From the NCBI GenBank assembly GCA_963663865.1, contig OY760686.1:1824001-1888000 (forward strand): a stretch of DNA of 64,000 nucleotides. The letters run 5' to 3'. Source of the DNA: Spirochaetota bacterium (lineage in GTDB: Bacteria; Spirochaetota; UBA4802; UBA5550). The notes beneath the pieces are model-generated. The model saw only the letters and a program-made list of their open reading frames with translations. It was not told the origin of the DNA and did not search any database. This document shows, in pieces, positions 1 through 64,000 of the stretch; position 1 is the first letter of the stretch; every line of letters starts with the position of its first letter. A program made the translations under genes and the position numbers.

Positions 1-1518
1 ATATTCGTGGTAGAAGTACTTTAAAGCTGACTGTATCGGATTGCTGGTTGTCTGTCCGAGGGCGCAAAGGGAAGCCTTCTGCATGGCCTTTCCAATTTGC
101 TTCATCTTTTCTATATCATCAAGTTCTCCCCGACCGCCTGAAATCTTCTCAAGGTAGGTCAGGAGTTCGCGGCCGCCGATACGGCATGGAGCGCACTTTC
201 CGCATGACTCGTCCACTGAGAATTGCAGATAGAACTTGTTTACGTCGACCATGCAGTCGTCCTCATCCATGACGATCATTCCGCCCGAGCCCATCATGGA
301 GCCGATGGCAGTCAGGTTTTCATAATCAATCGGAGTGTCGAGAAACTGATCAGGAATAACACCGCCGGAAGGTCCTCCTGTTTGTACGGCTTTGAACTTT
401 TTGTTGTCCTTGATTCCCCCGCTGATGCTGTAAACGATGTCTCTAATAGGAGTTCCCATGGGAACTTCAACGAGTCCTGAGTTTTTAACCTTTCCGGTAA
501 CGGCAAAAACCTTGGTGCCTTTTGACTTTTCTGTTCCAACGGAAGAAAACCATGCGCTTCCTTTGAGGATTACAACCGGTATGTTGGCGAAGGTTTCTAC
601 GTTGTTTACAACCGTGGGTTTTCCCCAGAGCCCTTTGACGGCAGGGAAGGGCGGTCGAGGTTTGGGGGTTCCCCGCTCTCCTTCAAGCGATGCCAAAAGC
701 GCTGTTTCCTCGCCGCATACAAATGCACCCGCGCCGTAACGGATTTCAATGTTGAAGCTGAAATCGCTTCCGAGAATACTATCACCAAGCAGACCTAATT
801 CTGTAGCCTGCTTGATCGCTATCTCAAGCCGTTTAATGGCAAGGGGATATTCTGCTCTTATGTAGATGTAGCCCCTGTCAGACCCTACGGTGTAACCTGC
901 TATTGCCATTGCCTCAAGGATTGAGTGAGGATCCCCTTCAAGAGTACTTCTGTCCATGTAGGCTCCCGGGTCTCCTTCGTCAGCATTACATACGACGTAC
1001 TTCTGGTCGCCCTGAGCTTCCTTTGTGAAGGACCACTTCATTCCTGTGGGGAAGCCGGCGCCTCCGCGCCCTCTGAGCCCGGACTTTTTTATTTCGTCAA
1101 TTACCTGATCTGGAGTCATGTCAAAGATGACTTTTTCAAGAGCTGAGTATCCGTCTCTGAGTATGTATTCTTCGATCTTTTCAGGGTCAATGACACCGCA
1201 GTTGCGGAGTACTATTCTGAACTGTTTATCAGCTTCTGTTCCTGTTCCTTCAGGTGTCTTGCCTTTGGCCAGGTGTTCCTGTACTATTGAGCGGACTTTT
1301 TCAGGCGTAACATTGTGAATGTAAATATTTTCCGGCAAAATTTTTATAAAAGTATCTTCCCGGTCGCATGCCGCTGCGTCAATTATGCTTACAACCTGAA
1401 CATCGTCAGTGAGGTTGTGTTCGGCAATCTCCTTTTCAAAAAAACTTACAAGCTCATTTCTCTTGTTGAGATTGCTTTCGCTGTCACTCGCAACAAGTAT
1501 ATAGTGATTATATGGCAT
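1..1518 (-). CDS. hndC: NAD(H)/FMN-binding subunit (NuoF/HydB/HndC family) of a multimeric [FeFe]-hydrogenase or similar oxidoreductase; 3' end lies outside the window
   Basis: Not in the ORF track because it has no stop in the window. My translation from ATG 1518 gives MPYNHYILV...SGLRGRGGAGFPTGMKW...CNADEGDPGAYMDR...YIRAEYP...GAGAFVCGEETAL...NNVET...TGGPSGG...ESCGKCAPCRIG...SLCALGQT, open to base 1. Confidence 0.9.
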   Translation of the reverse strand, partial: MPYNHYILVASDSESNLNKRNELVSFFEKEIAEHNLTDDVQVVSIIDAAACDREDTFIKILPENIYIHNVTPEKVRSIVQEHLAKGKTPEGTGTEADKQFRIVLRNCGVIDPEKIEEYILRDGYSALEKVIFDMTPDQVIDEIKKSGLRGRGGAGFPTGMKWSFTKEAQGDQKYVVCNADEGDPGAYMDRSTLEGDPHSILEAMAIAGYTVGSDRGYIYIRAEYPLAIKRLEIAIKQATELGLLGDSILGSDFSFNIEIRYGAGAFVCGEETALLASLEGERGTPKPRPPFPAVKGLWGKPTVVNNVETFANIPVVILKGSAWFSSVGTEKSKGTKVFAVTGKVKNSGLVEVPMGTPIRDIVYSISGGIKDNKKFKAVQTGGPSGGVIPDQFLDTPIDYENLTAIGSMMGSGGMIVMDEDDCMVDVNKFYLQFSVDESCGKCAPCRIGGRELLTYLEKISGGRGELDDIEKMKQIGKAMQKASLCALGQTTSNPIQSALKYFYHEY

Positions 1519-1521
1519 TAT

Positions 1522-1899
1522 CTATTTACCCCCTTTCATGATATCTGACGAAGGCCTGTCCTGAATTAGATTGTTGACGAGGATTTTGCGGATGACATGT
1601 TTTTCGATAATTTTACGGGCAATCTCCGGAGTAACTTTCCCGTATATTATATCAGGCATCCCGGCGACCTTCACTTCGACTGTCGGTTCTGTTTCGCACA
1701 GGCCCATACAACCCGTCTGTTTAACTGTTATGCCTGACAGGTTTTTTGAGCTGATTTCCTCCTGAAAGGCTTCAAAGGTCTTCCTGGCTCCGGCAGCCAC
1801 CCCGCATGAACCGAGGCCAACCAGAATTACGGTCTCTTCCGCCTGTTTTGTTTTAAGGTCTTCCTTGAATTTTATGAATTTACTTCTGTCTAGTTTCAT
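1522..1899 (-). CDS. hndB: Thioredoxin-like [2Fe-2S] ferredoxin subunit (HndB/HydD-like)
   Basis: VGLGSCGVAAGA...TGCMGLCETEPTVEV motif; lies between the NuoE-like and NuoF-like genes. Confidence 0.85.
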   Translation of the reverse strand: MKLDRSKFIKFKEDLKTKQAEETVILVGLGSCGVAAGARKTFEAFQEEISSKNLSGITVKQTGCMGLCETEPTVEVKVAGMPDIIYGKVTPEIARKIIEKHVIRKILVNNLIQDRPSSDIMKGGK

Positions 1900-1911
1900 G
1901 GTTCCTCCTGG

Positions 1912-2394
1912 TCAGTACTTGAATTTGGCAATTATTTCGGCGAGTTCTTCACGCTTCACCTTTCCGAAGACCTCACCGGCGATTGTCATTACAGGGGCAA
2001 GTCCGCAGCAGCCGATACATCTAACTGCTTCAACTGAAAAAAGCCCGTCTTCGGAGGTTTGATTTACTCCGACACCGAGAAGAGTTTCAATTTCCTGAAG
2101 AAGATCTTCACCTCCCTTAAGGTAACATGCTGTTCCCATGCAGACCTGTATAGGATATTTACCCGGTTTTTTAAGTTTAAAAAGATGATAAAAAGTGAGG
2201 ACCCCGTATACTTTTGCCAGCGGGATATCGAGCAGCTCTGTCAGCTTCAGGGCCGCTTCTCTCGGGACATAACCATATTCTTCCTGTACCTTGTGAAGAA
2301 TCATGATCAGGTTGCCTGGCTTATCCTTCCACTCGTTTACGTGGTTGAGGATTTCCGGCGACAGCGTGATTGTCTTGTCGATGTGTTCTTTCAT
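1912..2394 (-). CDS. hndA: NuoE/HydC/HndA family [2Fe-2S] subunit
   Basis: LIMILHKVQEEYGY, VYGVLTFY, VCMGTACYLKG, RCIGCCGLAPV; GGAGG RBS upstream. Confidence 0.92.
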   Translation of the reverse strand: MKEHIDKTITLSPEILNHVNEWKDKPGNLIMILHKVQEEYGYVPREAALKLTELLDIPLAKVYGVLTFYHLFKLKKPGKYPIQVCMGTACYLKGGEDLLQEIETLLGVGVNQTSEDGLFSVEAVRCIGCCGLAPVMTIAGEVFGKVKREELAEIIAKFKY

Positions 2395-2625
2395 CCAATT
2401 CCTCCGGATTATTTATATCGCAAGAAGTTTAGGAAAATTTCGTAACCTGGATAGACAGGCAAAAAAACTAAACATTCTCTAGCGTTCAAAAGATTAAATC
2501 ACTGAACGAATAAAAAACTGCAAACGGATTAAGAAAGTTCTATATGTCAGAGTGAAACAAAAGTTTTAGTTTAACGTTATTTGTTAAGCTGTCCCTTTAA
2601 GATTAATAATAGAAAAGTGAAAAAG

Positions 2626-4998
2626 CTACATTATTGACTCAATTGCCCTGATGATGCACTCCTCGGTAATAGGTTTGCCGGTAAGCCAACCCTGAAAGTA
2701 ATCACATCCGAGGTGGCGAAGTATTTCGGCCTGTTTTTCTGTTTCAACACCTTCCGCTACTACCTTAATCCCGAGGTCGTGCGAGATGTTGATGATTGAG
2801 CTTGTAATGCTTCTCGATCTTTCATTGATATCAACATCATGAACAAATATCTTATCGAGCTTAAGAATGTCAATTGGCAGGCTTCTCAGATATGAAAGCG
2901 ATGAGAAACCTGTACCAAAATCATCAAGATGAATCTGGTGGCCAAGGGCCTTAAGCCGTCTAAGCATCGGCATCGCGGCGTCAAATGACTCTATAAGAAG
3001 TGATTCTGTTATTTCAATTGGAATGGATGTCGACTCAAGGTTGTTCCTGTTTAGAAGATTGGTAAGTTTTTGCGGAAACTTTTCGTCAATGAGCTGAGCC
3101 GCAGAGACGTTTACGGATATGTGCGCTCCTGATGTATCGCACGAGGACGATATAACTCCGATACTGTGAAGGACATGAGCGAAAACGCGTTCTACGAACC
3201 CGCTTGCCTCGGCAATGGGGATGAATTCAGAAGGGGGAATTGAGCCGAGCGTGGGATGATTCCACCTCGCAAGGGCTTCGAACCCTACTATACGGTTGTT
3301 GGACAGCTGGACCTGCGGCTGGAAGTCAACCGAAAGGTGTTTCTCGAGTCCGGGAGACCTGAGTTCCCTCTCAATATCTCCCTTGCGTGAGAGCCTTTTG
3401 GAAATCTGTGAATCGAAGAGTTCAAACGATTTGGTCATGGAATGCTTTGACTCTTCACGTGCCGTCATGGCATTAATTAGCAGCTCGTCATAAGTTGTCC
3501 CGTGATTGGGATACATGGCTGCTCCGACAGTAATGCTGATATGCATCTCATGCCCGCCGAAAGAAAGCGGGAGTGAATTGTCGCCGTATATGGAGGATAG
3601 GGCGTCGTTGACTGCAACAATCTCCTGGCTGGTTTCAAAATGGGGAATGAACAGGCAAAAGTTTCCGCTTGTTAGTTTTCCAACAGGGCAGCCCAGTCTG
3701 TCAAAAACCGACATCCTTTCTGCGAATGAACGCAGCATCTTGTCACCCATGTCGAAGCCCAGGGTTGTACTGACAAATGAAAGGCTTGTTATCTTGATTA
3801 CGGCAAGCATGGCGCCCATCTGATTGCCGGATTCAATAAGTTCTTTGACAAGTCTGGAAAAGAGACGTTCATTGGGCAGTGATGTGACAGTGTCATAATA
3901 CGCGAGGCGGTATATTTCGTTTTCCTTTTCTTTCAGTTGAGTTATATCCCGTCCTTCCGCTATAAAATACGAACCGCCTCTGCCGCTGTTGGTCATTGGA
4001 TAGACTGAAAAGTCCATTATCCTTATATTTCCTTCCATGTCCACGCAAGGTATTTCGTATCTATTCTGAATGCCGGTTTTTGCGTCTGATACAGCTGCAT
4101 CTATGAGTTCAGCTGAGGTAATATCCTTTTTGTAGAAGGGCATATCCTTTAGATGTTTTCCAATAAATGAGCTGGTTTCTGTTCCAAAAAGGGAACGGAA
4201 GCTCCGGTTTGCGGCAATTATACGGAAGTTTTTATCAAGGAGCGTTATGAAGTGATCAATTCCGTTGAATACAGATTCAAAACGGGTTTTGTTAAACCTC
4301 AGCCGGCGATTGGTTGAACGTAAAATATAGATTGCGGCCAGGCCAGTCACAGATAGGAGAAACGAAATAAAAGCTGACCAGCGAGAGAAATATATGTGGG
4401 CTTTACTGAGATCGCCGTAGCCCAGGCTCAGGTCAAGACCCGCGATAAGAACCGCGTTCAGACCCGGGATTGTCCTGGCCGAGCACGACTTGATACCGCC
4501 AATATCGTTTTTAGAAATTTTCCCGTCGCACTTCACGAAAGCATGTTCAAGCGACAGCGAGGATGATATGAGCTCTCTCACGATGTATTTACCTGCATTA
4601 TCCCTGTTCTCGAGAATGTTTTCTGAGTTGACCAATTCGGTTTCAGAGTCTGCAAGCAGTGTACCGTCAAGAGAAATCATTAACAGGCTGATATTGTTTT
4701 CTTTTAAGGCCCTGCTCATTGTACGGACAGCGCTGGTTGCAGCAATAAGCTTTCGGCGGTTGCTATCAATATCGCTTGAGGAGCCCGCGAAGAGAGGAGA
4801 AATAGCGTTATAGGTAATATCCAGGATAGATATTATTCTTTCATGCCTTGACTTAAGAAAAATCGAATCAGCTTTTTTTTCGATATAATCAGTGATATAA
4901 ACCTGTGAAAGGAGGAGGGCAGTAAACAGAATAGCAATAATAAGAACCGGTATAGAGGTTCTGTCAAAATATACTCTTCTCTTAGATTTTGATTTCAT
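2626..4998 (-). CDS. Membrane-anchored c-di-GMP phosphodiesterase (Cache-like, PAS, degenerate GGDEF, EAL)
   Basis: Two TM segments; PAS; AYYDTVTSLPNER linker; GGDEF site reads TSGNF; EAL motifs intact (GFEALARW, DDFGTGFSSL, LKLDK, AEGVE, QGW). Confidence 0.88.
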   Translation of the reverse strand: MKSKSKRRVYFDRTSIPVLIIAILFTALLLSQVYITDYIEKKADSIFLKSRHERIISILDITYNAISPLFAGSSSDIDSNRRKLIAATSAVRTMSRALKENNISLLMISLDGTLLADSETELVNSENILENRDNAGKYIVRELISSSLSLEHAFVKCDGKISKNDIGGIKSCSARTIPGLNAVLIAGLDLSLGYGDLSKAHIYFSRWSAFISFLLSVTGLAAIYILRSTNRRLRFNKTRFESVFNGIDHFITLLDKNFRIIAANRSFRSLFGTETSSFIGKHLKDMPFYKKDITSAELIDAAVSDAKTGIQNRYEIPCVDMEGNIRIMDFSVYPMTNSGRGGSYFIAEGRDITQLKEKENEIYRLAYYDTVTSLPNERLFSRLVKELIESGNQMGAMLAVIKITSLSFVSTTLGFDMGDKMLRSFAERMSVFDRLGCPVGKLTSGNFCLFIPHFETSQEIVAVNDALSSIYGDNSLPLSFGGHEMHISITVGAAMYPNHGTTYDELLINAMTAREESKHSMTKSFELFDSQISKRLSRKGDIERELRSPGLEKHLSVDFQPQVQLSNNRIVGFEALARWNHPTLGSIPPSEFIPIAEASGFVERVFAHVLHSIGVISSSCDTSGAHISVNVSAAQLIDEKFPQKLTNLLNRNNLESTSIPIEITESLLIESFDAAMPMLRRLKALGHQIHLDDFGTGFSSLSYLRSLPIDILKLDKIFVHDVDINERSRSITSSIINISHDLGIKVVAEGVETEKQAEILRHLGCDYFQGWLTGKPITEECIIRAIESIM

Positions 4999-5029
4999 TA
5001 TAACACCGGGCCGTAAACAGTCTGCTGTT

Positions 5030-5773
5030 CTATCTTGCGGTTATTTCCGACATTATCTGACGGATATTTTCATTGCATCTGGTTTTGTATTCCTCAATCA
5101 GAGGATTGCTCTTGACGCTTTTCAGATCTGAGTAGAGGCTTTCGTAAGAGGCGAGAGCCCTGTCGAGTTCTCCTGTTTCATAGTAAAACCTGCCGAGCGC
5201 GAACCTCGGGCGGTAATAATGTCTATTTTTTTCCGAGAGTTCGCTGAGTATACCTATTGCCTCTTTTCTGCTGTCATCAGTCTTTTTCTCATAGAATAGG
5301 AGAATTGAAAGCCCGTACCACGAGTCCTTGAGAGAAGGGTCCTTTTGAAGCGATTTGCGGTAGTTGGACTCGGCATTATTCAGGTCATTTTGGGAACCGC
5401 TCTTTTCCCAGAGGTTGGCATATGCCGCGGCAGTTATATAGTAGACATAACCTGAGCGGTTGCCATAGTATTCGGTCGCTTTGATGTTTTTTAATGCGTC
5501 TTCAAATCGGTTTAACTCGAGATATTTTTCAGCAAGGGTCAGGTGTGTAGACGAAAGGGGTTTTGATACGTCTTCGCCTGATTTTAGCTTTTTTGTGTAG
5601 TCTTTGACCTTTTCTTCAAGACGCTCAGTGACCTCAAGGGCGCGTTCAGAAGGTTCCTTTTCTGAGAGCCTGTACGCTTCAGGGGTAAAGACCTTCTTTA
5701 GCGGCGAGTCTTCTCTGCACGCGGTAAGAAGAATGAGACTCATGATATGTAGCGTTATTATTGCTCTTTTCAT
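5030..5773 (-). CDS. TPR-repeat lipoprotein
   Basis: Lipobox-like LLTAC after a hydrophobic stretch; helical TPR-like repeats (ALGRFYYETGELDRALASYE). Confidence 0.7.
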   Translation of the reverse strand: MKRAIITLHIMSLILLTACREDSPLKKVFTPEAYRLSEKEPSERALEVTERLEEKVKDYTKKLKSGEDVSKPLSSTHLTLAEKYLELNRFEDALKNIKATEYYGNRSGYVYYITAAAYANLWEKSGSQNDLNNAESNYRKSLQKDPSLKDSWYGLSILLFYEKKTDDSRKEAIGILSELSEKNRHYYRPRFALGRFYYETGELDRALASYESLYSDLKSVKSNPLIEEYKTRCNENIRQIMSEITAR

Positions 5774-5907
5774 TACTCAGCCTGCAAAGTTTTAATAACC
5801 CTTAAGTTAGAATTCATTTTTTATACGTCAAGAACTAATTGTTTAAAGAAGAATAATGCAGTTCAATCCCTTGAGCCGGAGGGAATAAAAAAATGGATGA
5901 CTAAATT

Positions 5908-5934
5908 TAAGCGCTCCTTTAACATAACCGATAA
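5908..5934 (+). promoter_or_regulatory. Sigma28 (FliA)-type promoter for motAB
   Basis: TAAG-N15-ACCGATAA about 60 nt upstream of motA; consensus is TAAA-N15-GCCGATAA. Confidence 0.65.
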
Positions 5935-5994
5935 TAGAATACAGTTGATCTGTACACGGTTCCATATTTTGAATAACTATATCAGGGAATAATA

Positions 5995-6774
5995 ATGGAT
6001 TTATCTACAATTATTGGCCTCGTCGCCGGTCTGGCGGCCCTCGCCATGGGTATTTTTATCGGCGGCGGTACTCTGCTGATGTTCGTTGACGCTCCGTCAG
6101 TAATGATTACCGTGGGAGGTTCATTCTGCGCCATGCTTGTTGCCCACAACATCCCCAAAATGGTCAAGATGTTCGGTGTGATGAGGTTTACGATATTCCC
6201 GCCGAAATACAATCTGAGCGAGCTGATCATCACGCTTGTCTCTTTTTCGGAAAAGGCAAGGCGCGAGGGACTTCTTGCTCTTGAGGATGACCTTGATGAG
6301 CTCGATGACCAGTTCATGAAGAAGGGGCTGCAGCTTGTAGTTGACGGAACCGATCCGGAACTGGTGCGATCAATAATGGAATCTGAGCTGGAGCAGACAC
6401 TTAACAGGCATGACGCCAGCAGGAAGCTTTTTGACGACTGGGCAGCGCTTGCGCCGTCATTCGGTATGATCGGTACCCTGCAGGGTCTTATCATGATGCT
6501 TGCGAACCTTGAAGACAGAGCGGCCCTTGGTCCGACTCTCTCCATTGCTCTTATGACAACGTTGTACGGAGCTATTATGGCGTATCTGCTTTTTTCGCCG
6601 ATGTCGTACAACCTTGAATCGCAGACCAATCATGAAGCGCTTAACAAGATGATAGTCATCGAGGGTGTTCTTTCAATTCAGTCAGGCGAGAATCCCCGAA
6701 TTGTAAAAGATAAGCTGATATCCTTCCTTCCTCCCGCGGACCGTGAGTCGATTTCCGAAGAGGTCGGAGAATAA
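5995..6774 (+). CDS. motA: Flagellar stator protein MotA/PomA
   Basis: MDLSTIIG, ARREGLLALE, APSFGMIGTLQGL, ALMTTLYG, IQSGENPR. Confidence 0.95.
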   Translation: MDLSTIIGLVAGLAALAMGIFIGGGTLLMFVDAPSVMITVGGSFCAMLVAHNIPKMVKMFGVMRFTIFPPKYNLSELIITLVSFSEKARREGLLALEDDLDELDDQFMKKGLQLVVDGTDPELVRSIMESELEQTLNRHDASRKLFDDWAALAPSFGMIGTLQGLIMMLANLEDRAALGPTLSIALMTTLYGAIMAYLLFSPMSYNLESQTNHEALNKMIVIEGVLSIQSGENPRIVKDKLISFLPPADRESISEEVGE

Positions 6775-7559
6775 TGGCGTTAAAGCGCAAAAAAAAGTGT
6801 CCAGTCGGTACGCCGGCGTGGATGGTCAGTATGGGAGACATGAACAACCTGCTCATGTGCTTCTTCATTATCATGATGGGCGATATAACAACAGTTACTC
6901 AGGAAGAGTTCCAGATGACTATCTCAGCGATTCAGGGCTCTCTCGGCGCCATGCCGGGGGGCGCGTCCCTTTCAAAGGGGAGGGTCATGGAGCTCGGTCA
7001 CAACATGATGACATTGCCCTCAACTGACAAGGGCCGGTCTCCCGGCAGAATGCTCCGAAAGGCCTATGAGGTCTTTAAGCCTGAGATTCAGTCAAAGTAT
7101 GTGAAGATACGCGAAGATGAACGAGGGCTCATCATTACACTGATGAGCGACCTTTTTTTTGAACCTGGAAGCGCAAGGCTTATGGACGGGGTAAGGCCTG
7201 TTCTGACAAAGGTCGCTAATCTTACTGCCGAGTTTCCGAATTTCGTCCGTATCGAGGGACATACCGACAAGGATAAACCTGTGGCCGCAAGGATGCGCGG
7301 AGGCTATGAAACCAACTGGGAGCTTTCTTCCGCGAGAAGCGTCAACGTTCTGCGGTTCATTGTTGAAGAGGAAAATGGAAACCCCAAACAGTTCTCAGCT
7401 GTCGCCTTCGGAGAGCACAGGCCGGTAGATGACAACAATACACCCGAGGGGCGCGCGGCCAATCGCAGGGTTGAAGTCGTAATACTTAAAGAAAAGTTTC
7501 TGAAAGAAGAAAAAGCCCGGGGCATCGACAGGCCTCTTCCGTCAGAAGAGTGGAGATGA
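6774..7559 (+). CDS. motB: Flagellar stator protein MotB (OmpA-like peptidoglycan-binding domain)
   Basis: PAWMVSMGDMNNLLMCFF TM with the conserved Asp; IEGHTD, NWELSSARS, NRRVEV; overlaps motA by 1 nt. Confidence 0.95.
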   Translation: MALKRKKKCPVGTPAWMVSMGDMNNLLMCFFIIMMGDITTVTQEEFQMTISAIQGSLGAMPGGASLSKGRVMELGHNMMTLPSTDKGRSPGRMLRKAYEVFKPEIQSKYVKIREDERGLIITLMSDLFFEPGSARLMDGVRPVLTKVANLTAEFPNFVRIEGHTDKDKPVAARMRGGYETNWELSSARSVNVLRFIVEEENGNPKQFSAVAFGEHRPVDDNNTPEGRAANRRVEVVILKEKFLKEEKARGIDRPLPSEEWR

Positions 7560-7560
7560 A

Positions 7561-7974
7561 ATGCCCGATCTTGATATCAGCACACCAGCCCTTCTTTTCT
7601 CTGCGATTTCGCTGCTTCTTCTCGCTTTCACAAACAGGTTTCTCTCAATCGCTGCACTGGTTAGAAGCCTGCACGACTCGTATCTGGAGACGCGTTCAAA
7701 GACCATCTACTGTCAGATAGAGAACCTAAAGTCAAGGCTTCAGCTTATTAAGAACATGCAGGTTGCCGGCCTTGCCAGCCTCCTTCTCTGTGTTCTCTGT
7801 ATGTTGCTGATCTACATAGGATTGTATCTTGCAGCAAAAATCATATTTGCAATCGCACTTATTCTTATGATTTTGTCGCTTTCTCTTTCGATACGTGAGA
7901 TATTCATATCTGTAAAAGCGCTCAATCTGCACTTGAGCGATATCGAGAACACGGAAAGAGACGAATTGTCTTAG
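7561..7974 (+). CDS. DUF2721-like membrane protein
   Basis: TPALLFSAISLLLLAFTNRF N-terminus typical of DUF2721; about 3 TM segments. Confidence 0.7.
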   Translation: MPDLDISTPALLFSAISLLLLAFTNRFLSIAALVRSLHDSYLETRSKTIYCQIENLKSRLQLIKNMQVAGLASLLLCVLCMLLIYIGLYLAAKIIFAIALILMILSLSLSIREIFISVKALNLHLSDIENTERDELS

Positions 7975-8114
7975 TCATCTTCTGATACGGCATTTCAAGT
8001 GCTATGGAACTTATTGCTCTGCGCTTGACGCTGCTCAGCCTTGCGCTTCACCTCTTCTAACCTCAATGTTTACATATCTGTAACAAAACGGGTACAAATC
8101 TGTTTGACCATCGG

Positions 8115-8134
8115 TTCATGAAAAGTTTTATGAA
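8115..8134. promoter_or_regulatory. 20-bp imperfect palindrome (candidate operator) upstream of the MCP
   Basis: TTCATGAA-AAGT-TTTATGAA just downstream of TTGACC (8104-8109). Confidence 0.4.
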
Positions 8135-8173
8135 TAAACATAGACTCATGAAAATTTGATCTGGGGGTGGGCT

Positions 8174-9643
8174 ATGTTATTAATATTATTAATATCTGTC
8201 GGAATAGCCGTTGTCACTTTGACAACAGCGGTTATCATTATTAAGAAAATTCATCGAAAATCAATTCAAGCCTATATCCGTCAGATAGAAGAGATGGCAG
8301 CCGATTCAGAGAAGCAGGGTAAGGAGTTGAGGGTTGTCTCTGAACGTCTCGCGTCAATCGCCGTTCAACTCGCTGATACAATAGACGAATCAAACGCGTT
8401 TTCGAAAAGCATGATGGATTTGTCGCTTGAACTTGAAAAGAACAACGGCAAGATGCTAAACAGCTCATCAAGGTCAATATTTGAGGTAAGGAAGATGACG
8501 GGCCTTCTTGACAGGATGACAGGGATGACATCATCCATGAAAAAGGCAAGCCTGGACGCCAACATGACCATCAGTGGAAGTCTTAAGGACATCTCTGCGA
8601 TAATTGACGCTGTTGAGCTTATAAACATTACTTCGTCTCAAACGGCTCAAAAGGTCGAGGATGTCCAGTCGACATCGAATCAGATCATACAAATACTTGA
8701 TACCGTCCGTGACATTTCAGAAAGGACCCAGCTTCTCGCTTTCAATGCGGCGATTGAATCGGCACGGGCGGGCGATACCGGAAGGGGGTTCGCGGTAGTT
8801 GCCGATGAGATCAGAAAGCTTTCAGGCGCGACCGGCGAGGCTGTTGAGAGTATCGGGGGCCTTGTATCATCAATTCTGGCACAGGTGGAATCGCTTCATG
8901 AGGTTTCAGCGAAGAACAGGCAAAGCGCCGTCGACGGGGCGGCATCTGTGAAAATTGTCGAGAAACGGCTGGGGGATATAACTCTCTCGTTCGAGGGCAC
9001 TCTCACAGGCATAGACAGTATATCAAAGCTGGCACTTGAACAGGATGATATGGCAAGCTCTATAGGAAAGAGCGTCAGTGTACTTGAAGAGGACATAAGG
9101 TCGGCCGATGGAAGCGTGGAGAAGGTTCACGCCGCGGTAGAAAGGCAGCACAGCGAAATAATGGGGCTGACCGATATGGCAAAGCGGCTCAATGAAGCCG
9201 CCGAGGAGATGAGGGAGATGACATCATATCTCAAGGCGGAGACCATTACGGGGGGCAGCGTTTCTGAAAGGATAATTGATTCAGCCAGGTATGCTGTTAA
9301 AAGAGGCATTCTGAGAGAAATATCGCTGCTGCCTACGACAGGAGAAGCCCACGGAGAAGCAGTAGACGAGTTCCTGAAACGTAACAGTGTTTTTGAGGCT
9401 GCCTGGACAAATGATGTGAGGGGAAGATTTATATGCTCGGTGCCGCCGTCCGGGATCGCGAACGCCACGAACAGGGAATGGTTTCGACACGCTGTAGCGG
9501 GAGAGGAATACGTATCAGAGCCCTATCTGTCTGCCATTACCGGAGAGCCCTGTGTAACGTTTTCATTCCCGCTTGCCGGCACCGACGGAAAGATATTCGG
9601 TGTTGCCGGTTTTGACATAAGCGTTAACCGCAGGCAGGGTTAA
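8174..9643 (+). CDS. Methyl-accepting chemotaxis protein with one N-terminal TM and a C-terminal PDC/Cache-like domain
   Basis: [32 protein letters not shown] hairpin tip; C-terminal REWF...[21 protein letters not shown]...GVAGFDI; start placed at ATG 8174 after GGGGGTGG. Confidence 0.88.
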
Positions 9644-10854
9644 TTCCCAAGCATGTCGCAGCACAGGACATAGGGTATCCCGTCAGCGGAAACGAAAGGG
9701 GCCGATATGGTTGTGCAGAGGTTGCCTGACGCGGTTGACAGATAGACGGGGCTGGTATACCGCTTTAGCCCGGTCTTAAGATAGAAGAAGTAGTCCTTGT
9801 AAGATTGGTCAGTTCCCTTCGGGTCAGGTGAAAAAAGCGGGCAGCGGGTGTAGTCCGGGAGTTCTTTGCAAAATGTTTCTGATATCTGTATGCCGTCGCT
9901 GTCGATTATATAAACACACTCGACTGCCGGCATTTTGTGAATGATTTTCCCGAGTGTGTCGTGGAAGTCGTTTGGACTCAATGCTGATAGAATTTCAATA
10001 ATGCTGCTTATAACATTGTCGTATCTGATGTGTCTGATGTGAGTCTCCCTGACTCTTTCAAGCATTTGTTCTCTGAACATGTCCGCTGCCTGCAGCATTT
10101 TCCCGGCAACTGATTCCGGCGCTTCAGGAGATTCCTGCGGTTTTGAGAAGTAAAAGCCCTGGAGAAGGTCGGCGCCGATTCTAAGGCATTCGGCAGAGTC
10201 TTCAATGTTTTCAACGCCCTCTGCGACGATTATTGATCCAGTCCCATGGCCCATCGCGGTTATCGCCTTTACTATTTCCCTGCGGTAGAAGCTTCCGCTT
10301 ATGCCCTGGACAAGAGACATGTCAATTTTGATGATGTCAGGTTTTAGAAGTATAATCCTTTCAAGGCTTGAGAACCCTGATCCGATATCATCAATTGCGA
10401 TAAGGAATCCGTAATCCCTGTATCTTCTTACAAAGTCAATCAGAACTGCATCGTCCTTGACCTGGGATTCGAGGATTTCAATCATTATCTGGCTCGGAGC
10501 AATGCCGGATTCCTCAGCGCTTCTGAGGAGGTGGTCTGACCTGTAAGCCGATTCAAGTATTGATGAATTGATGTTTATAGAGAGAACAGAACCGCGGAGG
10601 TGGGCCTCGGATCCTTTGAAACCCTGCAGCGCCGCCTTTCTGCACTGCCTGTCGAGCTCAAGAAGAGTTCCGGTTTCCTCAGCTTTGCTGAAAAGTGTAC
10701 CGGGATTGACCATTCTTCCAGATGAGTCCTTTGCCCTTGCAAGGGATTCAAAGACTGATACCGTCTTTTTTTTTACGGAAACTATCGGCTGGTACACAGA
10801 GTACAGACCTCTTTCGAGTATTTTGTTATATTCTTCATTGGTGAGGCTGTTCAT
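9640..10854 (-). CDS. EAL-domain phosphodiesterase with a C-terminal PDC-like domain
   Basis: [45 protein letters not shown]; C-terminal [21 protein letters not shown]. Confidence 0.88.
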
Positions 10855-10973
10855 GGTTATGGACCCGTATGGTTATAAGTAATTTTATAAACACATATAT
10901 CTGAATAGTGTCAATTAATTATTTAGTCTGTGGCAGTGATTTAACAGGGATGTAATCTGCGGTATTAGAGAGC

Positions 10974-12200
10974 TTAGACTTTAGCACCGGACCTCCGGGC
11001 CGCTGAGCTTCCTGCAAGTAATCCGGTCGAGAATGCCGCCTGAAGATTGTATCCCCCCGTATATCCGTCAATATCCATTACTTCACCAGCGAAAAAGAGG
11101 CCCGGGACTTTGAGTGATTCCATTGTCTTTGGATTGATGTGCTCAATAGAGGCTCCGCCTCTGGTCGCCATTGCATGATTAAAGCCTTCGACAGCATGTA
11201 TTGTCACTTCAAAGGCTGTCAGGCTGTCAATAAGGGCCTTCCTGTTTTCTCTGGATATTTCCGAGGGATGGGTTGCCGGCTTAATGGAATGAATGTCAAG
11301 TACAACCAGAGCCAGGCGTTCTGGAAGGCCAAGACCCTGTATAAGACGTTTGATGTTCTTTGAGCCGGATGAGCGCGATTCAAGAATAAAACTTTCATTG
11401 ATAACCGAAGCTTCTTCAGAAACAAGAGAAAAGCGGAAAATGTCGCCGGGTAGAGCGAAACGGCTTATGTCAAGAACCCCCGGACCCGAAAGCCCTGTAT
11501 GAGTGAAGAGAATATCACCTGTATTCTTTGCCTCAAGCCGGCCTTTTCTGATAAGTTCGCATTTGGAAGATTTGACTGACAAACCGGCAAGTTCAGAAAT
11601 GTACGGTGACTTGATGATAAAGGGCGCAAGAGCTGGACGCTGCGCCACAGTCGGATGCCCGGCCATCTCTGTCAGCAGAGAGCCTGAACCGTCTGAGCCG
11701 GTTGCTGGATAGGATTTGCCTCCTGCTGCAATGATCAGATTTCCAGCCAGGTATTCTTCGCTGTCAGTGATTACGGTAAAACCGTCAGTTTGTCTATTAA
11801 TAGACAGAGCTGGACACTTTGTAAGGAGTTCAGCTCCGCTTTCATTGATTTCAGCAAGCAACATCCGCAGAATATCTGAGGATAACATAGAGGATGGGAA
11901 AACCTTTCCGTCTGGCCTGGTTAATGTTCTAATGCCTCTGGAGTTCAGAAGGGCAATCAATTTTTCTGGAGGAAAAGCTGAAAGCGCCGGTTTTAGAAAT
12001 CTGCCTGTACCGGGATACCTGTCTAAAAAACTGAAAATATCTCCTGTATGGGTTATGTTGCATTGGCCTGAACCGGAGATAAGAAGCTTTCTGCCGGGCA
12101 AAGCTTTTTTTTCGAGAATTAAGCAATCTGGCCCCGCATTCGCTGCCGCAAAGAGTCCAGCCGGGCCAGCTCCAATTATGATTGTTTTACAGGATTTCAT
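10974..12200 (-). CDS. BaiN/HI0933/YhiN family FAD-dependent oxidoreductase
   Basis: IIGAGPAGL, GRKLLISGSGQCNITH, GGKSYPATGSDG, FFAGEVMDIDGYTGGYNLQAAFSTG. Confidence 0.92.
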   Translation of the reverse strand: MKSCKTIIIGAGPAGLFAAANAGPDCLILEKKALPGRKLLISGSGQCNITHTGDIFSFLDRYPGTGRFLKPALSAFPPEKLIALLNSRGIRTLTRPDGKVFPSSMLSSDILRMLLAEINESGAELLTKCPALSINRQTDGFTVITDSEEYLAGNLIIAAGGKSYPATGSDGSGSLLTEMAGHPTVAQRPALAPFIIKSPYISELAGLSVKSSKCELIRKGRLEAKNTGDILFTHTGLSGPGVLDISRFALPGDIFRFSLVSEEASVINESFILESRSSGSKNIKRLIQGLGLPERLALVVLDIHSIKPATHPSEISRENRKALIDSLTAFEVTIHAVEGFNHAMATRGGASIEHINPKTMESLKVPGLFFAGEVMDIDGYTGGYNLQAAFSTGLLAGSSAARRSGAKV

Positions 12201-12306
12201 TTTCGCAGAATTAAGTGTAATTGGATTGCTGTCAAACAGAGTAATGCGAGGATTGACAAAAAAAGTGATGAAAAATTTTAATAAGGAAAAAAAATTCCAA
12301 TAATTA

Positions 12307-12353
12307 TTGACAAAAGGTGAAGGAAATTTTACCTTGTTAGAAGTAGCTAAGAA
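12307..12353 (+). promoter_or_regulatory. Sigma70-like promoter of feoA with adjacent palindromic operator
   Basis: TTGACA(12307)-N17-TACCTT, then TT-GTTAG-AAGTAG-CTAAG-AA (12334-12353). Confidence 0.6.
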
Positions 12354-12370
12354 TAAAAGAGGTATCTTTT

Positions 12371-12634
12371 ATGTTCGACGGCATTGTAAAACTGGAAAAC
12401 ATGGGATGTGCAAAATTGAATTTGGCTGATGCGCCCCGGGGTAAAATGCTAAAAGTAGGTCGATTTCAGGGCGGAAGGGCGTTTTATCAGAAGCTTTTAA
12501 GCCTTGGCTTTTATCCAGGAGCCGCCATCAAGGTGATTTCATCAAGCAAAAAGGGTCCTGTTATCGCTGAGATATGCGGATCAAGGGTGGTTATTGGTCA
12601 CTCCATGGCTGAAAGGATATCAATCGACTGTTAG
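12371..12634 (+). CDS. feoA: Ferrous iron transport protein FeoA
   Basis: QKLLSLGFYPGAAIKV...GPVIAEICGSRVVIG SH3-like motif; upstream of feoB. Confidence 0.9.
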   Translation: MFDGIVKLENMGCAKLNLADAPRGKMLKVGRFQGGRAFYQKLLSLGFYPGAAIKVISSSKKGPVIAEICGSRVVIGHSMAERISIDC

Positions 12635-12667
12635 GAAGAAAAAAGAGAAGTTTTTTTTGAAACAAAG

Positions 12668-12683
12668 GTTAGTTAAAACAAAC
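12668..12683 (+). promoter_or_regulatory. Second copy of the GTTAG-N6-CTAAC-like operator, in the feoA-feoB gap
   Basis: GTTAG-TTAAAA-CAAAC. Confidence 0.45.
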
Positions 12684-12840
12684 AAAGTTAGATGTCAGGT
12701 TTGTTCAGATGTTCTTTTAATCTATTGTTAAAAAGAATTGTGTGGAGTTCAAGCGTTTTTTTGAAGTTCATTCGTTATGAAGACGCCGAATTCAATAATT
12801 AAGTATCAATCGAACTAATGAATTTTAATGGAGTTGGTAA

Positions 12841-15150
12841 TTGGGCAAGAGTTTAAAGGTTGCAATAGCGGGAAATCCAAACTGCGGGAAAACAACCCTG
12901 TTTAATTCGCTGACAGGCGGAAGGCAGACCATAGGAAATTGGCCCGGCGTCACCGTAGAAAAAAAAGAGGGACGCTATTCCTATAAGGGCCGCGAGGTCG
13001 AACTTGTTGATCTTCCCGGAATATATTCACTTTCTGCTCATTCGGAGGACGAGAGGGCGGCTATGGACTACCTCAACTCTCATGATGCAGACCTTGTAAT
13101 CAATGTCGTTGATGCTCTCAACCTGGAAAGAAATCTTTACCTGACGGTACAGCTTGCCGAAATGAAGGTTCCCATGGTTGTTGTTCTTAACAGGATGGAT
13201 CTCGCTGAAAAGGACAAGATTTCAATAGACATCAATCACCTCTCTGAGCATCTCGGGGTTCCCGTGGTTGGCGCCAGTGCAATAAAAAAATACAGCGTTG
13301 AGTCAGTCAAGGATGCCATTGAGAGCTCGCTGAGCGGCCCAACGATTCCTTCTCTTGCTGTGGATTATCCTGATGAAATTCAGCGATATGTCAATAAGTG
13401 GAGCTCGGATTTGACCGGTGTTGCTGGTGAATTCGGAGCTAATCCCCGCTGGTTTGCGCTGAAGATGGTTGAGGGTGACAGGTGGGCGGTCAATGAGGCC
13501 GTCTCCTCCGGGCTGGTCGGCCGCGGCGATGTTGTCGCGGCGGTGCATGAGATCGAATCCTATCTTTACGAGTCTCCGGATATAGTTATCGCAGATTACC
13601 GCTACGGCTACATAAACAGCCTTGTCCGCGAGGTGGTTACGAGAAAGGTGGACCGCCAGAGAGTGTCTGACATAATTGACCGTGTTGTTTTGAACAGGGT
13701 TCTCGGTGTTCCAGTATTTCTTGTAGTTATGTATTTTGTCTTCTGGGCTGCGATCTCATTGGGCGGTGCGTTTATTGATTTTTTCGATATCGCTTTTGGT
13801 GCAGTATTTGTAGATGGATTTGGATATCTTCTCAGTCTTGCGGGAACGCCAGCATGGCTTAATGCTCTTCTTGCCGGAGGAATTGGCGCGGGCATTCAGA
13901 CTGTTGCAACTTTTGTTCCGATTATTTTTATGATGTTTTTTATGCTCTCCCTGCTTGAGGATTCAGGGTATATGGCCCGCATCGCGTTTGTCATGGACCG
14001 ATTCATGCGCTTCATAGGCCTGCCAGGGAAGTCCTTTGTACCGCTCCTCGTAGGTTACGGCTGTACTGTGCCTGCTGTTCTCGCTACAAGGACTCTTGAG
14101 TCCAGAAGGGACAGGCTTCTTACCATACTTATAGCGCCATTTATGTCCTGCGGAGCCAGGCTGCCTGTTTATGCTCTTTTCGCGTCTTCTTTTTTTCCCG
14201 GAAACGCGGGTCTTGTAGTTTTTTCACTTTATATCGCAGGGATTGCTCTCGCGGTTGTTTCAGGTCTTGTTTTGAAAAATACACTGTTTGTCGGCGAGCC
14301 TTCTCATTTTATTATGGAGCTTCCGGTTTATAACCCGCCGCGCTTTAAACACATTATTATACACACCTGGGTCAGGCTTAAGGAGTTTGTAGTGAGGGCG
14401 GGGCAGGTTATTGTAATTGGTGTAGCTGCTCTGTCCTTTTTCAACAGCCTCGGTACAGATGGTACTTTCGGCAATGAGGGAACTGAAAAGTCGGTTCTGG
14501 CTAATGCCGGCAAGGCGATAACGCCGGTTTTTTACTCTATGGGTGTTCAGAGTGAAAACTGGCCCGCGGCAGTGGCAATTTTCTCGGGAATATTCGCCAA
14601 GGAATCAGTAGTTGGAACATTGAATTCCCTTTATTCCCAGATTGATTACTCGTATGCAGCTTATGAATCTGCTGCGGGTGAGCCCGGGGCGGCAGGTGAC
14701 GCGGGGCCCGGTGTAGGATCAGCACTGATTGAAGCTATCTCAACCATTCCGGAGAATCTGAAGCAGACGTTTGTGGGGATAACCGATCCTCTCGGAATAC
14801 AAAAGGAGTTTTCCTCCGTGAACAATCCTTCAGTCTACGAGGATAGGGTGCACAGCTCACTGAGGCGGCACTTTAAAAATAACGCAGAGGTTTATGCCTA
14901 TCTTCTGTTTATCCTTATATACTTTCCCTGTATTGCCGCTCTGGGCGCGGTGAGTAAGGAAGCAGGATTAAAGATTGCAGTTCTTCAGGCCCTGTTTCTG
15001 ACTTTGCTGGGCTGGATTGCTGCGACTCTTTTCTATCAATTCGCCGCGGGCGGCAGTTTTATGTGGATTTCCATATCGGCAGCAATGCTTCTGCTGATGG
15101 TGCTCTCTCTCAGAATTATGAGACAAAAACCGGATGATGAAGCTGAATAA
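12841..15150 (+). CDS. feoB: Ferrous iron transporter FeoB
   Basis: G1 GNPNCGKT, G2 GNWPGVTVE, G3 DLPG, G4 NRMD; LEDSGYMAR, PFMSCGARLPVY, AKE, YFPCIA; TTG start with GGAG RBS. Confidence 0.97.
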   Translation: MGKSLKVAIAGNPNCGKTTLFNSLTGGRQTIGNWPGVTVEKKEGRYSYKGREVELVDLPGIYSLSAHSEDERAAMDYLNSHDADLVINVVDALNLERNLYLTVQLAEMKVPMVVVLNRMDLAEKDKISIDINHLSEHLGVPVVGASAIKKYSVESVKDAIESSLSGPTIPSLAVDYPDEIQRYVNKWSSDLTGVAGEFGANPRWFALKMVEGDRWAVNEAVSSGLVGRGDVVAAVHEIESYLYESPDIVIADYRYGYINSLVREVVTRKVDRQRVSDIIDRVVLNRVLGVPVFLVVMYFVFWAAISLGGAFIDFFDIAFGAVFVDGFGYLLSLAGTPAWLNALLAGGIGAGIQTVATFVPIIFMMFFMLSLLEDSGYMARIAFVMDRFMRFIGLPGKSFVPLLVGYGCTVPAVLATRTLESRRDRLLTILIAPFMSCGARLPVYALFASSFFPGNAGLVVFSLYIAGIALAVVSGLVLKNTLFVGEPSHFIMELPVYNPPRFKHIIIHTWVRLKEFVVRAGQVIVIGVAALSFFNSLGTDGTFGNEGTEKSVLANAGKAITPVFYSMGVQSENWPAAVAIFSGIFAKESVVGTLNSLYSQIDYSYAAYESAAGEPGAAGDAGPGVGSALIEAISTIPENLKQTFVGITDPLGIQKEFSSVNNPSVYEDRVHSSLRRHFKNNAEVYAYLLFILIYFPCIAALGAVSKEAGLKIAVLQALFLTLLGWIAATLFYQFAAGGSFMWISISAAMLLLMVLSLRIMRQKPDDEAE

Positions 15151-15185
15151 ATATTTTAATATCACTATATTTTTGGAGAAATGGT

Positions 15186-15959
15186 ATGCAGGAGTTAATC
15201 AATATAATTGAAAAAGGCGGAGCCGTTATGTGGCCAATCGCTTTTTGCGCCTTTGTTACTGTAGTAATCTTAATTGAACGTTATCTGTATTTTAGAGTGA
15301 CTCATGTGCGTTATGATGTTTTTCGTGACTGTCTTGTCGAGAGAATAAGCAAAAACGAAATATCTGAAATTGATTTCAGAAGGGAATATGTGCCTGCGGG
15401 TACAGAAAAAGGTGTTGTTTCCAGAGCTGTCATTCCTTTTAAAAACGCATACAGAAAGTTCTCAGTTCTTGTATGGAACGCCAGTCCGTTTACAAAAATA
15501 GCCTCAGAGTATTCAGCAAACGCAAAGGCTGATGAAAAAACAAGAAATGAGGCTCTGATGAGGACCGGATCACTGGAAATCGAAAAGATGGAAAAACACT
15601 TCAAGATTCTCTCAGCTATAAGCACAATAGCCCCGCTTCTTGGTCTGCTGGGTACAGTAATAGGTATACTTGAGAGCTTTCAGACCATACAGAGGATGGG
15701 CGGACAGGTTGACGTTAATTCACTGGCCGGCGGAATATGGGTTGCTCTTCTGACCACGGTCGCAGGTCTGATAGTCGCGATACCGGCCCAGCTTGGATAC
15801 ATTTATTTTGACAAGAAGGTTACTGAGCGGTCAAACCGTATGAACTATGTAACAACCTATCTGAACGAAAAGCTTTTTGCCCGGTCTGACAGCTCATATT
15901 CATCTGCCGGGGTTGTGTCATCAGTTCAGCGAGACGATTTTGAGCAGAGGCTGGTATGA
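15186..15959 (+). CDS. exbB: ExbB/TolQ/MotA proton channel family protein
   Basis: GGAVMWPI, APLLGLLGTVIG, LAGGIWVALLTTVAGLIVAIPA. Confidence 0.92.
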   Translation: MQELINIIEKGGAVMWPIAFCAFVTVVILIERYLYFRVTHVRYDVFRDCLVERISKNEISEIDFRREYVPAGTEKGVVSRAVIPFKNAYRKFSVLVWNASPFTKIASEYSANAKADEKTRNEALMRTGSLEIEKMEKHFKILSAISTIAPLLGLLGTVIGILESFQTIQRMGGQVDVNSLAGGIWVALLTTVAGLIVAIPAQLGYIYFDKKVTERSNRMNYVTTYLNEKLFARSDSSYSSAGVVSSVQRDDFEQRLV

Positions 15960-16357
15960 TGTTTGTCAGAAAACAAGCGGAGATGCCGTTTATCAATGTA
16001 GCTCCGCTTGTAGATATTATTTTTATACTTTTGATTTTCTTCATGTTGAGCTCGAATTTTATCAAACCGATGCTGATGATGGAGCTGCCCAAAGCATCCC
16101 ATGTTGAAGAGAAGCTTGAGAAGGTTGATATTATCGTGACAGCTGATTCTGCCGGCGCCCTTTACGTTAATCGAGTTCCTGTAGAAATAAACAATCTGCA
16201 GAATTTGCTGACTGAAAGAATGGCCGAGGTCGGGAAATATGATGTGATTTTCAGCGGAGACGGTTCAATCCCCTACGAGATGTTCGTTAAAATCCTTGAT
16301 ATCGCAAAAGAAGCCGGAGCGACAAGTTTTTCCGTGGAACACGACAAGGAGAAGTGA
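15956..16357 (+). CDS. exbD: ExbD/TolR biopolymer transport protein
   Basis: INVAPLVDIIFILLIFFML; overlaps exbB by 4 nt. Confidence 0.93.
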   Translation: MMFVRKQAEMPFINVAPLVDIIFILLIFFMLSSNFIKPMLMMELPKASHVEEKLEKVDIIVTADSAGALYVNRVPVEINNLQNLLTERMAEVGKYDVIFSGDGSIPYEMFVKILDIAKEAGATSFSVEHDKEK

Positions 16358-16361
16358 CTGA

Positions 16362-16907
16362 ATGGGATTTCTTGAGAGGTTTTACGGGCTGGTTGAACAG
16401 GGCAGGTTTTTCAGGATTCTTCAACTCATTTTGCTCTTTGCGCTGGTTGCGGCATATTTAATTTCAGGCATTACCTTCGGCGGGGCAGAGGTCTATAAGA
16501 ATGAACACAGCGAGGTAAAGAGGTACATCGTTAAGAAAGTTTCCAGGCTGCCTGAGAAGGCAGAGCAAAAGGATACTGAAACAGAAAAAAGGGAAGCCGA
16601 TACAATTTCCCCTGAGGATATCAAAAAAAGGTACATATCTTACGTCATATCAAAAATTGAACAGAATAAGATTTATCCGGTCTCTGAACAGCGTCTTAAT
16701 CATGAAGGTAATGTGACATTTATTCTGGAGATAAAAAGAAGCGGAGAAGTTGCGAGTTTTACTTATCTTAACCGATGCCGCTATTCCAATCTTAACAGCG
16801 CGGCTGTTGAGGCGGTCAGGAAATCGGCTCCGTTTGCCCGGATTCCGCCGCAGCTTGAGGAAGATGTGATAAGAATCAAGGTTACTATGAGCTATTTTTT
16901 AAGATAG
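16362..16907 (+). CDS. tonB: TonB-family energy transducer (short, no Pro-rich linker)
   Basis: N-terminal TM; TonB_C motifs IYP..EQRLNHEGNV, LNSAAVEAVRKSAPF; follows exbBD. Confidence 0.82.
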   Translation: MGFLERFYGLVEQGRFFRILQLILLFALVAAYLISGITFGGAEVYKNEHSEVKRYIVKKVSRLPEKAEQKDTETEKREADTISPEDIKKRYISYVISKIEQNKIYPVSEQRLNHEGNVTFILEIKRSGEVASFTYLNRCRYSNLNSAAVEAVRKSAPFARIPPQLEEDVIRIKVTMSYFLR

Positions 16908-17032
16908 CACTCAATGTTAATCCGCTTAAGAAGTCTGCTAAGGAGAAAATGATACTCTTTACTTAAGAACCAGCTTTTTACATCAACTCGCAATTCAGGG
17001 CAATAAAATTATTACCTAAAACTAAAATAAAT

Positions 17033-17080
17033 TTGACAAAAGGAATATCCTTTACAGTGTATGTTAGTTAAGATTAACAT
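17033..17080 (+). promoter_or_regulatory. -35 element and palindromic operator upstream of the TonB-dependent receptor
   Basis: TTGACA at 17033; ATGTTAG-TTAAGA-TTAACAT at 17061-17080. Confidence 0.6.
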
Positions 17081-17103
17081 ATTTAGTCCTATAGGAGAGA
17101 TTT

Positions 17104-19188
17104 ATGGAAACACTTTTTAGCAAAAAGGCATTGATAGTTTTATTTATGATAATGCCTTCTTTGTCTCTTTTTGCGTTTGAAGTTCAGGATTCAACATCTG
17201 GAGCCGTTCCTGTAGACAACCGTGAAGCTGAAAAGGTTGTCGTTACGGGAACAAAGACGGCAAAGCTTATGAGGACAGCACCGGTTAAAACCGAGGTTAT
17301 CAGCAGAGACAGGATTGAAGCCAAGGGCGCGGATACGGTTTTTGAAGCGTTAAAAGGCGAAGTCGGACTGATGGTAGAAAACAACTGTCAGAACTGCGCG
17401 GCTAATACCGTTGCCCTGAACGGTCTCGGAGGAAACTATACGCAGATTCTTATGAACGGATTTCCCTCAATTTCCTCGCTTGCGGGCGTTTACTTTCTTC
17501 AGCAGGCTCCGGCTTCAATGATTGACCGGATTGAGATAGTTAGAGGGGGCGGATCGGCCCTGTACGGTCCCGGCGCTATTGGCGGAGTAATTAACGTTAT
17601 CACGCAAAAGCCTAAAACAAACGGAGCAAATGTTGAATACAGGCAGGAGTTTATAGAAGGATTCAGCAATCCGACATGGGTTGCTAATGTAGATGCTTCC
17701 TACGTGAGCAACGACGGCAAAACCGGCCTGACAGTTTACGGAAGCAAGAAGGACCAGGACAGCTGGGACGGTAATGACGACAGCTATTCCGACCTTCCTG
17801 AACTTAAATCCACTTCAATAGGAGTTGGCGGATTTTTTAACATCATTGAGGGCATGGAGCTGACGTATAACGCCTTTGGAGTTGAGGAGTTCAGAAGAGG
17901 AGGCAACAGTTTTGATCTGGTGCCTGAGAAATCCGGAATCTGCGAGCAGATTGACTCAAACAGGGCTTCAGGTGATTTCAAGCTTTCGCATACGGTTAAT
18001 GATTTCTTTAATTATTCAGTTTATTACGGCTTTGCGAATACAGCACGAAAAACATATTATGGTCCGATGAACTCAGAGCCTTCAACAGACGAACAGTTGG
18101 CTGAAAATCTGCAGAACAACGGAACTACAGACAATCTGTTCCAGGTCGCGGGAACTGACTTCGGGTTTGCAATTGACAAAAACAATCTCATTCAGGCAGG
18201 ATTTGAATACTCTTACGATTCGGTTGTGGATAAAAACGCCAGTATCGAACGCGAGATAAATGATGAACATAATGATGTAGGAATGTACGCTCAATATAAC
18301 GCAAACTATGATTTGTTTGAGACCATCGTTGGTCTTAGGGCTGACAAGCACAGCAAGCTCGATGAATGGGTCTTCAGCCCCAGAGCAAGCGCTATACTCA
18401 AGCCGCTTAAAAGTCTGCGCTGGAGGGCCACTGTCTCGACTGGTTTTGTTGCTCCCCAGGTTTTCGATGAAGACTACCACATAGAGATTGGTCTTGCGGG
18501 TGATACTTCAACTCAGCATGTTATTGTTAACAGCGATGATCTCAAAGAAGAAAAATCAATCAGCTATTCTACCGACCTGGGATATAACATCAAGGCCGGT
18601 AAATTTGACTTTGACGTTAATGTTGGAGGATTTTATACCTCAATCGAGGACGCGATGTTCATCGACTATGACAATGTCGAGTCGACTAACTCAGCTGTTT
18701 ACTATTATAGAAGAAACGCTGAAGGTACAACCAGGGTTTACGGTGGAACCTTCGAGTTTATGGCTGAATACGGTAATATGATCAGCTGGTCAAACGCACT
18801 TACCGTTCAGGACGCGGATATGCCGGATGCGGGAGATCAGTACATGAACAAAATGCCCAATATTCACGGAGCTTCAATGCTGCAGTTGAAGTGGAAAAAA
18901 GCCGAGCTTGACCTCTCTGCCCAGTATATCGGTAAAACCAATGTCTTCAAGGAAGACGAAGGAGAAGAAGGAGAATTTGTCAAGACAGATGACTTCATTG
19001 TTTACGGCGTTAAGGTGAAATACGATCTGCCGTACGGCGGGAACAATGTTGCTTTATACGCTGGTATTGATAATATTACCAACGCCTATCAGGAGGACCT
19101 TGGGGTTGGTACCGACAGGCCTGCCGGATACCTCTACGGTCCAACAAGGCCGCGTACATATTACGCCGGATGTAAGCTTTCACTGTGA
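17104..19188 (+). CDS. TonB-dependent outer-membrane receptor with a CxxC motif in the plug domain
   Basis: Signal peptide; TonB box EKVVVTG; plug NNCQNC; IDRIEIVRGGGSALYGPGAIGGVINVIT; C-terminal GIDNITN...PRTYYAG. Confidence 0.93.
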   Translation: METLFSKKALIVLFMIMPSLSLFAFEVQDSTSGAVPVDNREAEKVVVTGTKTAKLMRTAPVKTEVISRDRIEAKGADTVFEALKGEVGLMVENNCQNCAANTVALNGLGGNYTQILMNGFPSISSLAGVYFLQQAPASMIDRIEIVRGGGSALYGPGAIGGVINVITQKPKTNGANVEYRQEFIEGFSNPTWVANVDASYVSNDGKTGLTVYGSKKDQDSWDGNDDSYSDLPELKSTSIGVGGFFNIIEGMELTYNAFGVEEFRRGGNSFDLVPEKSGICEQIDSNRASGDFKLSHTVNDFFNYSVYYGFANTARKTYYGPMNSEPSTDEQLAENLQNNGTTDNLFQVAGTDFGFAIDKNNLIQAGFEYSYDSVVDKNASIEREINDEHNDVGMYAQYNANYDLFETIVGLRADKHSKLDEWVFSPRASAILKPLKSLRWRATVSTGFVAPQVFDEDYHIEIGLAGDTSTQHVIVNSDDLKEEKSISYSTDLGYNIKAGKFDFDVNVGGFYTSIEDAMFIDYDNVESTNSAVYYYRRNAEGTTRVYGGTFEFMAEYGNMISWSNALTVQDADMPDAGDQYMNKMPNIHGASMLQLKWKKAELDLSAQYIGKTNVFKEDEGEEGEFVKTDDFIVYGVKVKYDLPYGGNNVALYAGIDNITNAYQEDLGVGTDRPAGYLYGPTRPRTYYAGCKLSL

Positions 19189-19206
19189 TCAAGTAACTTT
19201 AAACTC

Positions 19207-19236
19207 ATGACGGTGTCATAGAAACGACACCGTCAT
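19207..19236 (+). other. Perfect 11-bp stem-loop without a U-tract between the receptor and feoC
   Basis: ATGACGGTGTC-atagaaac-GACACCGTCAT. Confidence 0.7.
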
Positions 19237-19255
19237 AATACTGCCTGGAGGTTTT

Positions 19256-19486
19256 ATGTTATTATCTGATATGAAACAGCTTCTTATAAAAAACGGGCCG
19301 CTTTCGATCAGAGAGCTGTCAGTTCTGTTAAAGCAAGACGAAGCCGCAGTTGAGCATGGACTTAGAATGTGGCTTGATAAGGGCAGTGTTAAAAAGGAGT
19401 CAGTGCAAACTTCATGCAGCGGCTGTTCTTCCTGCGCGTCTGCCTCCCTTTGCTCAGATTCAGCTGTGTACAGATGGATTGCATGA
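19256..19486 (+). CDS. feoC: FeoC-like winged-helix Fe-S protein
   Basis: 76 aa with a wHTH-like N-terminus, W-x-x-KG, CSGCSSC-x5-C and a YRW end; GGAGG RBS. Confidence 0.82.
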   Translation: MLLSDMKQLLIKNGPLSIRELSVLLKQDEAAVEHGLRMWLDKGSVKKESVQTSCSGCSSCASASLCSDSAVYRWIA

Positions 19487-19682
19487 TTCCTTGAGCAGGC
19501 TGTTTGCTTACTGCCGAGAGCTTTATCCCCCCTCCAAAAACAAAGCACATTCCATCAAAATTTTAACTTGATTTTTATCCGATGTTTCAAAGATATTCAG
19601 GTGAAACGCATTTTCCCGGATGTGTAACTCGCATAATTTCCTTAAAATTATGTTGAATAATTATTATTTAAAGGTGTTTAAT

Positions 19683-20174
19683 TTGAAGCCATTAACATTA
19701 ACTGAAGAGAAGATAAACGCCGCTGTAGAAGAGCTCAGCCTTCTAAAAAACCCGCTTGATGAGGCGCTTGCCCTGCTGGACAGGGAGCAGCCATATACCG
19801 CTGACTATATCCACGGTGAAATGACTGATGAACTCACTGATTCAGAAAGGGCTGTTCTGGTGGATATAGCCTCGACCGTCTACTACATAATCAGCAAAAA
19901 TTTCACTGCCGTCAGGGCTACGCAGCAATCTCTTGAAAAGGCATATTCAGAGAATGTCGGCAGATTCGAAGAACTGTTCAGAACCTCAGATGAGGAGGAT
20001 TTCAGTATCGAGGTGTTTTTTGACTATCTTGTTTCCGGCAACTCTCAGGAGCCTCTGTTTCTTTTCGCGGCTGAACTCATAACTGAGGCGCTGGAAGATG
20101 AAGCTGATGATTTTACTGAATCTTTTTCTGTTATACTTGTCCACCTGAAGACAATCATTGATGCTGTTCTCTGA
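19683..20174 (+). CDS. Hypothetical acidic helical protein
   Basis: Open frame; probable TTG start at 19683 after AAGGTG; Glu/Asp-rich; no motif recognised. Confidence 0.6.
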   Translation: MKPLTLTEEKINAAVEELSLLKNPLDEALALLDREQPYTADYIHGEMTDELTDSERAVLVDIASTVYYIISKNFTAVRATQQSLEKAYSENVGRFEELFRTSDEEDFSIEVFFDYLVSGNSQEPLFLFAAELITEALEDEADDFTESFSVILVHLKTIIDAVL

Positions 20175-20378
20175 TTATTTAAAAAAAAATAGCAGTATTC
20201 AGAGCAAAACCGGCAATTACTGTTGAAAAATATTTTAAATGGTATATAGTGCAGTTGTCTGATTATCTGACGTCACTGAACTGATCAGGATGATTGGAGC
20301 GTTGTATTAGTACGGAAGAATAGTAAATCTGATAGTCTTAGGGTGGCGTATTGCATCTGAAATAACACTGATAAGTAT

Positions 20379-23300
20379 ATGAAAGATGAAAGAATAAATA
20401 AAATACTGCAAGTTCTGATCAATGCCAAAAATGGTGATTATTCAGTAAATGAAACCGTTACGGGAGCCGATGACATTGCAGAAATATCCTCTCTCGTAAA
20501 CAGCCTTATAGGCAGGCTGAATCAGATTAGCAGCAAAACCGAGCTGGCGCAGGCCGCCTTTGATGAAAGCCTGAAGAAATACCGTCATTTTAATTCCCTT
20601 CTTCAAAGTGTATTTTTTGTGTACTCCTACATCGGTGACGGTGATTTTAATTTTATCTATATATCTGAAGAAACTGAAGCGCTTCTCGGTATTGACTCAA
20701 AAAGGATTATTGAAGATTACAACCGTCTTCTTGAACTGGTTAAGCCTGAGGACAGGAGGGCTTTCGTTGATGTAATCAAGTCTTCGAAGGATAGCATTAA
20801 TCAGTGGCAGCATGAGCTCAGGATTAAGACGGATGGAAGTTACAGATGGTACAGATGCAGCGCAAGACGTGATTACGATCTTGGCGAGGGGAATATATGG
20901 AGCGGGGTGCTTCTTGATATTACCGGCCAGAAGGAGTCCTCTGAGCTCATTTCTTTGCAGAAGGCCGAGATTGAGCTTGCTTATATGGAACTCCAATCGG
21001 TAATCCAGGAGCTTTCTGCCACCAATGAAGAGATGGAAGCTATCAATGAAGAGCTTACGGCCTCGCAGGACGAGCTCATTCAACGGGAGGTTGAGCTTCA
21101 GCGTAACCTCAGGGAAACAACATACAGATACGATATAAGCAGGGCGCTTAACGGCATTGACACTGAAAGCCATGTGCTTGATGTCCTGATTGAACAGGCT
21201 GAGATATTTTCTGAAGCATGCGTAATCCTGTTCAGCAACCGATACAACGGAAAGGGCAGAATTGTTACTGTAAGAAGGATAAATCCATTTAAAAGCGGAA
21301 TTGAGATAGCGATTCTAAAAAAGAACAGGGATATTATAGTAAGCGATTACGACAACACATGGCAGCTCAACGATACTGAGCCTTTTATATGCAATAACCT
21401 GGAACGTGACGGCAGAGTCATTCCTATTGCTAAAAAAGCATACGCGGAGTCTGGAATTAAAAGCTTCGCCATTTTTCCGATGAACTCCGGCGGCGCGTGG
21501 GTTGGTGATATTGGCGTTTTCAATACTAAAAGTGATTATTTTGACCGCGAGAAGATTGTGCTGTACTCAACTCTGGCTGAACAGGGCGCTGTAGCGCTTG
21601 CTGCGGCAAGGCTCAGAGACGAGATTTCCAGCTCAAGACAGAGGATGTCGCAGATTGTGGAACAGTCGCCTCTCGCTATAATCGAGTGGTCAACTACGCT
21701 TTCCATAGTATCGTGGAACAGCTCAGCAGAAAGGATATTCATGCATTCTGTGGATTGGGCAGTTGGCAGGGATTGCAGGGCCATAGTTGATGAAACCTAT
21801 GAAAAGGATTTTACAGATGAGCTTCAATCTGTATTGTCCGGCACTTACAGCGCTCACTATGAAGCTGAATGCAGGCGGGGCGATGATAGTATCATTGTCT
21901 GCGAGTGGCATTTCGCGCCGATTATCGATGGAAGAGGGAAGGTTTCAGGGATAGTCTCCATTGCCGAAGATATCACAGAAAAAAGAAAGTATTCGGCAGC
22001 GCTGGAGCAGGAAAAAGCCCTTCTGAGGACGCTCATAGACATGATACCTGACCCGATATATATGAAGGACATGTCCGGCCGGAAGACACTCGCCAACCCG
22101 GTTGATGTGTATCTGATGGGCGCGTCAAATGAGGCGGATGTTATCGGGAAAAATGATTTCGATGTCTATTCGCCGGAGGATGCCGCTAAATTCTGGGAAG
22201 ATGATGAAAAGGTCCTTTTCGAAGGACAAAAAATTCTCAATAGAGAGGAAGAATTTATTCTCAATGACGGATCAACGCTCAATATTTTAACGAGCAAGGT
22301 TCCGCTAAAAAATGAAAACGGCGAGATTGTAGGACTGCTTGGTGTAGGCAGGGACATTACTGACAGGAAAAAGTATGAGCATGAACTGGAAAGCAGCTTA
22401 AAGCAGACCAGGATGCGCTATGATTTCAGCAGAAAGTTCGCGACCTGCAGGAATGTTGAAGAGGTCATTGACGTTATAATAAGCGAATCAAAGATCAACA
22501 CTCAGGTATCCATAGGAATCAGTACGCTTATCTCAAAGGATACTGAACTCGTATTTAAAGTCAGGCGCTATGAAGAATACGATTCCGGGTTGCCCGCGCC
22601 TGTTAAGCCGGGAACAGTAATAAACGAATCTAATGATGATTTTGTCAGAAATCTGTACAGTGACAAAATCATTATCGCAGATCCGGTAGTATCTTCAAAT
22701 GAAATTGACCGCAAATTCAAGAAAATTTTCGCTGTTTCGGGAGTACAATCCTATTCACTGTTCCCTATTTCCGGAGCAATGGAGTGGTTTGGATTTATCG
22801 CTGGAGCATCAAGGGTTCAAGGCGTTATGGATGAGGACTTTGTTCAGCATTTTTCAATTTTGTCTGAACAGGCATCAATCGCTTTCAGAGCTACAATACT
22901 CAGGGAGAGGATCGCGGAATCTCAGAACAGGTTGATGCTTCTCTTCGAGCAGTCTCCTCTCGGCATTATTGAATCCAATACGGAGATGAAGGTCGTATTC
23001 TGGAACAAGGCAGCCCAGACTATATTCGGCTATTCATACTCTGAGGCAGTCGGGAACGATGTTTTTTCTCTCATTTTCGGAGACACTCCTGACCAGAGAT
23101 TCGCGGATGACTGGAGGAAGGTCAGCAGCACCGGAAGGCAGATACAGTCTATCTGTCAGTGTACAACCATGGAAGGCGGGAAGCTGATTTGCAATTTTTT
23201 TACATCTGCAATAACCGGCAATGATGGTGTGATTAAAGGCATTGTTTCAATGGTGCAGGATGTGACTGAAAGGGAAAAGGCGTTTGCCGAGAAGAAAAGG

Positions 23301-24446
23301 CTTGAGGAGGATCTTCAACACGCTCAAAAAATTGAGTCCGTCGGACGCCTGGCCGGAGGGGTTGCGCATGACTTTAACAACATGCTTACCGTTATTCTTG
23401 GCCGCACAGAGCTTATTAAATCGCGCATTAACGGCAATTCGGAAATAAAGGATGATATCGTTGAAATCGAAAAGGCAGCGAGGCATTCGAAGGATGTGAC
23501 CACACAGCTTCTTGCTTTTTCAAGGAAGCAGATCATCAAGCCCGAAATAATAAATATGAATGAGCGCTTCCCGGAACTCCGGCGAACCCTGATCAGGCTG
23601 ATTGGAGAGGATATTGAAATAGCATATATTCCCGGTAGAGACCTGTGGAATATAAAATTTGACCCATTTCAGATTGATCAGATCATAATGAACCTGTCAC
23701 TCAACAGCCGTGATGCAATGCCCGATGGCGGCAAACTGTCAATACAGACCGATAATGTCACTATTGACGAAAATGAAAGTATAGCCAGACCGGAATTCAG
23801 AGCGGGAGAATTTGTCCGAATAACGCTGCGTGATTCCGGCACCGGAATGGACAGTGAAACGCTGCAGTATATATTTGAGCCGTTCTTTACGACCAAGGAG
23901 ATTGGACGCGGTACTGGACTTGGACTCGCTACTGTGTACGGTATGGTAAAGCAGAACAATGGCTTTATCACTGTGGATAGCAGTCCGGGCGAAGGGACTT
24001 CCTTTGAAATCTATATTCCCAGATCTTATGAAGATATATCCGCCGTTATCAAGAGCTGTTCAATTAAGCCGGTAAAGGGAGAGGGAACAATTCTTCTTGT
24101 TGAAGATGATATGCTCGTAAGGAGAATGGTAAGCGCAATGCTGACGCAACTCGGCTATTATACAATGATTGCAGAGACGCCCGGGCAGGCCGTAGCCATA
24201 TTCAGGGAGAAGAGTGAGTCCATTGATATGGTTATCTCCGACGTAATTATGCCGGAGATGAGCGGTGTGGATTTGCGTACTGAACTGGAAAAACATTCTT
24301 CCGGAGTAAAGATACTCTTCATGTCCGGTTACACCGCGGATGTTCTCATGTCCAAAGGAGGACTTGAGGAGGGGGTTAACTTCATCTCAAAGCCTTTTTC
24401 CATTTCTGAACTTTCCGATAAGGTCAGAGAGGTAATTTCCAGCTGA
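20379..24446 (+). CDS. Cytoplasmic hybrid histidine kinase (PAS/GAF repeats, HisKA, HATPase, REC)
   Basis: LAGGVAHDFNNML H-box, DSGTGM, FEPFFTTK, GTGLGL, receiver LLVEDD...DVIMP...SGY...KPF; multiple PAS/PAC (DIT) motifs; no TM. Confidence 0.93.
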   Translation: MKDERINKILQVLINAKNGDYSVNETVTGADDIAEISSLVNSLIGRLNQISSKTELAQAAFDESLKKYRHFNSLLQSVFFVYSYIGDGDFNFIYISEETEALLGIDSKRIIEDYNRLLELVKPEDRRAFVDVIKSSKDSINQWQHELRIKTDGSYRWYRCSARRDYDLGEGNIWSGVLLDITGQKESSELISLQKAEIELAYMELQSVIQELSATNEEMEAINEELTASQDELIQREVELQRNLRETTYRYDISRALNGIDTESHVLDVLIEQAEIFSEACVILFSNRYNGKGRIVTVRRINPFKSGIEIAILKKNRDIIVSDYDNTWQLNDTEPFICNNLERDGRVIPIAKKAYAESGIKSFAIFPMNSGGAWVGDIGVFNTKSDYFDREKIVLYSTLAEQGAVALAAARLRDEISSSRQRMSQIVEQSPLAIIEWSTTLSIVSWNSSAERIFMHSVDWAVGRDCRAIVDETYEKDFTDELQSVLSGTYSAHYEAECRRGDDSIIVCEWHFAPIIDGRGKVSGIVSIAEDITEKRKYSAALEQEKALLRTLIDMIPDPIYMKDMSGRKTLANPVDVYLMGASNEADVIGKNDFDVYSPEDAAKFWEDDEKVLFEGQKILNREEEFILNDGSTLNILTSKVPLKNENGEIVGLLGVGRDITDRKKYEHELESSLKQTRMRYDFSRKFATCRNVEEVIDVIISESKINTQVSIGISTLISKDTELVFKVRRYEEYDSGLPAPVKPGTVINESNDDFVRNLYSDKIIIADPVVSSNEIDRKFKKIFAVSGVQSYSLFPISGAMEWFGFIAGASRVQGVMDEDFVQHFSILSEQASIAFRATILRERIAESQNRLMLLFEQSPLGIIESNTEMKVVFWNKAAQTIFGYSYSEAVGNDVFSLIFGDTPDQRFADDWRKVSSTGRQIQSICQCTTMEGGKLICNFFTSAITGNDGVIKGIVSMVQDVTEREKAFAEKKRLEEDLQHAQKIESVGRLAGGVAHDFNNMLTVILGRTELIKSRINGNSEIKDDIVEIEKAARHSKDVTTQLLAFSRKQIIKPEIINMNERFPELRRTLIRLIGEDIEIAYIPGRDLWNIKFDPFQIDQIIMNLSLNSRDAMPDGGKLSIQTDNVTIDENESIARPEFRAGEFVRITLRDSGTGMDSETLQYIFEPFFTTKEIGRGTGLGLATVYGMVKQNNGFITVDSSPGEGTSFEIYIPRSYEDISAVIKSCSIKPVKGEGTILLVEDDMLVRRMVSAMLTQLGYYTMIAETPGQAVAIFREKSESIDMVISDVIMPEMSGVDLRTELEKHSSGVKILFMSGYTADVLMSKGGLEEGVNFISKPFSISELSDKVREVISS

Positions 24447-24518
24447 CTGCAAAACGGTATTCAGCAGCTTTAATGATTTTATTAACTGAATATTTTACAA
24501 AAAATAAGAGCATAAGTC

Positions 24519-24569
24519 TTGACAGATCAAAGGCTAATCCCTACAATACCTACTAATTTACTTGTAATT
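24519..24569 (+). promoter_or_regulatory. Sigma70 promoter with overlapping Rrf2 (CymR/IscR)-type operator
   Basis: TTGACA-N17-TACAAT (24519-24547); imperfect palindrome AATACCTACTAATTTACTTGTAATT (24545-24569). Confidence 0.7.
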
Positions 24570-24583
24570 AAGAGAGGGTTGCC

Positions 24584-25879
24584 ATGACAAAGGAAAAAAA
24601 TAAAAGTTTGAGACCCGAATCGCTCCTGGTACACGGTGGGCAAAGCCCCGATAGCGCTACGGGTTCAAGGGCTGTTCCTATATATCAGACAACAGCGTAT
24701 CAGTTTCATGACACAGATCATGCAGCTTCGCTGTTTGCCCTCACCGAACCGGGGAATATATACACCCGCCTCATGAATCCGACTACAGAAGTGCTTGAAA
24801 ACAGGGTTAGTTTGCTTGAAGGAGGGGCCGGCGCCCTTGCGACCTCAAGCGGGACTTCGGCAATCCTGTTGTCAATGCTCAATATCGCCTCTGCTGGAGA
24901 TGAGATAGTCTCCGCTGAAAACCTTTATGGAGGCACCTACAACCTTTTCAAAAACACCCTTCCGAGGATGGGCATTAAGGTAAACTTTTTTGCTCCGAAT
25001 GATTTCAATGCGTTGAGAGAAAAAATCACGCCCTCGACCAAAGCTGTGTATGCCGAGACTGTGGGAAATCCCAGGCTTGATATTGCTGATATTGAAAAGC
25101 TGGCGGAGATAGCCCACGAAAACGGAATTCCTCTGATTGTTGACAACACATGCGTTCCATATCTTCTTAAGCCGATAGACTACGGCGCGGATATTGTGGT
25201 GTATTCGGCGACCAAGTTCCTGGGTGGGCATGGAAATTCCATGGGGGGTGTCATCGTAGATTCAGGGCGTTTCGACTGGTCGACAGGCAGGTTCCCTCTT
25301 ATTTCTGATCCTGATCCAAGTTATCACGGCATGGATTTTATCAGGGCGTTGAGTCCTTCAAATACTGCATATATCGTCAAGGCCCGGGTCTGTCTCATGA
25401 GGGACCTCGGACCGGCCATATCCCCCTTCAATTCTTTTCTTATTTTGCAGGGCCTCGAAACTCTTCATCTGAGGATGGAAAGGCATTCACACAACGCGAT
25501 GGCAGTGGCAAGCTACCTTGAGTCCAATTCGGCGGTTGAGTGGGTGAATTATCCTGGACTTGAATCGAGTTCTGAAAAAGCCAGAGCGGACAGGTATCTT
25601 CCATGCGGGGCTGGAGCAATAATAGGTTTCGGCATTAAAGGCGGCCATGCTGAGGGAAAGACGTTCATTGATTCACTCAGTATGATCTCCCACGTTGCAA
25701 ACATAGGCGATACGAGAACGCTGGCGATTCATCCGGCGAGCACAACTCATCAGCAGCTCAACCGGGAAGAACAGGAAGCAGCGGGAGTCAATCCCGGGTT
25801 CATAAGACTGTCCATAGGAATAGAAAATTCTGAAGATATAATTGAGGATATTGACCAGGCGATACGAAAGAGCTGCTGA
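24584..25879 (+). CDS. metY: O-acetylhomoserine aminocarboxypropyltransferase (sulfhydrylase)
   Basis: [29 protein letters not shown] (PLP Lys), ANIGD, HPASTTH, RLSIGIE. Confidence 0.93.
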
Positions 25880-25904
25880 CGCTAACAAAACAAAGGAGAT
25901 TAAA

Positions 25905-26825
25905 GTGCCAATTTACAATGACATTACGGAAACAATAGGCAATACGCCTCTTGTGAGAATAAACAGGCTCAATGATACCGATGCTGTTATTTTAGCGAAG
26001 ATTGAGTCATTCAACCCCCTTTCAAGCGTTAAGGATAGAATAGGCGTAGCGATGATTAACGACGCTGAAAAGAAAGGAAAGCTTAAAAAAGGAGACACTG
26101 TAATAGAGCCCACGAGCGGCAACACAGGCATTGCTCTGGCCTTTGCCTGCGCGGCCAGGGGATATAACCTTGTTCTTACAATGCCTGACACCATGAGCAC
26201 CGAAAGAAGACAGCTCCTGGAGATTCTTGGGGCTCGAATCGTGCTTACCGACGGGCGTCTCGGAATGAAGGGAGCCATTGAAACAGCTCTGAAGTTACAG
26301 TCCGAGACACCCGGCAGCTTCATGCCCCAGCAGTTCAGGAATCAGGCAAATCCTGAAATTCACATGAGCACAACCGGGCCGGAGATATGGAGCGACTGCG
26401 AAGGGAAGGTCGATTACTTCGTTGCCGGAGTCGGTACGGGCGGAACAATAACCGGAACCGGGGCTTATCTGAAGAAGATGAATCCGGATATTAAAATCAT
26501 TGCCGTTGAACCGGAAGATTCGGCGGTCTTAAGCGGAAGGGAGAGCGGGCCGCATAGAATTCAGGGGCTAGGAGCCGGATTCATACCGGAAGTTCTGAAA
26601 ATGGAGATTATTGATGAGGTGATTCCTGTAACCGACGCTGATGCCGCTGAAACAGCGAGAAGGCTGCCGGTGCTTGAGGGAATCTTGACCGGCATATCGG
26701 GCGGCGCCGCTATGAATGCGGCTCTCACCGTCGCGGCCAGACCCGAGTCAGCCGGAAAGGTAATAGTAGTTATTCTGCCTGACAGCGGTGAGAGGTATCT
26801 TTCAACATGGCTTTTCGCGGATTAA
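25905..26825 (+). CDS. cysK: Cysteine synthase A
   Basis: [55 protein letters not shown]; GTG start at 25905 after AAGGAG. Confidence 0.95.
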
Positions 26826-26847
26826 TGATGATTACACTGGAGATTAG

Positions 26848-27294
26848 ATGAGACTTTCCACCAGGTCGAGATACGGAATAAGGCTGATGATGGCCCTTGC
26901 AATGGAAGAAAGCAGCGAGCCAGTCTTCCTCAAGCAGATAGCGACTTCGGAAGGCATATCCGAGAAGTATCTGAGCCAGATTATTATCCCCCTGAAAAAC
27001 AGCGGACTCGTAATTACATACAGAGGGGCTCACGGCGGTTACAAGTTAAGCCGTAAGCCATCAGAGATTAACATCAGGGAAATAGTGGAACCTCTTGAAG
27101 GAGACCTTAGTCTTGTCGAATGCGTCGCTGTACCGGGAAGCTGCGGAAAATCGAGCGAATGCGTGTCAAGGTCGCTATGGGATGAAATGAGCAGAATGAT
27201 TATCGATTACCTCTCAGGCATAACACTTGCGGACCTAATAGAAAGATGCAGAAAAATTTCACATGCCGGAGATGCTGTTAACTACGTGATATAG
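26848..27294 (+). CDS. Rrf2 family transcriptional regulator (CymR/IscR-like) with three C-terminal Cys
   Basis: MRLSTRSRYG, ISEKYLSQI, RGAHGGY, EC-x5-C-x5-C. Confidence 0.92.
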   Translation: MRLSTRSRYGIRLMMALAMEESSEPVFLKQIATSEGISEKYLSQIIIPLKNSGLVITYRGAHGGYKLSRKPSEINIREIVEPLEGDLSLVECVAVPGSCGKSSECVSRSLWDEMSRMIIDYLSGITLADLIERCRKISHAGDAVNYVI

Positions 27295-27303
27295 GAGCCG
27301 CAG

Positions 27304-27972
27304 TCACATCTTTTTTTGTTCGAAAATAAAAGGAGTGTTCCGCATCGCGCCTTCGATGTCAAGGCCGTAGCCTCCTGCCCAGACGTCAGGGATAAAAAAG
27401 CCTGTGTAATCAGGTTTTATTTTTTTTCTGAGTTCGCTCACAGCCGCGGAAGGATTATCGAGCTTCTTGTTCAGCAGCGTGCATATTCTTATCGAGTTCA
27501 CGGTACGCACAATGCTCAGATAGTCGAGCATCCATGCCAGAGTGAAACCCTGGTCGATGATATCCTCAACTACTATAATATCCCGACCTTCAATTTCAGG
27601 CGGCGTCATAATCAGTTTGATGCGCCGGTCTGTTTCTCCTTCTTCTTTCCGTCCGTTTCCGTACGCGCTGAGTTTTATGAAGTGCAGATTTACGCTTATG
27701 CGGTATTTTCTGAAAAGCTCTCTTGAGAGGTCAGCGGCAAAAATACAGGAGCCGTTAAGTACGGCAAGAAAGTCAATGCCGCTTTCCTGTTTGTCGTTTG
27801 CCAGTTCATCGGCAAGAACAGTAATTCTTTTCTGCAGGCATGCTTCAGGAATAAGAACTGACGGGTGTAAAGCCTCGCAAGCGGTTATGGGGTTTGAAGA
27901 ATCCCTGACTCCGGCGGCCGGCACTTCTACCGGAAAAAGATAGTCAGAGTCAATCAGTATACGCTGTTTCAT
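27304..27972 (-). CDS. hpt: Hypoxanthine-guanine phosphoribosyltransferase-like protein (divergent)
   Basis: VLNGSCIFAADL, IVVEDIIDQGFTL PRPP loop, TLLNK, GYGLD, RN; ATG 27972 overlaps the upstream stop. Confidence 0.8.
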   Translation of the reverse strand: MKQRILIDSDYLFPVEVPAAGVRDSSNPITACEALHPSVLIPEACLQKRITVLADELANDKQESGIDFLAVLNGSCIFAADLSRELFRKYRISVNLHFIKLSAYGNGRKEEGETDRRIKLIMTPPEIEGRDIIVVEDIIDQGFTLAWMLDYLSIVRTVNSIRICTLLNKKLDNPSAAVSELRKKIKPDYTGFFIPDVWAGGYGLDIEGAMRNTPFIFEQKKM

Positions 27973-29453
27973 ATCGCTTCCTTTTGTTTTCTTCCGCGCA
28001 CATGCCACTCGTACATCGCAAGAGTTGCCGCAATGGGAGCGTTTAGAGATTCCACGCAGTCGGAAAGAGGCAGTGAAAAGGAGTTCTTTCTCAATGCTTC
28101 CGGAAGCCCAGGGCCCTCAAGGCCGGGTATCAGGATAAAGCTTTCGGGGAAACTGGCAGCCTCTATCGGTTCGCCCGAGCTGTCGAGGGACATTACCGGG
28201 CAGCAGAGTGACTCGGGATCAATATCGTATATCGACGGCCCCCTGAATATCTCAGCTGAGAATACCGTACCGGAAGAAGATCTTACGGCCCTGGGGTGAT
28301 AGGGGTTCGCGGCCTCCTGGAGCATTACCATGCGTTTTATTCCCATAGCGCATGCGCTTCTGATGACAGTGCCTACATTGGCCGGATCCTGAAACGGAAT
28401 CATCAGCGTGCATCCGGGGGAGGGCTGCCTGTCCCATTCGGCTACGAACGGCACTCTCACTGTGAGAAGTGGCGACTCCGTTTTATAAAGATCAATCTCG
28501 TTAAAAAGGGCTTTTTTAAGAATTATAAGCTTTCCTCTTTCGTGATAATCCATCATAATCTGATTAAAGTTATCGTTCTTTTCGCTGTATCCGTCAAAGA
28601 TGATAAGGTGCTCTTTTTTTATGTCGCTGTTGTTGAGTATTTCCCTGACTATCTTTTTACCGCTTATTATTGTAGCTCCCTGCTTTTTTACGCCTTCAAC
28701 GCTGGTGAGTTTTTTTATGGTCTTGTAAGTTCTGTTGTCAGCTGAGGCGATCGGAATGCCTATTGTTTCCGATGGATCATGGAAGATATGATACTTTTTT
28801 TCAAAAGTAGAAGATGTTTTCTGGAAGATGAGCAGCCTGCGCCTGTGTGATGATTGCGGAAGCGTGTATTCGAGGTCACGGTCAACGCGGTAATCAGCGC
28901 TGTTGGAGGGGGCAAGGGCGTTAAGGTCCTTATCTGCTTCAGGACCCTTCATGAATAGTACACGGCCGCCGCCAGGGAGAAAGTGTTTGACTCTATCGAG
29001 GGTGTCGTTTACTGATTCAAGAGCCCTTGTTATTACTCCGTTAACATCGAAATACGACTTGTCGGTAACCTTGTGAGGATATATCTCTACCCTGTCAAGC
29101 CCGAGCTCAGCTATTACTGTTTCCATGAACTTGACCCTTCTGAATCTTGGCTCAGCCAGAATTATTCTCAGATTAGGCATGAAAATTTTTAGCGGAATAC
29201 CGGGAAAGCCGGCCCCTGTTCCAATGTCGACAATAGAGTCAGGTATCTCTGTCAGTCTGGTAAAGTATATTGAATCAATAAAGTGTTTAATAACGATATC
29301 CTCAAAGGTTTTAAGCCTGGTAAGGTCATACTCCTCATTGTAACGGATTAAGAGCTGGTAGAAGATGTAAAACTGATCCTCCTGGAGTCCGGTTAATGGC
29401 ATACCACAGGCGTTGAAAATATCAGTCATGTTTTCTTTTGTTCGTAATTGCAT
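27969..29453 (-). CDS. rsmG: Fusion of RsmG (16S m7G527 methyltransferase) and a TrmH/SpoU-family SPOUT methyltransferase
   Basis: N-half KHFIDS, DIGTGAGFPGIPL, TRA, MKG; C-half QDPANVGTVIRSA, GLEGPGL, ESLN; one uninterrupted ORF. Confidence 0.9.
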   Translation of the reverse strand: MQLRTKENMTDIFNACGMPLTGLQEDQFYIFYQLLIRYNEEYDLTRLKTFEDIVIKHFIDSIYFTRLTEIPDSIVDIGTGAGFPGIPLKIFMPNLRIILAEPRFRRVKFMETVIAELGLDRVEIYPHKVTDKSYFDVNGVITRALESVNDTLDRVKHFLPGGGRVLFMKGPEADKDLNALAPSNSADYRVDRDLEYTLPQSSHRRRLLIFQKTSSTFEKKYHIFHDPSETIGIPIASADNRTYKTIKKLTSVEGVKKQGATIISGKKIVREILNNSDIKKEHLIIFDGYSEKNDNFNQIMMDYHERGKLIILKKALFNEIDLYKTESPLLTVRVPFVAEWDRQPSPGCTLMIPFQDPANVGTVIRSACAMGIKRMVMLQEAANPYHPRAVRSSSGTVFSAEIFRGPSIYDIDPESLCCPVMSLDSSGEPIEAASFPESFILIPGLEGPGLPEALRKNSFSLPLSDCVESLNAPIAATLAMYEWHVRGRKQKEAI

Positions 29454-29507
29454 ATTCCTCTGTAGGGGGCTGATTTATAGTAATGGTATCATGCAACACT
29501 TATTGAC

Positions 29508-29544
29508 AAAACCTGAAAAGTAAATAAAGTGACTTTCAGGTTTT
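29508..29544. promoter_or_regulatory. 11-bp inverted repeat overlapping a sigma70-like promoter in the divergent rsmG/ykgJ gap
   Basis: AAAACCTGAAA-N15-TTTCAGGTTTT, beginning at the last base of TTGACA (29503-29508). Confidence 0.5.
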
Positions 29545-29640
29545 AACATTTACCCTTGCCGTTGAGTTGCGCGATGCGTTAAGGTTATAATTTATTTGTG
29601 ACGGAAAATATCAATAACAAAATGGATACGGGTTTTAAAG

Positions 29641-30021
29641 ATGGATAATGACGAATTTATACCACCATGCGATGAATGCGGAGGGACTTGCTGCCGCTAT
29701 GTGGCCATTGAAATAGACAGGCCGGCAACAAAGACTGACTATGATCATATAAGATGGTATCTTCTGCACGAAAAGGTTAATGTTTTTGTCGATCATGACA
29801 GGAAATGGTATGTTGAATTCAGGACACCATGCACGAAACAGTTTCCTGACAACCGCTGCGGAATTTATGAAGAAAGGCCCAATATCTGCAGGGGGCATGG
29901 TACCGGGGAGGGAGAATGTGAATTTTATGATTCTCCATACAGCCTCTATTTTTCTACAGAAGAGGAGTTTGTGAATTATCTTGATTCTAAAAACCGCAAT
30001 TGGAGATTCAAAAAGCGCTGA
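29641..30021 (+). CDS. YkgJ family cysteine-cluster (CxxCxxxCC) protein
   Basis: CDECGGTCC...C...RCGIYEERPNICR. Confidence 0.88.
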   Translation: MDNDEFIPPCDECGGTCCRYVAIEIDRPATKTDYDHIRWYLLHEKVNVFVDHDRKWYVEFRTPCTKQFPDNRCGIYEERPNICRGHGTGEGECEFYDSPYSLYFSTEEEFVNYLDSKNRNWRFKKR

Positions 30022-30040
30022 AACGCTTTTATTAAGATAT

Positions 30041-30067
30041 CAAGTGAATCATAATATCTTCCGAAAA
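30041..30067 (+). promoter_or_regulatory. Possible sigma28-type promoter of the LysM/M23 gene
   Basis: CAAG-N15-TCCGAAAA, 7 nt before the ATG. Confidence 0.35.
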
Positions 30068-30074
30068 TCCTGTT

Positions 30075-31238
30075 ATGAAGGTTAAACGTTCAAAGACAAT
30101 TGCTGCAGCGGCCATTTTAATTGTAAGCGGGGCTGTGCTTCTTCTCAGGGCACAGAACCGAACTCAGGAAGGCCTGAGCAGCGCCGAGTTGGCTGATATT
30201 GAAAATGCTATAATTATCAACGGCATTGAAATGTCAAGCGATGAGCCGCAAATTATTGATGAGGAGACTGATTCCAAAACCGGGCAATCGGCCGGTAAAA
30301 TTATATACGATGACTCCATTGTCTCTGTCGGAGCGGAAGAGGTTCAAACACTTCCACAGGGAAAAGGCAAAAGCAGCGATTTCCCGTCAGGCAAAACCAT
30401 CATGGAATCGCTGAAAAAAAAGGACGGCCGTTTTCATCTCGTTGACTATGTTATTCAAAGCGGAGACAATCTCTGGAACATCGCTGAAAGGTGCGGAGTC
30501 AGCCATACCGATCTGATTCACTTAAACGGCATAAGAAACGCTGACTGCATCAGGTCGGGAAGAATAATAAAAGTGCCGTCCAGGGCGGGGGTATATCATA
30601 CTGTAAAAAAAGGAGATACGCTTACAGAGCTTGCTTCAGTTTATAATGCTGATGTCGAGCGTATTGAGCGTCATAACAAAATAAAAAAGTCGTTGATTAT
30701 TGCTGGAGAGCGGATTTTTATTCCTGACGGGCGAAGGCCCCGGGAAGCAAAGGCAGATGTTTCTCCCAACCGCAGCGGGGGCGGGATGATTTCGTCAGCC
30801 AAAACGAAGAAAACACAGATTGCTTCCTCTGCCAAAAAGTCATCAACGTTGTCGGGGCTCAAGTTCGCATGGCCTCTCAGGGGCCGAATAACCTCCGGAT
30901 TCGGAAGAAGAACCAATCCTATTGAGGGCGGGAAGCACTTTCATTGCGGAATCGATATCAGCGTAAATTCCGGGACTCCCGTAAAAGCCGCAGAGAGCGG
31001 GAAAGTAATCTTCAGCGGATGGAAGGGCGGATACGGAAAGGCCGTCATTATTCGTCATGCCGGCGGCTATATATCAGTCTATGCCCACAACAGTGAAAAT
31101 CTTTGCAGTCCGGGACAGGCGGTTAAAAAGGGTGAGGTTGTAGCGAAGTCTGGAATGACAGGAGCTGTAACCGGTGCACACCTGCATTTTGAGATAAGAA
31201 AATATGTTACGCCCCTCAATCCAATGAGGTTTCTATGA
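30075..31238 (+). CDS. LysM (x2) plus M23 metallopeptidase
   Basis: YVIQSGDNLWNIA and HTVKKGDTL LysM repeats; HCGIDI, YAHN, TGAHLHFEIR. Confidence 0.92.
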   Translation: MKVKRSKTIAAAAILIVSGAVLLLRAQNRTQEGLSSAELADIENAIIINGIEMSSDEPQIIDEETDSKTGQSAGKIIYDDSIVSVGAEEVQTLPQGKGKSSDFPSGKTIMESLKKKDGRFHLVDYVIQSGDNLWNIAERCGVSHTDLIHLNGIRNADCIRSGRIIKVPSRAGVYHTVKKGDTLTELASVYNADVERIERHNKIKKSLIIAGERIFIPDGRRPREAKADVSPNRSGGGMISSAKTKKTQIASSAKKSSTLSGLKFAWPLRGRITSGFGRRTNPIEGGKHFHCGIDISVNSGTPVKAAESGKVIFSGWKGGYGKAVIIRHAGGYISVYAHNSENLCSPGQAVKKGEVVAKSGMTGAVTGAHLHFEIRKYVTPLNPMRFL

Positions 31239-32311
31239 GTTCAGTTTTGCGTATCTCCATTTGTCTTCTTTCTTTGCTTGCGGTCTCCAACTTGAGCGAA
31301 GTTGAAGCAGTCCAGCTCAAAAGGACCGGGCCGGAACGGACCAGCGCCTTCTATTCTCAGGCTGATCAGCATGGCTGGTCTGTAGATGTCGTCGGTAAGA
31401 TAATGTCATTTTCATCTCTGGATTATGCGGATGGCGATAACCTTTCCGGTAAAGCCAGAGTAAAATCGGCGGTTACAGTCCGACTCTTTGAACAGCAGGG
31501 AATAAGGGAAGGTGATGAACTCTTCGTAATCGATTCAAAAAATCTGATAACAGCGCGTATAAATGTAAAGAGAGTTTTTCAGTCAAAGTCTTTTGGATGG
31601 ATGATGATCGGAAACGGTAATTTTCGCAACTGCAGGCAAAACGACAGGGTAGTTCAGCGAAGGGTCTCCGGAGCTTCTGATTATGCCAATATTCACAGGG
31701 TGCGGGGCGACTATTTCCGCAATACTGGAGACAACGGGAAGGCCATCTTCGAATATAAAAACGCTATCAAACTCGATCCGGGATGTCCTGAAGCAAGAAT
31801 GGGGCTTGGCCTTCTCTATCTTCAGGACAATATGCTTCAATTTGCCTTCAATGAGCTCCTTCTGGCTTACGGCCGGCTCAGCCATGTGTATGACAGGGAG
31901 GACAGGTTTTTAATACTGGGCGGACTGGCGCAAATACGTTTCAGGGAATACTTCGAACTGGATTTACCGGAAAGCAGGCTTGTGAAATTCCGTGATGAAG
32001 GAATCAAATACTGCGAGGAAGCTCTCAAGTACTATCCTCAATCAGCGGAAATTAACTACTATCTGGGCAGGTTCTATTACCGACCTTCAACCGTACCGGA
32101 AAAAGATGATGAAAGAGCAAGGGATTATTTCATGAAGGTTGTACAGTTTGATCCAGGTCACGCGGGGGCAAATACAGCTCTGGCCGAACTGTACTTGAAA
32201 TACAGAAACCGGGATAAGGCCTTATACTACGCGAACCGGATTCTCGAATATGACAGCAGCAACGGCAGAGCGAAGCAGCTAATCAAGTATATTGAAGAAT
32301 ATAACCGGTAG
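31235..32311 (+). CDS. Exported TPR-repeat protein
   Basis: Signal peptide, beta-rich N-domain, several TPRs (AIKLDPGCPEARMGLG, AEINYYLGRFY); overlaps the upstream gene by 4 nt. Confidence 0.75.
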   Translation: MSSVLRISICLLSLLAVSNLSEVEAVQLKRTGPERTSAFYSQADQHGWSVDVVGKIMSFSSLDYADGDNLSGKARVKSAVTVRLFEQQGIREGDELFVIDSKNLITARINVKRVFQSKSFGWMMIGNGNFRNCRQNDRVVQRRVSGASDYANIHRVRGDYFRNTGDNGKAIFEYKNAIKLDPGCPEARMGLGLLYLQDNMLQFAFNELLLAYGRLSHVYDREDRFLILGGLAQIRFREYFELDLPESRLVKFRDEGIKYCEEALKYYPQSAEINYYLGRFYYRPSTVPEKDDERARDYFMKVVQFDPGHAGANTALAELYLKYRNRDKALYYANRILEYDSSNGRAKQLIKYIEEYNR

Positions 32312-32342
32312 AAACCGGATTAGTCGGGGGGCTTGCTGAATA

Positions 32343-32810
32343 ATGTTCAACCTGCTGACTTCTTTGCTTGCTGTGTCATTTCTGATACATCTTTTTTCAA
32401 TACCACAATATATCAGATCGGATAATCCTGAGAAACGAAAGCGTTTCTTTTTGCTTTTTATCTTTAGCGGTGCGCTCAACAGCGGTTTGATGACGGCGCT
32501 GGCAGTTGTTGTTTTCAAAAACCCCGGCAGTTTAAGTACATTTGATTTAACTCTGACCCTGTGGGTGGCCTCAGGCGGTGTCTTTTTTGTCACTATCTGG
32601 ATTCAGATCTCAATTCTTTTCAGAATCTACCGACGGAGCCGTAATCCTGAATTCTTCCATATAAATTATTTCGGTAAAAAAGTCTACAATACGAAAATTA
32701 CGGGCAAAAATGACCTTGTCCTAATGTTTGCTACATTGCCATTGTTCCTCTTTTCTGGAGCATATTTTACGGCGAGGCTTATCAATTTAATTCGTAACGG
32801 CGAGATATAA
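32343..32810 (+). CDS. Hypothetical membrane protein (about 4 TM)
   Basis: Hydrophobic segments; GGGGG RBS-like upstream. Confidence 0.65.
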   Translation: MFNLLTSLLAVSFLIHLFSIPQYIRSDNPEKRKRFFLLFIFSGALNSGLMTALAVVVFKNPGSLSTFDLTLTLWVASGGVFFVTIWIQISILFRIYRRSRNPEFFHINYFGKKVYNTKITGKNDLVLMFATLPLFLFSGAYFTARLINLIRNGEI

Positions 32811-32904
32811 ATTCAGTCAAATTCCAGTTATTAAAAACGCTATTCAGGATTACGCTTAAAACTGTTATTGACAACAGCTGAATCAGCATATTTTATGAAA
32901 AAAA

Positions 32905-33948
32905 ATGATTCAGCAGGCTAATATGAAAACATCGTTCTTTCCGGCGGAATGGCACAACCAGAGCTGTGTCCAGCTGACGTGGCCTCATTCTGAAACCGAC
33001 TGGGCCGATAACCTCAAAGCTGTATCGCAGTGTTTTGCTACTATCGCTTCGGCTGTTGCGGAGAGAGAAAAAGTATTGATAGTATGCCGTTCAAGGCAGG
33101 AGGTTCTGCCTTATCTCGCAAACTGCCCTCCGGAAAACCTGATAATATCTGAGATACAGACAAACGATACATGGGCTCGGGACCATGGAGGCATTACTGT
33201 TTATGAAAACGGCAGGCCAGTAATCCTTGATTTTAAATTTAACGGATGGGGCCTTAAATTCCCTGCGTCTCTGGACAATCTGATAACATCTTCACTTTTT
33301 GAAAAGGGTGTTTTTGCTCCGACTGTACAGTACAATAACTGTCTTGATTTTGTTCTTGAAGGAGGCAGTATCGAATCTGACGGAGCGGGAACAATCCTGA
33401 CTACCTCAGAATGCCTGCTGTCAAAAAACCGAAATGGAGCCTTCACAAGGGATGATATTGATTCGATACTCCGGAAAAGGCTTTACGCTAAAAGGGTGCT
33501 TTTCCTGGACAGCGGCTTCCTTGAAGGAGACGATACCGACAGCCATATAGACACGCTGGCACGTTTTGTCTCAGAGGACACAATAGCCTATGTCGAATGC
33601 ACCGACAAAGGCGACGTACACTATGACGCACTGGCTAAAATGAAGGAACAGCTGGAAACCTTCACTACAGCCGGAGGTAAGCCGTACAGGCTTGTGGCAC
33701 TGCCGATGGCAGAAGCGGCGTATGACAGCGGGCACAGGCTTCCGGCAACCTACGCAAACTTTTTAATAATTAACGGCGCTGTTCTGATGCCTCTGTATAA
33801 GACACCCGCTGATGACCTCGCCGCGGACATACTCAGCTCGCTTTTTCCTGACAGGGACATAACGGGAATTGACTGCAGGGCCCTGATTAAGCAGCATGGT
33901 TCACTGCACTGTGTCACGATGCAGTATCCTGAAGGAGTTTTACCATGA
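32905..33948 (+). CDS. aguA: Agmatine deiminase family protein
   Basis: PAEW, WPH, DTWARDHG, FNGWG, LEGGSIE, DDTDSHID, YANF, GSLHCVT. Confidence 0.93.
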   Translation: MIQQANMKTSFFPAEWHNQSCVQLTWPHSETDWADNLKAVSQCFATIASAVAEREKVLIVCRSRQEVLPYLANCPPENLIISEIQTNDTWARDHGGITVYENGRPVILDFKFNGWGLKFPASLDNLITSSLFEKGVFAPTVQYNNCLDFVLEGGSIESDGAGTILTTSECLLSKNRNGAFTRDDIDSILRKRLYAKRVLFLDSGFLEGDDTDSHIDTLARFVSEDTIAYVECTDKGDVHYDALAKMKEQLETFTTAGGKPYRLVALPMAEAAYDSGHRLPATYANFLIINGAVLMPLYKTPADDLAADILSSLFPDRDITGIDCRALIKQHGSLHCVTMQYPEGVLP

Positions 33949-34826
33949 AACAATTTAAAGCAGCTCTTATACAGATATCACATGGGGGAAGCAAAGAGGC
34001 CAACCTTGAAAAGCTCAGATTAAAGATAACTGAAGCGGCGGGGAAAGGCGCACATGTTGTGGTTTTGCCAGAGCTTCACAACACAGAGTATTTTTGCCAG
34101 ACGGAAAATGTCGAATGTTTCGATTTGGCAGAGGCTGTTCCCGGTCCTTCAACAGAGTATTTTGGCCGGATCGCTGCTGAATTGGGTGTAGTTATTGTAT
34201 GCTCTCTGTTTGAAAAAAGGGCTCCCGGTCTATATCACAATACGGCGGCGGTTATCGAGAAGGACGGCAAGCTGGCCGGGGTTTATCGCAAAATGCATAT
34301 TCCGGATGATCCGGGTTTTTATGAGAAGTTCTACTTTGCGCCGGGTGATCTGGGCTTCAAACCCATAGAGACTTCAGTGGGAACGCTTGGAGTGCTGATC
34401 TGCTGGGATCAGTGGTATCCTGAGGCGGCAAGGCTCATGGCCATGGCAGGAAGCGACGTTCTGATATATCCTACAGCGATTGGATGGAATCCCGATGACA
34501 ATGATGATGAAAAGCTCAGACAGCTTGATGCCTGGTCGATATCACAGCGTGCGCACGCTGTAGCTAACGGCATTCCCGTTATCGCAGTGAACAGGACAGG
34601 GCACGAGAAAGATCCTTCGGGGATAACATCCGGAATAAAGTTCTGGGGGGGCAGTTTCGCCGCGGGAGCTCAGGGAGAGATAATCTCAAAGGCGGACGAG
34701 ACCGAGTGTATCATTTACGCAGATATTGATAAAAGCCGGACTGAGGAAGTGAGAAGGATTTGGCCGTTTTTCAGAGACAGAAGAATTGACTCTTTCAGCG
34801 CGGTGACAGAGAGGTATATCAAATGA
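33945..34826 (+). CDS. aguB: N-carbamoylputrescine amidohydrolase (nitrilase superfamily)
   Basis: LPEL, YRKMHIPDDPGFYEKFYF, ICWDQWYPE, YPTAIG; overlaps aguA by 4 nt. Confidence 0.93.
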   Translation: MKQFKAALIQISHGGSKEANLEKLRLKITEAAGKGAHVVVLPELHNTEYFCQTENVECFDLAEAVPGPSTEYFGRIAAELGVVIVCSLFEKRAPGLYHNTAAVIEKDGKLAGVYRKMHIPDDPGFYEKFYFAPGDLGFKPIETSVGTLGVLICWDQWYPEAARLMAMAGSDVLIYPTAIGWNPDDNDDEKLRQLDAWSISQRAHAVANGIPVIAVNRTGHEKDPSGITSGIKFWGGSFAAGAQGEIISKADETECIIYADIDKSRTEEVRRIWPFFRDRRIDSFSAVTERYIK

Positions 34827-35272
34827 GCAGAATAAAAACAGCGGCAGCAAGCTTCATCAGGAAGGTCTATATCCTCACCAGTATTTTAGGAATTGCAGTC
34901 ACCGCATCATGCGCCGGTAAAGAGTTCAGAAGCGAAGCAAAAGTGGAGCTGAAGCCAGTTAGATCGGAGAGCTCTTTTATGTTTGAACTTCCAACATATT
35001 ACATAACAACTGCTGACAGGCATCCCCGAATGGGAACCCTCAGCATATCAATAGAGATAAATCCGGAAATTGTATCGCGGAAGACTGTAAACTCACAAAT
35101 AGAGATTATGAACAGGGCCGTTGATGGCCTGCTCAGAAACAAAAAACAGTCAGATTTAAACTCACCGGAAGCAATTGAGAGGCTGAGAGCTGAGATTAAA
35201 ATGTCTCTCAACTCGGAGCTCAAGCTTCACTTTGTCAAGTCGGTTACGATAAGACATCTGAATATCGATTAG
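34823..35272 (+). CDS. FliL-like protein, possibly a lipoprotein
   Basis: AVTASC lipobox-like; C-terminal LLRNKKQSDLNSPEAIERLRAEIKMSLN...VKSV resembles FliL. Confidence 0.6.
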   Translation: MSRIKTAAASFIRKVYILTSILGIAVTASCAGKEFRSEAKVELKPVRSESSFMFELPTYYITTADRHPRMGTLSISIEINPEIVSRKTVNSQIEIMNRAVDGLLRNKKQSDLNSPEAIERLRAEIKMSLNSELKLHFVKSVTIRHLNID

Positions 35273-35323
35273 AACTCTGAATGCCGCCGCATGTAACCGA
35301 GAACCTGAATTCCTGAAAAAGAA

Positions 35324-36661
35324 ATGGTTAATATGCTAAAAAGAATAGCTTTATTTCTCTGTCTCTTTTCGCTTATAGCCGGCTGGCACGTAAATGCCTC
35401 AGCCACAAACGGAAATGGAAGCAACGACGATGATTATTTTTACGAAAAGGCATACAATGAAAAACTAAAGGCTGACTTTATAAAAAAGAACGGGGATATC
35501 CCCCTTCTTGAAATTGATATTAATGGCTTAAAAAGAACTTCCAGAACAGTAATTGACAATGAGCTTGAGATTAAAGAAGGAGAGCCAGTTTCGCGCTTTG
35601 ACTCTTACCGCTTTGTCAACCGCCTGAAAAGAACCGGACTTTTCGCGAAGATCAGACTGGATTTTGCCGAAGAACAGCAAAAAGCGGTCATCAGGGTGTC
35701 TCTTGTCGAAAAAAGGGGATTTCTTGTGCTTCCAATGGTGGCGGGCAATAAAAAAAATGTGTCTGCCGGAGCTATGGTTATTGATATGAACTTTCTGGGA
35801 ATGAATAAGAAGCTTTTTACAGCCGGTACATATTCTAACAAGTATTCGACGGCGATGTGCGGCTATATTGATCCGTCAGTTTTTAACAGCGATTTCCAGG
35901 GCGGTGCATTTCTGACTTACAGGCATTCCGTTGAAGAGATACTGGATTACAATGGTACAAGGCTTAGCGAATTCAAGTCCGATGTAATGAGATTCTCAGC
36001 TTTTTACGGCTACCGGTTGAATGACATTCTTATATTTAACATAAAGGCTGGGTACAATCTCGGAATGGTTGATGAAAAATACAGCGGAAGCTACAACGTT
36101 CCGGATGATCAGCAGAATATCTTTTACGGATTATCCCTCAGATACGACGGGCTTTCATATTACGAACACCTGTATTTCGGTTATGATTCATCGATTGAAG
36201 CGAACAGAAATAACGGTTTAACCACTGATGACGAATCATATATGTCCTATGAGATCAAGTCCTCCTACTCATTCAGGGTTTTCGGAAGGCACAGAATAAC
36301 GCTCTCGGGTATTGGGAGATGGAGCGGTGTTCCGAATGTGCTGAAAAACTCAATAGGGGGTAAGTACGGCCATTTTACTGTTCCAGGTGATGTCGTGATA
36401 ACCGGCAAGGATGCAAGTGTCTCAATGTTTTACGAACATCAAATTGCTTCATTCAAGTGGGGGGCCATTACATTGTTGACCTTCTGGGAGCATGGTGTAT
36501 ATGAAAGGCTTAATGGCGGTCCCGCATGGAGCTATGGACCCGGAGCCGGAGCAAATTTTTACCTGAACAGAATAGCCCTTCCAGCGATGGGACTGTATTT
36601 CGCGCATAATGTTGAGAGCAAGAAAATAGAAATAAGCTTCAGTATCGGTATGATGATGTGA
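35324..36661 (+). CDS. Omp85/BamA-TamA-like outer-membrane protein with a single POTRA
   Basis: Signal peptide; POTRA IDINGLKRT...LKRTGLF...VSLVEK; DMNFLG barrel start; amphipathic strands ending FSIG. Confidence 0.72.
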   Translation: MVNMLKRIALFLCLFSLIAGWHVNASATNGNGSNDDDYFYEKAYNEKLKADFIKKNGDIPLLEIDINGLKRTSRTVIDNELEIKEGEPVSRFDSYRFVNRLKRTGLFAKIRLDFAEEQQKAVIRVSLVEKRGFLVLPMVAGNKKNVSAGAMVIDMNFLGMNKKLFTAGTYSNKYSTAMCGYIDPSVFNSDFQGGAFLTYRHSVEEILDYNGTRLSEFKSDVMRFSAFYGYRLNDILIFNIKAGYNLGMVDEKYSGSYNVPDDQQNIFYGLSLRYDGLSYYEHLYFGYDSSIEANRNNGLTTDDESYMSYEIKSSYSFRVFGRHRITLSGIGRWSGVPNVLKNSIGGKYGHFTVPGDVVITGKDASVSMFYEHQIASFKWGAITLLTFWEHGVYERLNGGPAWSYGPGAGANFYLNRIALPAMGLYFAHNVESKKIEISFSIGMMM

Positions 36662-36691
36662 TTCAGGCAGACCGCCAAGGCCTGCCTGAAT
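36661..36691. terminator. Hairpin between the convergent omp85-like gene and pgk
   Basis: ATTCAGGCAG...CTGCCTGAAT 10-bp stem. Confidence 0.6.
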
Positions 36692-36703
36692 GAAAGTGCG
36701 GTT

Positions 36704-37897
36704 TTATTTGTCGAGAGCTACAAAACCCGGAAGATCCTTGCCTTCAATAAGCTCAAGGAATGCTCCTCCGCCCGTTGAAATGTAGGAAATCTTATCGGCT
36801 ACACCTGCCTGGTTTACTGCTGTTACGCTGTCTCCGCCTCCGACAATGCTCAGACAGTCGCTTTCAGCTAAAAGCTCGGCGATTTTATTAGTTCCATCAG
36901 CGAAGTTTGACATTTCAAAAGCTCCCATCGGGCCGTTCCATACGATAGTTTTAGCGCTTTTAATTTTTTCTGAGAATATCCTGATTGAGTCCGGTCCTAC
37001 ATCAAGACCCATCTGATCATCCGGCATGCTGTCAGCTGCGACTATTGTGGATGGAGATTCATTTTTGAACTCAGCCGCGCATACAATGTCCGTCGGGAGC
37101 AGTATTTCTACGTTGCGAGAGCTGGCGTCTTTCATTATCTGCTTAGCTGTGTCCACGAGGTCTTCTTCAAGAAGCGACTTGCCCACCTTGAGTCCGTTGG
37201 CCTTCATGAAGGTGAAAGCCATACCTCCGCCGATTATAAGGAAATCTACTTTGGTTATCATGTTTTTAAGGGCGTCAAGTTTGGAAGAGACTTTAGCTCC
37301 GCCTATGATTGCTCCGAGAGGCCTTTCCGGGTTCTTCATGGCTTTGTTGAAGTACTCAATTTCATCCTTTAGCAGGTAGCCTGCGGCGCATACAGGGATA
37401 TAGCGTGTTATAGCGTCATTTGAAGCGTGACCTCTATGAGCCGTAGCGAAAGCGTCGTTCAGGTAAACGTCGGCGAGTGATGCTAACTTCTTGCCGAATT
37501 CATCATCATTTTTTTCCTCTTCAGGATAAAAGCGGATATTCTCAAGAAGAACCACATCTCCGTCTTTAAGAGAATCAATCTTTGCCTTTAGCTCAGAAGA
37601 TCCGATTTGATCCGTGATAAACTGGACTTCCTTCCCAAGGTGGCCAGACAGGTTTTCAGCAGCCGGTTTAAGGCTCATCTCTGCAACAGCCTTGCCCTTG
37701 GGCCTGCCAAGGTGAGATACGAGTATAACCTTGCTGTTGTTTTCGAGGCATTTTTTAATTGTAGGCAAAGTTGCTTTGATCCTTGTATCATCAGTGATGT
37801 TCATCGAGCTGTCGTAAGGCACGTTGAAATCAACCCTGATCAGGACTTTTTTCGATTTTAGGTCAATCTGGTCAATGTACTTGATTGTCATTGTCAT
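36704..37897 (-). CDS. pgk: Phosphoglycerate kinase
   Basis: RVDFNVP, SHLGRP, LLENIRF, DAFATAHRGHAS, GGAKVSSK, WNGPMG, ISTGGGA. Confidence 0.98.
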   Translation of the reverse strand: MTMTIKYIDQIDLKSKKVLIRVDFNVPYDSSMNITDDTRIKATLPTIKKCLENNSKVILVSHLGRPKGKAVAEMSLKPAAENLSGHLGKEVQFITDQIGSSELKAKIDSLKDGDVVLLENIRFYPEEEKNDDEFGKKLASLADVYLNDAFATAHRGHASNDAITRYIPVCAAGYLLKDEIEYFNKAMKNPERPLGAIIGGAKVSSKLDALKNMITKVDFLIIGGGMAFTFMKANGLKVGKSLLEEDLVDTAKQIMKDASSRNVEILLPTDIVCAAEFKNESPSTIVAADSMPDDQMGLDVGPDSIRIFSEKIKSAKTIVWNGPMGAFEMSNFADGTNKIAELLAESDCLSIVGGGDSVTAVNQAGVADKISYISTGGGAFLELIEGKDLPGFVALDK

Positions 37898-38260
37898 TGC
37901 TCCTGTTTATTTGATTTTAAAAAATTCACTTATCTTTAATACCATCTAATAACCGATATCATGCTGGTAAAGTATTTTTTAATGAAATATATTCATGAGA
38001 TTGTAGCATAATCTTGAAAAAGAGTCAACAAAAGTTCGAAGGATGACAGTGAAAGGCGAATATCGGTTGCAAAAATAAAGAAAGATCTTCAAAAAAATAT
38101 CTTTATTGACAACATGATTGGGATTATCAGAAAATAAATATTTATCAGAGAGAGTTTTTTAATCTGGCCGCATGAATTATATGGATAACACGAAGTTCAA
38201 ACCAACGGCAACAATTTCCGTCGTAAAAAATCGTGTTTCTATCTATTGATAGGAGGAGAA

Positions 38261-40081
38261 ATGGATTATCAAAAAGCTGTCACAATTCCGCAGCTTTTCC
38301 ACGAAGGAGTGGAAAACTTCGGATCAAAACCCCTTGTGTCCAGCAAGCATGAAGGGAAATACAGAGAGATATCATGGCAGGAGATGGGACGGACTGTAAG
38401 AGGGCTTGCCTCTTTTCTCATTGATCAGGGTATAAAAAAGAAGGATAGAATTGCTATTTTTTCAGAAAACAGGCATGAGTGGTGGGAGGCCGACCTTGCA
38501 TCCCTTTCCGCAGGCGCGATTGATGTTCCAATATATTCAACAAATTCTCCTGATGAGGCGGCATACATTATTTCCGATTCTGAGTGCAGAATCTGTTTTG
38601 CAGGCACTGAGGCACATCTTGAAAAGCTGAAAAAAGTGAGAAAAAAACTACCGTCACTTGAACTTATAATTGTATTCAATAATGTTAAAAAGTCGAAGGG
38701 AGTTATAAGCTTTGCTGAGGCAGTGCGCCGGGGCGAGGAATCAAGGGATGCTCTTAAGCTTCAAAAAACAATGCAGAAGAGAATCGCATCTCTTAAGGAA
38801 ACTGATGTGGCCACAATAATGTACACATCAGGAACTACCGGCAGCCCAAAGGGCGTAATGCTAACCCATAGCAATATCATCTGGAACGTTAAGCAGAGCC
38901 TGGGAGAATTCGGGGCCATGGTAAGACATGACTCAACCTTTATCTCCTTTTTGCCCCTTTCTCACGCGCTTGAGCGGACGGTTGGATTCTATCTCCCAGT
39001 TTATGCGGGATCAATGGTTGGATTCGTTGAAAATATATCAACAACCCTGATGAGTGATTTTCTGCTCATACGTCCTACTGTCCTTGTAAGCGTCCCGAGG
39101 ATATTTGAGAAGATACACTCAGCTATTTTAGCCAAACTCGACGAAGCTTCGCCTGTAAGCAGGTTTGTATTTAACTGGGCCATGAAGATAGGCGCCCGAA
39201 ACGTGCCATATAATTGTAAAAATCTCAAAAGGGGCGCAATATTTGATTTTAAATACAGGCTGGCCGACAGGCTTATATTCAGCAAGCTAAAGGCGGCGAT
39301 AGGTTTCGACAGGATTGATTTTGCCATTTCCGGCGGCGGACCGTTGAGCGTGTCAGACGCAGAGTTTTTCCTTGGGATGGGGCTGAAGGTTTTTGAAGGC
39401 TACGGCCTCACCGAAACCACTCCTGTGACAAACGCTAACAGGGTTGTTCTGAATAAGCCCGGCTCCGTAGGGCCGGCGCTCATGGAAACACATGTGCGAA
39501 TATCTGACGATGGAGAGGTTCAGATTAAAGGGCCTCAGATAATGAAAGGCTACTACAAGCATCCTGCTGAGACAAAGGCCATAATGACAGCAGACGGCTA
39601 TCTCAAAACCGGCGATGTGGGAATCCTTGATGATGATGGATACCTGTGGATTACAGGAAGAATAAAGGACATAATAGTTACCGCCGGCGGGAAGAATATT
39701 TCTCCTCAAAACATTGAGGGGCAGCTCTTGACCTCACGATATATTGAGCAATGCGCTGTTATCGGGGACAGAAGAAAGTTTCTGTCGGTGCTGATTGTGC
39801 CTTCATTTACAGAGCTAAAGAAGTGGGCAGTAAAGAATGGTGTTCCCGCAACAGATAAAAATGCCCTCGTTAGACATCCGCAGGTACATGAGATGTTTGA
39901 AAACGAGATCAAATCCCTTCTTAAGAACTTTTCAAGAGTCGAGCAGGTTAAAAAATTCAGCTTGCTTTCAAGAGAGTGGGACCAGGCGGGAGGCGAGCTG
40001 ACACCTTCGTTGAAGGTCAAACGCAGAATCATCGAAGAAAAATACAGGGATGTTATTGAATCAATGTATGCGTCAGAATGA
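38261..40081 (+). CDS. fadD: Long-chain fatty acyl-CoA synthetase (AMP-dependent), paralogue 1
   Basis: YTSGTTGSPKG, FLPLSHALER, GYGLTET, TGD, GRIKD, ELTPSLKVKR; AGGAGG RBS. Confidence 0.92.
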   Translation: MDYQKAVTIPQLFHEGVENFGSKPLVSSKHEGKYREISWQEMGRTVRGLASFLIDQGIKKKDRIAIFSENRHEWWEADLASLSAGAIDVPIYSTNSPDEAAYIISDSECRICFAGTEAHLEKLKKVRKKLPSLELIIVFNNVKKSKGVISFAEAVRRGEESRDALKLQKTMQKRIASLKETDVATIMYTSGTTGSPKGVMLTHSNIIWNVKQSLGEFGAMVRHDSTFISFLPLSHALERTVGFYLPVYAGSMVGFVENISTTLMSDFLLIRPTVLVSVPRIFEKIHSAILAKLDEASPVSRFVFNWAMKIGARNVPYNCKNLKRGAIFDFKYRLADRLIFSKLKAAIGFDRIDFAISGGGPLSVSDAEFFLGMGLKVFEGYGLTETTPVTNANRVVLNKPGSVGPALMETHVRISDDGEVQIKGPQIMKGYYKHPAETKAIMTADGYLKTGDVGILDDDGYLWITGRIKDIIVTAGGKNISPQNIEGQLLTSRYIEQCAVIGDRRKFLSVLIVPSFTELKKWAVKNGVPATDKNALVRHPQVHEMFENEIKSLLKNFSRVEQVKKFSLLSREWDQAGGELTPSLKVKRRIIEEKYRDVIESMYASE

Positions 40082-40102
40082 GCAAATACTTTTCTAATGG
40101 GG

Positions 40103-40137
40103 AAAGGGGGGATGGAACTTATGTTTCATCCTTTTTT
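40103..40137 (+). terminator. Intrinsic terminator between the two acyl-CoA synthetase genes
   Basis: GGATGGAAC-ttat-GTTTCATCC followed by T6. Confidence 0.75.
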
Positions 40138-40240
40138 ATACTTTAATAATCCCTCAGTAAAACCTGGCATTTATTAAACTTGACAAAACTTCAATTATGT
40201 GAAGAAAAATATTCAAAAAGCGGAAAATCAGGGGGATTGG

Positions 40241-42058
40241 ATGACTCAGCATAACAAAAGAGCAACAGGGACAATGCCGGATATCTTTCAGAAAAGAGCG
40301 GCAGAATACGGTGAACGTCAATGTGTTCTTTATAAAAAAGACGGTGTATATACGCCGATCTCATGGAACAGCATCAACAAAATGGTCAGGGGCCTGGCAT
40401 GCTACTTTTTGTCCAGAGGGGTGAAAAAAGGCGATAAGATAGCAGTCTTTTCGGAAAATAGATATGAGTGGTGGGTTGCTGACCTTGCTGCATTGTCTGT
40501 GGGAGCGGTTACTGTACCTGTATATTCGACAAATTCAGCTGAAGAAACATGGTATATCTTAAACAATTCAGGTTGTTCGGTTTGTGCTCTGTCAACGGAT
40601 TCACATCTTGAGAGGATCTTGAAAAACAAACGCAGGCTCAGCTCATTGAAGGAAATCATAATATTTGAGAAGCCCGGGGCAAAACAGCGTTCTGTGACAT
40701 GGATTGAAGACGCATGCGGAAAAAGAGGGCTTGATAAGTATGAAAAGGAGCTCGATAAACGAATCAAGTCAGTGAAGCCGTCTGATACAGCTACAGTAAT
40801 GTACACCTCAGGGACTACAGGCGATCCAAGAGGTGTTGTGCTGACTCACGACAATATATTTTCTCAGGTCGATAATATTTTCAAGAAGTCAGAGATATAC
40901 GGAAAGGTAATCCATACAGATATATTTCTTTCTTTTCTGCCGCTGTCACATGTGCTTGAAAGAACCGCGGGCTATTACGGGCCGATATATATAGGTGCCA
41001 CTGTAGCATTTGCTGAGAGCATTGCTACTTTGCTTGAGAATTTTAAAGAAGTCAGACCCACAATCGTTATCAGTGTTCCGAGAATATATGAGAAGGTTCA
41101 CGCCGGAATTATGGAGAAGGTGCATGAGGCCTCATTTGTCAAGAAGGCCATCTTCAGTCTGGCATTCACTGTCGCCAGGAAGAACCTTCCATATGTCTGT
41201 TCTGACAGAACGCCTGCCGGAGTTCTGGGCTCGCTTGTTTCTCTGATGGACAAACTGGTTTATTCAAAGCTAAAAGAGGCTCTGGGTTTTGACAGACTCC
41301 AGTTCGCAATCTCGGGCGGAGCGCCCCTGTCCCTCTCGGACGCCGAGTTCTTCATTGGAATGGGGCTTAAGATTCTGGAGGGCTATGGCCTGACTGAAAC
41401 CTCCCCGGTAACACATTTCAACAGGCCGGGGAAGATAAAGCAGGGTACGGTGGGTTATCCTCTTCTTGATACAGACATTAGAATATCGGACGAAGGGGAA
41501 ATCCAGGTTAAAGGCCGCCAGGTAATGAAGGGATATTATCGGGACACAAAGGGTACGAAGGCTGCCTTCACAGCAGATGGTTACTTTAAAACAGGGGATA
41601 TGGGGTTTGTGGATGAGGCCGGAAGGCTGATAATTACCGGCAGAATTAAGGATATTATTGTAACAGCGGGAGGGAAAAATATATCACCACAAAATATTGA
41701 GAACAGCCTCAAATCCTCTGTCTACATTGAGCAGGCTGCAATAATTGGAGACCGAAGGAAATTCATCTCAGCCCTTATCGTGCCATCATTCCCTGAATTG
41801 AAAAAATGGGCTAAAAGGAATTCCATTGATTATTCCGGCAACTCTGAACTCTTAAACTCTGAAGCCGTACACAAACTGTTTGAAGAAGAGATCACAAGGC
41901 TGACAGAGAGATTCTCAAGGGCCGAAAAGATTAAAAAATTCCGGCTGCTTGAGGCGGAGTGGAGTCAGGAGTCAGGAGAGCTGACTCCAAAACAAAGTGT
42001 TAAGCGCAGAATTATAGAAGCAAAATATAGAGATGAAATTGAATCCATGTATAAATAG
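40241..42058 (+). CDS. fadD: Long-chain fatty acyl-CoA synthetase, paralogue 2
   Basis: YTSGTTGDPRG, FLPLSHVLER, GYGLTET, GRIKD, ELTPKQSVKR. Confidence 0.9.
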   Translation: MTQHNKRATGTMPDIFQKRAAEYGERQCVLYKKDGVYTPISWNSINKMVRGLACYFLSRGVKKGDKIAVFSENRYEWWVADLAALSVGAVTVPVYSTNSAEETWYILNNSGCSVCALSTDSHLERILKNKRRLSSLKEIIIFEKPGAKQRSVTWIEDACGKRGLDKYEKELDKRIKSVKPSDTATVMYTSGTTGDPRGVVLTHDNIFSQVDNIFKKSEIYGKVIHTDIFLSFLPLSHVLERTAGYYGPIYIGATVAFAESIATLLENFKEVRPTIVISVPRIYEKVHAGIMEKVHEASFVKKAIFSLAFTVARKNLPYVCSDRTPAGVLGSLVSLMDKLVYSKLKEALGFDRLQFAISGGAPLSLSDAEFFIGMGLKILEGYGLTETSPVTHFNRPGKIKQGTVGYPLLDTDIRISDEGEIQVKGRQVMKGYYRDTKGTKAAFTADGYFKTGDMGFVDEAGRLIITGRIKDIIVTAGGKNISPQNIENSLKSSVYIEQAAIIGDRRKFISALIVPSFPELKKWAKRNSIDYSGNSELLNSEAVHKLFEEEITRLTERFSRAEKIKKFRLLEAEWSQESGELTPKQSVKRRIIEAKYRDEIESMYK

Positions 42059-42165
42059 TGCGTCTCCTATAATACGGAACGAAGGAAAGGCTTACCAAAT
42101 TATACATAACATTTCAAATACTTCTTTACATCCCGCGAACAATTAGTTTTGCTTTAATTGGTTTT

Positions 42166-42197
42166 GTAAAAGGCTGTCGATTAAGGCGGCCTTTTAC
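42166..42197. terminator. Terminator-like hairpin downstream of the second fadD
   Basis: GTAAAAGGCTGTC-gattaa-GGCGGCCTTTTAC. Confidence 0.55.
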
Positions 42198-42264
42198 TTA
42201 AGCTTGACAGGAAATAAATGCCGTCAACGGTACTCGGCCGTGCGGCAGCGATAACGGTGGGTTT

Positions 42265-43602
42265 GTGCAGGAAATACACAGTCTTATAAAAAGCGTCAGC
42301 GATTTTCTCTGGGGAGCGCCGATGCTTGTTCTTCTTTTCGGTGTGCATATCTTCCTAACCGTAAGACTCGGTTTTATCCAGAGATACATTTTTAGAGGTA
42401 TCAGACTTTCATTTCGGAGCGAGGAAACAGGTAAGGGCGACATATCTCACTTTGCCTCGCTCTCAACAGCTCTTGCCGCCACAATAGGCACAGGAAATAT
42501 AATTGGAGTCGCAACAGCTGTATCGCTGGGAGGCCCCGGAGCCGTATTGTGGTGCTGGATGACTGGCGTCTTCGGGATTGCGACAAAGTACTCAGAAGCC
42601 GTTCTCGCCGTTAAATACAGAGTACAAACTGACAGGGGTACAATGGCGGGTGGCCCGATGTACGCTCTTGAAAAGGGCATGAAGTCAAGGACGCTGGCGG
42701 TGCTTTTCAGCGTTTTTACCGCATGCGCGGCATTCGGTATCGGCAACATGGTGCAGGCAAACGCCATTTCCAGCCTTGCCATGGAAACCTTCAGCATACC
42801 TTCCTGGATAACCGGGATTATGTTGACTTTGCTTGTCGCTGCTGTACTAATCGGCGGCATCAGGTCTATTGCAGGCTTCTGTTCACTCTTTGTCCCTCTA
42901 ATGGCTCTTTTGTATATTGGAGGCTGCATCGCTGTACTGATTATAAACAGCTCCTATTTGATTCCGGCCATTGAGGCGATTGTATCGTCTGCCTTCAGCA
43001 TTGAGGCTGTAGGCGGCGGCGCTGCGGGCGGGGGGGTAATCGCGGCAGCGAGATACGGCATAGCCCGGGGGCTTTTTTCTAACGAGTCAGGTCTTGGATC
43101 AGCGCCCATCGTAGCAGCTGCGGCACAGACAAGCAATCCGGTGAGACAGGGGCTTGTATCATCAACCGCGACTTTCTGGGACACGGTCGTAGTGTGCGCT
43201 CTTACGGGGCTTGTCGTAGTCACTGCGATTATTCGTGATCCGGTGAGCATGAACGGACTGGGAGGCGCGGTGCTTACAAAGGCTTCCTTTGAGTCCATTC
43301 CTGTAGCGGGACCTCTGCTTTTAAATGTGGGCCTGTTGACATTTGTTTTTTCAACTATTCTGGGTTGGTCATACTACGGAGAAAGGGCAGTCGAATATCT
43401 TACAGGTCAAAGGGGAATTCTGCCCTACAGGTTTCTCTGGGTAGGCGCTGTATTCGCGGGTTCAGTGATGTCTCTGCCACTGGTCTGGGATCTCGCGGAT
43501 GTCATGAACGCGTTGATGGCATTCCCGAACCTGATTGCGCTGATATTTCTAAGCGGTGTTGTAGCATCTGAGACCGGTAAGCATATCCGCTCATGTAAAT
43601 AG
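42265..43602 (+). CDS. alsT: Alanine/glycine:cation symporter (AGCS/AlsT family)
   Basis: ALAATIGTGNI, GGPGAVLW, GGPMY, RGLFSNESGLGSAP, STILGWSYYGE, MAFPNLI. Confidence 0.93.
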   Translation: MQEIHSLIKSVSDFLWGAPMLVLLFGVHIFLTVRLGFIQRYIFRGIRLSFRSEETGKGDISHFASLSTALAATIGTGNIIGVATAVSLGGPGAVLWCWMTGVFGIATKYSEAVLAVKYRVQTDRGTMAGGPMYALEKGMKSRTLAVLFSVFTACAAFGIGNMVQANAISSLAMETFSIPSWITGIMLTLLVAAVLIGGIRSIAGFCSLFVPLMALLYIGGCIAVLIINSSYLIPAIEAIVSSAFSIEAVGGGAAGGGVIAAARYGIARGLFSNESGLGSAPIVAAAAQTSNPVRQGLVSSTATFWDTVVVCALTGLVVVTAIIRDPVSMNGLGGAVLTKASFESIPVAGPLLLNVGLLTFVFSTILGWSYYGERAVEYLTGQRGILPYRFLWVGAVFAGSVMSLPLVWDLADVMNALMAFPNLIALIFLSGVVASETGKHIRSCK

Positions 43603-43633
43603 CATACAGATAGGGATATGCCTGCGGTCTCAT

Positions 43634-45310
43634 CTACTTGAAAAAGTCCATGTCATCCTTGAGCGTTTCAGCAACAGAAGCTATCTCTTCAGTGCTTGCA
43701 GTCAGCTGTTCTGCTCCGGAGGCGTTCGCCTGAACGAGATTGCTTACCTCTGAAAGAGAATTTACGACCTCAATGATGGCGCTTTTTTCTTCGTCAATAG
43801 CGCCCTTTATCTCGTGGGTGATCCTGTTAACTTCTTCAGCTTTGTAGTTGACCTTCGTGTTGATATCAACCTGAATTTCCATCGTTGAACCGATTTTGTT
43901 CATCATTTCTGAGGCCATAACGATGCCTTTCATTATCTCATCAATTTGAGTGGAAGCGTCATCAAGCGTGAGCACCCCCTTGTTGATTTCGTTGTCGTTT
44001 TTCATAAGCAGGGAGCTTATTTCGCCTATGCTTGTTGCTGTTTCATCCGCAAGTTTTGATATCTCATCAGCAACAACAGCAAAGCCGCGGCCTGAATCTC
44101 CGGCTCTTGCCGCCTCTATCGCGGCGTTTAATGATAGAAGGTTTATCTGGTCGGATATATCTGTGATGAGATTTATGATATTACGCACATCAGACGAGCT
44201 TTTTGAAATGTTCTGCATACTCAGTTTCATGTTGCTCAGCGCTTTAACGCTCATGTCGGCTTTTTCTGATATTGATGAGCTTGATTTTACATTTTCTCTG
44301 ATAAGAACCTTCATTTCGTCGATGAGCCTGGAGAGATTGGTCATTTCGTCTATAAGGTCCGCCAGCTCAGAATTCTGGGTGTTTGCCTGGTCGGCTATTC
44401 TCTCCATGCTGGCCGAGAGTTCTTCGATTGTCGCGGTTATCTCCTCAATGGAAGATGCCTCGCTCTGAGCGTTGTTAGAAAATGAATTGGCGGATGCGGC
44501 GATTTCGGTTGATGAAGACGCTAACTGGGATGAGTAGTCCTTGCTTTTGAGAATCAGATTGTTTATTATAACCATAAAGGAGTTGAAATGATCCGCAATA
44601 GCCTGAAATTCGTCATGGGTTCTTATTTCGAACCTCTTGGATATATCCCCCGTGCTGATGACCTCTACTGTCTTTCTGATGGAGTTAATCGAAAAGGATA
44701 TTGATTTGACAGTCTTGAACAGAACAATCAAAATGAAAAAAGCCAGAAATGCCATAGATGAGGCGTTTATTGTATTAGCTGTTTTGTTGAAGCTTTCAAG
44801 CTCTTCTTCAAGCTCCTGCATCTTTGAATTGCTGAGCTCGGTTATCTCCCTGAGCTGAGTCTGGAGTTTTTGAAGAGGTTGTGTAACGTAGCTGGAGTAG
44901 GCCTCCATTTTTTTTGCGGTATCCGGGGATTTCTGCACTTCTTCGGCCCCATGGTGTATCCTGGAATGAACTTCCTCCATCTCTTTGAATATTTTTTTCT
45001 GAGCTTCCGACATCACTGCAGGGCCGCCCTCGGGCCTGTGGGAGTTGTACCATTTGCCGAAGTTGCACTTTGAAGGATCCAGTTCACCTGCAAAAGATGA
45101 ACCGGAACATATAGAATTTATCAGGCCGTTCGCCCAGAGAAGGTGCTGATTGTACAGCTCGCTCATGCTGAGATTCAGATCAGCGAGCTTTGATATCTGT
45201 TCTTCCCGTTTTGACTGATTGAGGTTGATGAAATAAATCAGGCTGAATTCGGCGGTTAATAATATTCCGATTATTATAAAACTTAAAACGAGCCTTCTTC
45301 TAATTGTCAT
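43634..45310 (-). CDS. Methyl-accepting chemotaxis protein with a CZB domain between two TMs
   Basis: TM1; HLLW...CNFGKWY...HSRIH (CZB); TM2; HAMP; [29 protein letters not shown]. Confidence 0.9.
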
Positions 45311-45352
45311 ATTGATCCTTCGAACAGATAATCTTGATTAAGTTGCTCTGGC

Positions 45353-45381
45353 ATTATGGGAAAATAATATTTATACGTCAA
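45353..45381 (-). promoter_or_regulatory. Sigma70 promoter of the CZB chemoreceptor
   Basis: Minus strand TTGACG-N17-CATAAT. Confidence 0.55.
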
Positions 45382-45745
45382 AGTAAAAAATTTTAGTATT
45401 AGAAATTAAAACAAATCCGGATTGATTTAGGGCGGTATAGCTATTGATGACGAATATATAGAGCTGACACTTTAATATACAGTTTAGACTTTCATTCTAA
45501 CCGGATTCAATTTTGTTATCTCTCATTCAAAGATTAAAAAACAAACAGATATCGCCTCAATATCAGGTCTATATTTTAATCTTTAAACTATTTTATTGGA
45601 ATTATGGTAATCTGAAATCAGGATTCAACGATTTATTGTTGATAATTTGATACTGGTTTTTTTATTGTCTTAGCTGTTTAAATATGTAAACTGTTTTGCG
45701 GGTTTATCGCGATTGCTCTCATATTTATTTCCGGAGAAAGGCTTT

Positions 45746-47662
45746 ATGGTAAAAAAAGAGGTTTTAGACCGCTGGACCATTGAGGATTCAGTGGACGTTT
45801 ATGGCATCAATAACTGGGGCGCCGGGTATTTTAATATTTCTCCATCCGGTGATGTGGTAGTGACCCCATTTAAAGATAAAAAGATATCTGTAAGCCTGAA
45901 GGATGTTATAGACGGAATTGAGGACAGAGGCATGGATATGCCGGTTCTGTTGAGACTCGAAAACCTCCTTGATGCCCAGCTTTCGAATCTTCACAACAGC
46001 TTTCAGAAGGCCATTGACCAGTTCAATTACCGGGGGGCTTACAGAGGTGTTTTCCCTATCAAGGTCAACCAGCAGCAGCAGGTAATTGAAGAGATATCAC
46101 GGTATGGAGCAAAGTATCATCACGGGCTCGAAGCCGGGAGCAAGGCCGAGCTTATAGTGGCAATATCGATGATAAGCGATCCGGAGGCCTGTATTATATG
46201 CAACGGCTACAAGGATGAAGAGTTTGTTGATCTCGGACTGTTCGCTCTTAAAATGGGCTATAAGTGCATTTTTGTCCTTGAGATGCCCGGCGAACTGCCT
46301 TTGATAGTCGAAAGGGCAAAAAAGCTGGGTGTTAAACCGCTAATCGGCGTGCGTCTCAAGCTGTCATCAAAGGCCGGAGGGCACTGGAGTGAGTCGGGGG
46401 GAGATAGAAGCATATTCGGTCTTAACACCTCACAGCTTATTGATGTAGTGGACCAGCTCAAGAAATATGAGATGCTTGATTCTCTACAGCTTCTTCACTA
46501 CCATCTTGGTTCGCAAATTCCAAACATCAGGGATATAAGGTCGGCTGTGGTTGAAGCAGTCAGGATATACGCGGAGCTTGTAAAAGAAGGGGCCAGCATG
46601 GGTTACCTCGATTTAGGTGGAGGTCTTGCTGTAGACTATGACGGTTCCAAGACGAACAGTATTAATAGCATGAACTATACTCTCGATGAGTACTGCGCCG
46701 ATATAATAGAAGTTATCATGAATATTCTGGACGATATGTCTATTGAGCATCCTGTTATCATTACGGAATCGGGTAGAGCGACTGTAGCGTACTACTCGGT
46801 GCTTCTTTTCAACGTTCTTGATGTCACCAGGTTTGAGGAAAAGCCTCTTCCTCAGATTGATCCCGAAAATTCTCATGAGCTTATTGTTAACCTTCTCGAA
46901 GTATATCAAACTGTTAACTCGCGCAATATCCAGGAGTGTTTCAACGATGCCCTTTTTTACAGGGATGAGATCAGGCAGCTGTTTAAACATGGCGGAATAA
47001 CATTGAGGGAAAGATCTCTTGCGGAGAATATTTTCTGGAATAATATTAACCTCATAGCTAAGATGACTGAAGATCTTAAGAGAGTTCCCCATGCCCTGGA
47101 CGGCCTGGAATCCTCTCTGTCGGATATCTACTACTGCAATTTCAGTGTTTTTCAGTCTCTCCCTGATTCATGGGCGATAGATCATATTTTCCCTGTGATG
47201 CCCATCCACCGTCTGAAAGAAGCTCCTATGAGAAACGCCATCATTGCCGATATTACATGCGACTGTGACGGAATGATTGACAGATTTACGTGCTTTAACG
47301 AGATAAGAAAGACACTGCCTCTTCATGAGAAAAAAGAAAATGAGGAGTACTATCTCGGTGTTTTTCTTGTCGGGGCTTATCAGGAGACTCTTGGAGATCT
47401 GCATAATCTCATGGGAGATACAAATGTAATAAGTATTCGAATTAACAATAATGGAGACTTTGATTTTGTAAGGGAGCTTGAGGGAGACTCTGTTTCAGAT
47501 GTCCTGTCCTATGTTGAATACAATCCGAAAGACCTCGTGGAAATGTTTAGGGACAGAGCTGAAAAGGCAGTCCGAAGCGGCAAAATATCAGCCGCGGAAA
47601 GAAGGCTGATAATGAAGGCTTTTGAAAACGGACTTAGCGGCTACACATATTTCGAAAAATAA
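45746..47662 (+). CDS. speA: Biosynthetic arginine decarboxylase
   Basis: WGAGYF, FPIKVNQ (PLP Lys), GLEAGSKAEL, CNGYKD, HYHLGSQI, DLGGGL, ESGRA, DITCDCDG, GAYQETLGDLHNL. Confidence 0.96.
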   Translation: MVKKEVLDRWTIEDSVDVYGINNWGAGYFNISPSGDVVVTPFKDKKISVSLKDVIDGIEDRGMDMPVLLRLENLLDAQLSNLHNSFQKAIDQFNYRGAYRGVFPIKVNQQQQVIEEISRYGAKYHHGLEAGSKAELIVAISMISDPEACIICNGYKDEEFVDLGLFALKMGYKCIFVLEMPGELPLIVERAKKLGVKPLIGVRLKLSSKAGGHWSESGGDRSIFGLNTSQLIDVVDQLKKYEMLDSLQLLHYHLGSQIPNIRDIRSAVVEAVRIYAELVKEGASMGYLDLGGGLAVDYDGSKTNSINSMNYTLDEYCADIIEVIMNILDDMSIEHPVIITESGRATVAYYSVLLFNVLDVTRFEEKPLPQIDPENSHELIVNLLEVYQTVNSRNIQECFNDALFYRDEIRQLFKHGGITLRERSLAENIFWNNINLIAKMTEDLKRVPHALDGLESSLSDIYYCNFSVFQSLPDSWAIDHIFPVMPIHRLKEAPMRNAIIADITCDCDGMIDRFTCFNEIRKTLPLHEKKENEEYYLGVFLVGAYQETLGDLHNLMGDTNVISIRINNNGDFDFVRELEGDSVSDVLSYVEYNPKDLVEMFRDRAEKAVRSGKISAAERRLIMKAFENGLSGYTYFEK

Positions 47663-47678
47663 TTCAAGGAGGGGCAAT

Positions 47679-48857
47679 ATGTCTCGAGTGTTGATAATCG
47701 GCGCCGGAGGTGTCGGACAGGTTGTGACTCATAAATGCTCTCAGCATCCGGATGTTTTCAGCGATATTATGCTGGCAAGCAGGACAAAGTCAAAATGCGA
47801 TAAAATAGCCTCACAGTTGAAAAGACCGATTCAGACCGCTCAGGTTGACGCGGATAATGTCCCTCAGCTTGTCGATCTCATAAAGTCTTTCAAGCCGGAA
47901 CTGGTAATCAATGTCGCTCTTCCGTACCAGGATCTGACGATTATGGATGCTTGCCTTGAAACGGGAGTTAACTATCTTGATACGGCCAATTATGAGCCGA
48001 GGGATGAGGCAAAGTTCTGCTACAAATGGCAGTGGGAATACCATGAAAAATTCGAACAAAAGGGATTACTGGCCTTGCTGGGAAGCGGATTTGACCCAGG
48101 TGCAACCAATGTCTTTACGGCCTATGCCAGGAAGCATCATTTCGATAAAATTGAAACGCTTGATATCATTGACTGCAACGCAGGTGATCACGGACAGCCC
48201 TTCGCTACAAACTTTAACCCTGAGATAAACATACGGGAGGTTACTGCCAGGGGGAAATTCTACGATAACGGTCAGTGGAAAGAGACAGATCCTCTCAGTG
48301 TAAAAATGGATTTTGAATTTCCTGAGGGCATCGGTGAAAAGAAGATTTATCTCATGTATCATGAGGAGCTTGAATCGCTTGTAAAGCATATCCCTGAAAT
48401 AAAACAGGCAAGGTTCTGGATGACATTCGGAGATAATTACTTAAAGTACCTTGAAGTACTCCAAAATGTGGGGATGACGAGAATTGATCCGGTAATCTAT
48501 AACGGACAGGAAATAGTTCCGTTGCAGTTTTTGAAATCAGTGCTGCCTGATCCATCTTCCCTTGGCCCGCTGACGAAGGGGAAAACCTGTATTGGATGCC
48601 TGATTGACGGAGAGAAAAACAATAACAAGGTTCAATATTATATATATAACATCTGCGATCATGAAGAGGCTTACAAAGAGGTCCAATCACAGGCAATCTC
48701 TTACACCACAGGAGTTCCTGCCATGATTGGAGCAATGATGATTCTAACAGGAAAATGGAAAGGGAAGGGGGTTTTCAACATGGAGCAGTTTGATCCCGAT
48801 CCTTTTATGGAAAAGATGAACGAGTGCGGCCTTCCGTGGAAAGAGGTTTTTCTTTGA
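47679..48857 (+). CDS. Carboxy(nor)spermidine dehydrogenase (saccharopine dehydrogenase family)
   Basis: IIGAGGVG, NVALPYQDL, YLDTANYE, GFDPG, FATNFNPEIN, SYTTGVPA; sits between speA and nspC. Confidence 0.92.
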   Translation: MSRVLIIGAGGVGQVVTHKCSQHPDVFSDIMLASRTKSKCDKIASQLKRPIQTAQVDADNVPQLVDLIKSFKPELVINVALPYQDLTIMDACLETGVNYLDTANYEPRDEAKFCYKWQWEYHEKFEQKGLLALLGSGFDPGATNVFTAYARKHHFDKIETLDIIDCNAGDHGQPFATNFNPEINIREVTARGKFYDNGQWKETDPLSVKMDFEFPEGIGEKKIYLMYHEELESLVKHIPEIKQARFWMTFGDNYLKYLEVLQNVGMTRIDPVIYNGQEIVPLQFLKSVLPDPSSLGPLTKGKTCIGCLIDGEKNNNKVQYYIYNICDHEEAYKEVQSQAISYTTGVPAMIGAMMILTGKWKGKGVFNMEQFDPDPFMEKMNECGLPWKEVFL

Positions 48858-48884
48858 TCAGGCTGACAAAAAGCAGGAAAAAGA

Positions 48885-50018
48885 ATGACAGGAAGCCATG
48901 AATTGAAAACGCCGTACTTTATTGTGCATGAGGACTTGCTTGAACGTAATCTGGAAATGCTTGCGTACGTCAAGGAAAAGACTGGATGCAGGATACTTCT
49001 CGCCCTGAAAGGTTTTGCCATGTTCAGCCTGTTTCCGATGATATCTGAATATCTTGACGGCGTATGCGCCAGTTCGCCTCATGAGGCAAGGCTGGGCAGA
49101 GAAGAATTCGGCGGAGAAGTTCACTCTTTTGCCGCCGCTTATAGTCCGGAAGATTTTGAAGAGCTTCTTCGCTATTCAGATCATATTGATTTCAATTCTT
49201 TTTCACAGCTTGACCGTTTCAGGGAAAGCGTTATAAAACAAGGCGGTACCGTAAGCTTTGGTCTCAGGGTTAATCCGGAGTACTCAGAGGCGCCGGTTGA
49301 AATGTACGATCCATGCGCGCCCTTTTCACGTCTTGGGATTCGCGCGTCGCAGTTTGAGGGAAAAAGCCTTGAAGGTATAACAGGGCTTCATTTTCATACG
49401 CTATGCGAACAGGATTCACCTGCGCTTCAAAGAACGCTAAGCGCCTTTGAAAATGGCTTTAAAGAATACATTGTCGGGATGAAGTGGATCAACTTTGGCG
49501 GCGGGCACCATATAACAAGGCCGGACTACGATATCGAACTGCTGATAAGGCTTATCTCTGATTTCAAAGAGAGATATGATGTTGAAATATACCTTGAGCC
49601 GGGAGAGGCTGTAGCTCTAAATACTGGCTTTCTTGTTTCAACTGTACTTGATATTATGCACAACGGTATGGATATAGCTGTGCTTGACACATCGGCTTCA
49701 TGCCATATGCCGGACGTTCTTGAAATGCCCTACAGACCGAATGTTTACGGAGCTGGCGTCCCTGGCGAAAAAGCTCACACATACAGATTCGGAGGAATCT
49801 CGTGTCTTGCCGGCGATGTCGTCGGTGATTACTCGTTTGATACGCCTCTTTCTCCGGGGGATCGGGTTGTGTTCCATGACATGGCCCATTACAGCATGGT
49901 CAAAACCAACACATTCAATGGAATACAGTTGCCTTCAATCGCTGTCAAGCGACGAAACAGTAAAATTGAGCTCATTAAAAGCTTTGGGTATACAGATTTT
50001 AAATCAAGGCTTTCCTGA
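48885..50018 (+). CDS. nspC: Carboxy(nor)spermidine decarboxylase
   Basis: LLALKGF, GLRVNP, YDPC, SRLG, HFHTLCE, NFGGGHH, EPGE, HMPD, CLAGD, FNG. Confidence 0.95.
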   Translation: MTGSHELKTPYFIVHEDLLERNLEMLAYVKEKTGCRILLALKGFAMFSLFPMISEYLDGVCASSPHEARLGREEFGGEVHSFAAAYSPEDFEELLRYSDHIDFNSFSQLDRFRESVIKQGGTVSFGLRVNPEYSEAPVEMYDPCAPFSRLGIRASQFEGKSLEGITGLHFHTLCEQDSPALQRTLSAFENGFKEYIVGMKWINFGGGHHITRPDYDIELLIRLISDFKERYDVEIYLEPGEAVALNTGFLVSTVLDIMHNGMDIAVLDTSASCHMPDVLEMPYRPNVYGAGVPGEKAHTYRFGGISCLAGDVVGDYSFDTPLSPGDRVVFHDMAHYSMVKTNTFNGIQLPSIAVKRRNSKIELIKSFGYTDFKSRLS

Positions 50019-50113
50019 AAAATGATGCTGTTTTGACAATATCAGAGAAGATTTATTGTTTGACTAAGAATTGCGAAGAGTAATAATAGTGCATGCAAAT
50101 TGCGAGGTCATGT

Positions 50114-50422
50114 ATGAAATTATCAAAAAGAATTAACAGGGAATTTTTAATCATTGATATCAACGAAGATATTTCAATGGAGAACGCTCATGAACTTGAT
50201 GAGTATATTCAAAAAAGTATTAATTCAGCTTTAAATAAAGTCGTACTTAATATTCAGGCCGTAAACTATGTAAACAGCTTTGCTCTGGGTGTGCTTATCA
50301 AGACGATGCAGACGATTGAGAAAAAAGGGCACGAATTTTATCTGATGAATGTAACCCCAAGTGTTAAAACACTTTTCAAGGTAACCGGGCTGTCGGATAA
50401 GTTTAAAATATATTCAGAGTAA
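50114..50422 (+). CDS. STAS domain protein (anti-sigma factor antagonist-like)
   Basis: VVLNIQAVNYVNSFALGVL...VKTLFKVTGL. Confidence 0.82.
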   Translation: MKLSKRINREFLIIDINEDISMENAHELDEYIQKSINSALNKVVLNIQAVNYVNSFALGVLIKTMQTIEKKGHEFYLMNVTPSVKTLFKVTGLSDKFKIYSE

Positions 50423-50426
50423 CAGA

Positions 50427-50459
50427 ATATCCGGGAATGTGTTGAAGACTCCCGGATAT
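50427..50459. terminator. Hairpin between the convergent STAS and HU genes
   Basis: ATATCCGGGA...TCCCGGATAT. Confidence 0.6.
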
Positions 50460-50481
50460 CAGTTATGTATGGAAGAGCTAA

Positions 50482-50862
50482 TCACTTAACCTTCGCTTTC
50501 AGCGCTTCTTCTTTAAAAGCTTTCAGGAATGTAAACTTTGGAACCTTGGTAGCCTTTTTGGCTGGTATTGTCATTTCTTCGCCTGTCAGAGGGTTTCTGC
50601 CTTTTCTTGCCTTGGTTGCCGGCTTAACACGGACAAACAACTTGCCAATTTTCCCAACTGGTACTCTCTCGCCTCTGAGGGCTCCGGCAGCCATGATGTC
50701 AAAAATATCTTCAGTTATTTCTCTGGCCTGTTTTTTTGATATCTCGTGCTTTTCTGAAATGTAAGCCACCATTGTGGTCATTGTAAGCTTTTCCGGCAGC
50801 TTGACAGCTGTTTTCTTTGACGGCGCTGGTGTCTTTGATGCTGCTGATTTTTTTGTGCTCAT
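50482..50862 (-). CDS. hup: HU family DNA-binding protein with a Lys/Ala/Pro-rich N-terminal tail
   Basis: ARKGRNPLTGEEMTIPA..KVPKF; start at ATG 50862 after AGGAG. Confidence 0.88.
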   Translation of the reverse strand: MSTKKSAASKTPAPSKKTAVKLPEKLTMTTMVAYISEKHEISKKQAREITEDIFDIMAAGALRGERVPVGKIGKLFVRVKPATKARKGRNPLTGEEMTIPAKKATKVPKFTFLKAFKEEALKAKVK

Positions 50863-50987
50863 ATCTGCTCCTGATTTAGTATTATAAAGACTTAACATTA
50901 CTTGTAGATAGGGCTGTCAAATCTATTTTTTCGAGTAAAATAATAATCGCAACTATTTTTTATCAACTGAACTCATTCAGATTTTTC

Positions 50988-53648
50988 TTAATGAAGACTT
51001 TTGTCTCTCTGATATCCTTCAGAAGAGACTTTATTAAATGAACCGCTGTAAAAGTATCGCAGTACATTGATATCCAGAATATTGATTAAATTATACAGCC
51101 ACTCCTTCAGTGAGTATATGGCATCTCTGTCGTTCAGTATCACTATTGATTCTTTTTTTTCATGATTTTCAAGGCGGATTAAACCAGTATCTGCGAGGTA
51201 TCTGACAGCATTTCTAAATACAGGAACTGAAATAGATTCGCTAATGTTCACTCTACTGAGATGATACAGCTTAATTCCGGTGTTTACACAGTTTTCGATA
51301 AGGGCCTTTTCAATATTCTTTTTTGGCGATGTTTCTATAGTTTTCATAACTATATAATAAGAACATATGTATTTTTCAACAATACCGGCAAAACAACGGA
51401 GTTTGAATACATCTTCAACTGAAGGTAAATAATCAGCAGATTCGAATGAAATAACCGAAAGCGATTTCAAAAAATTCAAGGTTTTTGTTAGAATCAAATA
51501 ATCGTCAGACATGGTTGATGTGTAAACAAATTCACAATGAAAGAATTCTTTCAGGCGGATATAAGCTTCCAGAAGAGATTGTGATGAACCTGTGCCTGTA
51601 CTTGACTCTTTTAACAGAGCCAGTGATGTAAACGCCAATGGAAGCAGATGGTGAATAACTGTATTCGAATAATAATTTATCGATCCTCTCTCTTCAGGGT
51701 TTAATAGGATGAGCCGTTCTGTAATTGGAGCTTCAATAGATGCGCCTTCAGGAAAAAATCTTAAAATACCGTCATCTTCAAAAATTTCAAGAGTTGATTC
51801 CGCTCTGGCAGTGAGACCTGTGCTGTTTTTTGAAGGAAAAGGGCAGTCTGTAATCTTAAAGAATTCAATGATATCGACAAGATGTTGTCTGAAATAATCT
51901 TCAGAAACAGCGTTTCCGGGCATTGAAAGAAGGGCAGTAGCAGCAACACCGGTAGGTGAAATCGGCATGGATTCACATATTTTTCTTGTTAGGAAAAGAG
52001 CGATATCGCCGATATCTGCCCGGCCGTTCCCCCCAGGATCAGAAAAAGAGCTCAGGGTGACGGGTTGGCCGAATGATACATATACTTTGCCGTATACGCG
52101 TTTAAGAATATTTCTGCTTTTTACAAATCCTGAAACGCTTTCCTTTTCCTTTTCAAAACCCTTGATCTCATGTCTGTATGATTTTTCTTCAGGCACCCTG
52201 TCGTAGTTTATTGCAGTAGGAATAAATACCAAATCATTGCTGTAACCCTGATCGACAGCTTCTGTGATATACTTAACAGCTCCGATCTTTGGGAAGAGCA
52301 CGCTTCCTGTTCTGCTGCGGCCCCCTTCAATAAAAAACTCAATGCTGTATCCCTCAGCGACGAGTGTTTTGACATACTGCTTTAAAACAGCCGAATAGAG
52401 CAAGTTGTCCTTAAATGACCGCCTGACGAAGAACGCCCCCGACTTTCTGAAGAGCATGCCCAGGGGGAAAAAAGAAAGATTTGAGCCGGCCATAATGTGA
52501 GGCGGAACAAGCTTTTCCTTAAAAAATATTGAGGAAATAATTAAATAGTCCATGTGGCTTTTATGACTGGAAACAATAACAAGAGGCCCTTTTCGTGATG
52601 CTGAACGTATTTCAGCGAGCTGGGCTATGTCGTATTCAATTCCCGTGAATATTTTTTTAAATATAAATGAGAGAAGCTTATCAAAGAAATTCACTGCTAC
52701 AATAGAAAAATCAGATGATATTTCCCTGAAGTGACGGTACGCTTTTTTCTTCAGCCTCTTTTCGGATGTGCCGGTTGATTTGTAAATTGACTTTATTGCA
52801 TCCATGATGTCAGAATGAGACAGCACCGTTTCCATTATTTCATTCCGCGGTTTTATTACAGGTCCGAGAATAGTCCTCTTTTCATCATGCTGAATCTCAT
52901 AGAGTTTGTGCCTCAGGATTGCTGCCGCTTCCTCAGGTGTTGTTTTGTCTTTATTCTCCTTCATGAAAAGCTGCAGGTCAATGGGGTCTGAAAGTCTTAC
53001 GAATGGTTCGGTGGCGCTTTTAAGAACTGTAATCAATGCGGAAAGGAGTCCTCTGTCTCCGGTAGCCTTTGAGGCAACAAATCCCCTTGTCTTTTCCGGG
53101 TTTCGATTCCAGAAAATAATTTGAGGAAGGACGAATATTGGTCTGTCAGTCTTATTCTGTATTTCCAGAAGGTATTCGAGGGTGTCCGGAACATTCATCA
53201 TCCATCTTCTGAAAAAAAGCTTCCGGGAAGTGATAGATAATACAAGGGGATTGCCGCTGTTAACCTGATAAAAAAGATAGTCAGAATCCTTTTCGTTGAT
53301 CAGGCTTTCGGAATCAGCAATTCTTTTTATGAGCTGAAAAAACCTTTTAAGTCTTGATGAAATCTTGCTTGCGGCAGAAGGTCTGTAGCCAGGTGCGCAG
53401 AGGGGTGACGGATAGCCTGTTTTCCGTAGAATATTTGATAAAATAAGTAGCGACGTGTTCGAGCTCTGGAATGAAGCGAATACAATATGCCCTTTGCGGG
53501 AATATTTTTCGAGAGTGACTGAACTCTCAGAGTCAAAGCACATATTTCTAAATAGTACTTTTATGAATCTTGAAAACAGGCGGTTGTGAAAGGTGTCAAC
53601 TTCGCTGTCGGAAATAAACGTCGATACCAAGGCCTTATCTTTCTTCAT
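50988..53648 (-). CDS. plsB: Glycerol-3-phosphate O-acyltransferase (PlsB-like)
   Basis: HKSHMDY, AGSNL, GAFFVRR, EFFIEGGRSRTG, INYD. Confidence 0.88.
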   Translation of the reverse strand: MKKDKALVSTFISDSEVDTFHNRLFSRFIKVLFRNMCFDSESSVTLEKYSRKGHIVFASFQSSNTSLLILSNILRKTGYPSPLCAPGYRPSAASKISSRLKRFFQLIKRIADSESLINEKDSDYLFYQVNSGNPLVLSITSRKLFFRRWMMNVPDTLEYLLEIQNKTDRPIFVLPQIIFWNRNPEKTRGFVASKATGDRGLLSALITVLKSATEPFVRLSDPIDLQLFMKENKDKTTPEEAAAILRHKLYEIQHDEKRTILGPVIKPRNEIMETVLSHSDIMDAIKSIYKSTGTSEKRLKKKAYRHFREISSDFSIVAVNFFDKLLSFIFKKIFTGIEYDIAQLAEIRSASRKGPLVIVSSHKSHMDYLIISSIFFKEKLVPPHIMAGSNLSFFPLGMLFRKSGAFFVRRSFKDNLLYSAVLKQYVKTLVAEGYSIEFFIEGGRSRTGSVLFPKIGAVKYITEAVDQGYSNDLVFIPTAINYDRVPEEKSYRHEIKGFEKEKESVSGFVKSRNILKRVYGKVYVSFGQPVTLSSFSDPGGNGRADIGDIALFLTRKICESMPISPTGVAATALLSMPGNAVSEDYFRQHLVDIIEFFKITDCPFPSKNSTGLTARAESTLEIFEDDGILRFFPEGASIEAPITERLILLNPEERGSINYYSNTVIHHLLPLAFTSLALLKESSTGTGSSQSLLEAYIRLKEFFHCEFVYTSTMSDDYLILTKTLNFLKSLSVISFESADYLPSVEDVFKLRCFAGIVEKYICSYYIVMKTIETSPKKNIEKALIENCVNTGIKLYHLSRVNISESISVPVFRNAVRYLADTGLIRLENHEKKESIVILNDRDAIYSLKEWLYNLINILDINVLRYFYSGSFNKVSSEGYQRDKSLH

Positions 53649-53694
53649 GACATGACTCCCTGCTGATGAATTCAGTGTTCGAAAGAATTACAAC

Positions 53695-54552
53695 TTAGCT
53701 ATCTGGTTGATTGTTTACAGAAGGAATGCACCGTTTTATCGTACTCCTGGTTAGCTCTATCAGCCCTTCAATGTCATCAGAGAAGCGGGAAGTGTCAATC
53801 GGGCTGTGAACGATTATATCAATTCTGCCTGGAAAAATATCCAGTGTACCGGGGGGCATAATGTCTCCTGCCCCCACAAGGGTAATTGGAAGAATGGGCA
53901 GCTTCATATCAACTGCCATCCTGAATGCGCCTTTTTTAAACGGGAGAAGTTCATCTGATTTGCTGCGCGTGCCCTCCGGAAAAAACAGTATGCTCGTACC
54001 GTCTTTAATGGCGCTTCGAGCCCTGTTAAGGGATTCCAGCGCGGAACTGGTATTACTTCTATCAATGAGGACCTGCCCTGACTTTCTGGAGTAAAAACCG
54101 ATTACAGGTATTTTCCCGATCTCTTTTTTCATGACCCATCTGAAATCTATTGGGAGCCAGCCGTAAAGGGAGAGTATGTCATAGTTGCTCTGATGGTTTG
54201 CTACTATAATGTAAGATTTATTGGGGTCAATGTTTTCTTCCCCGAGTAGGAACACACGCACAGGAGTCAGTAGAGCTGTTATTCTTCCCCACAGAACCGG
54301 TCCAATCCTGCTGATACGGGGCCCGAAAACAAACAGGAGCGGGAAGGTCAAAATGGCAAATATTAGAGTCGCAAATCCAAAGGCCGGTATCAGAAAGAGC
54401 AATTTGTACGGCTGATACAAAATGTTCAGAACCCTGGCAAGTCTTTTGTCAGGGTTCTGCCAAGTGTTTTCAAATCGCGATCTTTCCTGTCTTTCTGAAT
54501 CCTGCAAAGCCAATGACCTCTGAAATTGATATAGAGAATAAGTGATTGCCAT
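53695..54552 (-). CDS. plsC: 1-acyl-sn-glycerol-3-phosphate acyltransferase; true start may be downstream
   Basis: NHQSNYD, IDRS, FFPEGTRS, FKKGAF, PILPI. Confidence 0.9.
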   Translation of the reverse strand: MAITYSLYQFQRSLALQDSERQERSRFENTWQNPDKRLARVLNILYQPYKLLFLIPAFGFATLIFAILTFPLLFVFGPRISRIGPVLWGRITALLTPVRVFLLGEENIDPNKSYIIVANHQSNYDILSLYGWLPIDFRWVMKKEIGKIPVIGFYSRKSGQVLIDRSNTSSALESLNRARSAIKDGTSILFFPEGTRSKSDELLPFKKGAFRMAVDMKLPILPITLVGAGDIMPPGTLDIFPGRIDIIVHSPIDTSRFSDDIEGLIELTRSTIKRCIPSVNNQPDS

Positions 54553-54681
54553 CTGTAAGTTGGCAATCTACACATCGTATGTAAAAAAAATCAAGATGAA
54601 AATCGATATGTGTGGAGGGATTGTCTCAGAGCCCGCCCACGTATCAGAATGCCCGGCTTTTTAACTTGACAAAATATCGGA

Positions 54682-54830
54682 CTCCGCTGATGTCAAATAG
54701 CCGTAAATTCTTTTGCAATATCAGCGGCATTCAGTTATAGCTCCATTTTTCGGCAATGTTCACGGAAGGTCTTCATATCAGCTATTGGTCTTTCCGAGCC
54801 GGGTTTGACGGAGAACTCAGCTGAGCCTGA
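54682..54830 (+). ncRNA. Candidate structured RNA leader upstream of aspS (unassigned family)
   Basis: Several complementary segments by eye, many G-U pairs on the + strand; no match to T-box, SRP or tRNA motifs. Confidence 0.3.
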
Positions 54831-54877
54831 AATTAAATACAGAACAGATAAACTGTAGAAAAATAAATAGAGGGATT

Positions 54878-56653
54878 ATGTTTGAATCAAGGTCGTATTG
54901 CGGTGAACTTACAAAGGATAATGTTGGAAGCAGTGTTGATGTCTTCGGATGGGTGGATACCAAAAGAGATCTTGGCGGGATAATATTTCTCGAGATCAGG
55001 GATGTAACTGGAATTATACAGGTAGTATTTGATTCTTCAGAATCTAAGGCTAATGCTGAGACAGCTGATCAGTGCAGAAGCGAGTATGTCGTTGCCGTGA
55101 AGGGCGCTGTCCGTATGAGAGCGGAAGACCAGAAAAATGAGAATATTCCGACCGGCGAGATAGAGGTTTTAGCCGATAGCATTGAGATACTCAGCAAGTC
55201 CAAAGTGCCTCCGTTTGCCATTGATTCAAGAACCCAGCCGGGTGAAGAGATAAGGCTCAAATACCGCTTCCTTGACCTCAGGCGCGAGGAAATGCAGCAA
55301 GCCATTATCGCCCGTCATAAGGCGATGCAGACCACAAGGAACTATCTGACCGATAATAGATTTTTTGAGATCGAGACACCGATTATGAACAAATCAACCC
55401 CGGAGGGAGCGAGGGATTTTCTGGTTCCTAGCAGGCTCAACAAGGGCGAGTTTTACGCGCTGCCTCAGTCACCGCAGCTGTTCAAGCAGATACTGATGGT
55501 GTCGGGCTTCGACAGGTATTTTCAGATAGCAAAATGCTTCAGAGACGAAGATTTGAGGAATGACCGCCAGCCCGAGTTTACACAGATCGACCTTGAAATG
55601 TCCTTCGTAACAGAGGACATGGTTATCTCACTTGTTGAGGGACTCATATCGTCAATAATAAAAGACGTCTCAGGAAGAGAGATCACCATCCCTGTAAAGA
55701 GAATTACATACGATGATGCAATATCCCGTTTCGGAAAGGACGCTCCTGATACAAGATTCGGGCTTGAGCTTCGCGACTGTTCAGACATCTTCGCTGACTC
55801 TGAGTTCAAGGTTTTTTCATCTGCCTTGAAGAGCGGCGGCATTGTTAAGGGATTTGCTGCTGAAGACGGCGAGAGAATCTCGCGCAAGATGAGCGACGAC
55901 TACACTGAACATGTCAAGATTTACGGAGCTAAAGGTTTTCCGATGTTCAGATACAGGGCCGGCCAGTTCGAGGGGGGAATCTCCAAGTTCCTGAGCGAAG
56001 AAGAGAAAAAAGCTGTCATAGAGAGGTTTGAGCTCAAGAATGACGCAATCCTTTTCTTCTCTGTGGATAAGCCGGATGTAGTTAATCAGACCCTTGCCAA
56101 CATGAGAATAAAGGTTGCGCGTGACCTTGATATGATCGACGATGATAAGCTCGAACTTGTATGGGTTACAGACTTTCCACTCTTCGAATACGACGGTGAA
56201 GCTAAACGCTTTGTAGCGCTTCATCATCCGTTTACCTCTCCGAAGGATGAGTATATGGACGTGCTTGACGGGCTCAAGCCCGAAGACGCAGGAAGAATTA
56301 AAGCAAAAGCGTACGATATAGTGCTAAACGGAACAGAAATCGGCGGCGGATCGATAAGGATTTGGAATTCAGAGCTGCAGTCTAAAATATTCAGCTTAAT
56401 CGGAATGTCTGAAGAAGAAGCGCGCGGAAAGTTTTCATTCCTTCTTGACGCTCTTGAATACGGAGCACCGCCTCATGGCGGTCTCGCACTTGGTCTTGAC
56501 AGAATAATAATGATACTTCTCAAACGAAATTCCATAAGAGATGTTATGGCCTTCCCGAAAACGCAGAAGGGGCAATGTCTGATGAGCGGCGCTCCTTCCT
56601 CCGTAATTCCGGAACAGCTTCGCGAACTTTCTATCAAGTTTGTGGAAAGGTAG
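54878..56653 (+). CDS. aspS: Aspartate--tRNA ligase
   Basis: RLKYRFLDLRR, STPEGARDF, LPQSPQLFKQ, CFRDEDLR, HHPFT, GGGSIRI, PPHGGLALGLDR, AFPKT. Confidence 0.98.
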   Translation: MFESRSYCGELTKDNVGSSVDVFGWVDTKRDLGGIIFLEIRDVTGIIQVVFDSSESKANAETADQCRSEYVVAVKGAVRMRAEDQKNENIPTGEIEVLADSIEILSKSKVPPFAIDSRTQPGEEIRLKYRFLDLRREEMQQAIIARHKAMQTTRNYLTDNRFFEIETPIMNKSTPEGARDFLVPSRLNKGEFYALPQSPQLFKQILMVSGFDRYFQIAKCFRDEDLRNDRQPEFTQIDLEMSFVTEDMVISLVEGLISSIIKDVSGREITIPVKRITYDDAISRFGKDAPDTRFGLELRDCSDIFADSEFKVFSSALKSGGIVKGFAAEDGERISRKMSDDYTEHVKIYGAKGFPMFRYRAGQFEGGISKFLSEEEKKAVIERFELKNDAILFFSVDKPDVVNQTLANMRIKVARDLDMIDDDKLELVWVTDFPLFEYDGEAKRFVALHHPFTSPKDEYMDVLDGLKPEDAGRIKAKAYDIVLNGTEIGGGSIRIWNSELQSKIFSLIGMSEEEARGKFSFLLDALEYGAPPHGGLALGLDRIIMILLKRNSIRDVMAFPKTQKGQCLMSGAPSSVIPEQLRELSIKFVER

Positions 56654-56656
56654 TGG

Positions 56657-57625
56657 ATGTCAGAGCATATCCTGGAAATTGATGATGTATCGCTGTGCCG
56701 CCGTATTTGCGGTAAGAATGACACTAACATAAGGATTATTGAGTCACTGCTTGGAGCCGTCATAATACCGAGAGGCAATTCCTTTATTGTCAGGGGAGAG
56801 GGAGAGGCGCTTGACAGGACTTTACAGGCGCTCCATCTTCTCAGCGATTTTCTTCATGAACGCGAAGAAGAATATGAATTTTCAGAATTCGATTTAAGGT
56901 ACATAGCCGACTCTCTCGTAAAAGGGAAAAAGATTAGGCCTTCAGAGCTTGGCCGCCTCAAGTTCTTCTTCAAAGAGAAGAAACGGACGATAGTGCCTAA
57001 AACGGCTAATCAGGCGGCATATATAACATCCATTCATGAGAACCCTGTGACGTTCGGTATAGGCCCGGCCGGTACCGGAAAAACATACCTTGCGGTAGTG
57101 GTTGCTCTATACTACTTTTTGAAAGGCAGTGTTGACCGACTTGTTCTTACAAGGCCCGCTGTTGAAGCCGGAGAAAGCCTCGGTTTCTTACCGGGAGATC
57201 TCGCAGAGAAGATTAACCCTTATCTCAGACCTCTATACGATGCTCTTTTCGACCTCATGCCGCCTGAGAGGATTGCACGGCTGATAGAAGACGGCAGAAT
57301 TGAAATAGCACCTCTTGCGTATATGCGCGGTAGAACGCTTAACAGATCAGTAATCATCCTTGACGAAGCTCAGAACACAACAAGGTCTCAAATGAAAATG
57401 TTTCTGACACGACTGGGAGAGAGTTCAAAATTCATTATAACTGGCGATGTTACGCAGATTGACCTGAACAAGTCATCGGATTCGGGGCTGCTTCATGCGA
57501 TAAAAATATTAAAAAACATTGACGGAATCAGTTTTAATATGTTTAATATAGAGGATATTTCGAGGCATCCAGTCGTGCAGAAAATAGTTACAGCTTACGA
57601 GGAATCAGCAGAAGCTGGCCGGTAA
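56657..57625 (+). CDS. phoH: PhoH-like ATPase
   Basis: GPAGTGKT, TRPAVEAGE, LGFLPGD, YMRGRT, DEAQN, GDVTQID. Confidence 0.95.
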   Translation: MSEHILEIDDVSLCRRICGKNDTNIRIIESLLGAVIIPRGNSFIVRGEGEALDRTLQALHLLSDFLHEREEEYEFSEFDLRYIADSLVKGKKIRPSELGRLKFFFKEKKRTIVPKTANQAAYITSIHENPVTFGIGPAGTGKTYLAVVVALYYFLKGSVDRLVLTRPAVEAGESLGFLPGDLAEKINPYLRPLYDALFDLMPPERIARLIEDGRIEIAPLAYMRGRTLNRSVIILDEAQNTTRSQMKMFLTRLGESSKFIITGDVTQIDLNKSSDSGLLHAIKILKNIDGISFNMFNIEDISRHPVVQKIVTAYEESAEAGR

Positions 57626-59904
57626 TGAATACCTTTCTATCATCATATTCCGAAAAAATCAAAATACAGCTAAGAGAACGAAAGTTTATCTATTCACTGT
57701 TGTGCAGCTTCGGCCTGATTGCGCTTTCAACCCTGATTCTATCAATGCACAATTCAGGGGAAACGTACAGTTATTCGGTTGGGGATATTGCCAGTGAGGA
57801 GATACGCGCTTCCCGTGACATAGTATACTCAAAAGAATCTGAAACAGAATATAAGAAAAACCGTATTTCCCAGAGCGTACCTCTTGTTTTTGACCGCGAT
57901 CTCGCTGTTCTTGATGGAAGACTGAAGCTGATTGATCAGCTTTTCAGGCATGTTAAATCGGCCAGCGATGAGGCTGACAGGGCTTCTATATATTCCAAAC
58001 CTTACAGAGTAATGCTGCTCGGATCAAGGCTGCCTAAATATCTGCAGTTTAACAGGGATGTGCTCACAGAGCTTGTATCCTATGGAGATACCGAACAATT
58101 AAAAAGGGTAATATCTCAAACGCTTATTCAGATATATGACAATAGAGAAGTAAGCATCCTCGAAGAACCATACCGCAACCCTTTAAAGCTTGAAAACAAG
58201 AACATATCAATAAGGATAATCGACAATTCAGGAAGCGAAGAGATATCCGGCATAGTCGAAGACCTTTATACGGTTCCGGAAATAGCGAAGCGTGTACAGC
58301 CCATCGTTAATTCAATAGCACCGGGCCTTGAACAGTCAGCGAGTGAGGCCGTAAATAGAATTGTTATATCCACTTTAAAGCCAAATACGGTTTTTAACAG
58401 GGATGAGACTGAAAGGCGTATTGCAGAAGCCACCAAAAGTGTTAAAAATGTAGTCGGGGTTCTAAAAAAAGGCCAGATCATCGCGAGAGAAGGCGATACA
58501 ATAACTCTTGAGCGGCTCGGCAAAATCGGCATTATTAACAAAAGCGCTGAGTCTTCTAATATCAGCTATGTACTGGGTGTTTTTGTTGTTCAGCTGATCT
58601 TTCTCTTTTTATTAAGGCTGTTTTTTGTCGGCTATGAAAGGGTGCTTGTCCCGGACAAGAAGTCGTCGATGATAGTGTTTATCCTTCTTACTGGTTTCAT
58701 GATTTTTTCGTATGTAATAATGCAGGCAGATTCAGTTAGAACATCGGGATTATATCTTGCTTTGTTTTTTCCCATTCCATTTATAGCTATGATGATAGGG
58801 GTGCTGTACAATATTTTTCTCGGGCTCATAATGAGCCTTCATATGATTTTCTTTACAGCAATGATTACAAATGGAGATGTAGCAAGCATTCTTATCGCGG
58901 TAGCCTCCGCTGTAGCAGGTGTCTTCGTAAACCAGAATGTTCATCGGCGAACAGATTTTCTAAAAGGCGGTTTTTTTATTGGACTTATTAACTCAATCGT
59001 TGCGCTGACTCAGGTTTTAATTCAGGAACAGACACTTAATTTTGCAGTGATGAACATAGAGCTTGCGATGGCAAGCGGCATGATCTGCTCAATTCTTGCG
59101 CTTGGATTATTCCCGCTCTTTGAGGGCGTATTTGATGTAACAACAAGGTTCAAGCTGCTCGAGCTTGCCGATCTTAACGCTGATATTTTCAAGAAGATGC
59201 TTCTTGAAGCCCCTGGAACGTATCATCATTCTCTAATTGTGTCCAACATGGCTGAAACCGCATGCAAAGATATAAAGGCCGATCACCTTCTCGCGAGGGT
59301 GGGAGCTTTTTATCACGATATTGGTAAAATTGAAGATGCCGGGATGTACATAGAAAACAAGGTTACTGATCCGAGGGCAAAGACACTGTCGCCTAAGTAT
59401 TATTCAAAGCTCATTATATCCCATGTCGACAAGGGGATCAAGCTCGCGCATCAGCATAAGCTTCCTCAATCGGTAATTGACTTTATTCAGGAACACCACG
59501 GCCAGACAACCATGTCATTCTTTTATCACAAGGCTCTTGAAACGGCTTCGGAAAGCGACAACGACGAGGAAGTTGACAAGGCGGAATTCCAGTATCCAGG
59601 CCCTAAGCCGTCAAGCAGAGAGACTGCTGTCGTAATGCTTGCTGATGCGATTGAGGCTGCTTCAAGATCCATTCAGGACCCTACACAGCTCAAGCTTGAA
59701 GGGCTTGTAACAAAAATAATATATAATAAACTGAATGAGGGCGAACTCGAGAACACTCCGCTCTCAATGACAGACCTCAATGTCATAAAAAATTCATTTC
59801 TCAGCATACTTAACGGCATATATCACACGAGAATTGAGTATCCTGAAACGGACGATGTGCAGCGTCTCGAAGAAAGGCTGAAACAGAGAGAGACGGTCAG
59901 CTGA
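57625..59904 (+). CDS. 7TM-HD (PgpH/YqfF-like) cyclic-di-AMP phosphodiesterase
   Basis: Extracellular domain, 7 TMs, APGTYHHS, YHDIGK, IISHV, EHHG, YPGPKP, MLAD..EAA. Confidence 0.9.
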   Translation: MNTFLSSYSEKIKIQLRERKFIYSLLCSFGLIALSTLILSMHNSGETYSYSVGDIASEEIRASRDIVYSKESETEYKKNRISQSVPLVFDRDLAVLDGRLKLIDQLFRHVKSASDEADRASIYSKPYRVMLLGSRLPKYLQFNRDVLTELVSYGDTEQLKRVISQTLIQIYDNREVSILEEPYRNPLKLENKNISIRIIDNSGSEEISGIVEDLYTVPEIAKRVQPIVNSIAPGLEQSASEAVNRIVISTLKPNTVFNRDETERRIAEATKSVKNVVGVLKKGQIIAREGDTITLERLGKIGIINKSAESSNISYVLGVFVVQLIFLFLLRLFFVGYERVLVPDKKSSMIVFILLTGFMIFSYVIMQADSVRTSGLYLALFFPIPFIAMMIGVLYNIFLGLIMSLHMIFFTAMITNGDVASILIAVASAVAGVFVNQNVHRRTDFLKGGFFIGLINSIVALTQVLIQEQTLNFAVMNIELAMASGMICSILALGLFPLFEGVFDVTTRFKLLELADLNADIFKKMLLEAPGTYHHSLIVSNMAETACKDIKADHLLARVGAFYHDIGKIEDAGMYIENKVTDPRAKTLSPKYYSKLIISHVDKGIKLAHQHKLPQSVIDFIQEHHGQTTMSFFYHKALETASESDNDEEVDKAEFQYPGPKPSSRETAVVMLADAIEAASRSIQDPTQLKLEGLVTKIIYNKLNEGELENTPLSMTDLNVIKNSFLSILNGIYHTRIEYPETDDVQRLEERLKQRETVS

Positions 59905-59905
59905 A

Positions 59906-60361
59906 ATGGTGAATGTTTTATATGAGTCAGCCGAAATTGATGATAGTGACGGAGTATTGGAATCTGACTTAATTTACTGGACGGCCGCAACAGTAGAATT
60001 GGTGCCGGACGCGCCATCATCAATAACTATAATAATTACAGACGACGCCTTTATAAGAAAGCTGAATTCAGAATACAGGTCAAAGGATTATCCCACCGAC
60101 GTGCTTAGCTTCCCTGCCGATGATAATGACCAGAGTGGTCTGGAATTCGAATGCGAAGAAAGCTGTGTTCCGGGGGAGGTGTACATCTCCATTGACACGG
60201 CGAGAAGGCAGGCTGTAGAATTCGGGGTTACGGTAAGGGACGAGGTAAAACGCCTTCTGATTCACGGGCTGCTGCACTTATCCGGGTACGACCACGAAAG
60301 GTCTGCTGAAGATGAGAGGATAATGTCCGGGATGGAAGACCTCATCCTCTCAAAGATTTGA
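59906..60361 (+). CDS. ybeY: rRNA maturation endoribonuclease YbeY
   Basis: LNSEYR..PTDVLSF, HGLLHLSGYDH. Confidence 0.95.
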   Translation: MVNVLYESAEIDDSDGVLESDLIYWTAATVELVPDAPSSITIIITDDAFIRKLNSEYRSKDYPTDVLSFPADDNDQSGLEFECEESCVPGEVYISIDTARRQAVEFGVTVRDEVKRLLIHGLLHLSGYDHERSAEDERIMSGMEDLILSKI

Positions 60362-60366
60362 CGGTC

Positions 60367-62118
60367 CTATTTTATAAAAACTTCCATCGCTTCTTTCAGA
60401 CTCATAATGTTTTTTTCCAGTTCAGTCTTTTTATCAGCAAGGCTGTCTTTGTCAGCCTGAGCGTTGACGCTGAAATAGAATTTAATCTTAGGTTCTGTAC
60501 CGGACGGCCTTAGAGTCAGAAGAGAGCCGTCATCAAGCGTAAACTGAATTACGTCCGAAGGCGGAAGCTTTATGGAATTCATGCTTTTCTCTCCGTCAGA
60601 AAGAGTAATGCCGGTAAGGTAGTCCCTTACAACGCGGACTTTTTTGCCGCAGAAGTCTGCTGGAGGGTTCTTTCTCATCCTCGACATTATGCTTTTGATT
60701 ATTTCCACTCCGTCGCTACCCTTCAGCGTGACCGAGTGCAGGTCTTCAAGATACAGGCCAAACTTTAGATACACCTCATCAAGATAGTCCCCGACGGTCA
60801 TATTGCGCGATTTGAGATAGGCCGCCATTTCCACAAAGCAGCAGCACGACGCAACTGCATCCTTGTCGCGGACTCTTGAATGAGGAAGATAACCGAAGCT
60901 TTCTTCGCCGCCGAAGACGAATTCAAAGCTGCCTTCCTCCTCGTATGAATGTATCTTGTCGGCAATCCATTTGAATCCTGTCAGAACATCTTCAATATGA
61001 ACTTCGAAATAATCAGCGATTTTCCGCTGAAGCTCAGTTGTAACAATAGTCTTGACGACGGCAGCGTTTTCGGGCAGTCTTTGTTCCTCGCTCATTCTGG
61101 AGAGCATGTAGTATTCAAGAAGGCTTCCCGTCTGGTTGCCGTTAAGCAGCATATACTTGCCCTCTGCGTTCCTGTATGCTATCCCCATTCGGTCGGTGTC
61201 AGGGTCGGTTCCGAGAACAATGTCGGCATTGATCTTTTCCGCGAGCTCAATCGCCAATGAAAGGGCTTCTCTTTCCTCCGGATTTGGAGATTTAACAGTA
61301 GGGAAGTTGCCGTCAGGAACAGCCTGTGAAGGCACGATAGTAATATTTTCAAAGCCAAGCTTACGCAGGGATTCGGGAACGGCTCTATATCCTGTTCCAT
61401 GAATCGGGGTGTACACGATGCTGATGCTCATATCCATATCAGCCGAACTCGAAACCAGTGAAAGCTCATCTGTGTAAGAGTTGAGCATCTCATCGCCTAT
61501 AATCGAGATTTGACCTGATTCAACGCACTCATCAAACTCGATCTTCTTAATGGACTGGATGTCCTGAATCTTTCTGACCTCGCTTATTATTCCCTCGTCA
61601 TGAGGCGGAACTATTTGGGCCCCGTCGGACCAGAAGACCTTGTAGCCGTTATATTCAGGAGGATTATGGCTCGCGGTAATTACAACGCCGAATCCCGCTC
61701 CGAGCCTGCGTATTGCGTATGAGGCAAGCGGAATCGGGGCAATATCATCCAGAAAAAAAACCTTTATTCCGTTGGCGGCAAGAATGGAGGCCGTTTCCTG
61801 AGCGAATTCGAGGGAAAGCCTGCGTGAATCTCGGGCTATGACTGCGCTTTTAGCTCCGCTGCAGGCTTTCTTAACGTAGTTCGCGAGCCCCTGGCTTGCC
61901 ATCCCGACAGTGTAGATGTTCATTCTGTTGATGCCGGCGCCTATAACGCCCCTCAGCCCGCCTGTTCCAAATTCAAGCTGGCGGTAGAAGCGGTCGTTAA
62001 GCTCCTTCCAGTCTTCAATGTCAATAAGCCGCTTTATTTCAGCAACAGTGGCGTCATCAAATGGAGGCTGTGTCCATACTTCGATAACTTTGCCGATTGT
62101 CTGGTCAATGCTGTTCAT
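60367..62118 (-). CDS. pgm: Phosphoglucomutase/phosphomannomutase
   Basis: FGTGGLRG, TASHNP, DPDTDR, GEESFG, RPSGTEPKIKFY. Confidence 0.93.
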   Translation of the reverse strand: MNSIDQTIGKVIEVWTQPPFDDATVAEIKRLIDIEDWKELNDRFYRQLEFGTGGLRGVIGAGINRMNIYTVGMASQGLANYVKKACSGAKSAVIARDSRRLSLEFAQETASILAANGIKVFFLDDIAPIPLASYAIRRLGAGFGVVITASHNPPEYNGYKVFWSDGAQIVPPHDEGIISEVRKIQDIQSIKKIEFDECVESGQISIIGDEMLNSYTDELSLVSSSADMDMSISIVYTPIHGTGYRAVPESLRKLGFENITIVPSQAVPDGNFPTVKSPNPEEREALSLAIELAEKINADIVLGTDPDTDRMGIAYRNAEGKYMLLNGNQTGSLLEYYMLSRMSEEQRLPENAAVVKTIVTTELQRKIADYFEVHIEDVLTGFKWIADKIHSYEEEGSFEFVFGGEESFGYLPHSRVRDKDAVASCCCFVEMAAYLKSRNMTVGDYLDEVYLKFGLYLEDLHSVTLKGSDGVEIIKSIMSRMRKNPPADFCGKKVRVVRDYLTGITLSDGEKSMNSIKLPPSDVIQFTLDDGSLLTLRPSGTEPKIKFYFSVNAQADKDSLADKKTELEKNIMSLKEAMEVFIK

Positions 62119-62318
62119 ATATTCTCCACTAAATAATGTCCTGCCCGGTATCAAATCAATGTCCGGGGCAGATGAGTTTTTGTAAATTAAATGATAACTT
62201 TATATTCTATAATCTCAGCGTTAAGCGTTCAAGAACTTTTTGTTATTGATTTAATGAGGTGGAGTTATTTTTATTAATGTTGAAAGTACAGCTAATGCTG
62301 AGTTTTTTTCGGGGGGAA

Positions 62319-63749
62319 ATGGACGCTCAGAAAGACATTGTTGAAGCGGTGAGACAGACTGTGTTGGATTATGCTATGTTTGAAGCGGGTGACACTATTC
62401 TTCTCTCCATGTCGGCAGGGAAGGACTCCATGGCCATGCTCGACATATTATTCAGGCTCAGCCCTGAATTCGGGATAAGCCTCGGAATATATCACCTCAA
62501 TCACCTGACGCGTGGAGCCGATTCGGACGCTGATGAGGAGTTCGTAAGGGCTGCGGCAGAGCGTTACGGGCTTCCTCTGACAGCAGAGAGGCATGATTTC
62601 AGCGGAATATCCGGATCATTCGAAGAGAGAGCAAGAGAATACCGCTATGCGAGGCTTAAGGCCCTATGCCGCGAAAAGGGATATTCAAAGGCGGCCACAG
62701 CGCACAATCTTAACGACAACGCTGAAACGGTTTTAATGAGGCTTTTCAGAGGAACCGGGCTTCATGGCCTTGCAGGAGTACCTTACACTCGAAATGATAT
62801 CATCATAAGGCCGCTGCGCCGCCTTTCAGTTAGCGACATACTCCAATACCTGAAGGCAGAAAACATCAGATGGCGTGAAGATGCAAGCAACGGTGACATA
62901 AGCTACACCAGAAACCATATCCGTCATTCTGTCATGAATAAAGCGCTTGAGAGGTTTCCATCAGCCCTTAATGCAATCGAAAAGCTCGGAGGCATAAGCC
63001 GTGATTACTTAAGCCTCATTGACAGGCTTATAAGCGGTAAATATGGCGAGCTTGTCAGGACTGACTGCAAAAATGGGGATGTTGTTGTTGATATCAGCAA
63101 TTTATGCAGGGATAGAGCTTTGTTCTGTCACGTTGCTGCGTCTGCTCTTCGAGAAAGCCTGGGGGAGTACGTCAGTTACAATCTGCTTGAGGATATATGG
63201 GAAAAAAGCGTTTCGTCATCCTCTCATGTGCGGATTATTGATAAACCGGGGCTTTCAATTATTAAGACCATTGAGGAGGGAATTACAGTTTTAAAGATTT
63301 CCAGAGTTGGAACTTTTTACTCCGAACATGTATCTTACCTTTACAGCATGCCGCTTAAAGAACTGCCTTTCGATGTGAATGTTCAGGAATACGGTTACAG
63401 GCTTCGTTTTCAACTTAAGGAAGATGCCGCTGTTGATCTGTGCCGGGTAAAGGAAGGGGGAGACAGGCGTATTTTTGTAACAATAAGGCCCGGTGACACC
63501 TATATTAATGTTAGAAGCAGGAAAAACGGCGATAGGATTAAAGCGGGGGGGCATACGAAAAAAATAAAGGATATATTCATAAATTCAAAATTGAATCCCA
63601 TCGAAAAAAATAAAATTCCTATCATAGACATTGACGGCGAGACAGTTGCTATTATTGGCTTTTATGACGAATATTTAGAAAGCACTGTGTCAAATGACAG
63701 ATATGCTGAAGTAGGGAAAGAAAAAATACTTGAGATAAGCAGGCTTTAA
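62319..63749 (+). CDS. tilS: tRNA(Ile)-lysidine synthetase
   Basis: SAGKDS, NHLTRG, AREYRY, AHNLNDNAET, IRPL, EDASN, RNHIR; C-terminal KKIKD. Confidence 0.94.
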   Translation: MDAQKDIVEAVRQTVLDYAMFEAGDTILLSMSAGKDSMAMLDILFRLSPEFGISLGIYHLNHLTRGADSDADEEFVRAAAERYGLPLTAERHDFSGISGSFEERAREYRYARLKALCREKGYSKAATAHNLNDNAETVLMRLFRGTGLHGLAGVPYTRNDIIIRPLRRLSVSDILQYLKAENIRWREDASNGDISYTRNHIRHSVMNKALERFPSALNAIEKLGGISRDYLSLIDRLISGKYGELVRTDCKNGDVVVDISNLCRDRALFCHVAASALRESLGEYVSYNLLEDIWEKSVSSSSHVRIIDKPGLSIIKTIEEGITVLKISRVGTFYSEHVSYLYSMPLKELPFDVNVQEYGYRLRFQLKEDAAVDLCRVKEGGDRRIFVTIRPGDTYINVRSRKNGDRIKAGGHTKKIKDIFINSKLNPIEKNKIPIIDIDGETVAIIGFYDEYLESTVSNDRYAEVGKEKILEISRL

Positions 63750-63816
63750 CCTGATCATGACATGAACCGCTTTGTACTATGGCAGCTGAAAAGCGGTCTG
63801 AAACCAGGAGAATATA

Positions 63817-64000
63817 ATGAATAAAACAGTTAAGCAGATTGCTCTGATACTGCTTGTGGGACTTTTAGTCCTGGCAGTATTCCAGGTCAATCAGACCGGT
63901 AAGGATGACCGGCAGATTAAATACAGCGATTTTCTGAAAAAAGTTGAAAACAACGAAATAGGCAGCGTAACGATTGAAAACAACAGGAAAATTTCAGGCT
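63817..64000 (+). CDS. ftsH: ATP-dependent zinc metalloprotease FtsH, N-terminal fragment truncated by the window edge
   Basis: MNKTVKQIALILLVGLLVLAVF...IKYSDFLKKVENNEIGSVTI; AGGAG RBS; directly follows tilS. Confidence 0.8.
   Translation, partial: MNKTVKQIALILLVGLLVLAVFQVNQTGKDDRQIKYSDFLKKVENNEIGSVTIENNRKISG

Follow-up and report, generated by a model that had tools for sequence, protein, structure and literature searches.

Excerpts of reviews (PMC3852070) assume that Fe2+ enters through outer-membrane porins and call the route of Mn2+ unclear, and how these two scarce ions cross the outer membrane is the question touched by the gene cluster described here. The CQNC-type TonB-dependent receptor family was named in 2026 and put forward as a candidate Mn2+ receptor repressed by MntR, and in the excerpted report (PMC13217887) the promoter of the S. 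maltophilia receptor is derepressed in an mntR mutant, is active only when Mn and Fe are both limiting and is silenced by 80 nM Mn2+, and deletion of the receptor gene gives no growth phenotype. Coordination of Mn2+ through CQNC plus barrel residues is proposed there on the basis of a model. The excerpted main text terms the family restricted and contains neither ‘feo’ nor ‘bacteroid’. Other excerpts describe a relay from receptor to FeoB in P. aeruginosa, H. pylori, L. biflexa and S. maltophilia (PMC9047314), a predicted fepA-feoA2-feoB2 operon of the Desulfovibrio Fur regulon, tabulated in 2004 (PMC545781), and, in P. gingivalis, a FeoB (FeoB2, FB2) able to serve Mn and an MntR that binds both Fe and Mn (PMC4805248).

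The locus studied here, which comes from what is probably an environmental spirochaete and lies within a window of 64 kb (the whole stretch of DNA that was analysed), resembles the S. maltophilia TBDR-pTFP module (V8P27_002357/002358) in its plug-and-barrel receptor with CQNC in the plug, in DtxR-family control, which is putative here, and in a divalent-metal importer nearby (mntH there). By comparison with that module, as excerpted (PMC13217887), FeoABC is the partner here, the locus also encodes a dedicated ExbBD-TonB, the receptor gene is followed by feoC instead of a thioredoxin-fold gene, and the candidate operator is TTAG-N6-CTAA rather than ATAGC-N4-GCTAT. In FecA/FciA + Feo ferric-citrate uptake, a TonB-dependent receptor likewise feeds FeoB without an ABC transporter, but the receptor is of another family, the genes are unlinked and the cargo is a ferric chelate (PMC9047314, excerpt). 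In Desulfovibrio, too, a receptor of the outer membrane is predicted to form a unit with feoAB, a likeness drawn from a table entry and not from receptor family, whereas that unit is Fur-regulated and its excerpted entry lists neither motor genes nor feoC (PMC545781). P. gingivalis FB2/PgMntR is similar in that a DtxR-family repressor having a mixed Asp/Cys site (here in the regulator of a relative, L001) controls a FeoB, and the excerpted report mentions no outer-membrane receptor and lacks the word ‘TonB’ (PMC4805248). MnoT/TseM of Burkholderia thailandensis, likened by function and not by sequence, also performs TonB-dependent Mn2+ uptake according to excerpts, but requires a secreted Mn-binding protein. 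Because the receptor–FeoB relay is in print, fepA-feoA2-feoB2 was tabulated in 2004 and the receptor family already has a name, the term ‘undescribed system’ used in the first-pass annotation is too strong; what is added is the coupling of a candidate-metal CQNC receptor family to Feo.

Organization of the cluster

The features of the cluster are as follows.

12307..12350, + strand: feoA leader, a TTGACA-containing promoter-like element, then an exact TTAG-N6-CTAA box (12337-12350), a candidate DtxR-family operator
12371-12634, + strand: feoA (87 aa), Pfam FeoA 50.8 bits against a cut-off of 23
12669..12682, + strand: TTAG-N6-CAAA box in the feoA-feoB spacer, score 6.4, weak on its own
12841-15150, + strand: feoB (769 aa) with GTPase motifs and gate domains; Cys 408, 437 and 697 lie in the membrane
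15186-15959, + strand: exbB (257 aa), Pfam match, three predicted TM helices
15956-16357, + strand: exbD (133 aa), Pfam match, single TM helix with Asp20
16362-16907, + strand: short tonB (181 aa), Pfam TonB_C 32.6 against 24.6, TIGR01352 35.7 against 27.1
17012..17077, + strand: receptor leader, two operator-like boxes (17012-17025, 17064-17077) either side of the second TTGACAAAAGG (17033)
17104-19188, + strand: CQNC-type TonB-dependent receptor (694 aa), Pfam score above cut-off
19207..19236, + strand: perfect 11-bp hairpin in the receptor-feoC gap, -19.9 kcal/mol, z -3.8, no U-tract
19256-19486, + strand: feoC (76 aa), Pfam FeoC 40 against 21 bits

The order feoA-feoB-exbB-exbD-tonB-receptor-feoC proposed in the first-pass annotation is real, with seven intact ORFs, all on the + strand, over the span it gave. 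All seven proteins score above their own Pfam gathering cut-offs, a plausible ribosome-binding site precedes every gene, and FeoB exceeds the cut-offs of the NCBIfam equivalog model PRK09554 (725 against 683 bits) and of TIGR00437 (640 against 316). The gene feoC does not directly follow feoB, from which it is separated by 4.1 kb and four genes, and the four Cys of its product (54, 57, 60, 66) are candidate Fe–S ligands. The first annotation was also right that the cluster holds no binding-protein, ABC-permease, siderophore or heme genes; the Pfam scan found none in 43 window ORFs (mostly at least 150 aa), and no reductase gene within the cluster. The GC and GC3 of the cluster agree with those of the other genes of the window, so there is no sign of recent insertion, and a recent foreign origin is ruled out by base composition. 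One 7.1-kb fragment thus holds a receptor candidate together with its motor and the importer of the inner membrane, and the question of outer-membrane passage can therefore be tested by moving a single piece of DNA.

The receptor belongs to the CQNC family

The receptor has a signal-peptide-like N-terminus, a TonB-box-like EKVVVTG at 43-49, no detectable N-terminal signalling domain, C95-Q-N-C98 in the plug and a barrel loop D455-E-D-Y-H459. In the structure model (mean pLDDT 83.9), CQNC lies in the loop that joins plug strands 89-93 and 101-105. The protein falls in a single 114-sequence clade (FastTree support 0.999), apart from nine other TonB receptors of the same loci. C95, C98, Y130, D457 and H459 are 99-100% conserved within this clade and absent outside it, and E281 is found in 100% of members compared with 11% outside; judged by this conservation, the six are candidate metal-ligand residues. 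Cys is unusual as a Mn(II) ligand (PMC4805248, excerpt), and the CxxC, if surface-exposed, could be a disulfide instead of a metal site.

A Luteimonas receptor, serving as a stand-in for the S. maltophilia sequence, lies in the same clade (30% identity over 703 columns, E 4e-90), so that our receptor is monophyletic with Lysobacterales members. The Luteimonas locus carries an adjacent mntR over the equivalog cut-off (241 against 153), an upstream palindrome ATATAGC-N4-GCTATAT and a downstream CAPC thioredoxin, which is the arrangement published for S. maltophilia (PMC13217887). CQNC receptors form 379 clusters at 50% identity (E up to 1e-30) and span many phyla among the matches listed, as opposed to the ‘restricted’ group of the published excerpt, although the narrower published clade may exclude the Spirochaetota branch. 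Direct evidence on the metal, from S. maltophilia only, points to Mn (PMC13217887, excerpt); the Feo context suggests Fe.

In line with the first annotation, the receptor, in addition to carrying the family-specific Cys/Asp/His/Glu residues, stays below the curated cut-offs of the heme, siderophore, FecA and B12 receptor models, namely heme TIGR01785 (104.6 against 316.85), siderophore TIGR01783 (104.1 against 223.5), FecA NF041676 (38.9 against 1100) and BtuB TIGR01779 (91.9 against 599.7). An Rfam scan of 12150-19700 gave nothing credible and no riboswitch, cobalamin riboswitches included. PDB sequence and Foldseek searches returned no solved family member but only generic TonB receptors (Cir, PirA, BtuB and FepA at the top, at most 18% identity), and the ESM Atlas gave generic TonB-receptor clusters only.

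A Ton motor that travels with the receptor

As in a Ton motor, ExbB has three TM helices, ExbD a TM Asp, and TonB a TM anchor and C-terminal domain. E. coli TonB has a Pro-rich periplasmic spacer and a His in its TM helix. The TonB here is short and atypical, as its TM anchor (19-37) has no His and is joined to the C-terminal domain by a 65-aa linker with two Pro only, without a Pro-rich spacer. Since ExbB and ExbD fall below the NCBIfam equivalog cut-offs (ExbB/TolQ, ExbD/TolR), the assignment to Ton and not Tol rests on TonB_C and the adjoining receptor. A Tol-Pal reading was ruled out, given the TonB_C domain, the adjacent receptor and the lack of tolB and pal.

ExbB belongs to a distinct clade of 27 relatives (42-63% identity). 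A sister genome has both FeoB (97%) and ExbB (93%) on a contig of 1,388,793 bp. Contigs of exactly equal size carry 5 of 26 close receptor relatives and 5 of 27 close ExbB relatives, as compared with one such match among 41,781 control pairs, which indicates that the receptor gene and its motor genes move together as a module. No equal-size match links these relatives to the 119 closest FeoB relatives, even though the contigs of 20/26 receptor relatives and 17/27 ExbB relatives are long enough to include FeoB; the module may therefore not adjoin this type of FeoB in most of the Spirochaetota clade.

Operator-like boxes and transcription

The 14-bp site TTAG-N6-CTAA occurs exactly at 12337 and with one mismatch each at 12669, 17012 and 17064. 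Its geometry is of the DtxR/IdeR type and fits the single-dimer IdeR/DtxR site TTAGGNNNNCCTAA, also of 14 bp (PMC8464063). Profile scores are 10.4 for the feoA-leader box (equalled by 20 of 2000 shuffles), 6.4 for the 12669 box (reached in 107 of 2000), and 11.0 and 9.9 for the receptor-leader boxes (the better reached by 31 of 2000); the TTAG-N6-CAAA variant also lies before feoA of L001. With a profile built from relatives' sites, the three spacers of the cluster rank top of 22 intergenic regions of the window, but the box pattern was picked from the window itself before the relatives were surveyed, and its match there is not a blind test. Upstream of the receptor relatives, the exact site occurs in 18 of 74 among the matches listed, compared with 0-1 for other spacings and with a mean of 0.65 and a maximum of 4 in shuffled controls (of 80 loci, L069 was dropped by an ORF filter and five had too little upstream DNA). 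The box-bearing loci listed are mostly related Bacteroidota, so the 18 sites are not independent events. The box is also present in 8 of 9 tested loci with an adjoining long-form DtxR gene among the matches listed. The window encodes no DtxR or Fur in its 64 kb, and a DtxR-family gene adjoins the receptor in L001, the closest genomic relative listed.

The first-pass annotation described the cluster as an operon, and this stands as regards seven same-strand genes in order, whereas the box-bearing spacers (feoA-feoB, 206 bp; tonB-receptor, 196 bp) point to several promoters. The 11-mer TTGACAAAAGG is shared by the feoA and receptor leaders (12307, 17033), its sole two copies in the window, and the hairpin at 19207-19236 was equalled in stability by 0 of 200 shuffles. 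Together, the boxed spacers, shared 11-mer and hairpin make several promoters likely, and the cluster, as read from its sequence, likely resembles a multi-promoter cluster rather than a plain operon. A scan for sigma-70 promoters and terminators gave no useful signal (17 sites against 12.0 in shuffles).

Neighbourhoods of receptor relatives

The neighbourhood survey suggested in the first annotation covered 80 genomic loci of the matches listed, a mixed sample that is mostly Bacteroidota; with one Spirochaetota locus among them, it is thin for gene order in close relatives. The seven-gene order occurred in 0/80 of these loci, and a profile search found no ExbD, TonB or FeoC homologue in them. 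A DtxR/MntR gene lies near the receptor in 11 of the 80 listed loci, plus one fragment, from Bacteroidota, Acidobacteriota, a gammaproteobacterium and a Leptospirales MAG, and a divalent-metal importer in 14 (ZIP 10, MntH 1, SitABC-type ABC 1, feo 4). One or the other is present in 17/80, and neither is in view in 63/80. The receptor relatives listed adjoin DtxR/MntR regulators and divalent-metal importers, not chelate ABC systems, and in several loci a thioredoxin-fold gene follows the receptor. None of 91 scanned immediate neighbours among the matches listed serves in heme or B12 utilisation (86 of 117 listed plus five added, first 450 residues of each; the other 31 were scanned separately, fell into clusters with ORFs already scanned or were considered small or spurious). 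A plasmid search gave 11 Bacteroidota records, and the five examined have no annotated feo or regulator (one is without annotation).

Receptor and feo run in one direction in two of the 80 listed loci. L001 (59% identity) reads receptor-dtxR-feoA before the contig ends, and its regulator has a mixed Asp/Cys site resembling that of P. gingivalis MntR. L023, distant in the tree, has the order fur-feoA-feoB-small ORFs-receptor; no gap exceeds 101 bp, and a flavodoxin gene lies upstream.

A proposed route across both membranes and its alternatives

We propose, with a probability of roughly 0.55, that Fe2+ (or Mn2+), either free or weakly bound, is carried by the receptor into the periplasm and there supplied to FeoB, the substrate being inferred; within this reading, about 55% of the weight goes to Fe2+, 30% to Mn2+ and 15% to both. 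The cluster may be a metal-starvation unit by which a divalent transition metal crosses both membranes, not via passive pores. Once Fe2+/Mn2+ runs low in the cytoplasm, a repressor of the DtxR family, with its gene elsewhere, would leave the feoA, feoB and receptor boxes. Judging from conservation and the published relative's model, the receptor would bind free or weakly chelated metal via the CQNC Cys and the conserved Asp/His/Glu. The ExbB-ExbD-short-TonB motor, whose genes are present, would pair with this receptor and open its plug, and FeoB with FeoA and the Cys4 FeoC, by the established function of their family, would carry the ion into the cytoplasm on GTP. It appears that CQNC receptors form an outer-membrane stage, paired in each lineage with its own divalent importer (MntH, ZIP, SitABC-type ABC or Feo). 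From the two-membrane idea of the first pass, the divalent-metal part fits the CQNC family and its regulator and importer neighbours, whereas the survey and the literature gave no support for a conserved gene order or an undescribed system.

An unlikely alternative is import by the receptor of a ferric chelate, either citrate-like or a xenosiderophore, with its iron freed or reduced in the periplasm, possibly via the CxxC, before entry through FeoB, as in FecA/FciA + Feo but with another receptor family. The relay known from the four species above (PMC9047314, excerpt) and proposed for Sphingobium (PMC7376174), the thioredoxin-fold genes 3' of listed receptors, the fur and flavodoxin genes of L023 and the Foldseek/PDB matches all suit it, but those matches are generic, the FecA and siderophore models are far from reached, the cluster has no reductase gene, and repression by 80 nM Mn2+ (PMC13217887, excerpt) together with MntH/ZIP/SitABC linkage favours a divalent ion.

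It is also rather improbable that an exbBD-tonB-receptor module landed in feoABC under a shared repressor without hand-over, its cargo (probably Mn2+) using another importer and Feo taking porin-derived Fe2+. The receptor's own promoter-like leader and boxes, the pairing of the module with ExbB and with none of the 119 FeoBs, and the lack of the seven-gene order among listed loci would be expected then; however, exbB starts 35 bp past feoB, which leaves no promoter-sized space, feoC comes after the receptor, and same-direction feo–receptor linkage recurs twice in other lineages, once on a distant branch.

Uptake of heme, a corrinoid or another organic cofactor handled by unlinked genes is very improbable: invariant H459 sits between the FxAP and N-x-x-L motifs, in the loop where heme receptors have a His ligand, TIGR01785 is the best NCBIfam match, and L003 and L009 carry a FecCD-type ABC set and CbiX genes, respectively, but heme and B12 scores are far below cut-off, no riboswitch or utilisation neighbour was found in the ranges scanned, and both loci hold other TonB receptors closer to those genes.

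Returning to divalent-metal uptake, the survey gives the CQNC family a candidate operator in Bacteroidota and Spirochaetota, plus the six candidate ligand residues. The wider proposition, that this widespread family consists of TonB-energised transporters of unchelated Fe2+/Mn2+ and that the cluster is a self-contained two-membrane ferrous pathway driven by pmf and GTP, is doubtful at present; if true, the default view of porins as the only route of Fe2+ to Feo would be overturned. The 11-bp hairpin before feoC is possibly an mRNA-stability or attenuation element.

The seven-gene cluster in the window

The feoA-feoB-exbB-exbD-tonB-receptor-feoC cluster (12371-19486) is a real feature. All seven genes lie on the plus strand at the positions given by the first-pass annotation, and each exceeds its Pfam cut-off. 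FeoB also exceeds the NCBIfam FeoB equivalog cut-off (725 vs 683 bits), and FeoC carries four cysteines. ExbB is predicted to have three membrane helices, ExbD has an aspartate within its membrane segment, and the short TonB (181 aa) contains the TonB C-terminal domain and lacks a proline-rich spacer. The structure model of the receptor adopts a plug-and-barrel fold (mean pLDDT 83.9), and the nearest solved structures are generic TonB receptors (Cir, ≤18% identity). The base composition of the cluster is similar to that of other window genes. The named homologues closest to the receptor, FeoB and ExbB come from Spirochaetota assemblies, and the source is therefore probably a spirochaete.

The receptor belongs to the CQNC family

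In the tree, the receptor groups with 113 relatives in a single clade (support 0.999) that excludes nine other TonB receptors of the same loci. Cys95, Cys98, Tyr130, Glu281, Asp457 and His459 are 99-100% conserved in the clade and rare or absent outside. The two cysteines belong to the plug Cys-Gln-Asn-Cys (CQNC) motif that names the family; when sequences were clustered at 50%, the 150 best representatives included 111 with CQNC, 146 with some CxxC and 130 with the EDxH motif, and 379 clusters match the receptor at E ≤1e-30. CQNC and TonB occur together in one study of the literature searched, in preprint and published versions. There, a Mn2+ site is modelled in the Stenotrophomonas maltophilia receptor, and deletion gave no growth phenotype (PMC13217887). 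The layout of the S. maltophilia locus is matched in Luteimonas (L069), where mntR exceeds its cut-off, a palindromic box is present, a CAPC thioredoxin gene lies downstream and the receptor is 30% identical to ours over 703 aligned columns.

Neighbourhoods of receptor relatives

We compared 80 loci (median length 20 kb) among the matches listed in a genome scan. Of these listed loci, 11 carry a DtxR/MntR gene, and importers are of the ZIP (10), MntH (1) and SitABC-type ABC (1) classes; 17 contain a regulator or importer and 63 neither within view. feo genes occur in 4/80, and share direction with a linked receptor in two. L001, a locus of a Leptospirales MAG that holds the nearest relative among the matches listed (59%), reads receptor-dtxR-feoA as far as the end of the contig; its feoA is preceded by a TTAG-N6-CAAA box like that upstream of feoB in the window. 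L023, which branches far away in the tree, has the order fur-feoA-feoB-small ORFs-receptor, no gap exceeding 101 bp. In L030 and L070, opposite-strand genes separate feoAB from the receptor. No homologue of ExbD, TonB or FeoC was found in the 80 listed loci, and a profile search detected ExbB in one; the seven-gene arrangement was not met again among them.

Contigs of exactly equal bp size match 5/26 close receptor relatives to 5/27 close ExbB relatives (control, one match in 41,781 pairs), and neither set matches the 119 closest FeoBs. Because receptor and ExbB contigs match each other and none matches FeoB, motor and receptor appear to be a Spirochaetota module that only certain lineages have joined to this type of Feo. 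In a sister genome, FeoB (97%) and ExbB (93%) lie on contigs of the same size, 1,388,793 bp, which argues against misassembly at the feoB-exbB junction.

Candidate operators

feoB-exbB-exbD-tonB are closely set (gaps of 35, -4 and 4 bp), and spacers of 206 and 196 bp separate feoA from feoB and tonB from the receptor gene. Similar boxes lie in both spacers and upstream of feoA. The pattern was picked after inspecting the window and then searched in relatives: exact TTAG-N6-CTAA precedes 18/74 receptor relatives (shuffles, mean 0.65), the box-bearing loci being mostly related Bacteroidota, and control spacings of 3-5 and 7-10 gave 0-1 matches. The box is present in 8/9 tested loci with an adjoining long-form DtxR gene. 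When a profile trained solely on the relatives' sites was run over the 64-kb window, four of five matches of at least 6 bits fell within the three spacers before feoA, feoB and the receptor gene (572 bp), which ranked top among 22 intergenic regions; taken singly, their best scores were equalled in 20, 107 and 31 per 2000 shuffles. The geometry is that of the single-dimer IdeR/DtxR site TTAGGNNNNCCTAA (PMC8464063). No DtxR or Fur gene was found in the 64-kb window. The most plausible reading of these sequence data is that the cluster has several promoters, all controlled by a single DtxR-family repressor. A perfect 11-bp hairpin with no U-tract (19207-19236, z -3.8) lies in the receptor-feoC gap, and might make feoC less strongly expressed than the receptor gene.

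Proposed pathway and alternatives

FeoB imports Fe2+ with GTP, and receptors are energised by ExbBD-TonB. At slightly better than even odds (about 0.55), we infer that the receptor would bind free or weakly chelated Fe2+ or Mn2+ through its conserved residues and hand it on to FeoB. What the sequence comparisons show is gene content, family membership, candidate operators and repeated linkage to divalent-metal genes. The Feo context, with the fur and flavodoxin genes of L023, favours iron as cargo; the evidence from S. maltophilia and from the MntH/MntR loci points to manganese, and the L001 repressor, with a mixed Asp/Cys site, does not discriminate between them. Some FeoBs serve Mn, as reported for P. 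gingivalis FB2 (PMC4805248). Import of a ferric chelate followed by periplasmic reduction is unlikely, and co-regulation of receptor and Feo with no hand-over marginally more so; uptake of heme or a cofactor is improbable, as curated cut-offs were missed by wide margins.

The first-pass annotation put this forward as a candidate for an undescribed system, which does not hold for its parts: earlier papers already contain a receptor-to-FeoB relay (PMC9047314; PMC7376174), a receptor-feoAB operon tabulated in 2004 (PMC545781) and the CQNC family, named in 2026 (PMC13217887). The literature searched, with most subscription journals outside its coverage, yielded no feo cluster with its own motor and receptor, no CQNC-Feo link and no such operator for the CQNC family. 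That the family performs TonB-energised transport of unchelated Fe2+/Mn2+, the cluster being a two-membrane ferrous-iron pathway, is a tentative proposal that we consider doubtful as a whole; the cluster renders such uptake directly testable.

Other genes in the window and beside the receptors

Window features outside the cluster:
1-2394, minus strand: NuoE-like, ferredoxin-like and NuoF-like genes
5995-7559: motA/motB-like stator pair, isolated from other flagellar genes
19620-20174: acidic ORF of 184 aa, downstream of feoC

The first set resembles electron-bifurcating hydrogenase or dehydrogenase modules and weakly hints at an anaerobic host. The acidic ORF has no Pfam/NCBIfam match, no homologue in the 80 listed loci and no upstream operator box, and is probably unrelated to the cluster.

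ORFs upstream of relatives' receptors:
e.g. L023:9207-9572, L012:9091-9447, L046:8488-8853: His-rich ORF
L002:1039-1323, L003:9261-9539, L005:3201-3482, L006:3249-3527: separate 92-aa CxxCH ORF, one clade

The small His-rich ORF (~115-125 aa) precedes the CQNC receptor in 26/80 listed loci, chiefly Bacteroidales-type loci without the operator box; no credible Pfam/NCBIfam family was found among members scanned, and it is a candidate metal-binding partner or sensor. The CxxCH ORF has no Pfam match, and L006 carries a second copy upstream of a CusCBA-like efflux set. CusA/CzcA-type RND efflux genes adjoin the receptor in L006, L045, L047, L051, L052, L065 and L085, which suggests paired uptake and efflux of one metal. 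Fe/Mn superoxide dismutase genes lie near or directly downstream of the receptor in 3/80 listed loci (L059:12768-13472, L063:11945-12799, L025:1145-1720). In a conserved Flavobacteriia divergon (L030, L038, L045, L047, L071), a DtxR-family regulator (mntR) and ZIP are divergent from the CQNC receptor gene, and a strong candidate operator, TTTTTAGA-N4-TCTAAAAA, is present, making this a tractable place for testing the family.
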